Shown: piece by piece, positions 1 through 64,000 of the stretch
Layout: every line of letters starts with the position of its first letter
Numbering within the stretch: position 1 is the first letter of the stretch
Assembly (NCBI RefSeq): GCF_963921235.1
Contig: NC_086097.1
Coordinates: 147,128,001-147,192,000 of the forward strand
Direction of reading: 5' to 3'
Source of the DNA: Mobula hypostoma
Taxonomy: Eukaryota
Length of the DNA stretch: 64,000 nucleotides
The notes under the pieces: generated by a model
What the model saw: the letters and a program-made list of their open reading frames with translations, nothing else
What the model was told of the DNA's origin: nothing
Database searches by the model: none
Program-made: the position numbers and the translations under genes

Positions 1-795
1 CATTATGGTAGAAATCCTGAACCATCTGGGTTATTGTTTGAATATAAGTGGATTTTTTGTCAGTAGTCCTTCTCTTTCACAGTGTGTTGTATGTCAGCCC
101 GAACTGCTTTGTCTGGTGTATTAGGCGATATTTCTTTAGAACCCTGCCTGACAGAGTCAAATTCTTTGATTTTTGAGCAGACTTGAGCAGAATTATTTTT
201 GTTTTGATTAAATTCTTGAATGAGACAGTTGTGGAAGAGCAGAGTTTTCTTGATCGAGGGGTTTTTGAGTTTGCTTCCCCGTAGTATCTGCTCTGTTTTT
301 TTTTCTTGTTGATTCTTGCGTTTTTATATTGCTAGTTTGCTCTCATCACCAACGCTTTTTCAGTTTGTTCCTATCTTTTATTATCTCTTGAAGTTTATTT
401 TTCAAAGCTTTCATCTCTCTCAGGTATCTCGCTCTTATTTTCTTTCTTTCCCTTTCCCCTGCTATAGACTGCCTACTGTGAGCTGGCTCCTGTATAGTCT
501 GATCCAATGGACTATCTGGGGGAGTTTCTGGGCATTCTGGGTCCTTTCTCTTACGCTGTCTTGACTCTTGCTGTCTATGTTTCCATGCCTTTCTCTTACT
601 CCTCTTTTCCCTTTCATTCAAATCACTGATAGTTTTTATCTTCCCATCCTCTACTCTCTTCTTCCATCTTTGCTTTTCCTTTCTCAAGTATTCCTCCTTT
701 AACTCTGGCTCTCTATATACTTTCTCTCTCTGCTTTTTTTGGTAATCTCTGTTTCTTCTCCTTTGCTCCTCCACTGATAGCTGCTGCCTAACCAT
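1..795 (-). pseudogene. Disrupted transposase N-terminus (Sola2-like)
   Basis: ORF MVRQQLSVEEQRRRNRDYQKKQREK...KIKTISDLNEREKRSKRKAW stops at 346; transposase-like peptides continue in other frames to the window edge. The catalytic domain is not in the window. Confidence 0.55.
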
Positions 796-1917
796 AACTT
801 CCTAAAATACGTAAAAGGAAGGTCAGAATTTAATGGAATTATTATGAAATTGTGCAAAATTACTATGAATTTAATTACATTTAATTTGGTGAAATTTTAT
901 AAAATGATTATGAAATGGTGCAACTAAATTCATTTATGTTTTTAGTCATTGGTGATACATATAATAAGGAAATATTGTAGGCCTGTGTGTGGAAGAAATA
1001 AAGGGGAAATTATGTATATTATAAATAAAGAGGTTAATGAAACATTACAAGCCCTATTACTATTTAGTTTGATCATGAATTATATTCAGGCCTCCATTGA
1101 GGATGATTTGGATGTTTTGTCAACACTATCAAACTATGTGTCACCACCATCAGACAGAAAACCTAACAGTTTTAATGTCTGACAGTGGTGACAAGAACAC
1201 ACTTTTTTACATGACATGCATGAGTTGTATACAGGAGCCATCTTGTTTTCCCTCTGTTGCTAGCTGCCTCTGGCCTCTACTTAAAATGCATAAATTTATA
1301 TCATATTGTAAAATAATTCTTTTTATACAAAAGAGACAGTGTTGACACATCATGGTTGTGACAGTAGCAACATCAATAAATATGTAAAAATTATTGAAAA
1401 AATAGAAAACTTACAGGAGTTTGTTTGACCTTGTTGCATTTAGCAGATGTGGAGGGTGGAAAGGGGGTCCTCAGGAATATAGTTGACCATGTGGTTGCCT
1501 GATTTTATTGCTTTTTTTATAAACATCTGACGGTGTTGACAAAAACTTGGGACACATTTTGAGCAACCACAAAATAAAAGTAAATATTGTTGAAAATTCA
1601 CTGCTTTTAGTTTTAATAGGTGTTTCACTCTACTCTTTCATCTAGCATATATATTATACATTTTAAATTATTTTTTCACACTTTTTTATCAAATTGAAAT
1701 GATAATCTCTTGTCTGAGGACAACTGACTTTGTGGGTACTGGGCTATCATATAATCATATAATTTATAAAATTAAAAACAAGCATATGAAAAAATGTTGC
1801 ATTTATGCAAAAGACCCTCAGATGATCAACCCTGATTATTTTAAATCAGAAAAAATATTATTTATTTTCAACGGACTTAGCACTTTTTTTAGTGGGACAT
1901 GTTTACAGCGACGACTC
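1..1917 (-). mobile_element. 5' portion of a Sola2-like DNA transposon (terminus at 1917, runs off the window start)
   Basis: Minus strand begins GAGTCGTCGCTGTAAACATGTCCCACT at 1917 (GAG terminus) and abuts CR1 sequence at 1918. Contains the basic/coiled ORF 346-795 and further shifted frames reading 'KKTLLFHNCLIQ', 'LSGRVLKKYRL' and 'VQDFY', resembling Sola2 transposase N-termini as I recall them. Confidence 0.6.
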
Positions 1918-2565
1918 AAGAATCCATGACTTAACCGGACTTATAATGTTTCTTGATGAAGTTATTATGAAAGTTGATGAAGGCAGGGCAGTAGATATTT
2001 TCTACATGAACTTTAATAAAGCTTTTAACAAGGTCTGCATGGAGTTGGTCAAGAAAGTTCAGTTGCTTGGCATTCAAGATGAGGTAGTAAATTGGATTAG
2101 ACTTTGACTTCATGGAAGAAGTTAGAGAGTGGTTATAGATGGTTGCCTCTGACTGGAGACCTGTGGCTAGATGTGTGCTGCAGAGATCACTGCAGGGTCC
2201 ATTGCTGTTTGTCATCTATATTAACAATCTAAATGATAATGTGGAAAAATGGATCAGCAAATTTGCAGATAACGCTAGGTATGGAGCTGTAGTGGACAGC
2301 AAGGAGGGCTATCAAAGCTTGCAGCAGTATCTGTACTAGCTGGAAAAATGGGCTGAAAAACGGCAGATGGCATTTAATGCAGGTAAGTGTGAGGTGTTAC
2401 ACTTTGGGTGGACCAACCGAAGTAGGTCTTAGACAGTGAGCAGTAGGGCGCTAAGGAGTGCGGCAGAACAGAGGGATCTGGGACTATAGGTCCATAGTCC
2501 CTTGAAAGTAATGTCATAAGTAGATACAGTCGCAGGGAAAGTTTTTGGCACATCAGTCTTCATAA
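1918..2565 (+). mobile_element. Decayed CR1 LINE, RT fragment
   Basis: Peptides 'AVDIFYMNFNKAFNKV', 'GPLLFVIYINNL' and 'ISKFADN' match the CR1 RT at 11130-13118; several stops and frameshifts. Confidence 0.9.
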
Positions 2566-3430
2566 ACTCCTCTAACTGTGGAATCCCTTATCACTACTGT
2601 AGTCTGCTTCTCCCCCTTCCCTTCTAAGCCACAGCACCAGTCTCAATGCCGGAGACCCAGTCGCTGTGGCTTACCCCCAAATAGTATCCAAAATAGTACA
2701 CTTATTATTGAGGGGAATTGTCACAAGCATACTCTGCACTGGCTGTCCATTTCCTTTCCCTCTCTTGACAGTCACCCAAGTGCCTGCCTCCTGCAACATA
2801 GGGGTGACTACCTCCCTTTAAACCCTAGCTATCAACTCCTCAGTTTTTATATGAACTGAAAGTCATCGAGCTGCAGTTGCAGTTCTTTAATACGTTCTCT
2901 GAGGAGCGACTGCTCAGTGCACCAGGTGCAGATGTGATTATCCAGAAGGATGGATTTTCCCAAAATTCCCACATCTCACATAAAGAACACAACACAGCCC
3001 CTGGAGCCATCCTCACTGCTCTAACTACCGTATGTAATAACAGATAAATGAAGAATGAAGAAGAAACTTACCAGATTCTTACCTTGCCAGAGGGCCCGTT
3101 CTTGCCGAATTCTGATGAGCCAAAGCATCCCCATTCTAACAATGGTCCACTCACACAATGGCTGCTCCTCTTAGCCCTGCCTTATTTTCATTTGCCCTTG
3201 CTAATGAATTGCTATTTGACTGGGCTGCCAGAAAATACCAAAATTCCACAAACGATCCATTTCAAATCTCACTCATGGACTTGTGCGTTGCCTCCTCTTT
3301 CTCTCCCGATTCGATTGGGCTGCCAGAAAAGTTGTTAAAAGCCCATGAATGCTCCTTTTTAAATCTTACTCACAGATTTGTGAGCTGAACCCTTTCCTGC
3401 TCCCAATTGAATTGAGCCGCTGGGAGAAAA
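2566..3430 (-). mobile_element. Decayed CR1 5' region (5'UTR/ORF1 start), opposite orientation to the adjacent RT piece
   Basis: Similar to the 5' end of the CR1 at 33500-33752; the minus strand near 2570-2600 gives a decayed 'VIGDSIVRG'-type esterase motif. Confidence 0.65.
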
Positions 3431-3612
3431 CAAATTTCAGCAATAATTTTCAATAATGATGATGATCTGTTGCAAGATGTACAGAAACCATGCACTATCA
3501 TTCTGGAAACAACACCATTATCACTCTTAATTTATCATTTCCTGTCAGAATCACCTTATGTACAGATACTGCAGTATGTTATGTCACTACATACAAACAA
3601 TTAGTCGATGTA

Positions 3613-5000
3613 TTTTTTTAATATTGTATTTATGATTTTCTACCAACTACAGCATAGAAGAAAAAGAAATCAATAGTGTAAATAGAAGGATCATTGCAAT
3701 ACAGACAAAAATAGCAATAATACATATCTTAACAAATGAGCAAGTCACCCATATTAAAAATGAAAAATAGAAAGAAAAGCACCCAACCCACCCACTATCC
3801 AACTCCAAGCCAACCATTATATTATAAGTATAAATATTTAAAGGACATTTGAGATAAACTTTTATCACCCCAGAACTATATATTGTAGTAAAAAGAGAAA
3901 TGGATAATAATAATAAAAAAAAGCAGCCTGCTACCTAATCAAGGAATCAAAGAAAGCTGGAAATGCAGGATCTGACTATTAAGGGAAGAAAAAAAAATAC
4001 ACCTGTCAATCTAGAAGAGAATTATGAAAATATTCTAGAAAAGGTCCCCACACGTTATGGAACTTTATGTCTGAATTAAAAAGTGAATAATAAATCTTTT
4101 CAAGATCTAAACAAGACATAATATCCCTAAGCCATTGAACATGGGTAGGGGGAACTACATCTCCCTACTTAAGGGGTACTACATGTCTAGCTAAAAGAGA
4201 GGCAAAAGACAATGTTCGTCGTTTAGCCGGGATCAAATGCTTGTCAGAGTCTCGAGAAATATCGAAAAGAGCGATCAAAGGATCAGGTTCCAATTGACAA
4301 TTTAATATAGAAGATAAAGTTAAAATAACATCTTTCCAAAATTTTTCCAAAGAAGGACAGGCGCAGTACATATGAATAAGGGAAGCCTCACCTTCTTTGC
4401 ATTTGTCACACCAGGGACTAATATCAGGATAAAACTTCACCAATTTGGTTTTAGACATATGAACCCTGTGGACAACTTTAAACTGCAAAAGACAATGACG
4501 AGCACATAAAGAAATTGAATTGACTGACTTAAGAATTGAATCCCAAACCTTATCAGACAAAGAAAAACCAAAGTCAAGTTCCCAAGCAGTTTTAATTTTA
4601 TCACAAAGGGCAAATTCTAAGATTCATAAATTTGACACGAATAGTAGAAATTAAACCTTTACCTAAGGGGTTCATTTGAAGAAACAAGTCTACAACATTT
4701 TTATCAGGTTGTTCAGTAAAATGTGGTATTAAAGGGCTAATGAAATGTCTAATTTGAAGATATCTAAAAAAATGAGTATTCAGTAAATTAAACTTCGTAG
4801 ACAACTGTTCAAAAGTCGCAAACTGATGGTCTATAAAAAGATCTTCAAAACGCCTGATACCTCTCCTACACCAGTTTTGGAATGTGGAATCCTGCATAGA
4901 AGGTTGAAATAAATGATTGTATAGAATAGGGCTAGAAAGGGAAAAACTATAAAGGCCATGATATTTTCTAAATTGAACCCATATTCTCAGAGTATGCCTG
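3613..5000 (-). mobile_element. 5'-truncated L1 (ORF2 C-terminus and 3'UTR) with 10-bp TSD
   Basis: ORFs 4165-4560 and 4601-5026 carry 'HFFRYLQIR', 'LLQFKVVHRVHMSK' and the CCHC-like 'CDKC...LIHMYCAC'. T-tract at 3613; flanks AGTCGATGTA (3603-3612) and AGTCTATGTA (5001-5010). Confidence 0.88.
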
Positions 5001-5165
5001 AGTCTATGTATACAAGCTAATCTCATTTATTTATATTTATTGTGTTCTTCATACTTACTGCGTTCCTTTGCTGCATCAGAACCAGAGTAACAATCACTTC
5101 ATTCTCCTTTGCACTCGTGTACTGAAGAATGACAATAAACAGTCTTGAATTTTAAGACTTGAATT
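5001..5165 (+). repeat. 3' tail of a Rex1/Babar-like LINE, split by the L1 (left part about 3500-3612)
   Basis: Ends GACAATAAACAGTCTTGAA, resembling the tail at 52400-52437. Confidence 0.5.
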
Positions 5166-6228
5166 CTGCTACTATATTTTGAAATAACTCAAAAAATATA
5201 CATGCTGATAATTTTTAAATCAAATTGTATACTTTCTCCATAGGGATCTTTGGTTGAAGCCTTCGAATACTATCTGGTTAATGGTAGGGGTGTGTTTTAA
5301 TCAGGCATTACTCATCCAAATGTAGTTCCTCCCTCCCCCCCAAAGATCTGTGTTTATTTATTGAGAAATATACTTTGCCTAACTTCCATGGCTGGTCTGG
5401 GGATATAATGGCCTCAAAGGAGACTGCTCAAGCTCTAAATTGGAATTGTAGATTTGTTCAAATTTTATCTGAGTGAAAAGTCTCCTGGGAGAAGCACTGA
5501 CACTTATTGATGATGGCTGTGGTATGTGATCAAAGGTTACTAGATATAATGTAGTCTGGATTTCTAAAGATTTGTAAATATTTATAATTGTGTTAACTGC
5601 ATTTTATGGGAAGAAAATAAATGTTTATTTCAGTATTTTTCACATGAAACAGAGATCATTGATTTTATTTTGTGGAACGAGTTGGTGGAGCAGCAGAGAT
5701 GAAAATATACTTCAATTTTCTGAAGCTTTAATATTATCAGAAGTTAAGTAAGATAAAAGGCATAGTGTATCTTATGGAATCTGTGGTAGGAACTGTGAAG
5801 CTGGTTTGACTGATTTCTTTAATGCTCTGCTTTGCTCTTATTTCAGAAAAATAATGCTACTGGAAGTATTGAGCCTTTCTGTCGGAATGAATGGTGACAG
5901 ATGCAAAGACCTGTCACTTAAGCTAAGCTCACAAAAGGAAATTGGCTGTATCTGACACATTCAGTGTCCTTGGAGAACAATTCCTTATATCCTCTTTCAC
6001 ATAAACCTGGCATCCATACCATACAGGGTGACATCGGGTCAATTTTCCATGTTCCATACCAGGCACAGTGTAACAGGATGGCCATTATTAAACACAGTTA
6101 AACTGCTGTGCTTAATGAAATCAAAATATCAGTATAATCTGGGTCTCAGGTTGCTGAAAGATGACAGATAGAGCAATTGTTTTGCTCTGGTTGGATCCAA
6201 ACTGTCAACCTTAATGCCTGCCACCTAG

Positions 6229-6447
6229 AGTTGTGTATTTAGTATATAGTATCAGTAGTATTTGAATAATATTGGAAATATGTTGTTGATTAAGCATTAT
6301 TTGTTTGTCTAAATATTTTATTATGGGTTATATGGTTATATGCAAAAATAAGAGAACTGCATTGCGATAACTCTATTATATAATACATGCGCACCTCACT
6401 TGAAGTAAAGAACACACTTAAAAACTCATTTCTCTTGGATTTCCTGT
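6229..6447 (+). repeat. 5' LTR (3'-truncated)
   Basis: GTTGTGTATTTA...TCAGTAGTATTTGAATAATATTGGAAATATGTTGTTGATT closely matches 8708-8765. Confidence 0.8.
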
Positions 6448-7120
6448 GAAACCCCTTTTTACTGGGTATCTCTGGAAATGTGACTTGTTAGCCCCTCACT
6501 AACAGCCACTAGACTCCACGGCGAGATCCTCACCTTTCTCAGTCTTGATGTGTCCAGAGTGTACACGACATTAGTCCCGCCAAATCCGTGAGGTTGTGAT
6601 GTCTTACCCACACAAACCTGGTTTGTGTGAATGCTGTGTGATCTACTGCTCCCAGCAACCACCCGTCAGCAAGAAATAACAAATTGTACATTGCATACAA
6701 TTATAAAGAAGTATATTTAAGAACGTTTACTTAGGCTAACAGTTATTACAGGAAAGAAAGAAAAAAAATCAAAAAGGGCCCATTATATTTTAACAGTCAA
6801 ATGTGCACGTAAGTTGGAGCTCATCACAAACTTGTCTGTAACTCACGTGGTGGACCCTTGGTCCGCATGAAAGCACGCACCAACTTCCGAATGTCGGTTG
6901 AAATCCATCTCGAACAAACAGTCTCTCCTGTGGGAGTATTGGTCTTTGAAGCCATTCATCTACACAAAGCACTTTGTGCAACATGGACAGCATTCTCAGC
7001 CATCTTCCCATCTATCTTCTCCCAGCTCCCGCCAAAAAAAGGCCTCAACCCACACTAGTATCCTCAGAAAACCTTTCCACCCAGCATTCCCTGGAACCTT
7101 CTCCCAATTTCACCATCCTG
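6448..7120. repeat. Unclassified insertion (possibly another LTR) replacing the end of the 5' LTR, the PBS and the gag start
   Basis: Similarity to the 3' LTR stops at ~6447 and gag-like sequence resumes at ~7120; the intervening sequence has no recognisable coding motif. Confidence 0.35.
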
Positions 7121-7259
7121 ACTGAAGAGATTGTCTGAAAATTGTCAGTTTGTAAGAGCCTTAAAGATGAACTATGTTTAGTTCGTGGTACCTTACAAGA
7201 AAGTATTCAAAAATAACTCTTAACTAAACGCAAGAAAAGCAATATAGCTTACAGCAGAA

Positions 7260-7599
7260 GTGAACAGCAAATTAATTAAAATGGAATTAGACACTGGCTC
7301 AGCTGTTACATTCATTCCACAAAATGAGTTTGAAAGACATTTCAAAGATACTGAACTGAAGCCTGCAGACTTCCAACTAAGAACGTATACTGGAGAAAAG
7401 ATAACTCCTGTGGGAATGACATTCGTAACAGTGATATACAATAGTCAAAAAGCCACATTGCATTTGCATGTGGTAAAAACAGGGGCATCAACATTCTGGG
7501 GACATGACTGGTTGAGACAACTACAACCTGATTGTAGATCTATCCACCATTTCCTACAATAAAGTCAACTGAAAGTGAAAGGTACTGAATGAGGCCACA
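7260..7599 (+). pseudogene. Gypsy aspartic protease (retropepsin) remnant
   Basis: 'LIKMELDTGSAVTFI...LRTYTGEKITPVG...FWGHDWLRQL': the DTG catalytic motif and a G-x-D-W-L flap-like motif. Confidence 0.9.
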
Positions 7600-7649
7600 A
7601 TTGTCTCCATGCTGTAGACATGAACTGCTCCCCTATCGAGTACAAACGA

Positions 7650-8352
7650 GTGTTGGTGCCAGCCTTTGAGCCTCTGGTGGGAAAGCATATTGGACTAAGG
7701 AAGGATCATGCTGCTCAGAGGAATCATGAAAGTGATGAAAGCAGTGGTCCAACTACAACAGTTTTGTAGGTGAGATATCTGAGAAAGCTTCTGATCTGTT
7801 AATCAGGCAGTTACTTGCTAAATGTGGCTGGTTTTAAGCTGGAACAGAGTGCAAGGAGCTTCAGAAAAGTTGCAAGCATTCAGCTTTTGTGAGTAAAAAG
7901 CACCAGAATCTACTTTGTGTGCATTAAGGTTATTGCATGAACTTCAAGTGCAAGACAAAAAGCTGCTTGTATTAGTAGATGCAAAGACCAAAGCCCAGCT
8001 GGCTGAATGGAAGGCCAAAAAGAAAGGAGTCAGTGGCGATGTGGAAACAGAGGATTTTTCAGAAAATGTTGTGGATGAGGAAACCAAAATGGAGAGTTTC
8101 GATTGTAATGGGAGCAATAGAAGGATTAATAAGAGAATACTCAAATGAACTAAATGCACCTTCTCAAGGTCAAGATGCACAAACTAGAAAGACAAAAAAG
8201 GAAATGAAAGCGGAGGATGACAGTGCTATGGAAATGGAAGAGTATAAATGAGACCAAATTTCTTTGAGAAATTAACAAATTCAGAGATACTCACAAAAAG
8301 TGCGAAGAAGAAAAAGGAAGGCATAAAAAAGAAGTAGAAAAAGAGAAGAAAG
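7650..8352 (+). pseudogene. RBM25: Processed (intronless) RBM25 fragment: RRM and start of the charged region
   Basis: Across frameshifts it reads VLVP..VGKHIGLRKDH..SGPTTTVFVG.ISEKASDLLIRQLLAKCG.VLSWNRVQGASEKLQAFSFCE*KAPESTLCALRLLHELQVQDKKLLVLVDAKTKAQLAEWKAKKK..VDEETK..GAIEGLIREYSNELNAPSQ..AMEMEEYK*D..KFRDTHKK, collinear with vertebrate RBM25. Contains stops and frameshifts. Confidence 0.93.
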
Positions 8353-8706
8353 ATGGCTAGAGCTGTCAGAATCACTTCCTACTGTCTCAGAGTCAACTCC
8401 TACAACCACCATGGAGGAGGCACAAAAGCTGAGATTGTTTCACGGCCACAAGTCTTACCTGCCAAGCAGAGTAACTTCCCTTGTCGGGGAAGTGATTATC
8501 CCACAAGAGTAAAAAAAACTCCACAGCAATTAAATCTTTAGGCCTGAATGGGACAATTTAAAAATTGACTATGCTGTGAAAGTGTGTATAGTAGTTGTAT
8601 AGTAGTGTGTATAGTAGTTTCATTATATAGTTGATATGCATATGCTATGTATATCTTTGAAATGCATTCTATATTGAGTTGGAGTTTATAACTATGCATG
8701 GAGGAA

Positions 8707-8952
8707 TGTTGTGTATTTAATATTTCAGTAGTATTTGAATAATATTGCAAATATGTTGTTGATTGAGCATTCTTTATTTAAATAATTCATTACAGGTTAT
8801 ATGTAAAAATACATCAATTGTATACATCATGACGCTACCACGTGAAATGTGCGTGCGTCACTTAAAAGAAAGAACAAACTTAAGTCTCGCATCTCTTGGC
8901 TCGCTGGTGTACGTTTGAATTAGTTCAGTGTTTTGAAGTTACCAAACATACA
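8707..8952 (+). repeat. 3' LTR
   Basis: Starts TGTTGTG just after the polypurine tract, ends ...AAACATACA, and repeats 6229-6447. Confidence 0.85.
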
Positions 8953-11110
8953 GGTAGCCTGGTAGTACCGGTACTGACTAAACTAGTGTCAGATATTGAG
9001 AAAATAATTACCTCACATGTTCACCAATATACCTGTTGCTAAGAAAATAATTGTAGTGCCTGTGAAGTTATACAGTCTCATCCCTATAAAGTGGTTTCTT
9101 TTTATCATATAATTTGAGAATATTGCTATTCCTCTTTCTTTCATCATTGATAAGTTGGAAAAGAAACCCCTGATTTGTTGGTTCTGTGGAAAATGTTCTG
9201 GATAACAACTAGGACTTCAATCTGCTGCGTATAGTAGGAATGAAAGTCTTCATATGAAATGCACGTAGACATGTAGAGTCTTATCACCCGAAGATTGCTT
9301 ATCATTAGAAACTTCCATTTCAGAGGAAGAAATAATAACTGCAATCTCATCACTGAATTCTGGTAAAGCACCCGGTCCGGATGGGTTTACAGTGGAATTT
9401 TAAAAATTCTTTTCCTCCATTCTCTCTCCAAAGTTGTCTACAATATTCAAGGAAGCAATCAGTTTAGGTAAATTACCACAATCATTTTATGAAGCCTCTA
9501 TTTCTCTAATCCTTAAAAAGAATAAAGATCCTACTGATTGTGCATCATACAGACCGATATCTCTTTTGAATGTAGACTCAAAAATTTTTTCAAAAATTCT
9601 AGAAACTAGGTTAGAAAAGGTGTTAATTATATCCATGGGTCAAACCGGATTTATTAAAAATCGCTATTCATCCTTTAATATTAGGAGGTTAATGAATATT
9701 GTTTATACCCCCCTCACTCACTACCCCGGAATGTATTATCTCATTAGATGCTGAGAAAGCCTTTGACAGAGTTGAATGACCTTATTTATTTAATGTTCTT
9801 GAGAAATTTAATTTTAGTCTGACATTTATATCTTGGATTAAATTGTTATATTACTCCCCGGTAGCCTCGGTTTGTACAAATAATCATAGATCTTTTTTTC
9901 GTCTTTTTCGTGGTACTAGGCAAGGTTGCCCTCTTAGTCCTTTACTATTCAATATTGCCCCTCAACCTTTAGCAATTGCTATTCGTGACTCGCCAAATAT
10001 TTTTGGTATTACCCGCAGAAACGATATACATAAATTATCATTATATGCAGATGATTTGTTGTTATACATCTCCAATCCGGAGAAGTCAATTCCTGCTACT
10101 CTAGGTTTGTTGGCTCAATTTAGTAACTTCTCTGGTTACAAATTGAATCTTAATAAGAGTGAATTATTCCCTTTAAATAAGCAGGTACCTATTTATGGAT
10201 GTTTACCATTTAAATTGGTTACTGATTTATTTATATATTTAGGGATAACAATTACGAAAAAATATAAAGATTTATTTAAAGCTAATTTTTTACCTTTAAT
10301 TGATCAGATTAAACTTTTGTTTACTAAATGGTCACCAATCTCTTTGTCTTTGATTGGTTGGATTAATGCTATTAAGATGATCATTTTGCCCAAATTTTTG
10401 TATGTATTTCAATTGGTTCCAATTTTTATCCCAAAATCTTTTTTTGATAACGTAGATTCAAAAATTTCCTCATATATTTGGCAGAACAAAAATCCTAGGT
10501 TAGGTAAAAGGTATCTACAGAAATCTAAAAAGGGGGGGGGGCTTGCCCTCCCGAATTTTAGATTCTATTATTGGGCAATTAATATTCGATATTTAAAATT
10601 TTGGTTACGAGATTTGGATGTATCTTTAAACCCACACTGGGTAAATCTTGAAAGTAATTCATTACATGGGCTTTCCTTGGGTTCGGTTTTAGGAACTTCG
10701 CTTCCTTTTACTTCTTATAAATTGTATAAACAAATGAATAACCCAATAGTTAAGCATACTTTACGTATAGTTTCAATTTCGGAGATTTTTTGGGATTAAT
10801 CTATTTATTCTAGCAAGTCCCATTATATCAAATTTCCTTTTTCAACCTTCCACTATGGATCAAGCTTACTCTGACTGGAAAAACCAAAGGTATAATATCT
10901 TTTCGCGATTTATTTTTGGATAATTGTTTCATGTCTTTTGATCAACTCTCTAATAAATATAACTTACCCAGATCTCACTTTTTTAGATATCTACAGATTA
11001 GAAACTTTTTAGTTACTGTTTCTCCTAATTTTCCACACCCATATCCAATGGACACTTCGGAAAAAATTTTAGATTTAAATCTTTCTCAGAAAGGTGTAGT
11101 AGCAATTATA

Positions 11111-13213
11111 TACAACAATTATACAACAATTGTTCATCCCAGTTTGGCAAAAGAATAAATCAAGGAAGGTAGTGCACCCGTGGCTGACAAGAGAAATTAG
11201 GGATAGTATCAATTCCAAAGAAGTAGCATACAAATTAGCCAGAGAAAGTGGCTCACCTGAGGACTGGGAGAAATTCAGAGTTCAGCAGAGGAGGACAAAG
11301 GGCTTAATTAGGAAGGGGAAAAAAGATTATGAGAGAAAACTGGCAGAGAACATAAAAACGGACTGTAAAAGCTTTTATAGATATGTAAAAAGGAAAAGAC
11401 TGATAAAGACAAATGTAGGTCCCCTGCAAACAGAAACAGGTGAATTGATTATGGGGAGCAAGGACATGGCAGACCAATTGAATAATTACTTTGGTTCTGT
11501 CTTCACTAAGGAGGACATAAATAATCTTCCAGAAATAGTAAGGGACAGAGGGTCCAGTGAGATGGAGGAACTGAGCGAAATACATGTTAGTAGGGAAGTG
11601 GTGTTAGGTAAATTGAAGGGATTGAAGGCAGATAAATCCCCAGGGCCAGATGGTCTGCATCCCAGAGTGCTTAAGGAAGTGGCCCAAGAAATAGTGGATG
11701 CATTAGTGATAATTTTTCAAAACTCGTTAGATTCTGGACTAGTTCCTGAGGATTGGAGGGTGGCTAATGTAACCCCACTTTTTAAAAAAGGAGGGAGAGA
11801 GAAACCGGGGAATTATAGGCCGGTTAGCCTAACGTCGGTGGTGGGGAAACTGCTGGAGTCAGTTATCAAGGATGTGATAACAGCACATTTGGAAAGCGGT
11901 GAAATGATCGGACAAAGTCAGCATGGATTTGTGAAAGGAAAATCATGTCTGACGAATCTCATAGAATTTTTTGAGGATGTAACTAGTAGAGTGGATAGGG
12001 GAGAACCAGTGGATGTGGTATATTTGGATTTTCAAAAGGCTTTTGACAAGGTCCCACATAGGAGATTAGTGTGCAAACTTAAAGCACACGGTATTGGGGG
12101 TAAGGTATTGGTGTGGGTGGAGAATTGGTTAGCAGACAGGAAGCAAAGAGTGGGAATAAACGGGACCTTTTCAGAATGGCAGGCGGTGACTAGTGGGGTA
12201 CCGCAAGGCTCAGTGCTGGGACCCCAGTTGTTTACAATATATATTAATGACTTGGATGAGGGAATTAAATGCGGCATCTCCAAGTTTGCGGATGACACGA
12301 AGCTGGGTGGCAGTGTTAGCAGTGAGGAGGATGCTAAGAGGATGCAGGGTGACTTGGATAGGTTGGGTGAGTGGGCAAACTCATGGCAGATGCAATTTAA
12401 TGTGGATAAATGTGAAGTTATCCACTTTGGTGGCAAAAATAGGAAAACAGATTATTATCTGAATGGTGGCCGATTAGGAAAAGGGGAGGTGCAACGAGAC
12501 CTGGGTGTCATTATACACCAGTCATTGAAAGTGGGCATGCAGGTACAGCAGGCGGTGAAAAAGGCGAACGGTATGCTGGCATTTATAGCGAGAGGATTCG
12601 AGTACAGGAGCAGGGAGGTACTACTGCAGTTGTACAAGGCCTTGGTGAGACCACACCTGGAGTATTGTGTGCAGTTTTGGTCCCCTAATCTGAGGAAAGA
12701 CATCTTTGCCATAGAGGGAGTACAAAGAAGGTTCACCAGATTGATTCCTGGGATGGCAGGTCTTTCATATGAAGAAAGACTGGATGAACTGGGCTTGTAC
12801 TCGTTGGAATTTAGAAGATTGAGGGGGGATCTGAATGAAACGTATAAGATCCTAAAGGGATTGGACAGGCTAGATGCAGGAAGATTGTTCCCGATGTTGG
12901 GGAGGTCTAGAACGAGGGGTCACAGTTTGAGGATAGAGGGGAAGCCTTTTAGGACCGAGGTTAGGAAAAACTTCTTCACACAGAGAGTGGTGAATCTGTG
13001 GAATTCTCTGCCACAGCAAACTGTTGAGGCCAGTTCATTAGCTATGTTTAAAAGGAAGTTAGATATGGCCCTTGTGGCTACAGGGGTCAGGGGGTATGGA
13101 GGGAAGGCTGGGTTCTGAGTTGGATGATCAGCCATGATCATAATAAATGGCGGTGCAGGCTCGAAGGGCCGAATGGCCTACTCCTGCACCTATTTTCTAT
13201 GTTTCTATGTTTC
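11111..13213 (+). mobile_element. Young 5'-truncated CR1 (HER1-like) LINE nested in L1
   Basis: Uninterrupted RT frame; 3'UTR GGCTCGAAGGGCCGAATGGCCTACTCCTGC followed by a (TTTCTATG)n tail. The L1 peptide 'VVAIIYN|IIMNLCPDAS' resumes on the far side. Confidence 0.96.
11130..13118 (+). CDS. CR1 ORF2 reverse transcriptase (662-aa open frame, endonuclease missing)
   Basis: KSPGPDG, NYRPVSLTS, YLDFQKAFDKVPH, SGVPQGSVLGP, KFADDTK and RPHLEYCVQFWSP. The start is a truncation point, so it is probably not translated. Confidence 0.9.
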   Translation: MFIPVWQKNKSRKVVHPWLTREIRDSINSKEVAYKLARESGSPEDWEKFRVQQRRTKGLIRKGKKDYERKLAENIKTDCKSFYRYVKRKRLIKTNVGPLQTETGELIMGSKDMADQLNNYFGSVFTKEDINNLPEIVRDRGSSEMEELSEIHVSREVVLGKLKGLKADKSPGPDGLHPRVLKEVAQEIVDALVIIFQNSLDSGLVPEDWRVANVTPLFKKGGREKPGNYRPVSLTSVVGKLLESVIKDVITAHLESGEMIGQSQHGFVKGKSCLTNLIEFFEDVTSRVDRGEPVDVVYLDFQKAFDKVPHRRLVCKLKAHGIGGKVLVWVENWLADRKQRVGINGTFSEWQAVTSGVPQGSVLGPQLFTIYINDLDEGIKCGISKFADDTKLGGSVSSEEDAKRMQGDLDRLGEWANSWQMQFNVDKCEVIHFGGKNRKTDYYLNGGRLGKGEVQRDLGVIIHQSLKVGMQVQQAVKKANGMLAFIARGFEYRSREVLLQLYKALVRPHLEYCVQFWSPNLRKDIFAIEGVQRRFTRLIPGMAGLSYEERLDELGLYSLEFRRLRGDLNETYKILKGLDRLDAGRLFPMLGRSRTRGHSLRIEGKPFRTEVRKNFFTQRVVNLWNSLPQQTVEASSLAMFKRKLDMALVATGVRGYGGKAGF

Positions 13214-14684
13214 TATATATAATATAATTATGAATTTATGTCCCGATGCTTCTAATAAAATTAAAGCTGACTGGGAAAGAGAATTTAAGATTAATATACC
13301 CATTGAAAAATGGGAAAAAAATTCTTCAGTTGGTTAATTCATCCTCTATATGTGCTAAACATGTGTTAATACAGTTTAAAGTAGTGCACAGGACTCATAT
13401 GTCCAAAGATAAACTATCTCGTTATTATTCTTATATTAATCCAATATGTGACAGATATCATTCTGAGATGGCTTCTTTAACCCACATGTTTTGGTCATGT
13501 CCTTTGCTGGAAAAATATTGGAAAGATATTTTTGATATTATTTCAATGGTCTTGAATATAGACGTACAACTTCATCCAGTTACTGCTATCTTTGGATTAC
13601 CAATGATAGATTCAAATTATTTAACCTCTTCGTCCCGTAGGATGATTACATTTCTTACTTTAATGGCTAGAAGATCCATTCTGTTGAATTGGAAAGAGAT
13701 TAACCCTCCTACTGTATTTCATTGTTTTTCACAAACTATGGTGTGTTTGAATTTGGAAAAAATTAGAAGTGTGGTTTATGACCCTTCCATTAAGTTTGAA
13801 AAAACTTGGAGGCCATTCATTCAGCATTTTCATTTGATGTAATTTGATCATTTCCAAACTTGTTTTATCTCTCTGTACTGCTGGTTGAGAGGAATGGAGT
13901 CGTCGACACTAAGGTTTTCTTCTTTCCCATTTTTAAGTTGTTAGTACTGTCCAAGTCTTTTAGTTTAGTTGATTAATTCTGTTTAGTTTTTTTTGGGGAA
14001 TGGGGTTTGTTTTTTTTTAATTTTTTTTTCTTTTTCATGTTTTTTTTCCCTTTTTTTTTGCTTTGTATTATTCATTGTTAGTTTTACACGATTGGGAGCT
14101 TTGTTAATTTACACTGTTTGGTCTTACAATTACTTATTTTAAGTGTAACAATATATCTCCTATTTGTATTATTGCTATGTTTTGTTTCTATATTATGAAA
14201 TTAATAAAAAGATTGAAAAAGAAAGAAAGACGTGTAGAGTCTCAATCTCACCCATAACCAATCAAGAAAAGTGGGTGAAAGAAGAACATGCAAAATGTAC
14301 ATTTTTACCCTCATTTATGTTGTTACCTGGGCATTATTCTATCTCAATGGACATACAGCCATTGTATTCTCTGACAATGTTTTCATAGGGTCAACCGAGT
14401 TCATCATGGGACCAACATTCAACAGAACACAATATTAAAAAAAGAATGGAATAAGTACTTGGACACTGGAACCCTTCCAATTAACAGAGCCAGGACAGTC
14501 TGCACTGCTCTTTCATTACATGTGCTTATGTTGCTTGAAATTGTATCAGAAGATCTGAATTATTCATTGTCAGAATAGGTAGTGCAATGATATTGGATTT
14601 GCAGACCTAACTTCTAAACTCAAAGATCTTAAGTCCTATAAATAGCCATGAGTACTTTCAATATAGGGAGATTATACTGTAATT

Positions 14685-15060
14685 AAAGGTTCAAAGGTCC
14701 AATTTAATGTCAGAGAAATGTATACAATATACATCCTGAAATGCTTTTTCTTTGCAAACATCCATGAAAACAGAGGACTGCCCCAAAGAATGGATGACAG
14801 TTCAGAACCCCCAAGTCCCCCCTCCAGCTCCCCTCCCTCCCGCGTGTAAACGGCAGCAAGCAATGATCCCCCCTCCCCCCACCAGCAAAGAAAAGCATCA
14901 GCACCCACCAACAAGCGCTCAAGCATGAGCAAAGTCATAGCAAAGACACAGACTTGCAGTTACCCCAAAGACTTCGCGTTTCACCGGGTATTCGAGATAC
15001 CACATGCGCTCTCTCTCTCTCTCTCTCTCTCCTGAATAAGGGAGAAGGAGGTGTCTCTGT
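14685..15060 (-). repeat. Non-autonomous retroposon fragment (LINE-type 3' tail) with a (CT)n tract at ~15009-15031
   Basis: Minus strand ends ...CTGACATTAAATTGGACCTTTGAACC, a tail-like end; family not resolved. Confidence 0.5.
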
Positions 15061-15569
15061 TTTATCCAATCTTCAAAGATTACTTCACTTCCCTGTTTAT
15101 TCTCCATGCTAAGTTTAGCTGCCAATACCCACTACCTGAGCAGTGGATCCCCTCCCCTAAAAGGAGAAGGTACTTCCAGCCAACAAATTAGTTTAAAACA
15201 CGGTTCATTTATTTCCAGCAACACAAGTTTAGATCCAAACAATACTCTCAAAACACTTTTAAAACTTTCAGAGGATTTCTATCTTAAATACATCCAAATT
15301 ACAAACCATTTCTAACACATAACAACAAAGGATTTCCAAACACATCCAATTCTTATAAACTAAAAATACAAACCCACAATGCAATTGAATAAGATGCCCA
15401 TTGTAGAAACAGAAGCTGGAGTTCACTCAGTGTTTCTTCCATGATTATTGATGCCCTTTAGCCTATTCCTAATAAGCCTGAATCTCTCTACATTTATACC
15501 ATTTTTCTTCCATTTGGGTGACTTCACACACAGATGATATTTCTTCAGATATCCTAAATCCAATCTACT

Positions 15570-16142
15570 GCAAACTGCCAAATCATGGGAGATGAGGGTC
15601 GATGTGAAGAAGAAGCTGTAGTTCCCAGAGTTGGTGCAAACCACACTTTGACAACTGTGGTCCACCGAAGACAAGCAACTCATCCAGGTGGAGCTCACAG
15701 TGCCATGGGAGGAAGGATATGAAGAGGCACACAAAAGGAAAGCCCTGAAGTACCAGGCCTTGGTCCAGTAGTGCAGGGACAAAGGATCACAGATATGGCT
15801 ATAGAGATTGTCTGTAGAGGGTTCCTATCAAGGTTGGCATGGAGGTTGCAGTCTGCGCTGGGCCTTGATGAAAAGAGCAATGACCAAGCAGCTCACAGGA
15901 TGGGGGAGGAAGCAGAAAGACCCTCTTGCTGGATATGGAGTAGGAGAGAGGTGTTGAACTGAAAGTCAGGAGCAGATGGGCAGTGACTTGGCCACCACTG
16001 CTGACCTGCCAACTGGAGAGTGTAGTGGTTAAGGGTGAAACACTTGTTGAAGATTGGGCACCACCTAACGACATCTGCTCCTGGCCAGGGGATATGGCTA
16101 TCTCATCAGGTAACTGAAGAGAGCACCCTGGTGTATGATGCA
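15570..16142 (+). mobile_element. Hero-clade (R2 group) non-LTR retrotransposon 3' fragment with restriction-like endonuclease
   Basis: Translates as 'WEMRVDVKKKL*FPELVQTTL..LWSTEDKQLIQVELTVPWEEGYEEAHKRKALKYQAL..IEIVCRGF'; ELTVPWE...K..KY and E..CRGF are typical of this RLE. Confidence 0.75.
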
Positions 16143-18004
16143 AGTAAGCAAATGGTCTGAAAGCATCTTCTGAGACACAGTTAGCAGCTACCTTCCATTA
16201 ATCCTGGGAAACTAACTTTGTTGAGTACATAAAATTCCAACTATAAGCACATCAGTTATTGATATGCTATTCATCTGTTTTGTAAGCTTCATTGTACTAT
16301 GTAACTTAAGAGTCGGCTTGTCTGCTTGAAATAACCCAAATTAAACAACCTATTGTCTTATCCTGTAGCTTTGAGCAGCAATAAAGCAGGTGCAGTGAGC
16401 TAGCATTTGATTTTCCACAGATAAAGTGTCTACAAAATACAGAGCTTGTTTGCAAAGCTATTTTATACAGAGTGCTTGTTTTAATTTTAAGCTGATTACT
16501 ACTTTTCATTTACATTTTAAGAACTGATTACAGACTTGCATTTATGACCAGAAACTAAACAAACTACTAGTACTTGGAAGATTTGCTTACATCTATTTGG
16601 TATCTTACAGTTGCTGTGTTTAGACAGTTGAGATTAGTAATCAATCAAGGAGTAAATATCCATTACAGTAGCAGGTTCATTGGTACAGCCCCACACCAAT
16701 TTCTCAAGCTCTCCATCCATTTGATCTCAACAAACTTCATTTTTAATTAAATTTGTACTTTATCTGTTCCACCCTCCACCCAGTATATAATTGATGAAGA
16801 TTTTTATGGTTTGTTTTATGAGAAGCAATGGTAAATTAATTTGTCAAGAAGTTATCATGTCAGATCACAAAATAAAAAGAAATTTGCAATTTGGCTCTTC
16901 TAATTTGTGGAATTTTATTTGTTGAATTTTTGTTTGCACTGCAGGCTGTACATACTGAAAAATAGAATATATTCACATTGTGCAATCAATAATGTCCAGT
17001 CTGATCAGATGCAATAGAGTACAATTAGATACAAAATAGATCATTTCCCCCAAGAAATGTATTTCCATAGAGTTACCATACTTCATATTAACCTCAGTGT
17101 ACAATACTCCCTTCCAAATTCATTCATTTTCAGAGACACAATAACAGACACTGGTGATACTACACAGTGCAACTTCCATATTGATCTGGGTTGAATTTCT
17201 AGACATTTCTAGTTATATTTCCAGATCAGAATTGACAGAGTAGACGGATTTTTAAAAAATCTAATCAATCTAGCAGTGAAAGTGGTGACATTGGTCCAAA
17301 TAACATCAAAGAAGGGGAGCTGGGAGTGCGTGAGCAATGTTCAAAAAGGTCAACTGCATAAACAGCAAATTTCTGCATTGCCTATTTAAATGTCATAAGG
17401 ACACCACAAGCAATTGGAAACATAATGCACTCATAAAATTATGCAGACCCAGATTGTTTGTCACCCATAATGATGTTCATCAGCTGACATGCTAAAAGCA
17501 TAGATTTCCTGTGTAACACTGTCATGAGAAAAATCAATCAGCACCCAAGGGAATATAGTGTGCTTTCACCGAAGAAGTAACTATTGTTCGAAATGTGCAT
17601 CCCTCTTTCTGCACTGTCTGAGTGTTTACGCAATGTATTCAAATACTCAAAAATCACATGGTGGATGTAGATTGAGAATACCCTTTTCTTCACTGGATCT
17701 CAACTTTACAGAAACCTCTGATTTTTCCATTATAGTAATAATGGTTATTTGAACTGAAGAAAACATCACCTTCCCTTATTTTCTGATGTGAAAAGGTATC
17801 ATCATTGATATATTGGAGTCATGCTGCAGGCTAATGACAAAAGTCCTATTTAGTAAGTTTACTATCTGACCTCAAAAGCAGAAATGTGAACAACACATCA
17901 ACTTTCTACTAAGTGAGCTCAGTGTTGAAATTGAAGAGGTAGTGAGGCTCCCTGTGACTAACAAGTAACTTTCACAGCAGCTGTAGACAGTCACTCAGGT
18001 AGTA

Positions 18005-18180
18005 AATCAAAAATAAAAACAGATAATGCTTGATACACACAACGGGTCAGGCAGCTTCAATGAAAGAGGAATGGTCAATATTTCAGGTCCAGGACCATCA
18101 GTCAGAAATTCCAGAAATATCACCTGCTTTCCCAATATTTTATGTTTTAATTTTAAATTTCTAGCATTTGTAGTTTTTGA
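18005..18180. repeat. Old Penelope-derived inverted-repeat relic
   Basis: Degenerate similarity to both arms of the 58593-58824 element. Confidence 0.4.
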
Positions 18181-19876
18181 ACTTCATTTACTAGTATGTC
18201 AAAGGTTACTGTCTGACTTATACCACTCTGCCAAAAGCCAAATACTAATGAACTTGTGCGATTTTAAGAACTTCACATAGCTGCTTTTGATACCTTATGC
18301 CTACAAACTAAAGTCAGTGGAAATGTTTATTCCTATGTACAGAATTTAAATAATTTAAACAATATTATAATTGCCAAATGATCTCTTACATTTAATTAAG
18401 TATGAAATATTTCAACTTTAAATATAGATTTCAAAATATAAAGGAATTTCAATTTCACTTTCTCTTTGAACATTTTCCCCTTATCCAATCTTTCTTTCCC
18501 CCGTTCATTATTTGACATGGATTCCATAGTCCGACCATCCTGAATCAGATATTGGTTTGCTCATTAATTAGTTTTTTAAAAAATTTGATTTGTTAATGAG
18601 ATGCCGAGTTGTTTATCCAGGTTTCCCTGGATGAAATGTTTTACAGAGGGCGCCACACTTCATTAACTATTGAATGAATGGATCTTCCGGTTCTTATGCC
18701 CATGAATTGTCAATGTGATGCAAATGCAGGTGTTACAAAGATCAGTTGCTGTTTATACACTGCTGACTATAATCTCTGGCTATTTGCTTCTCTATCTGGT
18801 TTAGCTGTGAGGAAAATCACAAATAAGCATAACACGCATTCACTTTGTCTTTAAAATGGGATTGATGTTGAGTGGTTTTAAAGACAGCATCACAGACGTC
18901 ACATATTCCCTGCCAAATGTACAAGCAACTGCTGGCAGTGATCAGCATAAGGATGGAAGTTTGAGAAACTTGAGCAAGAACGTAACCTTCTCTCATCAGC
19001 ACGCATGAAATCATGACCACACACACTGCAGTGTTGTTTCAGAATGTGGCCGCGTGGCCTTCCGTTGCACTCTGGCTGTGGCTTCAAAGTGTGCTGGCGC
19101 TGCAACTTGATGCATTAGATGTAAATGAACTTACACTCGATTGGCAAATGCAAATCAGGAGGTCATAATAATAGCAGAGAAAAAGCAGCTGCATTTATTA
19201 TTGATGCATGTGGAAATCAATGGCCAGAGACTATGGAGAGTGATGAAAATTCATTGTGACGTGACAATTGCCAAGTACAAAAATAATAGTGTCTTGCGTG
19301 CTGCCCAGGGGATTAAAAGATTGTTGAAGATCAAATAGTATTCGAATAGATGATCAGTTTACTATTAGGACAAATACTTGTCAATTCACTGATCACTCAC
19401 ACCAAATTACCTTAGATCAAGGTAATTATGCACTAATGTAAACACTAACAAAATTGAAAACATTACAGTATTTTGCTTTTTTTTATAGGTCTCATTGTGC
19501 TAGTTAACTATCTTCAGGGTACATTGGAAAGACCTGGGGTTTACATTTATCCTTCGAGTGACACAGACTTTCACTTAACATCACATCATTTGTCATCTTC
19601 AGAGAGTTGTCACTGGTGTCACTTTTCCATTATTGAAAATGTTTGTCTTTTTTAATTATGAACTTTCACACCACTATGTCTCATGAGGCTGGGGTTTTTC
19701 ATGGGCTGTTTTCATGGTGTTTACAGTTTGTTTCAGACCAGGAAATCATCATAACCAGTTTAATGCTATTTGTTTGCAAACACATGGCTATAATTCAAGT
19801 ACGCTAGTGTGACATGGTAGTGAAAACAGACTCAGATAAATGTATGTTGATAATTCAGCTAACCACCACATTATGT

Positions 19877-20764
19877 TGTGACGAGAATACACATAGATTA
19901 AGATGTTAGCTGTCCTGTGCTGGCACCAGTGGGATCAGCAGTTGGTCTGCCACCTGTCTTCAGGAGAGAGAGAGATAAGGAAAACAATGGAGCAGCATTT
20001 GGAGATGTTAATGAAGGGACGGGAGAGAGTAACGGAAGGAGAGCTGTCAAGATCGGCTCCCCCTTTGAACCCTGAACTGTTTGAAGTGATGGACAGGCGA
20101 TACCCCAGCAGGGGGATAAAAGGAGACAGGTTCGCTAAGGCAGGACACACGACACCCCGAGGTAACGAGACTCTGGAAGCGGTGCGTCTCTCACAAGTCG
20201 GTGGGAAGTTTTGGACGGCTGGTCGCGGGACAAGCCATAGACGCACAGGGTGGAAAGGCACGATCGGCGGGAACCTGGTGTGTGTCCACCCTTGCCTGGG
20301 TGCCAGGTCCACCGCAGAGAAACGATCGTATCTGGAAACGGAGGGGTCACGGTCGGTGACCTCAGATGACATCACAAAGGACTTGCCCGAAAGCTGACTG
20401 CGAAGGTCTGTGTGTGGAAGCCGTTTTGAATATTCATTCGTTTTGCTCTCTCTCTCCTTCCCCCCACTGTCCATCGCCACGGCAGCGATTACTGCGAACT
20501 GAACTGAACTATTGAACTGAACTTTGCATCACTTTGAAACTGGTCATTTACCCCTAGACAACTATAGAGCTTGATTGATCCTGTTATCTTAATTCTGTGT
20601 ACAAGTGTGTTTATCATTGCTGAACTGTTGCATTTATTACCCTTTTGATTAGAGTACTGTGTTGCTTGTTTCTTTAATAAAACTTTCTTAGTTCTAGTAA
20701 TCCAGACTCCAACTGAGTGATCCATTTCTGCTGGTTTGGCAACCCAGTTACGGGGTACGTAACA
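19877..20764 (+). mobile_element. Solo LTR (888 bp, probably Gypsy) with 4-bp TSD
   Basis: TGTGACG...CGTAACA termini; ATGT at 19873-19876 and 20765-20768; AATAAA at ~20676; CpG-rich relative to its flanks. Confidence 0.9.
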
Positions 20765-21364
20765 ATGTCAGAGAATACAATTATTCATTTATGCATTATA
20801 TGTAGAATAAGGGACACATGAGATCAATATAGAGTCAAAAATCTCAGATAAAATTAACTCCTTGTTTGGAAGGCAGTTATGATGTAACAGTCATGATGTC
20901 AAGTAGATAGTTAACGGGAATGAAGCAATGTTTAATTCAGCCATGTGTCAGAATTAAATACTTCCCAGCAGATGTTAAAATATAAGGTGCCAAGTAAAGC
21001 TTTGATCTCCACTCTCTCACTTACATACCTCAGCCCCAAAACTTCTTTTTCCTTTAGTTTCCACCCGTAATATTCTTTCAAAAAATATTATCAATCAAAT
21101 GTTGATTAGTCTGTGTGAGGAAGTATTTTGTGTAGTACTCTAAGCTCGAAAAAAACTAAAAGGATGTTCACCGAATTCACAGCAATAGTTCTCAGGAATA
21201 CTGGCCTGTCACCACTATTATCAAAGATGATTCTGCATATAGAGGTTCTGTTTATATTAAGTGGGATGATTATTTCCCTTGACTAGAGGAATATGCTTCT
21301 CAAGATGAGCGTTATTGGAATTGGTGGGATTACTTAGTAGGAACTAGCTTGGAACTGGTAAAAT

Positions 21365-21590
21365 CATAGGATCATAAGACATAGGAGCAGAATTAGGCCA
21401 TTTGGCTCCTCGAGTCTGCTCCTCCATTCCATTATGGATGATTTATTATCCCTCTCAATCCCATTCTCCTGCCTTCTCCTTGTAACCTTTGATGGTCTGA
21501 CTAATCAAGAACCTGTCAACCTCCACTTTAAATTTCCTCAATGAGTTGGCCTCCACGACCATCTGTGGTAATGAATTCCACAGATTCACA
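21365..21590 (-). mobile_element. CR1 3' end
   Basis: CATAAGACATAGGAGCAGAATTAGGCCATT is the reverse complement of the CR1 tail. A short plus-strand CR1 piece follows (~21591-21710). Confidence 0.85.
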
Positions 21591-22069
21591 TATGATTGGA
21601 CTGGGGATAGTGCACAGGTTTAAGGGAAAGAGAAAGATTAGAGAGGATCTGTTTTTTTTAACCAGAGTGCTTGGAATCTGGAAAGCACTGTCTGAGGAGG
21701 TCATCCAGCCCATCTCATGAACTGTCATAGCACAGCTGTCAGTGGATCAAATGCAGAGGAATAAGTTTAGAATCTGATTGAAGGATTTGTTTCCACATTG
21801 AATACATTTATGGATCTATGGATTTATAAAAAGAGAGAAAGAATTAATATGTTTTCAGTCTCCAGACTATTGTATGGGTAGAAATTGACTGAATATAATG
21901 GTTTATGACAAAGGAACTATAAGACATTCTTACATACATGAAAATTTACATTATATTATAACAAAGGAGTAATTATGCATTTTAACTCATTAATGTGTGA
22001 TACTAATTCAACCGTGGGATTAAAAAATCTGACCCATAAAATATTGTATGTAAAAAGATACTATGTTAC

Positions 22070-22535
22070 TGTGTTCACTGCTTGGTGGCTCTGGGCCTGA
22101 AATCACTGGTGTCTAGAAGAATGCAGGGAGAGGGGGATCTCATTGAAATCTACTGAACATTGAAAGGTCAAAATAGAGTGGATGTGGAGAGGATGTTTCC
22201 AATAATGCAAAAGGCAAGGACCAGAAAGCACAGACTCAGAATAGAAAGACACCCCTTTAAAACAGAAGGACATAAGGAACATGAAGAGGAATTTCTTTAG
22301 ACAGAAGCTGATGAATACATGGATTCTGTAGAATCATTGCCACATACAGCTGTGGAGGCTAAGTGATTCAGTATATCAAAGTGGAGGTTGGTAGGTTCTT
22401 TATTAGTAAGAGTGTCAAAGGTCATGAGGAGAAAGCAAGCGAGGGATAATAAATCTGCCGTAATTGAATGGCAGTGCAGTTTTGATGGGCTGAATGGCTT
22501 AATTCGATTTTTATGTTTAAAGTCTTGTGGTCTTA
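22070..22535 (+). mobile_element. Decayed CR1 3' end
   Basis: Similar to 12780-13200 (GGGGATCTCATTGAAA, GATGGGCTGAATGGC). Confidence 0.8.
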
Positions 22536-22689
22536 CCTCCTCATCTGAAATTTCACAGTAGTTCCATTTTCCAAAAGAAATAAAGACTACGGTTGTAAAA
22601 CGAATTCCTGGTATGCTGTGCTGAATCATGTACCAACAACACAGGCATTCTGACATATGAATTTACAATGCTTTAATATCACAAAACTC

Positions 22690-22990
22690 TTCAGCAAGAC
22701 CGGAAAGAAAAATGGCAGAAGTTAGAATAAAAGGGTAGCGGTAGAGGAAAGAGCAGAAGCTGGCAGGAAGAAGGCGAGTCTAGATGAGAGGGGAAAGATA
22801 GGCTGCTGGGATAGGGGATTGAAAGGGAATGATATGAGAAGCTAGGAGATAATAGGTAGAATAGACTAAGGGCCAAATAAGGAATCAGACAGTAGAGGAT
22901 TATGATCATGGAACAAAGGGACTGAGGTGGGGAAACAGAGTGAGGTCATATGAGTGGGGGAGGGGAAGAGAAGAAATGGAGGGGGGCACA
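22690..22990 (-). mobile_element. Penelope-like element pLTR fragment
   Basis: Purine-rich tract that is the reverse complement of the pyrimidine-rich Penelope region at 60300-60610. Confidence 0.6.
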
Positions 22991-23497
22991 GGAATGATGA
23001 TCTGCTAAAAGATGTCATCAGCCATCTTCTGTTTCTATCAAGTGGGTTGAGTTGAGCAGTGTGCGTGCTGAAGGCATGCCAACAGAGCTCAAGATGAGAA
23101 TGTGCATTTTAGGTAATTATCATGAGGACAATGGTGGAAGGAGAGTTTACTGCAATGTGCAGGTTCATGAGCAATTCATGTGCTAAAAACAAGTTGCGTT
23201 CTTTCCTGATCAATATCGGAGCAGTATATTTTGTAGATTCATAAAACAGATATAGATGATCCATTGGACTGCAGATTGTGCTAAAGACTAGCAAAAGGAT
23301 CTGTTGAAAGTGAAAAAATAATTGGGCAATAGCAAAGTTAAATGTCAGATATATCAACTTTGGAAAAAATCTTATCTCCTATGCTGATGGAATCTAAATT
23401 TATAGCATGATTTCTTGCTTAAGAAAATGTAACAATAGTCTTTCACAATGTAGATTGTCTGTTTGCTGCCTTTGGAAGAGATTTAGAATTTAGGTGG

Positions 23498-23665
23498 CAA
23501 ACACGCGGAAATCTGCAGACACTGGAAATTCAAGCTACACACACAAAAAATGCTGGTGAACGCAGCATTTGATGAAGGGTTTCGACCCAAAACGTCGACT
23601 GTACTTCTTTCTAGAGATGCTGCCTGCCTGGCTGCGTTCACCAGCATTTTTTGTGTGTGTTGCTA
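23498..23665. mobile_element. Collapsed Penelope-derived palindromic element
   Basis: Same family as 58593-58824. Inverted arms ACACACACAAAAAATGCTGGTGAACGCAGC / GCTGCGTTCACCAGCATTTTTTGTGTGTGT; one decayed hammerhead core. Confidence 0.8.
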
Positions 23666-23874
23666 GAATTTGGCTGGATTGAGTAGCTCAGTGAATGGCC
23701 TACTGTGAAGACACCTGTTTGATACAGTATGGAATTGTGAGCTCCTTATTGCTGTTTAAATAAGCAGCTAATCAATACTCTCAATTGGCTGGCTTTTCAA
23801 AAGTCACTAACAGACTTGCAGAAAATATAAAGTGCTGTATTCTTTCTCAAAATGTATCACAACCAATTACTATA

Positions 23875-24055
23875 CAGTGCCTATAAATTAATTTAGATCA
23901 CTTTGTAGAGATCTGTTTTCACTTTGATACAAGAGTATTTTTCTGTTGGTCAGTGTCAAAAAAAACCAAATAAAATACACAGTTACTCAAGGCTGTAAAA
24001 CAATAAAATATGAAAACTTCCAAGGGGGTGGGGTGAATACCTTTTATAGGCACTA
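23875..24055. mobile_element. Tc1/mariner-derived MITE
   Basis: TA|CAGTGCCTATAAA ... TTTATAGGCACTA|TA: terminal inverted repeats with TA duplication. Confidence 0.8.
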
Positions 24056-25082
24056 TATGTATATATTAAAATGTAGCTATGTAGGTAAGCATAGAGCAAG
24101 AAATTTTCAGATGAGGTTATTTAGTTTTCAAATGAAAGTACAGGCCAGGCAAATGTAGCACTGAGAAAGCATCATTTTTTGCACAAATTTTTAGTAACAG
24201 AGGCTTAGGAGTCAGAAAATAAAACAAATGCACATAGTTCAAAATTAAGAGATAAAAGAGTAATTCAGCCAAGCTAGTGGACGGGTTAATTAGTGGATCT
24301 AGAGAGGAACCTTGCTGAGTTCAAAAATGCAATACACACAATAGCCCATTTGGTGACACAATGGAACAATCACTTCAGTCATCACGCACAATTGCTAAAC
24401 CAAAATGGAAACTGCTGCAAATCTCAGAATCATACTCATAGATTAGAGGGAAAAGCAAGTGCAAGCATGATGAGCTGCTTAAATTTCTCCACTGCCCCCT
24501 CCCTATTTGTAACTAAAGCATAAATGATATATTTTTGAGGAAATTCTAGGAAATCAAGAAGAATAAAGCATGTAATTGTGATGATGCCCCCAAGAACACG
24601 GCTGTAAGTAACCAGTTCCTTGTTCTTACAGTATTTAGGTGTCTGGCTTCTATCTGTGATATACTTACCAGTGAAACCAATCTTTTAAATCTGAATTTGT
24701 AACACTGAGACTAGTTTGATGGAGTTGTGTTCTACTGCATTTTAAAGTAAGTATGTGTTTAGTGATTGGAGAGATTATAAGGATTCTGTCTGGGTAAAAT
24801 TTAGTTAACTTTTTCATATGGAACTTAACTTCTCTTTAGCCTCAAATTATGTTTTTATTTCAAAGCAGTACTTGATAATAAACACGTTGTCTGTTAGCAG
24901 CAATTTCATTTTTATTTATATGGGAAGCTAGATATGGTTTCCTGGTAATCACCTGGTCCATATAGGCTAACTCAGGAAAATATAACTGATAAAATACAGG
25001 AGGCTTTTGTTGACATATAGATTAAATAGCATAATGTCTAATCTTATCAGGTATTTCTACTGAGAGTGAGATGAATAGATAT

Positions 25083-25650
25083 GTGTTCGTTCATCGTCAA
25101 CGTCAATGAGGACCTCGACACCATTATGATGGTGTTGAGACTAGCGCGTGATTTGTATTTAAGTGAGGGAGAGTTGCACAGCATCAGCCTCACTCTCTCT
25201 TCCCAATTCCCATCTGGATCCAGTGGCAAGACAGAGTCTAGACGGCTGGAGATAGGACTAGGTGCAGTAGATGACCAGGACGTATTCTGTGTCTTGTCCT
25301 GCTCTACGCGTTCCACGATGATTGCAGAGACCACCTTCTTGACCGTTGGACCTTCCATTGGTCTGGTCCGCTCAATCTGCCGGAGTCTGTCTTCACATGC
25401 TGGGATAGACAACTTCCGATCTCACCGAGGGTTTGAGACCCACCGGCTACCCTTACCTGGTTTAGCTGGCTTGTCAAAGCCGTTGCCTGGGGTGTGGCCG
25501 CTGTCACATTGGGGTGTATGGGGTGTCAGGGAGGGGTAGTACCTCTGGTGGGGGAACATGTCGTGTCCTTTTCAAGGCGGTTAGTCCACCTTTGGTCCCC
25601 ACCTGGCACTCAGCTCGCACCTGTGGCTCCCCATAGCTGTTTGCTTGCGA
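25083..25650 (-). mobile_element. RTE-related non-autonomous retroposon with inverted 5' head
   Basis: Body on the minus strand at 25083-25509 (ends ...CCCTCACTTAAATACAAATCACGCGC...GAACGAAC); RTE-type head on the plus strand at 25510-25650. Flanks GAGATGAATAGATAT / GAGGTGAATAGGCAT. Confidence 0.6.
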
Positions 25651-25869
25651 GGTGAATAGGCATAGTAAGATAAAATAAGCTGTTATAGTGGTTTTTAAAA
25701 CAAGAAAGGGGGGAGAAAGAGAGTGAGAAAAAGAGAGTCAGACTGAATGAGAACTGAGGTATAATAGTTAAAAATAGATTCTTAAGAAAAGAGCAGTGAC
25801 TCTCTTCTTAGGGGATGGATGAACAACTGTGATCTATATCTTATGAGACCATTCTAGACACTTGATGCA

Positions 25870-28800
25870 GTCTGAGGGGAACCATGTATGTGGGAAGTGC
25901 CTTGAGCTTGAGGTCAGATTTTCTGAACTTGAGGGGCAACTGGAGTAATTATGAAGCATCAAGGAGGATCTTCAGCACCCCCACAGCGATGTCCTTTATC
26001 CAGGCACCCAGGAGAAAACACATCATGTTGTCTTTTATAACTATGGTAACAGTTACAGAAACCCTGACCAATGTCAATCTCATTCAATGACTTTACTTCT
26101 ATATTTTACTTGGCCCCTTTCGGGTAATGCATCCAGCAGGTGGCTGCCCAACATACAGGGTGAGTTCAGGAGAGCAAATGGACAGCTATTAAAAAGAGTA
26201 GGGAAAAGAGGAAGCAGAGAAGTCTTCAATGTGTGCGTATCCTTCAAACAGGTATTCAGCATTGAGGTGCCGGGCCCGATGGCATTTTGAAGGAATACAG
26301 TCCAGAACACACAACTGATGACCAATTAGGGAACATCAACTTCACTATAGAATGAGTCAACAGTTAAGGGGATGACCGGAGTTTCTGTACAAGACCATAA
26401 GACCATAAGACGATGGAACAGAATTAGGCCATTCAGCCCATCGAGTTTGCTCTGCCATTCCATCATGGCTGATCCCAGAACCCACTCAGTCCCACACACC
26501 TGCCTTCCCACCATACCCTTTGACTGATCAGGAAATGATCAACTTCTGCCTTAAATGTATCCACTGACTTGGTCGCCATCGCAGTCTGTGGCAGAGCAAT
26601 CCACAGATTCACCACTCCCTGGCGAAGAAAATTCCTCCTCATCGCTGTTCTAAAAGGTCATCTCTTGATTTTGAGACTGTGCCTGTTAGTTCTGGATAAC
26701 CCATCATAGGAAACATCCTCTCCACGTCCACTCTATCTAATCTATTCAGCATTTTGCAGGTTTCAGTGAGATCCCCATGCATTCTTCAAAGTTGCAGTGA
26801 GTATAGGCCCAATGCTGCCAAATGCTCCTCATATGTTAACCCCTTCACTTCTGGAATCATGAACCTCCTCTGAACCTTCTCTTTTCTGAGATAAGGGGTC
26901 CAAAACTGTTGATAGTACAGTACTCCAAGTATGGCCTTGTAAAGGTTCAGCATTATCTCCTTGCTTTTATATTCTTTTCCCTTGAAATAAATGCCAACAT
27001 TGCATTTGCCTTCTTTACCAGAGGATCAACCTGTACCTTAACTGCCGGGAGTCTTGCACAAGGACTCCTGTCCCTCTGCACCTCTGATGTTTGAACCTTC
27101 TCCTCATTTAGATAATAGTCCATACTATCGTTCCTTTTACCAAAATGCATCATCATACATTTCCCAACACTGTAATCATGAGATCTACCTGGTATGTTGT
27201 GTCACTGATACCTGGGTAAAAAACATCACAGAGACAGTGCTGAAGATTCAGCAGGAGAAACAGGGTAAGCCAGAGATACTGATAGATTTCAGTGCCAGTA
27301 TCATAGAGAGAACAGGCACTAATGTCCTCAAGTCAGACTTTAAAGAGCAAAGGAAGAAGTTAAAAATTTGAACCCTAAGAGGTGTAGTCTCCAGATTACA
27401 CTCTGTACCATGCAACAGTCAGAACAGATAAAGAAAAATAAAGATCAAAGCATAGCTTGAGGCATATTGTAAGAAGGATGCCTTTAGTTTCCTGAAACAT
27501 TTGAACCACTTCTAGGACAGGAAAAATCAAATCAAAAGGGATGAGTTACACCTCAGCATGAATAGAATAAATGCTTGTGTAGAAATTCAATGGAGATGTT
27601 AAACATTGGCTGGAGAATGGGCACCAGGTTATAGAAATATAAAGGAGGAGTAAGAGACACGCAGAGTACTGAGAAGTGCAAGAGAAAGAAGCGGTGCCAT
27701 ATTAGATAAGAATAATCCAATAAGGAGTTAAGGGGATACAGACAGATTCAGAATATCTGTAAAAGCACTAAGTGTGATAAATGACAGTTTCCAATATCAC
27801 AGTGGCATTAATGGAAATGAGGCTTAAAATTTGTAAAGGCGGAGCACTTAAAAGTATGGATTAAATATGTTGAGAAAAGGAAAATGGAAATGAGGTAGCA
27901 GAGTTGGGTACAGTAATAATGAGAGAAGAAGCTAATATTTGAAAGAATGGATTATCTTGAAGAGATAAAGACTGAATCCATTTGGTTGGGGTTGAAAATA
28001 AAAAAGGGTACTCTCACTGTTAAGGGTATAATGGCATGTGTATTTAAAGAGTATGACAGTCAAATTTGTAGTTTATAATTATTGGGGAAAAAATAAGAAC
28101 TTAGCAAAAATGGGCCAAGGAACTTCTCAAAGAAAGGAGAAAACTACAATAGAGGAAAATCTAGAAAAATTAAAACAAACTGTAAGACCTTTTTAAAATA
28201 TGTAACAAAGGGAAGGTTGTACAAGCAGAACGTCACATACAGTAGACTGAGACAAAAAATATTTTATGGGGAAATAAGAAAATTGCAGAAAAAATGATGT
28301 CTTTATTGATTGGGACATAGAAAACTCTCTGAGAACTAATGGAGAACAACAGATTCACAGTAAATATGTAGCTGAAAGACATTTGTAAAACATAATGCTA
28401 AAGAATTCAATGGGATTCGGACTGAATACATCCCAAGGATTTGATGAATTTAATGTTTTGGAAGTGAAAACAATGAAAAAAGTGGATACACTGCTTGTGG
28501 GTACAAAATTCCACAAATTCAAAAAATCCGATCTCTCAGAGATCGGAACATGAAAAAATGCAATCCAAGTAGTTAGAAAGGAGGAGAAAGAAAATAGGAA
28601 ATTAAATTAACTTCAGATTGGGATTAGCAAAGATGCTAGCAATCTGTTATTAAGTAACTTGGCATTTGGAAAATAATAATGGGTTTACTTAGATTCAATG
28701 TGGACTTATTGTGGGACAAATCCGTGAGAGTCCAAATATTAAGAAATGAAGAGGTGATGATGTTTAGAGTGATCTGGGCATCCCCATATATGAATCATTG

Positions 28801-29465
28801 AAAGTTAATATTTCAGATACAGCAAGAAATCATTTAAGCAAATGGTATGCTGACCTTTCTTTTGCAAGGAGGTTGGAGAACAAGAACTCTGATGCCTTAC
28901 TCCAATCTTACGGGACTCTGGTCAAACAGCGTCCAAGGATATTGTACATTGGTTGGTTGCTGATCTCGAAAGAACTACAAAATTGCAGTAAGGCTGTAAT
29001 AAAAATTCAACAGATACATTACTGTGAAGGGGTGTTTGTCACTTGAGGAGAAACTCAGCAGCATGGATCTGTATATACATCTGGATTTTAGTAGTACGAG
29101 AGGAGTTCACATTGATACAAAGGACTCTTCAGGATGTTGATTGGGTTGATGTGCCATCTGGCTGAAGTGTGCAGAGCCAAGGGTCACAGTCTTAGGATAA
29201 TTCTCCACATTCAGAAATAAGTGAAAGGAATTTTTTTTCACCCAAAGGGTATAGTGACATTTTGGAATTCACTCTCCAAGGAGGCTGTGGATGATCAATC
29301 ACTGTTATATGGAGCATGTTATATTTTTCACTACTGGGGTATCAAGAGACATGGGTTAATGCAGTAAGTGGTACCAAGGTAAAGGAGCAGCCCTGACCCA
29401 ACTGAACCACAGAGCAGGTACGAGAGGAGTGATGGCCTATTTCTGCTTCTGTTCTTCATGCTTCA
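25870..29465 (+). mobile_element. Very old, near full-length CR1 (ORF1 esterase, EN, RT remnants, 3' tail), split by a younger CR1
   Basis: Decayed esterase segments at ~26350-26390 and 27175-27560; EN/RT remnants at 27750-29100; tail GATGGCCTATTTCTGCTTCTGTTCTTCATG at ~29430-29460. Confidence 0.7.
26390..27170 (-). mobile_element. CR1 3' fragment nested in the older CR1
   Basis: (AAGACCAT)n tail at ~26391-26410; 'VKKANAMLAFI'; CTGTA on both flanks. Confidence 0.88.
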
Positions 29466-29474
29466 TATATTGTT

Positions 29475-29880
29475 ACCCTGCCACTGGTAGTGTTCTACAG
29501 ACCCCCAAATTACAAAAGGGAGATAGAGGAGCAAATCTTTAGGGAAACTAGAGAGAACTGCAAATTCACTGATGTGTATTGAAGGGGTATTCTAATTTCG
29601 AACGTACTAACTGGCAAAATATTAGAGTAAAGAGAAGAGAGGGTGAAATATCTGAAATATGTTCAGGAGAACAACGATGGGTACCTTCTCCTTGAAACAC
29701 TGCCACCTAAAGATATCCCTGATGGTGGGAAGGTTGTGCCTGTGATGGAAATGGCTGAGTTAGCAATCCTGCGCAGCTTCTTGTGATCTTTATAAGACCA
29801 TGATACAACCAGTTAGAATGCTGTTCATCACACTTCTGTAGAATTCAGAAACAGTGTTTGGTGACATACCAAATCTCAAG
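29475..29880. repeat. CR1 endonuclease fragment (+, to ~29680) followed by a Rex1/Babar RT fragment (-)
   Basis: 'VFYRPPNYKREIEEQI' matches the CR1 EN at 32407-32973; the second part resembles the Rex1/Babar C-terminus. Confidence 0.55.
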
Positions 29881-30056
29881 CGTTTTACTACTTGTATCTG
29901 TTATTAATTGTGAAACTTAGCAGTTGTCAAACTGTCTGCTGCAGTACCTGCATTTCAACAGTGGAAAAGTCAAGTTGTGGGAAGTTCAAATTAAATTTAA
30001 GTTCTTTTGTTATAATAGACCATTTTACACCCACTAGTTATAACAATGGGCTTATT

Positions 30057-33000
30057 CATAGAAAGAGAGAACATAGAAAACCTACAGCACAATACAGGCC
30101 CTTCGGCCCACAAAGCTGTTCCGGATATGTCTTTACCTTAGAAATTACCTACGGTTGTCCATAGGCAACTATGTTTCTAAGCTTCATGCACCTATCTAGA
30201 ACTCTCTTAAAAGACCCTATCATATCCACCTCCACCACCGTCACTGGCAGACCATTCCACACACTCACCACTCTCTGCATAAAAAACTTACCACTCATCT
30301 CTCCTCTGCACCTACTTCCAAGCACCTTAAAAGTGTGCACTCTCATACTGGCCATCTCAGCCCTAGGAAAAAGCCTCTGATGATCCACACAATCAATGCC
30401 TCTCATCATCTTATACACCTCTATCAGGTCACCACTCATCCTCCGTCGCTCCAAGGAGAAGAGACTGAGTTCACTCAACCTATCCTCATAAGGCATGCTC
30501 CCCAATCCAAGCAACATCCTTGTAAATCTTCTCTGCACCTTTTCTATAGTTTCCATATACTTCCTGTAGTGAGGCAACCAGAACTGAGCACAGTACTCCA
30601 AGTAGGGTCTGACCAGGGTCCAATATAGATGCAACATTACCTCTCGGCTCTTAAACTCAATCCCACAATTGATGAAGGTCAATGAACCGTACGCCTTCTT
30701 AACCACAACCTGTGCAGTAGCTTTGAGTGCCCTATGGACTCAGACCCCAGGATCCCTTTGATCCTCCACACTGCCAAGAGTTTTACCATTAATACTATAT
30801 TCTGCCATCATATTTGACCTACCAAAGTGAACCACCTCACACCTATCTGGGTTGAACTCCATCTGCCACTTCTCAGACCAGTTTTGCACCCTATCAATGT
30901 CCCGCTGTAACCTCTGACAGCCCTCCACACTATCCACAACATCCCGAACCTCTGTGTCATCAGCAAATTTATTAACCCATCCCTCCACTTCCTCATCCAG
31001 GCCATTTATAAAAATCACGAAGGGTAGGGGTCCAAGAACAGATTCATGAGGCACAACACTGGTGACCGACCTCCATGTAGACCTATCTACAACCACTCTT
31101 TGCCTTCTGTGGGCAAGCAAATTCTGAATCCACAAAGCAATGTCCCCTTGGATCCCATGCCTCCTTACTATCTCAATAAGCCTTGCATGGGGTACCTTAT
31201 CAAATGCCCTGCTGAAATCCATATATATTACATCTACTGGCTCTACCTTCATCAATGTTTTTAGTCACATCCTCAAAAAATTCAATTAGGCTCGTAAGGC
31301 ACAACCTGCCTTTGACAAAACCATGTTGACTATTCCTAATCATATTATGCCTCTCCAAATGTTCATAAATCCTGCCTCTCAGGATATTTTCCATCAACTT
31401 ACCAACCACTGAAGTAAGACTCACTGGTCTATAGTTTCCTGGGCTATCTCTACTCCCTTTCTTGAATAAAGGAACGACATCTGCAACCCTCCAATCCTCC
31501 GGAATCTCTCCCATTCCCAGTGATGATGCAAAGATCATCGCCAGAGGCTCAGCAGTCTTCTCTCTCACCTGCCACAGTAGCCTGAGCTACATCTTGTCTG
31601 GTCCCAGTGACTTATCCAACCTGATGCTTTCCAAAAGCTCCAGCACATCCTCTTTCTTAATGTCTATATGCTCAAGCTTTTCAGCCCACTGTAAATCATC
31701 CCTACAATCGCTAAGATCCTTTTCCGTAGTGAATACTGAAGTAAAGTATTCATTATGTACCTCTGCTATCTCCTGTGGTTCCATACACGCTTTTCCACTG
31801 TCACACTTGATTGGTCCTCTTCTCTCACGACTTATCCTCTTGCTCTTCACACATTTGTAGAATGCTTTGGGGTTTTCCTTAATCCTGTCTGCCAAGGCCT
31901 TCTCATGGCCCCTTCTGGCTCTCCTAATTTCATTCTTAAGCTCCTTCCTGCTAGCCTTATAATCTTCTAGATCTCTATCATTACCTAGTTTTTTTAACCT
32001 TTCGTAAGCTCTTCTTTTCTTCTTAACTAGATTTACAACATCCTTTGTACACCACAGTTCCTGTACCTTACCATCCTTTCCCTATCTCATTGGAATGTAT
32101 CTATGCAGAACTCCACGCAAGTATCCCCTGAACATTTGCCACATTTCTTCCATACGTTTCCCTGAGGACATCTGTTTCCAATTTATGCTTCCAAGTTCCA
32201 GCCGGATAGCCTCATATTTCCCCTTACTCCAATTAAACACTTTCCTAATTTGTCTGTTTCTATCCCTCTCCAATGCTATGGTAAAGGGGATCGAATTCTG
32301 ATCACTATCTCCAAAATGCTCTCCCACTGAGAGATCTGACACCTTACCAGGTTCATTTCCCAATACCAAATCAAGTACAGCCTCTCCTCTTGTAGGCTTA
32401 TCTGTGTCAAGAAACCTTCCTGAAAACACCCAACAAACTCCACCCCATCAAAACCCCTCGCTCAAAATCTCCCACCACAACAACCCTGTTATGATTACAC
32501 CTTTCCAGAATCTGTCTCCCTATCTGCTTCTTGATGTCCCTGTTACTATTGGGTGGTCTATAAAAAACACCCAGTAGAGTTATTGACCCCTTCCTGTTCC
32601 TAACTTCCATCCACAGAGATTCAGTAGACAATCCCTCCATGACTTCCTCTTCTGCAGCCCTGACACTATCTCTGATCAGCAGTGCCACACCCCCACCTCT
32701 TTTGCCTCCCTCCCTGTCCTTTCTGAAACATCTAAATCCTGACACTCGAAGTAACCATTCCTTCCCCAGAGCCATCCAAGTCTCTGTAATGGCCACAACA
32801 TCATAGCTCCAAGTACTGATCCACACTCTAACCTCATCCACTTTGTTCATAATACTCCTTGCATTAAAATAGACACATCTCAAACCATCGGTCTGAGCGT
32901 GTCTCTTCTCTATCACCTGCCTATCCTCCCTCTTGCACTGTCTCCAAGTTTTCTCTATTCGTGAGCCAACCACCTCTTCCTCCGTCTCTTCAGTTCAATT

Positions 33001-33750
33001 CCCAGCCCCCAGCAATTCTAGTTTAAACTCTCTCCAATAGCCTTTGCAAACCTCCCCGCCAGGATATTGGTCCCCTTCGGATTCAAGTCCAACCCGTCCT
33101 TTTTGTACGGGTCATGCCTGCCCCAAAAGAGGTCCTAATGATCCAGAAATCTGAATCCCTTCCCTCTGCTCCCATATCTCAGCCACGCATTTATCCTCCA
33201 CCTCATTCTATTCCTATACTCACTGTCACGTGGCAAAGGCAGCAATCCAGAGATGATTACCTTTGTGGTACTGCTTCTCAATTTCCTTCCTAATTCCCTG
33301 TAGTCTGTTTTCAGAACCTCTTCCTTTTTTCTGCCTATATCGTTTGTACCAATATGTGCCGCGACCGCTGGCTGTTCACCTTCCCACTTCAGGATATCGT
33401 GGACGTGATCAGAAACATCCTGGACCCTGGCACCTGGGAGGCAAACTACCATCCGTGCTTCTTTCCTGTGTCTACAGAATCGTCTGTCTGACCCCCTAAC
33501 TATAGAGTCCCCTATCATTGCTGCCATCCTCTTCCTTTACCGACTCTTCTGAGCCACAGGGCCAGACTCTGTTGCTTCCCCCAGGTAGGCTATCCCCCCC
33601 AACAGTACTCAAACAGGAGTACTTATTGATAAGGAGGACAGCCACAGGGGTACTCTCTAGAATCTGACTCTTGCCCTTCCCTCTCCTGACCGTTACCCAC
33701 TTATCTGTCTCCCAAGGCCCCGGTGCGACTACCTGCCTATAGCTCCTCTC
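30057..33750 (-). mobile_element. Near full-length CR1: ORF1 SGNH esterase, APE endonuclease and RT (disrupted)
   Basis: 'MIGDSIVRG..CLPGARV..HIGTND' (33135-33527); 'YFNARSI..AITETW..GVFYRPPN..VGDF' (32407-32973); RT pieces at 30149-31895 with 'KFADD'; CATAGA tail; TATTCA on both flanks. Confidence 0.95.
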
Positions 33751-35019
33751 TATTCAGCAAATTCTTGTTTCATCTCAGCGATGGTTGCTCTAAAAGGCAA
33801 GAGAATTGCTACATGTGTATTGAAATAATGTCATGCAATGTAAGTATCAGCATAAAACACATGGATTAATATTTTCTGGCTTCTTTATGACATACATCAA
33901 GCAATTTCTTTAAACTGGATTAAGCACTTTAGTTAAATTTACAATCAGAGGAAATTTTGTGAAAAGGCACTGGGTCAGAATAAACTGCACCCAGTACAAC
34001 CCTCACAGTAATCTCCTGTGTTGCTTCTGCAGCCACACTAATCATGTGCAGCCACACAGCTCCTAAGAACCACAGGGCCTTGATGTCACAATCATTCCTT
34101 AAAGAGAATTGTGTTACAGGCAGCTCATTGCCTCAGGGAAGATAATTTACAGACGGCCCTGGCAGCCTTCTGGCAGAAGGATTTTTCACTGCTTCCATTA
34201 CATTTGGAAACATAATTACTAGAACATTTTAAAAATTATTCAAAGTACAGTATGTATTTAAAAAAACATAGTAAACCACAAAGTTCGCTGACCTTTCTTT
34301 AATAAGGATGTCAAAATTCAAATAAATGGAATGCGCTTGATCCATTGGCCATGCCTACATAAAGCTGAGCGACCACACAGAAAGAGTACTCAGCTCTTAA
34401 CTCAGGATCCTACAGAAATTCCACGGCAATGGTGACTTCAAAGACCGAGAAAGCGATCAGATCCATGAACACCTGACTTTCCATAAGTTCCCAAGGGTCA
34501 TGCCTCAAAGTGCAGGAACTGAAGTCTAGAACACACTGATATCAGCAATCCTTTACCAAATCATCAATGTTTTGGACCAATGGAATATTAGCTGTTAGAG
34601 TCATGCAGGTTGACTTCAGATGCAAAACTTATGGTGAAAGCACGTCAGCAGAACCACCCATTACTCCCGACTTCAAACAGTAGTTTCCTCAAGTTACATC
34701 ATTTTAAGCTCTCAACACAGTGGCTTTTGCAGGAGACATGATTAATAATCATCTTAATTTAAGAGGATTATAAAGATGCTTACATAAATTTTCATGATCA
34801 TTATTTTGCTGGGAATATCCAAACATTAACAAAAAGAACTGTTGAATCAATGTTACCATGTTTCCTGGATTGATTTCACGTGTATTAACCAAACTATTAG
34901 CCAGTACTACTGTAGCCATGTTGCTGTTTCAGCTGATTACATAATCTTTCATATGAGGGATAATGGTTCGCAAAGCTAACCTATGGTTACATAAATATCA
35001 AGTTCATCATATTATAATT

Positions 35020-35380
35020 TGTTCATTTGTTATGCGCCGTGTCATATGGCATTGGCAATCATGGTCTTTCCATAACCATGATTGTTCTTGGCAAATTTTT
35101 CTACAGGAATCGTTTGTCATTGCCTTCTTTTGGACAGTGTCTTTACAAGACAGGTGACCCCAGCCATTATCAATACTCTTCAGAGACTGCCTGCCTGCTG
35201 TCCATGGTCACATAACAAGGACTTGTGATAATGCACCATTCACCACTTGCTGCCATGGCTTCACGTGACTCTAATCAGGGGGCTAAGTAGGTGCTTCTCC
35301 TTGGCCAAGTGTGACCTGCAGGCCAGCGGAGGGAAGAAACACTTTATAACTCCTTTAGCAGAGACATATCTCCGACCCAC
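35020..35380 (-). mobile_element. RTE-related SINE
   Basis: GTTTGTCATTGCCTTCT segment and CATGG..CCAT hairpin resembling RTE-tailed SINEs. Confidence 0.5.
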
Positions 35381-35393
35381 CACCCTAATATTA

Positions 35394-35704
35394 AAGGCAT
35401 CCGTTAGTCTTGTGAGACCATGGATCTGCGCCTGGAAAGTCTTCACTCTCTAGGGCGCAGGCCTGGGCAAGGTTGTATGGAAGACCAGCAGTTGCCCATG
35501 CTGCAAGTCTTCCCTCTCCACGACACTGATATTGTCCAAGGGAAGGGCATTAGGACCCATACAGCTTGGCACCAGTGTCATCACAGAGCACTGTGTGATT
35601 AAGTGCCTTGCTCAAGGACACAACACACTGCCTCGGCTGGGGCTCGAACTCACAACCTTCAGATCGCTAGTCGAATGCCTTAACCACTTGGCCACGTGCC
35701 CACA
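35394..35704 (-). mobile_element. Full-length tRNA-derived SINE with perfect 13-bp TSD
   Basis: Minus strand has A box TGGCCAAGTGG and B box GAGTTCGAGCCC; CACCCTAATATTA at 35381-35393 and 35705-35717. Confidence 0.9.
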
Positions 35705-35739
35705 CACCCTAATATTATAATTATGATTTCCAGCATCTT

Positions 35740-36830
35740 CAGAACCTCTTCTGTCATTGACAAATGGGTCTTCAGCCACCAAACTGACACAAATGCTAGT
35801 ATCATCTGCAGATTGAAGCTTGGTTACTGAGGTTCAGGTGACCAGGGCTCTAGAGTGTAGATGTCCACTAGTTATGAAAAGTCAATTCTTTGGAAGTTTC
35901 TTAGATGGAAGTAACAACATTTCTACGAAAATAAATGAAAAAAATGTTGTGGTAATATGTTTGACAGTAGTCTTCACTGAAGTTGTCCCTGCTCCGTGCA
36001 CTTGGTTAGGATTATGGCTTGCATGCCATCATAAAGCAAACATAAGAGGAACAAAATCCTCTGGTCAGCTGAAAATGAAGAGAATGCTGCAAAGTCCCTT
36101 ACCAATTGATGTAATCACAGGCCTTAGTGTATCAAAAAAGGCTAAAAGTTTATTCATTAATGATACTTGCCCTCCTATTGCAGTTTTCACAGTGAAAATC
36201 AAGCCCTTTGTACAGAATTCATACTATTATTTGGGGAGCAGCGTCTTAGTTGTTAGGAGGAAGTGCTGGAAGAAGGCTTTGGTGATTACTTTCCCTGTAG
36301 CAGACAGAAGAGAGAGTCCTTTGTAGAGGCCACGGTCAAGCTTGTCTCATTTCTTGTAAATGATCACAATTACAGCATCCCTGACATTATTTACTATGTC
36401 CTTGTATTTCCAGATGTATATGATCAGACTAGATTTGAGACTTAAACTCTCCACAGCCAAGTGTTAACACTTCTCTGAGGATTTATCTGCACCTGAGGCC
36501 TTGTTTTGTATGAGCTTAGGATATGGTCATTTTTTTATTCTTGTTGATCAAGGATGATGGATTGAAAAAGTAGTAGTAGGATGGTATCAAGGATGCTTTT
36601 AGCAAGGACAGAACCTTGCTTGAAGCGGACTTAGAAGTATTCCTTCCAGCAAGTTTTAACTGCCTCTCGATCAGTTTATTACTGTATATGTCTCCCAGTG
36701 GCATAAGATTTTTGTGTGTTTGGGCCATAGATGGGCTCAGTGGTGCTGAGGAATCTGTATATCTCATGGCTTTAAGTGCTTCTTATAGCTGTCATCAGTA
36801 AATGACTAAATGTTGTTGTCAATGAATGAC
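35740..36830 (-). mobile_element. Highly decayed non-LTR RT fragment, clade unresolved
   Basis: Minus strand gives 'LQSADDT' near 35795-35820 and further RT-like remnants. Confidence 0.45.
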
Positions 36831-36859
36831 AATTTTTTCAACATCCTGTTTTATGATCT

Positions 36860-39800
36860 ATAAGACATAGGAGCCGAATTGGCCATTGAGTCTGCTCCAA
36901 TATTCAACCATTTATTTTGATTTATGTTCCTTCTCAACCTCATTCTTCTGCCCTTACTAATAGTCATAGTCATAGTCATACTTTATTGATCCCGGGGGAA
37001 ATTGTTTTTTGTTACAGTTGCACCATAAATAATAAATAGTAATAGAACCATAAATAGTTAAATAGTAATATGTAAATTATGCCAGTAAATTATGAAATAA
37101 GTCCAGGACCAGCCTATTGGCTCAGGGTGTCTGAACCTCCAAGGGAGGAGTTGTAAAGTTTGATGGCCACAGGCAGGAATGACTTCCTATGACACTCAGT
37201 GCTGCATCTTGGTCTCTGGTTGAATGTACTCCTGTGCCCACCCAGTCCATTATGTAGTGGATGGGAGACATTGACCAAGATGGCATGCAACTTGGACAGC
37301 ATCCTCTTTTCAGACACCTCCGTGAGAGAGTCCAGTTCCATCCCCACAACATCACTGGCCTTACGGATGAGTTTGTTGATTCTGTTGGTGTCTGCTACCC
37401 TCAGTCTGCTGCCCCAGCACACAACAGCAAACATGATAGCACTGGCCACCACAGACTCGTAGAACATCCTCAGCATCGTCCGGCAGATGTTAAAGGACCT
37501 CAGTCTCCTCAGGAAATAGAGACGGCTCTGACCCTTCTTGTAGACAGCCTCAGTGTTCTTTGACCAGGCCAGTTTATTGTCAATTCGTATCCCCAGGTAT
37601 TTGTGATCCTCCACCATGTCCACACTGACCCCCTGGATGGAAGCAGGGGTCACCGGTACCTTAGCTCTCCTCAGGTCTAGCACCAGCTCCTTAGTCTTTT
37701 TCACATTAAGCTGCAGATAATTCTGCTCACACCATGTGACAAAGTTTCCTACCGTAGCCCTGTACTCAGCCTCATCTTCCTTGCTGATGCATCCAACTAT
37801 GGCAGAGTCATCTGAAAACTTCTGAAGATGGCAAGACTCTGTGCGGTAGTTGAAGTCTGAGGTGTAAAAGGTGCAGAGAAAGGGAGACAAGACAGTCCCC
37901 TGTGGAGCCCCAGTGCTGCTGATCACTCTGTGAGACACACAGTGTTGCAAGCACACGTACTGTGGTCTGCCAGTCAGGTAATCAAGAATCCATGATACCA
38001 GGGAAGCATCCACCTGCATCACTGTCAGCTTCTCCCCCAGCAGAGCAGGGCGGATGGTGTTGAATGCACTGGAGAAGTCAAAAAACATAACCCTCACAGT
38101 GCTCGCTGGCTTGTCCAGGTGGGCCTAGACACAGTTCAGCAGGTAGACGATGGCATCCTCAACTCCTAGTCGGGGCTGGTAGGCGAACTGCAGGGGATCT
38201 AAGTGTGGCCTGACCATAGGCCGGAGCAGCTCCAGAACATGTCTCTCCAGGGTCTTCATGATGTGGGAGGCCAATGCCACCAGTCTGTAGTCATTGGGGC
38301 CACTGGGGTGCAGCGTCTTCGGCACAGGGACAAGGCAGGACATCTTCCACATAACAGGAACCCTCCGGAGCCTCAGGCTCAGGTTGAATACATGGCGAAG
38401 TACTCCACATAGCTGAGGGGCACAGGCTTTGAACACCCTGGTACTGACACCATCCGGTCCTGCAGCCTTGCTTGGGTTGAGACGTTTCAGCTGTCTTCTC
38501 ACCTGTTCAGCTGTGAAGCCCACCGTGGTGGTTTCATGTGGGGAAGGGGTATAGTCATGAGAGCAGGGTGGGGGACTGTGAGGAGGGGTAGGAGGGGAGA
38601 GTGGAATATGTGTTGGTTGGGGGCCGACAACAGATGGCTCATGTGTGGGATGGGCAGGGGCCACAATGTCAAATCTGTTAAAGAACAGGTTAAGTTCATT
38701 GGCCCTGTCCACACTGCCTTCCGCTCCTCTGTTGCAAGTTTGCCGGAACCCAGTGATGGTCCTCATCCCCCTCCAGACCTCTCTCATGTTGTTCTGCTGG
38801 AGTTTCCACTCAAGCTTCCTCCTGTACCTGTCTTTAGCCTCCCTGATCCTGGCTTTCAGGTCCCTCTGTATTGCCCTCAGCTCCTCCCTATTTCCATCTC
38901 TAAATGCCCTCTTTTTAGCATTCAGGATGTCCTTAATTTCCTTTGTCACCCATGGCTTGGTATTTGAATAACAAAGGACAATTCTTGTCGGAACATTGCA
39001 GTCCACACAGAAGTTGATGTAATCAGTGATGCCTTCTGTGAGCCCATCAATATCCTCTCCATGTGGCTCACAGAGTGTCTGCCAGTCTGTCACCTCAAAA
39101 CAACCCTGGAGCGCCTCATAAGCCTCCTCTGACCATTTCCTCACTGTCCTCGAGGTTGCAGGTTTACTCTTCACCAGAGGCACGTAGCAGGGTATTAGAT
39201 GCACCAGGTTGTGATCTGACCTTCCCAGTGGGGGGAGGGGAGAGGACCTGTATGCATCCTTAACGTTAGCGTACATCAAATCCAGAGTCCTCTCCCCTCT
39301 GGTTGTACAGCTCACATACTGCGTGAAGTTGGGCAGTGTTCTAGCCATGGTAACCTGGTTGAAGTCACCCGAGATGGTAATGAGGGCAGTCGGGTGCTGG
39401 GTTTGTAATCTGGCTATGACGGTGTAAATGATGCTAGTGCTCTCAGTGCAATTCCAGTCAGCTCGAACAGTCTGGAAGCCGTCTATGGATGGAAACGCTT
39501 TGATCGGGTATGTCCTCGTGCAGCCACGTCTCAGTGAAGCACATGACACTGCTCTCCCGAAATGTTCTCTGACTCCTGACAAGCGCAGTCAGTTCGTCCA
39601 TTTTATTCCCCAGCGCTCTCACATTTCCCATGATGAGAGAGGCGAGACACGGCTTATAACTTCTGTTCTCCATAAGCCTCTGTTGTCTCGACCTGGTCCT
39701 CTTCCTTCGCCTTTCTGATCCCCCTCTATGTGTTTTCCTCCAGATTTCAGCCGGGACGTCTGCTGCTCTGTTTGCTAAGCCGGCGGGCATGAGCGTAATT

Positions 39801-42300
39801 AATTGGTCCCTGGAATAAACAATGCAGCCATCCTGCTGCCACGCTAACGAGACGTGTCTGAATGTAACTAATTCCAGCGCTAAAAAAATAGGTAAAACTC
39901 TCTCCACCAGCATGTTAGAGAGGATGCAGCTTCAACGTGAGCAAGAACTGATCAATTTCTGCATATATATACCCACTGGCTTGGCCTCCAAAGCCATTCA
40001 TGGCAATTAATTCCACAGATTTACTAACATCTTGCTAAAGAAATTCTTCTTCGTCTCAGTTTTAAAGAGATATTCATCTATTCTGAGGCTGTACCTGCTC
40101 ATCCTAGACTCTGTCAGTATGGAAATACCCTCTCTGTGTCCGCTCTATTCAGGCTTTCCAATTTACGGTGGGTTTCAATAAAGTTCCCCCCAGCATTCCA
40201 AACTCGAGCAAGAACAGGCCTTGAGCCATCAAAATCTCTTCATACATTAACCTAGTCATCCCCAGGATCATTTTCATAAATATTCTCTGGACCTTCTCCA
40301 ATTCCAGCACAACTTTTCGAAGATAAGGGTCCCAAAACTGATCACAATACTCCAAATGTGATCTCTCCACCTCATTATCATCACATTTTTGTTCTTAAGT
40401 TCTAGTCCTCTTAAACTGAATGCTAACATTGTATTTGCCTTCCTTACTGCCAACTCAACTTGCAAGTTAACCTTTAAGGAATCTTACACTAAGACTCCCA
40501 AGTCCTTTCCACCTGCAATTTTTGAAATATGTCCCTATTTGGAAACTAGTTTACATCTTTATTCCTTCTAGCAAAGTACATGTCCACACTTCCCTGCGCT
40601 GTATTTCATCTGCCATTTCTTTGTTCATTCTCCTCGTCTGCCCAAAGCCTTCTACAGAGTTCTATCTTGATTAGCAACCTCATTTGCATCATCTTGTCAA
40701 AAGCCTGAAAATCTAAGTAAACAACATCTACTGATTCTCTTTAGTCTATTAAGGCTATATTTTCCTCAAAGAATTCTGATGGATTTGTCAGGCAAGATTT
40801 CCCCTTAAGGAATGCATGCTGACTTTGGTCTACCTTACCATGTGCTTCCAAGTAATCCCAAACCTCATCCTTAACGATGGGCTCTAAAATTTTACCAACC
40901 ACTGAAGCCAGGCTAACCAGCTTATAATTTTCACCTTTGCCTCCCACCCTTCAAGATATTTGCAGTTTTCCTGTCCTCTAGAACCATTCCTGACTCTAAC
41001 TTGAAAGATCACTATTAAAGTCGCCACAATCTCCTTAGCTGCCTACTTCAGAACCCTGGAGTGTAGCCCTTGCAGTCTAGGTGACTTATCCACTTTCAGA
41101 CCTGTCAGCTTCTCACGCACATTCTCCTTCGTAACAGCAACCACACTCACTTTACCCGCTCCCCCACCCCTGACACTTGAATTTCTGGCATACTGCTGGT
41201 GTCTTCCACTGTGAAAAGTGAAGAAAAATGCTTATTCTGTTCATCCATCATTTCTTTGTTCTCCATTACCGGTATTGGCTAGCCTACTTAAGTAGTTTAT
41301 CTTTTCTCCCATTATTACTTTTTTCAGTTGCCTGCTGTTGGTACTTAAAAGCTTCCCAATCATCTAGCTTCTCATGAATTTTTGCAATATTGTATGCCCT
41401 GTCTTTGACTTCCCTTGTCAGTCTCAGTTGCCTCATCATCACTTTTTCATTCTCTATCTTCTTTGGGATAAAATGATCCTTCATCTTCCAAATTACTTGC
41501 AAAAATTCCTGCCTTTTCTGCTCCACCATCTTCCTTGCTAGAGTTCCTTTCCATTCTACTCTGGCCACATCCTCTCTCATGCCTCTCTAATTCTGCTTAC
41601 TCAATTCCAATACTAATGCATCTGATTGTAGCTTCTTACTTTCAAACTGAAGGGTGAATTCTATCATATCCTGATCAGTATCTTCTAAGGTTTTCTTTAC
41701 CTTAAGCTCCCTAATTAAATCTGGTTCATTCAATGACACGAGATTCAGAATTGCCTATTCACGAGTGAGCTTGATTATAGGTTGTTCTCAAAAGTAATGT
41801 CATAGATATTCTACAAACTGCTTCTCTAGGCATCTAGTGCCAACCTGATTTTCGTAAGGTCTAACTGAATATTGAAGTCACCAATAACCACCACAATATT
41901 ACCTTTCTTACATGCCTTTTCTGTTTCCTGTTGCAATTTGTCTCACACATACTGACTACTATTTCGAAGCCTGCATATACTTCCTTCAGGGTCTTTACAC
42001 CCTTCCACTTTCTTAACTCTATGCCAAGGATTATACATCTTGAATTCTATGCATCCATGCAAAAGGCTTGAGTTCAGTTTTACCAACAAAGTCACCTCAG
42101 TCCCTTTGGTCCGCCTGCCTGTCTTTGACAGGATATGTATCCTTGGATATTTAGCTCCCAGCTATGAGCATCTATCAGCCACAACTCTGATGCCCACAGT
42201 GCTGTACCTACCATTTTGGAATTGTACTATAAATTCATCTGCCTTGTTTCGTACAGTGCTTGCATTTGAATACGACACCTTCTGTCCTATCTTCATTGCC
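36860..42300 (-). mobile_element. Decayed CR1 split by a Rex1/Babar insertion (CR1 parts 36860-36960 and ~39940-42300)
   Basis: CR1 tail at 36860; 'HLEYCDQFWDPYLRK', 'NYKLVSLASVVGK' and 'GKSCLTN' in 40149-40947; EN remnants to ~42300. Confidence 0.85.
36961..39940 (-). mobile_element. Near full-length Rex1/Babar LINE (EN and RT), lightly disrupted
   Basis: (TAGTCA)n tail; 'GNVRALGNKMDEL..CFTETWL', 'GDFNQ', 'SDHNLV', 'KAAGPDG', 'FDFSSAFNTI', 'GAPQGTVLSP' and 'KFSDD'. Confidence 0.93.
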
Positions 42301-42330
42301 CTTTTCTCAAGTCTTTCTCAATTATATATA

Positions 42331-42349
42331 CAGTGCTGTGCAAAAGTCT
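42331..42349 (+). repeat. Orphan Tc1-like TIR remnant
   Basis: TA|CAGTGCTGTGCAAAAGTCT; no partner TIR seen. Confidence 0.4.
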
Positions 42350-42594
42350 AAATAAATTCTTTCAATTTTGCAAGAATAACATTATTCACTGACGTGCCTT
42401 TAGGTTCACTAACATTTCACTGATGGCAATAAAGTAATTTTAATACTTATTATCATTCATCAAACTTCTGCATTTCTGATACTAAAGTAGACATTTTGGA
42501 CACAAAGCCATTCAGTATGCTCTCTAATGAAATAAATCCAAAGTGAGCAAATACTCAATCAGATATGCTAAAACTGTCCCCAAATTTAATGATC

Positions 42595-42800
42595 GAATGC
42601 ACTACTGAAAGAATATCACATTATTGAAGACAAAGGGCTTCAGATGCGATATTAAATCATAGTTCTCCCTTCCTTTCAGGGCAGAAGGTGAAAATTTCAT
42701 GTCACTATTTTAAAGACCATAAGGATCATGATTAATATCCTTTGCTCAGTTGACAATGCCCTGAAGTATTTAACTACTCAGCTGTCATTATATTTGTTGA
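42595..42800 (+). repeat. Ancient DeuSINE/AmnSINE-like relic
   Basis: TTCAGATGCGATATTAAA...GGTGAAAATTTCATGTCACTATTTTAAAGA resembles the Deu-SINE core. Confidence 0.45.
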
Positions 42801-43413
42801 TATAACAACTGTTAACATGCAACAAAATAATTAATTGTGTATGAAATTGCTTGGAATGATGGGTGTGATATGAATGAGAATATATGTTCTAAATACAATA
42901 ATGAGGAATATAACAAGGCTGGCAAGTATAAAATAAATGAGTTATGGTGTACAGTATTATGTAATAGTTTCACGTTTGTGCCTCACAAAGACTGACATGA
43001 AATCTTTATTATCCACCTGGAATGGAAAGAAGATACAATAATTTAATATGATATCTGACCATTTAATCTAATGGCCACATCTCTGGTAATGTGATATTCA
43101 TTCAGTACTGTAGAGCTTTCTTCACCATGTATGCAAAGTTGATGGAAGGCAAAACAATATATTACATTGTAAGTTTAATACTTGAAAATGTCATAATTTA
43201 TATCTGCATTCCCCTTTGGTTAGCAAATTCTGTTCTTGTTCTATCAGTTTGGCATTGGATGGGATCACTCTTGTACTTAGATTTCAAAGGTGATTGTTTC
43301 AAATTCTAATCTACAATTGGGCTAGTGTTTTGGTGCAGATTTGAGAAGATAGAGCTGAATCAATTGTTAGCTGGATTACCTGACTTAGTTATGTGGTTTC
43401 TTATTGTAACACT

Positions 43414-43916
43414 GGTTCCTTAAGGTTGTCGTAGCTGGGGGAAGTAATGGGGGGCAAGCTCCCACTAGTTATTAAATGCTCCAAATGGCGTCTGCCTCAA
43501 ATAGTCTCTGACAACCAAGTCCAGCTCCTGACCTTCATGTGTGGTTTAGCTACTTAATCCCAGCGAATTGGACAGGAGAAGGGACAAAGGCAGATTATTG
43601 GCACCTTAAAACCAGTCACTTTTGGGCAGATGGTGCTCATCAGCCATGGTTGGCAGCTCACCTAGGAGAAGGAAAACTCTGATTTCAAACCTTCACTGCC
43701 TTGCAGCTGTACCCACTCATGGGGACTGGCAACTTCTGTAATAATGCTGGTACCAAACTGTATCGGTCTAAATCCTTTGGGTTCATCAAATCTGTGGAGC
43801 AGGGGAGCTTGCTTCATGGGTAACAGCTTGCGCTCCATATTGAAATGCCTAGGCTTGCATATCTAGACAACTAGGACACAATATCCATGGTCAACTCTGA
43901 CCAACGGAGGCATCAG
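43414..43916 (+). mobile_element. RTE-derived non-autonomous retroposon with 11-bp TSD
   Basis: ATTGTAACACT at 43403-43413 and 43917-43927; RTE 5'UTR-like GGAGAAGGAAAACTCTGATTTCAAACC. Confidence 0.7.
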
Positions 43917-44289
43917 ATTGTAACACTTCAAAAAGCACTTTAGTGCTGTTTTATTCATGAAGGTATGAAGCAGGATGAAACCCTTTACTTTTTCCTTTGT
44001 ACATATAGAGCATTTTCGTTTTGGTCAAACTACTGCAATTGGTTTGTTCATGGATAGAATAGCATACATCAAACATAAATCACTATAGAAAGTTTCTTTT
44101 CGGTGGCCTAGGCCCATCTCAGCAAGACACCTCCTGGCTGCAAACACCCAAAAAAAAATCACTTCAACAGAATCTTTTAGTCACTCTGTTTTCCTTTAGA
44201 TGCTTTGCTATGCCCCTTTAAAATAATATCTGTGCTTTGTATAAGGTAGAAACAAAATAATATTGGATATATTTAACAGGTTGGTAGAG

Positions 44290-45965
44290 CTATTGTCACT
44301 GTAAAAGACTATCAAGAATTTAGTAGGGTATAGCTCAGTTACAGATATAGGCAGAGAAGTGCAGATGGAGTCTATTCCAAGAATCTGTGAGTTGTTGCAC
44401 TTTGGCACATTAAGTGAAAGGAGAAGGTATGAAGTTAATGGTAAACCCCTTAAAAGCATTGTGATACAAAGGGATATAGGGATCCAAGTCCATATTTCAC
44501 TGAAACTGATGACACAGAAACTGCTAGAACCGCACAGGGTGCGTTAGTTTTACACTAGAGATGCAGGAGGCTGGAAATCAGAGTGCCAGAACAGATAATT
44601 AGAGGTATTGTAAAGACAGATGTTGTTAAGATCTCAGACAAAGTCAAGAAGAAAAAGTTTAAGCATGCTGAGACTGATACATATACTTCAATACAAAAAT
44701 TACTGTAGGAAAGGCAGATGAGCTCTAGGCATGGATCAATATATGGTAGTATGATATTGCAGTCATTAGTGAGACTTGGCTGCAGGAGGGGCAGGACTGG
44801 AAGCTCAATATTCTGGGATTCCATTGTTTTAGACGTGATAGAGCAGGAGGGGTGGTGTTACTAATTAGGGAAGATGTCATGGCAGTGCTCAGTCAGAACA
44901 AACTGGAGAACTCATCTAGTGAGGCTTTATGGGTGACACAGAGGAATTAGAAAGGTATGACCACATTAATGTGGCTATATTATAGACAGTTTGTGGGATT
45001 TAGAGGAATAAATTTCTATAGAGATTGCAGAATGTTGCAAGAAACATGAGTGGATGACTAACTCTCAAATATTGACTGGGACTCTCATACTGTAAACGGA
45101 CAAGATGGGAGAGTTTTATCAAAAATGTTCAGGGAAGTTTCCTAAGTCAGTACATAGAAGTCCCAACAAGAAAGTGCAATACTTGATCTCCTATTAGGGA
45201 ATGAGACATGGCAGGTGACAGAGGTTTGTGAAGGGGAGAACTTTGCATCATGTGATCGTAATGCCATTCATTTCAAGGGAATTATAGTAAAGGAAAGGTC
45301 TAGTACTCAGGCTGAGAATCGAAATTGGAGAAAGGCCATTTTTTATAGTATCAGAAAGGATCTGGCAAGTGTGGATTGGGACAGGCTGTTTTCTGGCAAA
45401 GGTGTACTTGGTAAGTGAAATTTTGAGAGTACACAGCTTGTATGTTCCTGACAGAATAAAAGGTAATTATAACAGGTTCAGGGAACCTTGCTTTTTGAGA
45501 GATATTGAGGTGCTGGTTAAGAAAATAAGGAGGCGTTATCGCAGGAATAGGCAGGTAGAAGCAAATGAGGTACTTGAGGAGTATAAGAAATGCAAGTGAA
45601 CACTTAAGAAAGAAGTTAGGAGAATTAAAAGAAGACATGAGGTTGTTGTAGCAGACAAAGTATAGGAGAAACCTAGGGGCTTCTATAGACATGTTAAGAG
45701 CAAAAGTGTTGCAAGGGACAAATTTGGTCCTCTGATAGCCAAAAGAGACAGGGGAGATCTTAAATGGATTTTCTCTTTTGCATCTGTATTTACTTGGGAG
45801 ATGGACACAGTCTAAGGAAGTGAGGCAAAGCAGCAGCGAGGTCATGGACCCTATACAGATTACAGAGGAACAGGCAGTGTTTGCTGCCCTGAGGAAATCA
45901 GGCTGGACAAATCCCCAGAGCCTGATAAAGTGTTCTCTCAGACCCTGTGGGAAGTAAGGGCAGAG
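44290..45965 (+). mobile_element. Decayed CR1 pieces (RT C-terminal piece to ~44520, then EN/linker)
   Basis: 'CELLHFG', 'AVISETWL', 'LDLLLGNE' and a 'DKSPEPD'-like segment near 45905-45930. Confidence 0.8.
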
Positions 45966-45979
45966 ACACTTAAACCATC

Positions 45980-46350
45980 TCAAAATTCAAAGTAAAATTT
46001 ATTTTCAGAGTACATATAACCCTGAAATTTTTTCTCTGCAGGCGTACTTAACAAATTTGTAGAACAGTAACTAAACAGGATCTGTAAACTGTAAACAAAC
46101 TGTGCAAATGCAGATAATAAATAAATAGCAATTAATTAAGAGCATGAAATAACAAGGTAAACAATTTCTTAAATGAGTGTACTGTAGTTATCCCCTTTTG
46201 TTCAATAGCCTGATGGTTGAATTGTAGTAACTGTTCTTGAAGCTGGTGGAGCAAGTCCTGGGGCACTTGTACCTTCTACCTGATGGCAGCAGCGAGAAAA
46301 GAGCACAGCCTGGGTGGTGAGGATCTTTGATGATGGATGCTACTTTTCTA
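45980..46350 (-). mobile_element. Rex1/Babar 3' end
   Basis: 'SIIKDPHHPGCALFSLLPSGRRY...FKNSY'. Confidence 0.85.
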
Positions 46351-49300
46351 TGGGAGGACCTACAGACTCTTGACAGAGGACATCGGGACTGATCTCTGAA
46401 TTCCAATGCCCCGAACTGTAATAGTGTCGCGCTTACTACTACGCTACCATGGCACCCAAATTAACATCAATGCCACGGGCCATGTTTTAAGTTAGGCATC
46501 ATCTCTGAAGGATGAAACAGAACTCACAGTTCAGGTCAATGACCTCTCATGAGACTTTCCTTGCTTTTTCATTTCTTTTGTATAAATGATTTCATGATTT
46601 GCTGAAGGAATTTACAACCAATTAAATAGTTAAAGTACATCCAACAGTGTAATGTTTGCAACTTGATAAAGAAATGACTGAGCTACATATCCCTAGTACA
46701 AACTGATTTTGTTTTGTTACTGAAGCATTCTTAGTCTAGTTATAATAAAAGTAATTTTAACCTTAATTTCAATTTACCATTTCCATGATGTATCTTGGCT
46801 ATAATCTCAAAGAAATTAATTCTGCATATTATTACTAATTTCCCACTGAACATATCACCCAGACTTACAAAATGATAATGTCATTTTTGTGCCAATTAAT
46901 GTGTGTTTAATGATTTAATGTCCACAATAACTTGTTTTGTTTTAATTGCTGCTCAGATTTAATTCATGTATTCACTTGTATTCATTCCATCATTCAGTTC
47001 TGGATTCAGTCCCAATACACTCATAAGAAAGAGACAGTGTGCTGCCACACCATCTGTGTTCATGAACCATCTGATTGAGAGAGGTTACTGTACCCCTATT
47101 CACATTTAATAAAATGTAACCACTTAGGAAGAGTAAAATAAGATATCACTCCACTGTGCAAGCAGGCATTTCATGCAAATGATGACTTGTTATCAAGTAT
47201 GACCCCTGAGAGAGTTTTTGGAAAGACTTGAGAAGCTGATGTTATTAGAGCAGGGAAGGTTGAGAGATAATTTAACAGAGGAGTTGGAGACAGTAGAAAT
47301 ACTGAGAGAGGAGTGATTCATTTGAGAGGACACAGCCTCTGACTTGGCCTTTATAATATGATCAATCCAGGTTATCATGTTTGTCAAATAACTCTAGGTT
47401 CATGCTGGACTTTAAAGGTAAGAGAAAGTGTTTTGCCCCTTTTCATGGTTATGCTAGTGCTATATTTAGGAATTATTCTGGCGTTAAGAAATTATGGAGG
47501 ATAGCATAGTTATGGATTGGCTAAAATGAGAACCAGTCTTCAGAAAATAAAACCAGCACAAAATTTAACTTCCAGCTGATACTTGCTAGTGAAACCAATC
47601 ATTGAGAGTGGAATATTCTGATTCTGTCCCATTGAAATTACATAGGGAAAACATGGGACTATTACATACGAGGAATGCTCCTGCTATTAGCACATTGTTA
47701 AAGTTGCACAGCTCATAGTAAATCTGTTTTTAAAAAAAGTTAACCTTCTGGCTAGTTGTATATTCATGGAGCCATCCTCAACACTGTAACAAAAGGGATA
47801 TAGTTTGCACTCAGAGACTTTGAGAATAGACACTGTATTGAATATTCAAGCTGAGAATGACTGCGGTGGTGTGTAGTCAACCCAGACCTTTGAAGTGAAA
47901 CTGCCAGAGCCATCATTGCTAACTACAGATGAGATAGGCCAGGATGACTGCAGCAGTGTGTAATCAAGCTAGACAAGTAGGGGCTCTGAAGTAAGAGCTT
48001 TTCCCGGGCAATTGCTTTACTAACGTCAAACTGACATCGGTTGTTAGCTTGTAGTTCCTATTGACTTTTACCACCTCTATTTGGAATGGCAATTGATTGT
48101 TCAAGTAAGGAATTCAAACACGCACTATTTACAAGATAGTCAATATCCATAATTGATAACGCAATTCTGTATAAAATAGCTATTTCTGTCCTGGCTTCAT
48201 AACAATATGGTGACTGGGGCCATGCAGTTCTCCTTGCGCACTAGCAAAATAAAGTATGTTTGAGTCAAAAATGTGCATGTGTTCTGATTCCAGTTACCGG
48301 CAGCAACAATTGTAAATATGTAACTGTAAGTTTAGTTGATGATATTCAAAATGTTAAAAACTATGTAGGTGGTTATAGCAACTGCAACTGTACTTCATCG
48401 TTTAATGTTATCTTTGTGTTGAAGAAGTGTAAAATATCAGGTCAGGTGAGTGAAATGCTCTTGGATCCTCTTGGACCCTGACAGTTTGCTGTGTGAATAA
48501 AGATCTTCCCAGCTACAACATCCACCTGGTTCAGTTTAAATCTGTCACAACACTACCAAATGTATGACAGCACAAAAGAAGAAACAAAAAGAAAGAATGG
48601 GAATGAAAATGCGAATTTGCTTCATTTGTACAATTTTCATGGCATTGATACAAGATGATTGCACTAATGGGACCCTTCTAACATACAATTTTCTACAATT
48701 TATTGATTTAAATTCCCAATCTTTATATAAACAATGTAGACATGAATGGGAAACACTCCACTTCTCAAAGGAATGACTAATCCTGTGTTTTAAGTCAATT
48801 TTGCCACTATAGCTAATTTCACAGAATGTACTCAATGACTGAATATCTGCAACCCCCTGAGGTATAGAATTTTGAACAAACACCATGTAGTGAAATTTCA
48901 ACTCATCTGAGTCAAAAAGGTGGACGGTGTTTCTGCATTTAATCTGACAATTCCTTTCAGAATCTTGTATGTCTTAATGGGATTGTCAATCATTCTTCTG
49001 TTCTCGTGAGTGTAGACCAATCTAACTCCATCTTCAACGAAAGCTAACCCTTCATCTCAGGAACCAAACTGGCAAAGTTACACTGCAGTGATATCCCATA
49101 GCATCTTTACTTGCACACTATATTCTCAGTGGTGTCTTACCAAAGTGCTATCCAATCTCAGTAAAATTTCTTGACTTTTGCACTCTAACCTAATTGGAAT
49201 GAAGTATTACGTTTGCCTACTTAATTATTTGCTTTGATGTCATGGCATTTTATCCATGTTGCAATGGTTTTTAATATAGTATTATAATGTAATTATCTTT

Positions 49301-50499
49301 TGGCTCTTCATAGCACAACCTTGTTCCATTCCTTTGCTTACTAGAACATTGCTATCCCTTCCTTCCATTCACTATTCCTCATGACATTTTTATCACAAAT
49401 GCATGGGCGAAAATGGAAAGTTACCTATTCTCTGCTAGCATTCAGGTCATACATATAATGTCAACAAAAGTATAAACAATGATCTCTTAACTGGTTCTAG
49501 ATGAAAGAGCAAGCAGGGGTATTTGATATCCCTATAATTTTGTTGCCAGTTAGCTTTGGCAAGTAGGAAAAATATACTGTAGCTTTTAATTATTTGGCTT
49601 GTTAGGATTTAGCTTTTTATTACCATGGAAAGTTTACTTTCAATAGCACTGGAAGTCCAGCCAAGTCAAATTGTCGGTATCTAATGTGAATTTTCAAACT
49701 GTACTTCACATTACCATTGTTTTCTGCAGATAAAAATACTTCCCCCCATGTTTCCAACCTTCAGATCAGAGGCTGACCAATTATCCAAATACATTGTGTT
49801 TTCATTTGGAAGATCATAAAGTGGGGATAATAGGGAACATGCAATTCCTAAAGCAAAAAAAAACTTTAGTCCAAGGGTATTGCAAAGCAAATACAAGCAT
49901 TGTGCTTTTTGAATGGCTGATTCACAGAGATGACAGTGTGATCAACAATTTCTTTTTTTTATTTCAGATGTCCAGTATCTGCAATTTTATGCTTTTGGTT
50001 TTACCTTTATGTTGTTGCACCAATGTTCCCATTCTACACCCTTTTCAGTTTAATTCCTTCAGTGTAAAACTTCATAAAAGGTTTTTATTTCTTGGCCAGT
50101 CTGTTATCAAATGTTAGCCCTTTGAATATTCAAAATCACTGATTTATAGTCAGCAACCATTTTCTTCAAATTTCAATTATACTGTGTTGCTGTTTGGTAT
50201 AGTAATGGATTTTTAACATTTCAGACAAGCCAATTCACCCCAAGGCTCCATGGCTTATTCTCATTCATATAAAGCAATTTAGCACATTTTAAAAAATAGT
50301 CACTTCTCAGAATAGATGTGCTGTAACTGATTGTTGCATTTAAAATAGCAAAGCCACTTCTTGTGAATAAAATCCTATAAGTAGCTTTAGGTGATCTGCA
50401 GTTTTTTTATTTGTTGGCAGCATCTAAACTAGGAATATTGGCAGAGCCCAGGAGCATCAATTTACATTTCCAGCATTATTCCAGAATCTGGTAGCTGAG

Positions 50500-51065
50500 T
50501 TCATAGAACATAGAACAGTACAAGCCCTTTGGCCTACGATGTTGTGCTGATAGTTAACCTCCTCCAAGGTCAATATAATCCTCCCCTCCTGCCTAGTCTT
50601 TTATTTTACTTTCATCCATGTGACTATCTAAGAATCTCTTAAATGCCCCTAATCTCCTTCTTATCGGCACTCCTGGCAATGCATTCCATACACTTGCCAC
50701 TCACTGTGCAAAATCCCCCCACTGTGATATCACTCCTCCCCCAATAATTTCCTTCAATCACTTAAAAATTATGTAATCTCATTAGCTATGCTGCCCTTTG
50801 AAAAAGACACTGGTTGTCCACTGTCTGTGCCTCATCTTGTTCACTTATCAAGTCACCTTTCATCCTCCTCTGCATAGAGAAAAGCTTTAACTCACTCAGC
50901 CTGTCCTCAGGAGACATCATCTCTAATCGAGCGAGTATGCTGGTAAATCACCTCTGCACCTTCTGTAAAGCTTCCACATCCTTGCTATAATGAGGTGACC
51001 ACTCTGAACACAATACTCCCAGTGTGGTTTAACTAGAGTTTCAAAAAGCTGCAACATTACCTTGC
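50500..51065 (-). mobile_element. Decayed CR1 3' end
   Basis: CATAGAACATAGAAC tail; collinear with 30060-30650. Confidence 0.85.
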
Positions 51066-51974
51066 CGTTCCCACCATCTCAAAGAGTTCCATCCATAAAA
51101 AAACACCCACTCTGGAGATTTTGTGTTGGTCATCATCAATCAAGCTTACTAATTTGTTGTTCCCCTTAATGGCATTCTCTTTACCAAATGCAAAGCAGGT
51201 ACAGAATGATATATTCACTGAGAACTCATAGGGCCTACATAAGAGTCAAATCAATGTGAATACTATTTGATTATAGTTGCAATGTTTTCTAAAGGTGGAC
51301 AGTATTGGGAGCAGATTACAATGTCTATAAGTACCTTGACATGACAAAAACCATAGTTCTATGTTGCTACTCAGGATGTTTTCTTTTTTCCTAAATTTTA
51401 TTTATTGGCCTCTCGAGGTTATCCCTAAATTAGCACAATACTGGGACTGCCAGCCAAATTCAGTTTGTTTACGCAGCAGCTTCCTAACTAAGTGCTTGCG
51501 TATTTGACATTCAATGAGATCACAACTGTTGCATCCAACAATAAAGCACATTCCTGTTTTGTGCCATTAGTTTTAAGAGACCAGCGTTAAACCAAAATTC
51601 TCATATCACGTGCTCCAAATTATAGTTCCACCTTGTGACTTTGCCTGTCAGCTACAGGTGGATAAGAATGGTTAAAAAGAATCGATCATTGTCATTATTG
51701 AGCTGAAATAACAACTGTGTTTTTTGTTTAATGCCAAATGCAGTTTATTTTCTTAAACATAAAGGAATATTTAAACAGAATGAGCTCTGCCTGCAATCTT
51801 TATCCACACAAAGCAGGAAAACAAGAACAAGTATCTCAAAGGTCTCTGGTAAAGAAAATCAAGAACTATCTAAGACCACAATCAGTATAACTGATTTAAT
51901 CTGCCATCCAATTTGTGGCAGAGTTGACAAATTAATCAGTCTGCAGGAATGGCCCTGAACTTCAGTTTTTGTCA

Positions 51975-52437
51975 GGATGGAGCTCCCAGGACTGGACACC
52001 ATCTGTTCCAGCAGACTCAGGAGGAGAGCAATCAGCATAACCAGAGACACCACACACCCCGGCCACTCCCTGTTTGACCCACTGCCGTCCAGCGCAAGGT
52101 TCAGGACACTAAAAGCCAGAACAAATAGACTGAGGAACAGTTTCTATGCCAGAGCTGTGGCCTCCATCACACCACCCCCACAGAACAATGACTGAAACTG
52201 TGAGCACACACATGCAGACACAAGGACTCAAATACTTGCACTGACGGCACTTTGTGCATTACTGTGATATTCTGGTGCTGCTGCAACTTATTTTCTGCTA
52301 CTTATCTATTTAGTACTGTTTTTCTATTACTATCTTGTTTTTATCTATCGCTTTATTTAATTGCCTGAGAGAAAGCCATACAGAGTTTCATTGTACCTAT
52401 GCATAATGACAATAAAGATCATTCAATTCAATTCAAA
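51975..52437 (+). mobile_element. Rex1/Babar 3' end with (ATTCA)n tail
   Basis: 'ISITRDTTHPGHSLFDPLPSSARFR..RLRNSFY'; AATAAAGATCATTCAATTCAATTCAA. Confidence 0.88.
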
Positions 52438-53240
52438 GTTGCCTGCAAATTTAATTCACTATCCCGCTCCCATTCTGACCCCTCTGTCCATGGCCTTCTA
52501 CACTGTTAATATAAGGCCCAACACAAGCTCAGGGAACAACAATTCATCTTCCCTTTTGGGTGTGTTGCAGTTTGCAGAACTCAATATTAAATTCTCAAAG
52601 TTAAAATCAAAGTTGGATTAATTGTCTTATGCACAAGAACAATAAAAAACTTACTTGCAGCTGTATCACAGGCACATTTTATCACAGACAATTTTTTCAA
52701 ATACAACAAATTGTGCACAATTTTAACAAGAGAAAATAATTAGAACAAGCCCATTTTAATACAAAGTCGTCAGCGTGGTCATGGTGTTACTAAGCTGGGG
52801 GTGGTGATTAGGATTTTGCCTGATGGTTCAAGAAAACGATGGTTGAAAGAAAGAATTTGTTCTTGAACTCTGGGTAATTTGTACTTTTTCTTTGTGTCAT
52901 AATTAGCCATTTCTGCCTTCCATACCCGTCTTCCTTTGTTTCATTTGTATATTCTGACCTGCTTGTCTTGTCCTGTAAATCAGACTCTACAATATGACCC
53001 AACTTTCAATACTAACAACACATTACACCAAAGAAGCTTAACATATTGGCCACACTATTTCACCCTATCATGAAAAATTCCCTTTATTCCATCCAAACAT
53101 CCTACATCTTCTCTGTGACTTAGACAAACATGTTTCTCTCTTTTTCAGTTCTAAGGAAAGACCTCAGACCTCAAAAGTTAAAGAGTTGACCTGCTCTTTC
53201 CCACTTTTATTCTCTCTTTCAGATATCCAGTATCTTCCTT
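52438..53240 (+). mobile_element. Decayed Penelope-like element 3' part, interrupted by a minus-strand Rex1/Babar tail (~52600-52875)
   Basis: GIY-YIG C-terminal-like 'LGVLQFAELNIKFS' at ~52555-52595; decayed pLTR end at ~53140-53240. Confidence 0.5.
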
Positions 53241-56200
53241 TGATTGACATTGTTATTGGTTTATTACTGTCACAGGTACCAATGTAGACAGTGAAAAGCT
53301 TGTTTTGCATACTTCTGATATAAATCAAATCATTACATAATGCAGAGGGAGAATAAGGTAAAACAATAACAATGCAGAATAAAATGTAAAAGCTACTGAA
53401 AAAGTACAGTGCAAGTAAATGATTAAGTGCAAGATCATAACAAGGTAGATTGTGAAGTCAAGAATATACCTTAATGTACAAGAGCACCATTAAAAAGTTT
53501 GATGATAGTGGTTTAGTAGATGTGTTTGAAAATGCAACTCGGAGGACAGAGTAAAGTCAAGGTGGCACTAAACAGCGACTCCTTTGCTTACATATTCAGA
53601 AACAGCTCTATTTCTATCTTTGATATCTCTTTTTTTTTCCTTTTTAAGCTTCTTTTGAAGACCCTGACCTGGACTTACACTCTGACTTCGGTTCTTTGTG
53701 GGAATGGGACCCGCTCTCAGGGCCTCATAGCCGACCTCTTTTTGATATCCCAAGGACCTGGGAGACTAGCACACCTTCAGGGTTCTGGATTTTTGTGGCT
53801 CTGGAGATGAGCAGATTCAAGGCCGGTGTCCCTGACTGAGACATCACAGGAGAACACGGAACATTGGGAACAGCAGGTTAGCTGCCATGGGCAGTGTGTC
53901 CAGAGACCTGAGCTCTCTGGGCACAGAGCTCGGAAAAAGCGATGCAACAGACTTTCAACATCATAAATCAGCGAGTTGATTGTTATGTCTCCCCTCTCGC
54001 TGTGCTTTATGTCCAAATAATACCCGTTGAAGGTGATTTTAAAAGTAGGCTGGTGAACAGAAGATCCCTTGCCTGTATCTTCTTAGTTCAATAGAGTTAA
54101 GGATGGGGAGATAGATATTGTTTCATACATTTGACCTCAACTCACTTTGGTGTAGCAAAGCTTGTCAAAGCTCACACAGCACTACAACTCAATTTTCCTT
54201 TAATTGCTTACTCACTGAGAACTTTTACAAATATTATCCAGCATTTCCCTTTAAAGTACTGTTTGTATAAACTTGAAATATACGAACACTCCCCTCTACA
54301 ATTTTAAATGACTTTGATGAGCCATTTTCTAAATCTAAAGAGACCCAGTCCGGCCTGCAGCACTTTGTAAGTTACTAAAGCATAATCTGAATTTTATATT
54401 ATAAAATTCACATCCATGGTCGATGCAACCCAATACTCCCATTTTGAATGCTCTCTCCTTTTTTCATTCTCAAATATTTGCTGTAGTTATGTGAAATGTT
54501 GTTCTTCCACCCTGAGGCAGTGCATTAGTTTATTGTCTCTCACAGGAATGTCTGCCTGTTTGACATTTTGACCAGTATCACTCAAAGGTATTTGATGGGA
54601 ACATTTCTGGGTTAATCAGCATTAGGCTTATGAATATCTGGGCTGTAAATTTCTGGCTCTGACACCTGCTTTGGGAAAATGGTACCGCTAGACCTGCAGC
54701 AAGATTGCATAACTCCAGCAATCCTTTGAGCATTAACATTTCCAAAGACTTTTGGGAAGGATTCAGACTTGGTGGGCCCATAGTTGCTACTTCTCTGCGG
54801 GTTTATATAGTCTCCAGAGATTTAGACAAAACAAACAAGTTTTCTCGACTGAAATAAACACATCATTGTGCCTTCTCATTATTTCTACTTTTTTTTTAAT
54901 GTTAGTGCGTAACTCATCCTATTTGTACTTCTGATTGAATGATTTTTCCAGTATTTCCTTCAGATCACATTCCCTTTTAAACGTCTATTTTAAAGACCTT
55001 TCATTCTTCAGGAAATGCTGGGATATGAAGCGTGGGAAATGTTCTGTATTTAAAGGCCACAAGACTGACCTTACAGTGCAGCTGCCTTATTTACACTTTA
55101 ACTTGGTTTGTTTAATCAATTTATTTTGCTGCTGCCCCAGAAACTAGCTCATGTAGCTTCTATTATCCATAAATTAGACAATGAAGCTAGAAGATTACAA
55201 GCCTGTTAGCCAGGCATTAATTATTAGAAAGCTTGGAGAGGCAATAGTTGGAAATTTCCCGTACAATCACCAAGCAGGACAGGGCTCCATTAAATCCATA
55301 ACCGTGTCTGGCAAATTTAAAGTAATACAATAGCTTTAAAACATGCACTAAGAGGCTCTAGAACAGCTTCTATCATGCTGTTATAAGATTTAGTTCACAA
55401 TATACTCAAACTCTTGATCATACAATGTACCTCAAAATGTCTGTACCGCACTTCCATATAACTGTAACACGATATTCCATTTTTCTCCTTGTACTACCTT
55501 GATGCACTTGAGTTTTAAAATTATCTATACAGATTGCATGCATAACAAAGGTGTTCACTGTGTCTTGGTATACATAGCAACAATAAAACAATTACCAGTT
55601 GTCTTGAGGAAGTAACTGGACAGTGGTTGAGAAAATCCAATCAATAGCTGCTGATTTCCAGAAGGACTTCACTGAGTTACATCACAATAAAATACTTCAG
55701 AACATAAAATCTTGCAATGAGAATGTTAATGGGTTGTTAATTATTGCAAAGAGATTCTTGCAGAAGTATTTCCATATTATCATATGTCTTCAAAATGCCT
55801 GCAAGTACTTCAGATTTAATGAATGACTTTAAAGGCAGTGACTGGTTTTATATGGCTAAATCTGGCAGTTACTTTATATGAGAAAATACTCAAACAGTAC
55901 GTGGTGCTAATTTACCTTCCGTAACTTTGTGATAGAAAGAAATAAAATTTATCGCTGCAGTAGAATAATTTAAATATCTCCCCAAGATCACTGACACATT
56001 CTTGAGACCTGAGTGAAAGAATTGGGCTTGAATTTAATCAACTTTGCATCCAGAAGGTTGCATTACTAACACACTCGACTCTCTTGGGATTGCACTTGAG
56101 TGACAGCTTAGTTTATTAAAATTTGCAAACTTTTCATTTAAAAGTGAGAATGAAAGAAATTGAAAGAGCAATTACATCAACAGGAAATGACTAGGTCTCA

Positions 56201-57312
56201 TGATGTTGGCCATCTATTACAGCTGGTTTTCTTGTTTTAGTGGTATGTTTGTTTAAAACTTTTGACTCAAAACATACTCAAAAGTACTTATGACTACTGG
56301 ATTTCTATTTCCCAAGCTCATTCATTATGTACTAATCCTGTAACCAAAATTCAAATTGCAATATTTTGATTTTCTGACAGCAATTTAGTTGAGAGTCTGA
56401 CAGCAATTTAGTAAACTTAATGAAATTAAAAAGGAACTTCTTTAGGTGTTCATTTTATGGCAAAAGTTATTGAACAATTAGCAGAGTATCTATCCTCATA
56501 TTCTTCTTCCTATCTCTCGCGAAAACAGGGCAATGATTGACTAGATAGCACCTACTTTCTATCTTGGTTCAAACAACCCCATTCATAAAAACTAATGAAT
56601 CTTGCATTTCATTCAACTGAAAGAGATGAGTGGCATTGTATATTAATTAATTCCATGGTGCACAATAACTTTATTTTACCATTTGCTATCAAGCAAGAAT
56701 TTACATTTTTTTCAGGGCCACATTACTTCAACCTCTGCACAGGTGTTTGGCCCCCAAAATCATGACCCTCAATGTGAAGTGGTTAAAATGAAATTCTTCT
56801 TCCCTTCTCTGTTTTGGTCAAATATAATTGATAAGTTAAAGTTACCATTTTTATCGGTGCTACTACCTCCAGTGTCCCTATAATCTACTGAGAACTCAAA
56901 ATTTCTACAATTCAACCGTACCTGATATACTTTGTTCCCCTTTTGACAGTATTACCTCAGGCTGTCCAGGACCAAGTTCAGGAACTCACTTTCTAAATCT
57001 GTCATGTTTTCCACTTTACTTTGCCCCTTTAAGAATTCTTAAAATCTACCTCATTAACCAAGGGATATTGTTCATTTAACGTTTTTGTCCTTTATCTAAT
57101 TATGCCACTGTGTAGTGTCTTGAAACATTATGTTTTATGATAAAGATTCTGTCTAAAATCAAGTTGCTGGTAGTTTACTAATTTACATAACAATGGTGAC
57201 CCATGATTTTGCCTCAGGGTAGACTATCAATCCACACAGCACTGATCCTTGACAGCATTAAGTGCCTCTACCGTACAACAAGAAACCAAAAGAACATCAG
57301 TCACGTAAACCA

Positions 57313-58530
57313 GAATGAGAATCAGAATCAGGTTTATTATCACCGGCATGTGACGTGAGATTTGTTAACTTAGCAGCAGCAGTTCAATGCAATACATAAT
57401 ATAGAAGAGAAAAAAATAAATAAAATAAATCAATCAATCAATCAATTATGGTATACGTATATTGAAGTATAGCCGCTGTCTTGCCTCCTTTATAACTACA
57501 TCGATATGTTGGGACCAGGTTAGATCCTTAGAAATCTTGACACCCAGGAACTTGAAACTGCTCACTTTCTCCACTTCCGAACCCTCTGTGAGGATTGGTA
57601 TGTGTTCCTTCATCTTACCCTTCCTGAAGTCCACAATCAGCTCTTTCGTCTTACTGACGTTGAGTGCCAGGTTGTTGCTGTGGCACCACTCCACTAGTTG
57701 GCATATCTCACTCATGTACACCCTCTCGTCACCACCTGAGATTCTACCAACAATGGTTGTATTGTCAGCAAATTTATAGATCATATTTGAGCTATGCCTA
57801 GCCACACATTCATGTGAATACAGAGAGTAGAGCAGTGGGTTAAGTATACACCCCTGAGGTGCGCCAGTGATGATCGTCAGTGAGGAGGAGAAGTTATCAC
57901 CAATCCACACAGACTGTGGTCTTCCGTTTAGGAAGTTGAGGATCCATTTGCAGGGGAAGGTACAGAGGCCCAGGTTCTTCAACTCCTCAATCAGGATTGT
58001 AGGAATGATGGTATTAAATGCTGAGCTATAGTCAATGAATGGCATCCTGACATAGGTGTTCGTGTTATCCAGGTGGTCTAGAGCCATGTGGAGAGCCATT
58101 GAGACTGCAACTGCCGTTGACCTATTGTGATGATAGGCAAATTTCAATGGGTGCAGGTCCTTGCTGAGGCAAGAGTTCAGTCTAGTCATGACCAACCCCT
58201 CAAAGCTTTTCATCACTGTAGATATGAGTGCTACCAGGCGATAGTCATTAAGGCGGCCCACATTATTCTTCTTAGGCACTGCTATAATTGTTGCCTTTTT
58301 GAAGTAAGTGGGAACCTCCGCCCGTAGCAATGAGAGGTTAAAAATATCCTTGAATACTCCTGCTAGTTGGTTGGCACAGATCTTCAGAGTCTTACCAGGT
58401 ACTCCATCGGGACCTTCTGCCTTGCGAGGGTTCACTCTCTTTACGACAGTCTAATATCGGCCTCTGAGACAGAGATCACAGGGTCATCTGGTGCAGCAGG
58501 GATCTTCACAGCTGTAGTTGTGTTCTCCAC
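57313..58530 (-). mobile_element. Rex1/Babar RT fragment with a deletion joining the RT directly to the tail
   Basis: 329-aa frame 'KAEGPDG..FIDYSSAFNTI..GAPQGC..YKFADN'; breaks at 'RQRLYF' (~57467) into the tail with (GAATCA)n. Confidence 0.9.
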
Positions 58531-58691
58531 ATAATGTATGGACTACATAATTGAATTAAGGAGTAAAAATGATCATTTATAACATCTGCACACAAACACG
58601 AGGAACTCTGCAGATGCTGGAAATTCAAGCAACACACATCAAAGTTGCTGGTGAACGCAGCAGGCCAGGCAGCATCTCTAGGAAGAGGTAA

Positions 58692-58728
58692 GGTCGACGT
58701 TTCAGGCCGAGACCCTTCATCAGGACTA
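58692..58728 (-). ncRNA. Minimal type I hammerhead ribozyme motif
   Basis: Minus strand AGTC-CTGATGA-A-GGGTCTCGGCCT-GAAA-CGTC-GACC: both conserved boxes, stem II, a GUC cleavage triplet and a 3-bp GTC/GAC stem I. Confidence 0.7.
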
Positions 58729-58731
58729 GAC

Positions 58732-58766
58732 GCCCTGACGAAGGGTCTCGGCCCGAAACGTCGACT
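58732..58766 (+). ncRNA. Minimal type I hammerhead ribozyme motif
   Basis: GCC-CTGACGA-A-GGGTCTCGGCCC-GAAA-CGTC-GACT: core intact, stem I has one mismatch. Confidence 0.65.
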
Positions 58767-59180
58767 GTACCTCTTCCTAGAGATGCTGCCTGGCCTGCTG
58801 CGTTCACCAGCAACTTTGATGTGTATATAGAACATCTGGCACATTCTCAGCTCATTGTGTGAGCTACATGAAACAGTTTCATTAATAGCCATACATTAAG
58901 GCTGCAAACAACATCAGTAAAAAAGAGCAAGAATAGGACACATGGCACTTGAGTCTCCTCATCCATTTACTGGAATCATGGCTAATCTGATCTTTGTTCA
59001 TTTTTTTTGCCTGATTCTCATTACCGATGGTTTTCCTATTTTCCAAAAAATACTACCTATCCCAGCATTGAATGTTCTGAGTGCCTCAGTAGTCAGAGTC
59101 ATAGAGAGAAAACATCACACTGTATGGAAACAAAGCCTTTAACACAGCAAGCCAATTGAACATCCACTTTACCCAAATCC

Positions 59181-59259
59181 AAATCTTCCCAAACTTTTTA
59201 TGTCATGGACCCCTACCACTAACCAAGTGGGTCTGTAGACCCCAGGCTGGAAATCCCTG
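59181..59259. mobile_element. Small hAT-like MITE inside a decayed minus-strand SINE (~59095-59525), itself within CR1 remnants (~58930-59770)
   Basis: Ends CAAATCTTCCCAAAC / GGCTGGAAATCCCTG; 8-bp flanks CCCAAATC / CCCTAATC. Confidence 0.5.
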
Positions 59260-60249
59260 CCCTAATCTAATTTTATTCTCTCCCACTTTCCCATCAGTCC
59301 TTAGTCCACTCCACACAGATTCAACCACCTAACCTATAGACCGGAGGAAATTTATAGGACCCTTTTAACCTTCCAACCTACATATCCATGAATGTGAGGA
59401 GAAACCCAAAGGAAATCCATGCAGTCACCAGAAAATTGTTCAAACCATGAGTTTATTAAATGTCAGGCCAACCCTGAGTCATTGGAGCTGTGAAGCAGAG
59501 TCTCTATGAGCTGTACCACGGTGCCCTTCTGGGCTAAGTATTTCCAAAAATTTATAATCTTCAAGAGAGGAAATTCATTCTCATCATAAATCAGCACTTT
59601 ATGCCAAGACTGTCCACTAGTTCTGCACGTAGATGCTGAGATAATGCTTTCAAATGTGGGGCTTCCTCAGGATAAAGTGCTGACTTACAATGATTCTTCC
59701 AGTTAAGATAACCGCTCATTCCTGGAATCATCTTGGTGAATACACACTTTTCACACTGAAGCACGCCTAGTCTCATGCGAGGAAGTAGGATTGGATTAAG
59801 GAAGGAGGCTCACTGAAATTATTTCTACAATTGTTAGGTGTTCATCATGAATGAGAACAACAGCTTTATTTCTCAAGCACCAACAGACTAGTCCTGTCAG
59901 GGCTTTGCAAATGAAAAATCTTAAAGATGGGGAGGGGAGTGTAAATCCTGACTACTATGATCCTTGACTTGATATTCATCACTGCTGCCATAATGTTTCG
60001 CAAACATCAGAGAGAAGAAGCCTAATCCCATATGAATGTCAGCAACCTTTACATTGAAACTACCACATTAGCCCCACCAAATGCTGCTTTTCTCCACAGT
60101 ACTTTGCTGCTCGTGCCCATGTAAAAATCAGTCATGGGCAGCACAGTTGCAGTTGGAAGAGCAACTGCTTTGTGGAGCTGGAGACCTGGAGTCATTTCTG
60201 AAGAAGGCAGGTGCCAGAATAAAAAGGTGGTGGGAGAGGATAGATTGAC

Positions 60250-60717
60250 TGTCCGGGTATCCTCCAACCTGATGGTATGAACATCAATTTCTCTAACTTC
60301 TAGTAACTTTTCCCCTCTGCTCCCTTTTCTCTTTTTCCATCCCCTATTCTTGTTACCCTCTCACTCCTTCTCTTCTTACCTCCCTCTGGTTCCACTCTCC
60401 CTTCCGTTGCTTCCATTGTTCACTGTCCTCTCTGTCATTTTCCTTCCTCTTCAGCCTATCACCTCCCAGCTTCTTACTTCATCCCTCTCTCTCACCCATC
60501 CACCTTCTCCCTCACCTGGTCCCACCTATCACCTGCCAGCTTGATCTCCTCCCCCTTCCCTCATCACCTTGTTCTGCCTTCTGCCACCTTCCTTTCCAGT
60601 TCTGATGAACAGTTTTTGCTCAAAATATCAACCAAATTCCCCTTCATAGATGCTTCCTGACTTGCAGAGTTTCTGCGGCGTTACTTTAGATTTCCAGCAT
60701 CTTCAGAATCTCTTGAG
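60250..60717 (+). mobile_element. Penelope-like element 3' end (GIY-YIG tail and pLTR) splitting a SINE (head ~60137-60200, body ~60740-60970)
   Basis: 'LQPDGMNINFSNF*'; pyrimidine tract; decayed hammerhead CTGATGA...CAAAA at ~60602-60625; ends GATTTCCAGCATCTTCAGAATCTCTTG. Confidence 0.75.
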
Positions 60718-61889
60718 CCTATAGTAACATTGATTTGCTGTGGGTGATCCACATCCCAAGGTCATGTGGATTGGTAGGTTAGCTGACCATTGTAAATAGG
60801 CCCGAGTGTTTAAGTTATTGATAAAACCTGAAGGAGTTAATGGGAATGTGAGAAAAAGTTAAAAAATGAAATTAATGTAGCATTACTATATGTGGGTGGT
60901 CGACAGTCTACACAAAATCAGTGGGCTGAAGCCCCCACTTCCTTGTTGTACATCTTGATGACCCACTATGACTCTATTTTTCTGCAGCCAATTTATTTGT
61001 GTTCCTTGGATATAGTACAATTTTTTCCTATTGTGATCCTATCAGGTATAAGTTCCAGAGAGGACAGTGTACTTACCTTTCGACATTTAGTGGTTTGTAT
61101 CTATTCCTGTTACCCGGGTAATTTCTCAGTGCCTACAATAAGTGTATTTTAGTCTGTGTGCCTTTGTTCATTCACATGCTTGAATCATTGTCTTTCTAAT
61201 GCTTCTATATTAGTGAAACACATTTAACTCCTCATGCAAATTATGATTGCACAGGGAATATTACTTTGCCTTTTCAAAAATCAATTAGTTTGTTTGTCAC
61301 ATATAAAAAAGATCCTTTTACAACTGGGAATCAAAATGCCAAATCAATAACAAATTATACTGGTATTTTTGACATTTTATTTTACTGTTGGCTTCAGATT
61401 AAGTTAATGAATAAAAACTAAACCATGAGCATTGAGAAATCTTAAAATATCACTGCCGGAATTACATACTGCAGGAATAGCCCACAAGGAAAATATTGTC
61501 CTGTAAAAATAAATCTGATTTATCTTGCAGATCAGGCCACAGCCCACAGCTGCAGGATCTGCCCTAGTAAAAGTGGATTGATTGACAGGCTCTTTAGAGC
61601 GCTCTATGGAAACATTAAAACGAAATAGTTCTGTGCTTCTAATGCAGTCTGGTATATCTTTGACAGCTAAGCAAGAAACTGGCAACATGAGGGAAAAAGT
61701 CAAATTTATGTTGTCCTTGTGTTAACTTCAGTCCGTGATGGGGTGTTCTATAATCACTGCAATCCTCTTGGTGTTTAGTCACTGTTACAGTGAAGGAAAT
61801 GCACACGGCAAGCATCCACAAACCATAAGGAATTTGGGAATAACTGGACAATTCATTGTTAGTATTTCATTGAGGAAAAGTTTCCAGCT

Positions 61890-62105
61890 TTGTTTTAAAA
61901 TAATGCTGTAGAATCTGTTGCATCCAGCAAAGCAGACAAAGGGAACCTTGGTTAATATCTCACTGATAAGGTGACACTTCCCACAGTGCAGGTCTCCCTC
62001 AATGCTACACTGAAGTGTTAATTTCTGAAGTTAAGCTCAGACCTCTAGTTATGGAGCCCATGGCCTCTAGTTCAATTGTGTGAGTGCCCCTACTGTGCTC
62101 CATCT
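61890..62105 (-). repeat. Ancient DeuSINE/AmnSINE-like relic
   Basis: GGTTAATATCTCACTGATAAGGTGACACTTCCCACAGTGCAGGTCTCCCTCAATGCTACACTG; a weaker copy lies at ~55960-56160. Confidence 0.55.
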
Positions 62106-62152
62106 CACAGACTGATACAGAGATTAAGTTGAACGTGCAGATATATGATATG

Positions 62153-62586
62153 AATACTACTACTACTACGTCGACTCAGGCCTAGGGGGCCGGCGTCGGG
62201 CATGATGACAGACTCTCCACTTCTCCCTCTCCCTCATCATGTGTTCAGTTCATCTACATTAGCCGCGCCGCTGTCTTCTAGGAGCGTGTTGACCGTAGTC
62301 TTGGGAGGGCGCCCAGGGTTCATCCTCCCGTGCTTGGGCAGGTAGCTCGGGGTGGCGTAGACAGTGCTCCGCTAGTTGCAGTCTTCTCGCCTCGATTTTA
62401 GAGGTGAGCATCAGTAGGTTGTTATAGAGCTCGACATTCATTATGTGCTGTTGCTAACTCACATCAAGAGTCATCCGGAGTATTCGTGTATAGCAACCAT
62501 CTAGAGACTTCCACATAGTCTTGGTGAGTGTCCACGTCTCGCATCCGTATGTGAGAACGGACTCTATGACTGCTATGAAAATCCTA
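62153..62586 (-). mobile_element. RTE-type LINE 3' end with (TAC)n tail
   Basis: 'VIESVLTYGCETWTLTK' and 'RRLQLAEHCLRHPELPA'; trinucleotide tail at 62155-62169. Confidence 0.85.
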
Positions 62587-64000
62587 TGATATTAATGACT
62601 ATTTGAAATTACATGAATCCATAGAAAAGAATGGTCTGATTTCCCTTACTCCTGGAAGTATTACAAGCTGAAAGGAAAATAAATGATCATCTAGTTCTTG
62701 TGCCATTGTTATACTGGCAACAGATATGCTGCATCTGGGTGGATGGGGTAGAAAAGAGGAAGAGACAAAATGAAAAAGGGTGGGAACACAACGGTAGACT
62801 TAATTTGTTTATTTTTATGCCATGATCCTACTTAATTTCATCTTGGATAGGAGAGAGAAATCCAATGGACAATACACGAGAGAATATAGAATATACTCAT
62901 GTAGACGTTGAGCATATACCACTGCATTCTTTGATAAATTTGTAAATGATAGAAAGCACAGGCAGGAAATTGAAGGGAGCCTATTGCTGAAATATATCTA
63001 TAATTAATGTATACATATCCCATACATTTCTGAAGAGCAAGCAAACAAAGGGGTGTTAACCTGCGTCTATATACTACCGCTGTAAAGAAAGACGGGAAGG
63101 TGGAAGTAAGGGGGAGGATATGCCCATCAAGTATTACCATCATATCTATGCAATTACAATGCATTTCCATGTAACTGATCTGCATTGCTATGTAAATATA
63201 GTAACCTGGTTTATTTAATGGACATCAAATAACTTCAATCCCCTTGTGATATGTGCCTGACATGAATCAAATAACAAGCCTGAAATCTCTTAAAGAATAT
63301 AGTTGGAAGGTTCGTTACATAGTTATAATGGCTATAGTTTTTGAAGGGTTGACTTTGTCCATTCTCCAAAGTGGAAGTGAGTACAAGTTAATACTCAGCA
63401 GGAAATAAAACAGTTTTGTTAATAATGGGGACCTTTAATTGTAGCTTGATACTGGATGAAAGAGTGAGGTTAATTATATCACATTATATAAACAGCGACC
63501 TCGACTTCACTCTCCACTAAATCTAAAGATGAAGTAGCAAAATGTCAAAGGTAATTTTCATATGCCGCTTGCCAATACTATAACATTGTGGCCTTTTCAA
63601 ATGACCCATTTTCTTAAGTAAACTCTTGTGCATGGGTGAAACATTTTTATTTTGCTAACTGGCGTTGCTTGTGTTTACATAGAGTTTTATCATGTTGCAA
63701 TGTCTCCCCAGAATTAGTCAGACCACAAAATGTTCTTCATGTTTATTCAAGCTCTTTCAAAAGACATCTGATTAGTTCCATTCCTTCTGCACATCATTAT
63801 ATGACCTTTTTTGTTTCCTTTTCAAATATATATTAAATTTTGTTTTAAACATTAATTTGCAGCCAGGACAAGAATTTGGGTTATGCATTCGAGATTATTA
63901 ATCAAGTAAACAGCATAGAGATAAATTACTAGGTAATTTAAATAAACTTTGTCTTCCTAAGTTTGCTATGCAACCTAAATTTGGTTTGTTTTATATTGTC

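Follow-up and report, generated by a model that had tools for sequence, protein, structure and literature searches.

A Gypsy retrotransposon family of Mobula hypostoma with spliced RBM25 sequence in place of pol, likely formed once by template switching and likely copied in trans

The element at positions 6229-8952 of the window (the whole analysed stretch of 64,000 nucleotides from Mobula hypostoma) belongs to a family of Gypsy LTR retrotransposons in which spliced sequence of the host gene RBM25 stands in place of pol. We conclude with high confidence that this chimera likely arose once, by switching of the reverse transcriptase (RT) between templates, and was then likely copied in trans to about 1,000-2,200 genomic sites.

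In the window, the element lies on the forward strand and has the order LTR, protease, intronless same-sense RBM25, pol tail, polypurine tract, LTR, as the first-pass annotation had proposed, with the exception of the gag label. The 5' LTR (6229-6440) retains the first ~212 of ~246 nt; this copy has lost the LTR end, the primer-binding site and most of gag. The 3' LTR (8707-8952) is complete, with TG...CA ends, and is preceded by a decayed polypurine tract (8697-8706); the two LTRs align over 6230-6438 and 8708-8899. The five letters just outside the LTRs, CCTAG (6224-6228) and GGTAG (8953-8957), form a decayed target-site duplication with 3/5 letters identical. The gag label can be kept for a short remnant at 7123-7232 only, which is followed by another deletion of ~385 nt. 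The segment 6441-7122, initially also read as gag, was rejected as such: it is the first ~685 nt of a separate, unrelated ~830-nt repeat, nested in the element, bounded by TG...CA, solo-LTR-like and cut at its far end. A genome search for this repeat yielded 4,829 candidates, with copies about 80% alike. In seven other loci examined the flanks were unrelated in six, while the seventh repeat lay within another copy of the RBM25 chimera in the opposite orientation; the repeat is seen at loci L115-L121.

The Gypsy aspartic protease with the linker up to the switch point occupies 7233-7593 and is 50-55% identical to fish Gypsy polyproteins; the Pfam matches are weak and below the cut-offs (PF13975, E 1e-4, under the curated one), and fall in the frame 7248-7559. 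The RBM25 part had been placed at 7650-8352, of which the end holds (~8354), while the start does not, as the first captured exon begins already at 7603. Exons a-f (7603-8297, including the RRM) contain five frameshifts and four stops, consistent with the earlier description of the copy as dead. It is one dead family member, and the nested repeat and the deletions came later. Elsewhere in the window, 9269-10799, 11103-13118, 37114-39588 and 57446-58450 are ordinary LINE remnants, one of them with a stop-free RT frame of 671 aa.

Host RBM25 was found through its PWI exon (C1:99,798,124-99,798,207, minus strand) on the same contig as the window (C1:147,128,001-147,192,000). Window positions 7603-8354 correspond to seven consecutive exons of this gene, a-f and the start of g, joined without introns and 75-91% identical to the host: exon a at 7603-7649, b at 7650-7819, c at 7820-7876, d at 7877-8037, e at 8038-8215, f at 8216-8297, and the start of the RE-rich exon g at 8298-8353, most of which is deleted in the window copy and which ends in the 3' switch point. 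Six exon-exon joints are crossed; the parent gene has introns of 1.7-6.1 kb at these joints, with its exons flanked by AG and GT ends. Thus, the parental locus, which it had been suggested to look for, bears introns, and an intronless parental region is no explanation of the structure. Neither poly(A) nor a target duplication of its own was found in the RBM25 insert, in the window or in the family copies. The mRNA 3' end is not in the insert either: the captured piece reaches ~30 nt into exon h and ends well before the PWI exon. The comparison of host exons and joints hence upholds the original description of the piece as free of introns, poly(A) and a target duplication of its own.

Exon a (C1:99832586-99832633 in the host, 48 nt) is present in a protein of the shark Heptranchias perlo and absent from a bird protein (P0053); the isoform captured therefore includes an exon that is lineage-specific or alternative. 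The closest RBM25 relative of one family copy is also that of Heptranchias perlo (79%). Human RBM25 presumably has a short exon between the positions of exons e and f; a motif search of the respective parent intron did not find one.

A pol-bearing partner was sought with an RT query from a fish relative, with 30 loci examined and four more fetched. In 16 of the 30 RT loci, LTR, gag and protease DNA resembling the chimera at 68-88% is followed by RT. All 20 pol-bearing copies share gag and protease with the chimera and continue into RT at the point where RBM25 begins in the chimera, and some extend to integrase, tail and 3' LTR. The domains of the fish Gypsy polyprotein P0003 map on the pol-bearing copies (for example, L163) in the order PR-RT-RH-IN of the Ty3/Gypsy superfamily. 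The element may be a member of the Mag clade, with which the short LTRs, the two CCHC knuckles (in P0003) and the 5-bp duplications would agree. No intact helper was seen among the 20 pol-bearing copies, all of which are broken, although their age is compatible with a helper role. The 30 best integrase-core loci were also considered as a partner and dropped, as they have no likeness to the window element and represent other Gypsy families.

Judged against these relatives, which have LTRs, gag and protease in common with the chimera, RBM25 stands in the place of RT, RNase H and integrase. Exactly between the two joints, both of which are inside coding exons, about 2.5 kb of pol is absent. The relatives match the chimera up to the 5' joint and resume at the 3' joint, confirming the claim that pol is missing exactly where the host sequence sits, and no pol sequence continuous across the insert was seen when the chimeras were compared to pol-bearing copies. 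Pol is hence replaced and not interrupted, and the piece is not framed by a target duplication or poly(A), which argues against an independent insertion into a Gypsy element.

At the 5' joint, pol-bearing copies read GAT GCC ACA GCA GTG; in the host, the upstream exon ends with CCT GCC ACA ACT and exon a starts with GTC; the chimera reads GAT GCC ACA ACT GTC. The nine letters ahead of exon a in the window are the end of the preceding host exon. Thus, the switch occurred within TGCCACA, and the capture spans one more exon joint. In the window, the letters of the switch point (7593-7602) occur both in pol and at the end of the RBM25 exon upstream, and RBM25 is fused in the protease frame. This seven-letter stretch is exact in 9 of the 20 pol-bearing copies. 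At the 3' joint, host exon h and the end of integrase share nine letters, GAGAAGAAA, present in 13 of 19 copies with the integrase end. Here the frames are offset, and RBM25 enters the C-terminal pol tail (8354-8541, after the integrase end) out of frame. For random point pairs, shared runs of seven or more letters arise at a frequency of 0.0007, and of nine or more, at 0.00009.

The family also includes a host-free deletion derivative, in which the integrase zinc-finger region is joined to the AG-rich site before the pol tail (loci L217, L221, L231, L232, L235; also L153 and L156). It lands at the same site as the 3' RBM25 joint, and this site hence resembles a switch hotspot.

These observations support the initial proposal of two template switches onto a co-packaged RBM25 mRNA, as short shared stretches are found at both joints. 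The mRNA would likely have been packaged together with the Gypsy element RNA; the reverse transcriptase would have jumped onto it at TGCCACA and returned to the element at GAGAAGAAA. The single founder hybrid would then have been copied in trans by pol-bearing relatives, at that time intact. Shorter derivatives came from more jumps between AG-rich repeats, and at least one of them was in turn copied.

An RBM25 retrocopy made by a LINE could, instead, have been inserted into a Gypsy element, or joined to it through a later DNA deletion, with the composite amplified afterwards. The window is rich in LINEs with long frames, and a later deletion could take poly(A), the target duplication and pol at once. 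However, two separate deletions would be needed, each ending at letters shared by a host exon and pol, with the joints within coding exons and ~2.5 kb of pol missing exactly between them; the 3' landing site is also used by the host-free derivative, and the founder had not drifted from the host mRNA. We therefore regard this scenario as very unlikely. A LINE-made processed pseudogene proper was rejected, as the mRNA 3' end, poly(A) and a target duplication of its own are all missing.

A DNA search of the 3.48-Gb assembly with 7600-8360 as the query yielded 2,896 candidates, of which the best 40 were scored. All 40 matched the RBM25 query, the 39 besides the window copy at 79-88%, and they are distributed over 15 contigs. 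With 10 kb of context, these loci display a common plan: LTR (~245 nt), primer-binding site, gag, protease, RBM25, pol tail, polypurine tract, LTR, with the primer-binding site lost from the window copy kept in other copies. An undisturbed chimeric copy is ~3.2 kb long. Direct repeats were seen on both sides of the insert at 23 of the 40 loci, some of which may be nested repeats.

A 24-letter pattern of the chimeric 5' joint, with at most two mismatches, has 994 matches genome-wide, compared to none for the reversed control, and RBM25 follows downstream in all 30 joint-pattern loci checked. Thus, the amplified chimeric family with the same junctions, whose existence the first-pass annotation had raised as a possibility, is present as dispersed copies. 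The corresponding 24-letter pattern of the pol-bearing joint has 2,095 matches; the two patterns differ at five letters, and so a single site cannot match both. Recall of the joint pattern was 18/40 (29-62%) in copies chosen for likeness to the window. Corrected by this recall, the number of chimeric copies is ~2,200, whereas the tail sample (chimeric in 5 of 30 loci, drawn from 2,590 tail-pattern matches) places it nearer 1,000. From these pattern counts we estimate about 1,000-2,200 chimeric copies, at least 994. The two routes also disagree on the chimeric share of the family, 32% by the 5' joint patterns and 17% (6-35%) by the tail sample. Read depth ratios of RBM25 bins to the single-copy flank are about 500-2,900, which agrees with the counts, although these ratios are not copy numbers.

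At the 13 loci where both outer ends were available, the target duplications had on average 3.46 of 5 letters alike, compared to 1.36 across loci; they were perfect at five loci and had 0-1 of 5 letters alike at two. As these 5-bp duplications are locus-specific and full copies have both LTRs, the two Gypsy halves are one element and do not come from different insertions. The same data bear on the possibility that the copies result from segmental duplication or repeated independent captures, and not from retrotransposition of one chimera. The window copy and a copy 1.1 Mb away are indeed 91-94% alike over exons a-d; however, the likeness stops beyond these exons and the flanks differ, which fits local gene conversion, and the best 40 matches lie on 15 contigs with different target duplications and the same joints. 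Locus-specific duplications refute this scenario as the main route, and we consider it extremely improbable. The tract in question is window 7603-8037 compared to L045 (C1:148.26 Mb), with similarity elsewhere at background; judging by its extent, it is likely a local gene-conversion tract. A frame-broken master, suggested by frameshifts common to the window copy and L045, was dropped for the same reason, the likeness being limited to exons a-d.

In copies free of later insertions, the insert length ranges from ~500 to 1,020 nt. A short form ending after exon e (14 copies) is linked to one variant (11/14 vs 1/16, p 9e-5), which points to a secondary master. The search for other inserts between the protease and the tail, another of the checks proposed initially, yielded no mRNA besides RBM25: no other host mRNA precedes the pol tail in the 30 sampled tail loci. 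In the tail region of loci L016 and L059, a ~51-nt unit originating from the start of the pol tail is repeated ~12 times in tandem.

The chimeric copies decay neutrally. Exons a-f are broken in 40/40 copies of the first sample and 29/30 of the second, and no intact chimeric copy was seen among the copies examined. Copy-copy distances over the three codon positions are flat (0.178/0.167/0.159 in the first sample, 0.201/0.192/0.193 in the second), rare variants have the mix of silent, replacement and stop changes expected under neutrality, and no signal of purifying selection among copies was found in these distances and frames. As, in addition, no stop-free frame exceeds 311 aa among 145 matches, a domesticated chimeric retrogene was ruled out.

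The differences from the host present in at least half of 70 copies comprise 23 silent and 3 replacement changes. One near-fixed replacement is the Heptranchias residue; as it matches the outgroup shark, the change was on the host side. The two others are at the deletion edge of the short form. The absence of replacements implies that there was no long neutral history of the founder. The silent changes between host and founder (23 over ~196 weighted sites) amount to 0.12, and the mean terminal branch of the copies is 0.108. Some purifying selection on the fusion frame of the founder may lie behind the 23 silent differences.

In gag-protease, covered sufficiently in 55 of 70 chimeric and 14 of 20 pol-bearing copies, the distances are 0.214 among chimeric copies, 0.216 among pol-bearing ones and 0.217 between the groups. 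The trees are star-like, the chimeric copies do not form one clade and there is one diagnostic column; hence a single founder, which we consider likely, rests on the shared joints. The equal gag-protease distances, together with no amino-acid drift in the founder, suggest that capture and spread were close in time, and the pattern fits a capture at the start of one burst.

The suggested dating by LTR divergence gave a distance of 0.28 (K2P) for the window pair and a family median of 0.25 (17 pairs, 0.16-0.33). The orthologous locus was also found, as the window insertion is common to four related organisms: their contigs bridge the flank and the 5' LTR with 1-9% other letters, and the 5' joint is bridged by a contig of one of the four. 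Comparison of the LTR distance to this 1-9% divergence gives the burst about three times the age of the split from the most distant relative. A mutation rate of 7e-10 per generation has been given for a different species (PMC10587355).

The host piece was likely a passenger without advantage. The same origin is, however, compatible with a captured piece that aided the spread, either through an in-frame Gag-protease-RRM-RE protein acting on the element RNA or by making small-RNA silencing costly, which we consider unlikely. Read by eye, about 32 of 40 copies have the 5' joint in frame, although this is expected in one case of three by chance. The in-frame joint is the sole positive support for an advantage as judged from the copies, and the host-free derivative, equally common in the tail sample (5/30 each), speaks against one. 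The RRM-coding exons b-d are kept in every length class listed, and between a sixth and a third of the family goes back to a single event; against this, there is no purifying signal among the copies, the longest stop-free frame is 311 aa among 145 matches, and the host silent change of 0.12 is close to the copies' decay of 0.108, with no sign of host escape. To our knowledge, RBM25 is not a silencing-pathway gene. In Drosophila telomeric elements, host pieces are described as raising the copy number (PMC13534243, in the sections considered). A broader version, in which the fusion or small-RNA shielding drove the spread and the AG-rich site is a general template-switch hotspot of the family, seems doubtful. 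If an advantage did exist, a captured splicing-factor gene would have benefited an LTR element in a vertebrate.

The family is a population-scale fossil record of one vertebrate gene capture, with the parent gene, pol-bearing helpers, both switch points and over 1,000 descendants in one genome. It shows that the host tolerated such a dose of sequence captured from an essential splicing factor, allows for a direct comparison of host-carrying and host-free defective derivatives, and provides many insertion markers for ray and shark phylogeny. Chimeric copies are also prone to mis-annotation as RBM25-like genes. An NCBI gene model of Hypanus sabinus (P0136) carries the same chimeric joint: its first ~80 residues comprise this joint with RBM25 exons a-b, and a hAT-type GTF2IRD2-like region comes next. 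Either the model is an artefact of annotation, or it has acquired an exon from a chimeric copy.

Among known systems, the fish Gypsy polyproteins P0003 (Acipenser sinensis) and P0004 (Cirrhinus mrigala) have a protease 52% identical to that of the chimera and a similar C-terminal tail, but keep pol, with gag-PR-RT-RH-IN in one frame. No protease-RBM25 fusion protein was present among seven hits in a representative protein library. Retroviral oncogene transduction similarly joins spliced host sequence to viral genes in one reading frame (gag-onc) and is helper-dependent. It is named in the part of PMC6431247 considered here. The RBM25 chimera differs in that no env was seen and there is no evidence of a selected fusion protein. 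The Drosophila TART-nxf2 and piwi/aub captures are similar in that a host gene piece is present in all copies of an amplified retroelement; as described in the sections of PMC13534243 considered, they differ in involving non-LTR elements, pieces of 140-235 bp, mostly piRNA-pathway genes and small-RNA evidence. Maize Bs1 and human HERV-K/FAM8A1, as cited in PMC5131818, resemble our case in carrying host cDNA within an LTR element. Bs1 contains pieces of three genes, with further cycles proposed, and FAM8A1 is a single case; copy numbers on the scale of the RBM25 family are not stated for them in the sections of PMC5131818 considered.

The mechanism itself has been published for LTR-mediated retrocopies of animals by Tan et al. 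(2016; PMC5131818, considered in part), and the RBM25 chimera has every defining feature described there. In both, internal ORFs are partly replaced by partial spliced mRNA, both LTRs are kept and poly(A) is absent; the shared stretch at switch points has a median of 6 bp in Tan et al. and is 7 and 9 here; a preferred return site is observed, in BLASTOPIA there and before the pol tail here; and further rounds occur as a non-autonomous element (PMC5131818). The chimera likewise has the marks of a non-autonomous LTR family: dispersed copies, their own duplications, retained cis signals and a pol-bearing partner with the same LTRs. In the sections of Tan et al. considered, 15 retrocopies polymorphic in flies are described; nine of these account for 18 insertion sites, which amounts to a few sites for each event. 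Other species have 1-8 cases each, and cartilaginous fish are not among the species named there (PMC5131818). Unlike these cases, the RBM25 chimera goes back to one old event, now represented by at least 994 copies; it has formed deletion subfamilies, and related species carry orthologous insertions. We found no report of an RBM25-carrying Gypsy family in the open-licence literature searched. Relative to that literature, judged from our pattern counts, what differs here is the scale: one capture event followed by over a thousand copies in a vertebrate.
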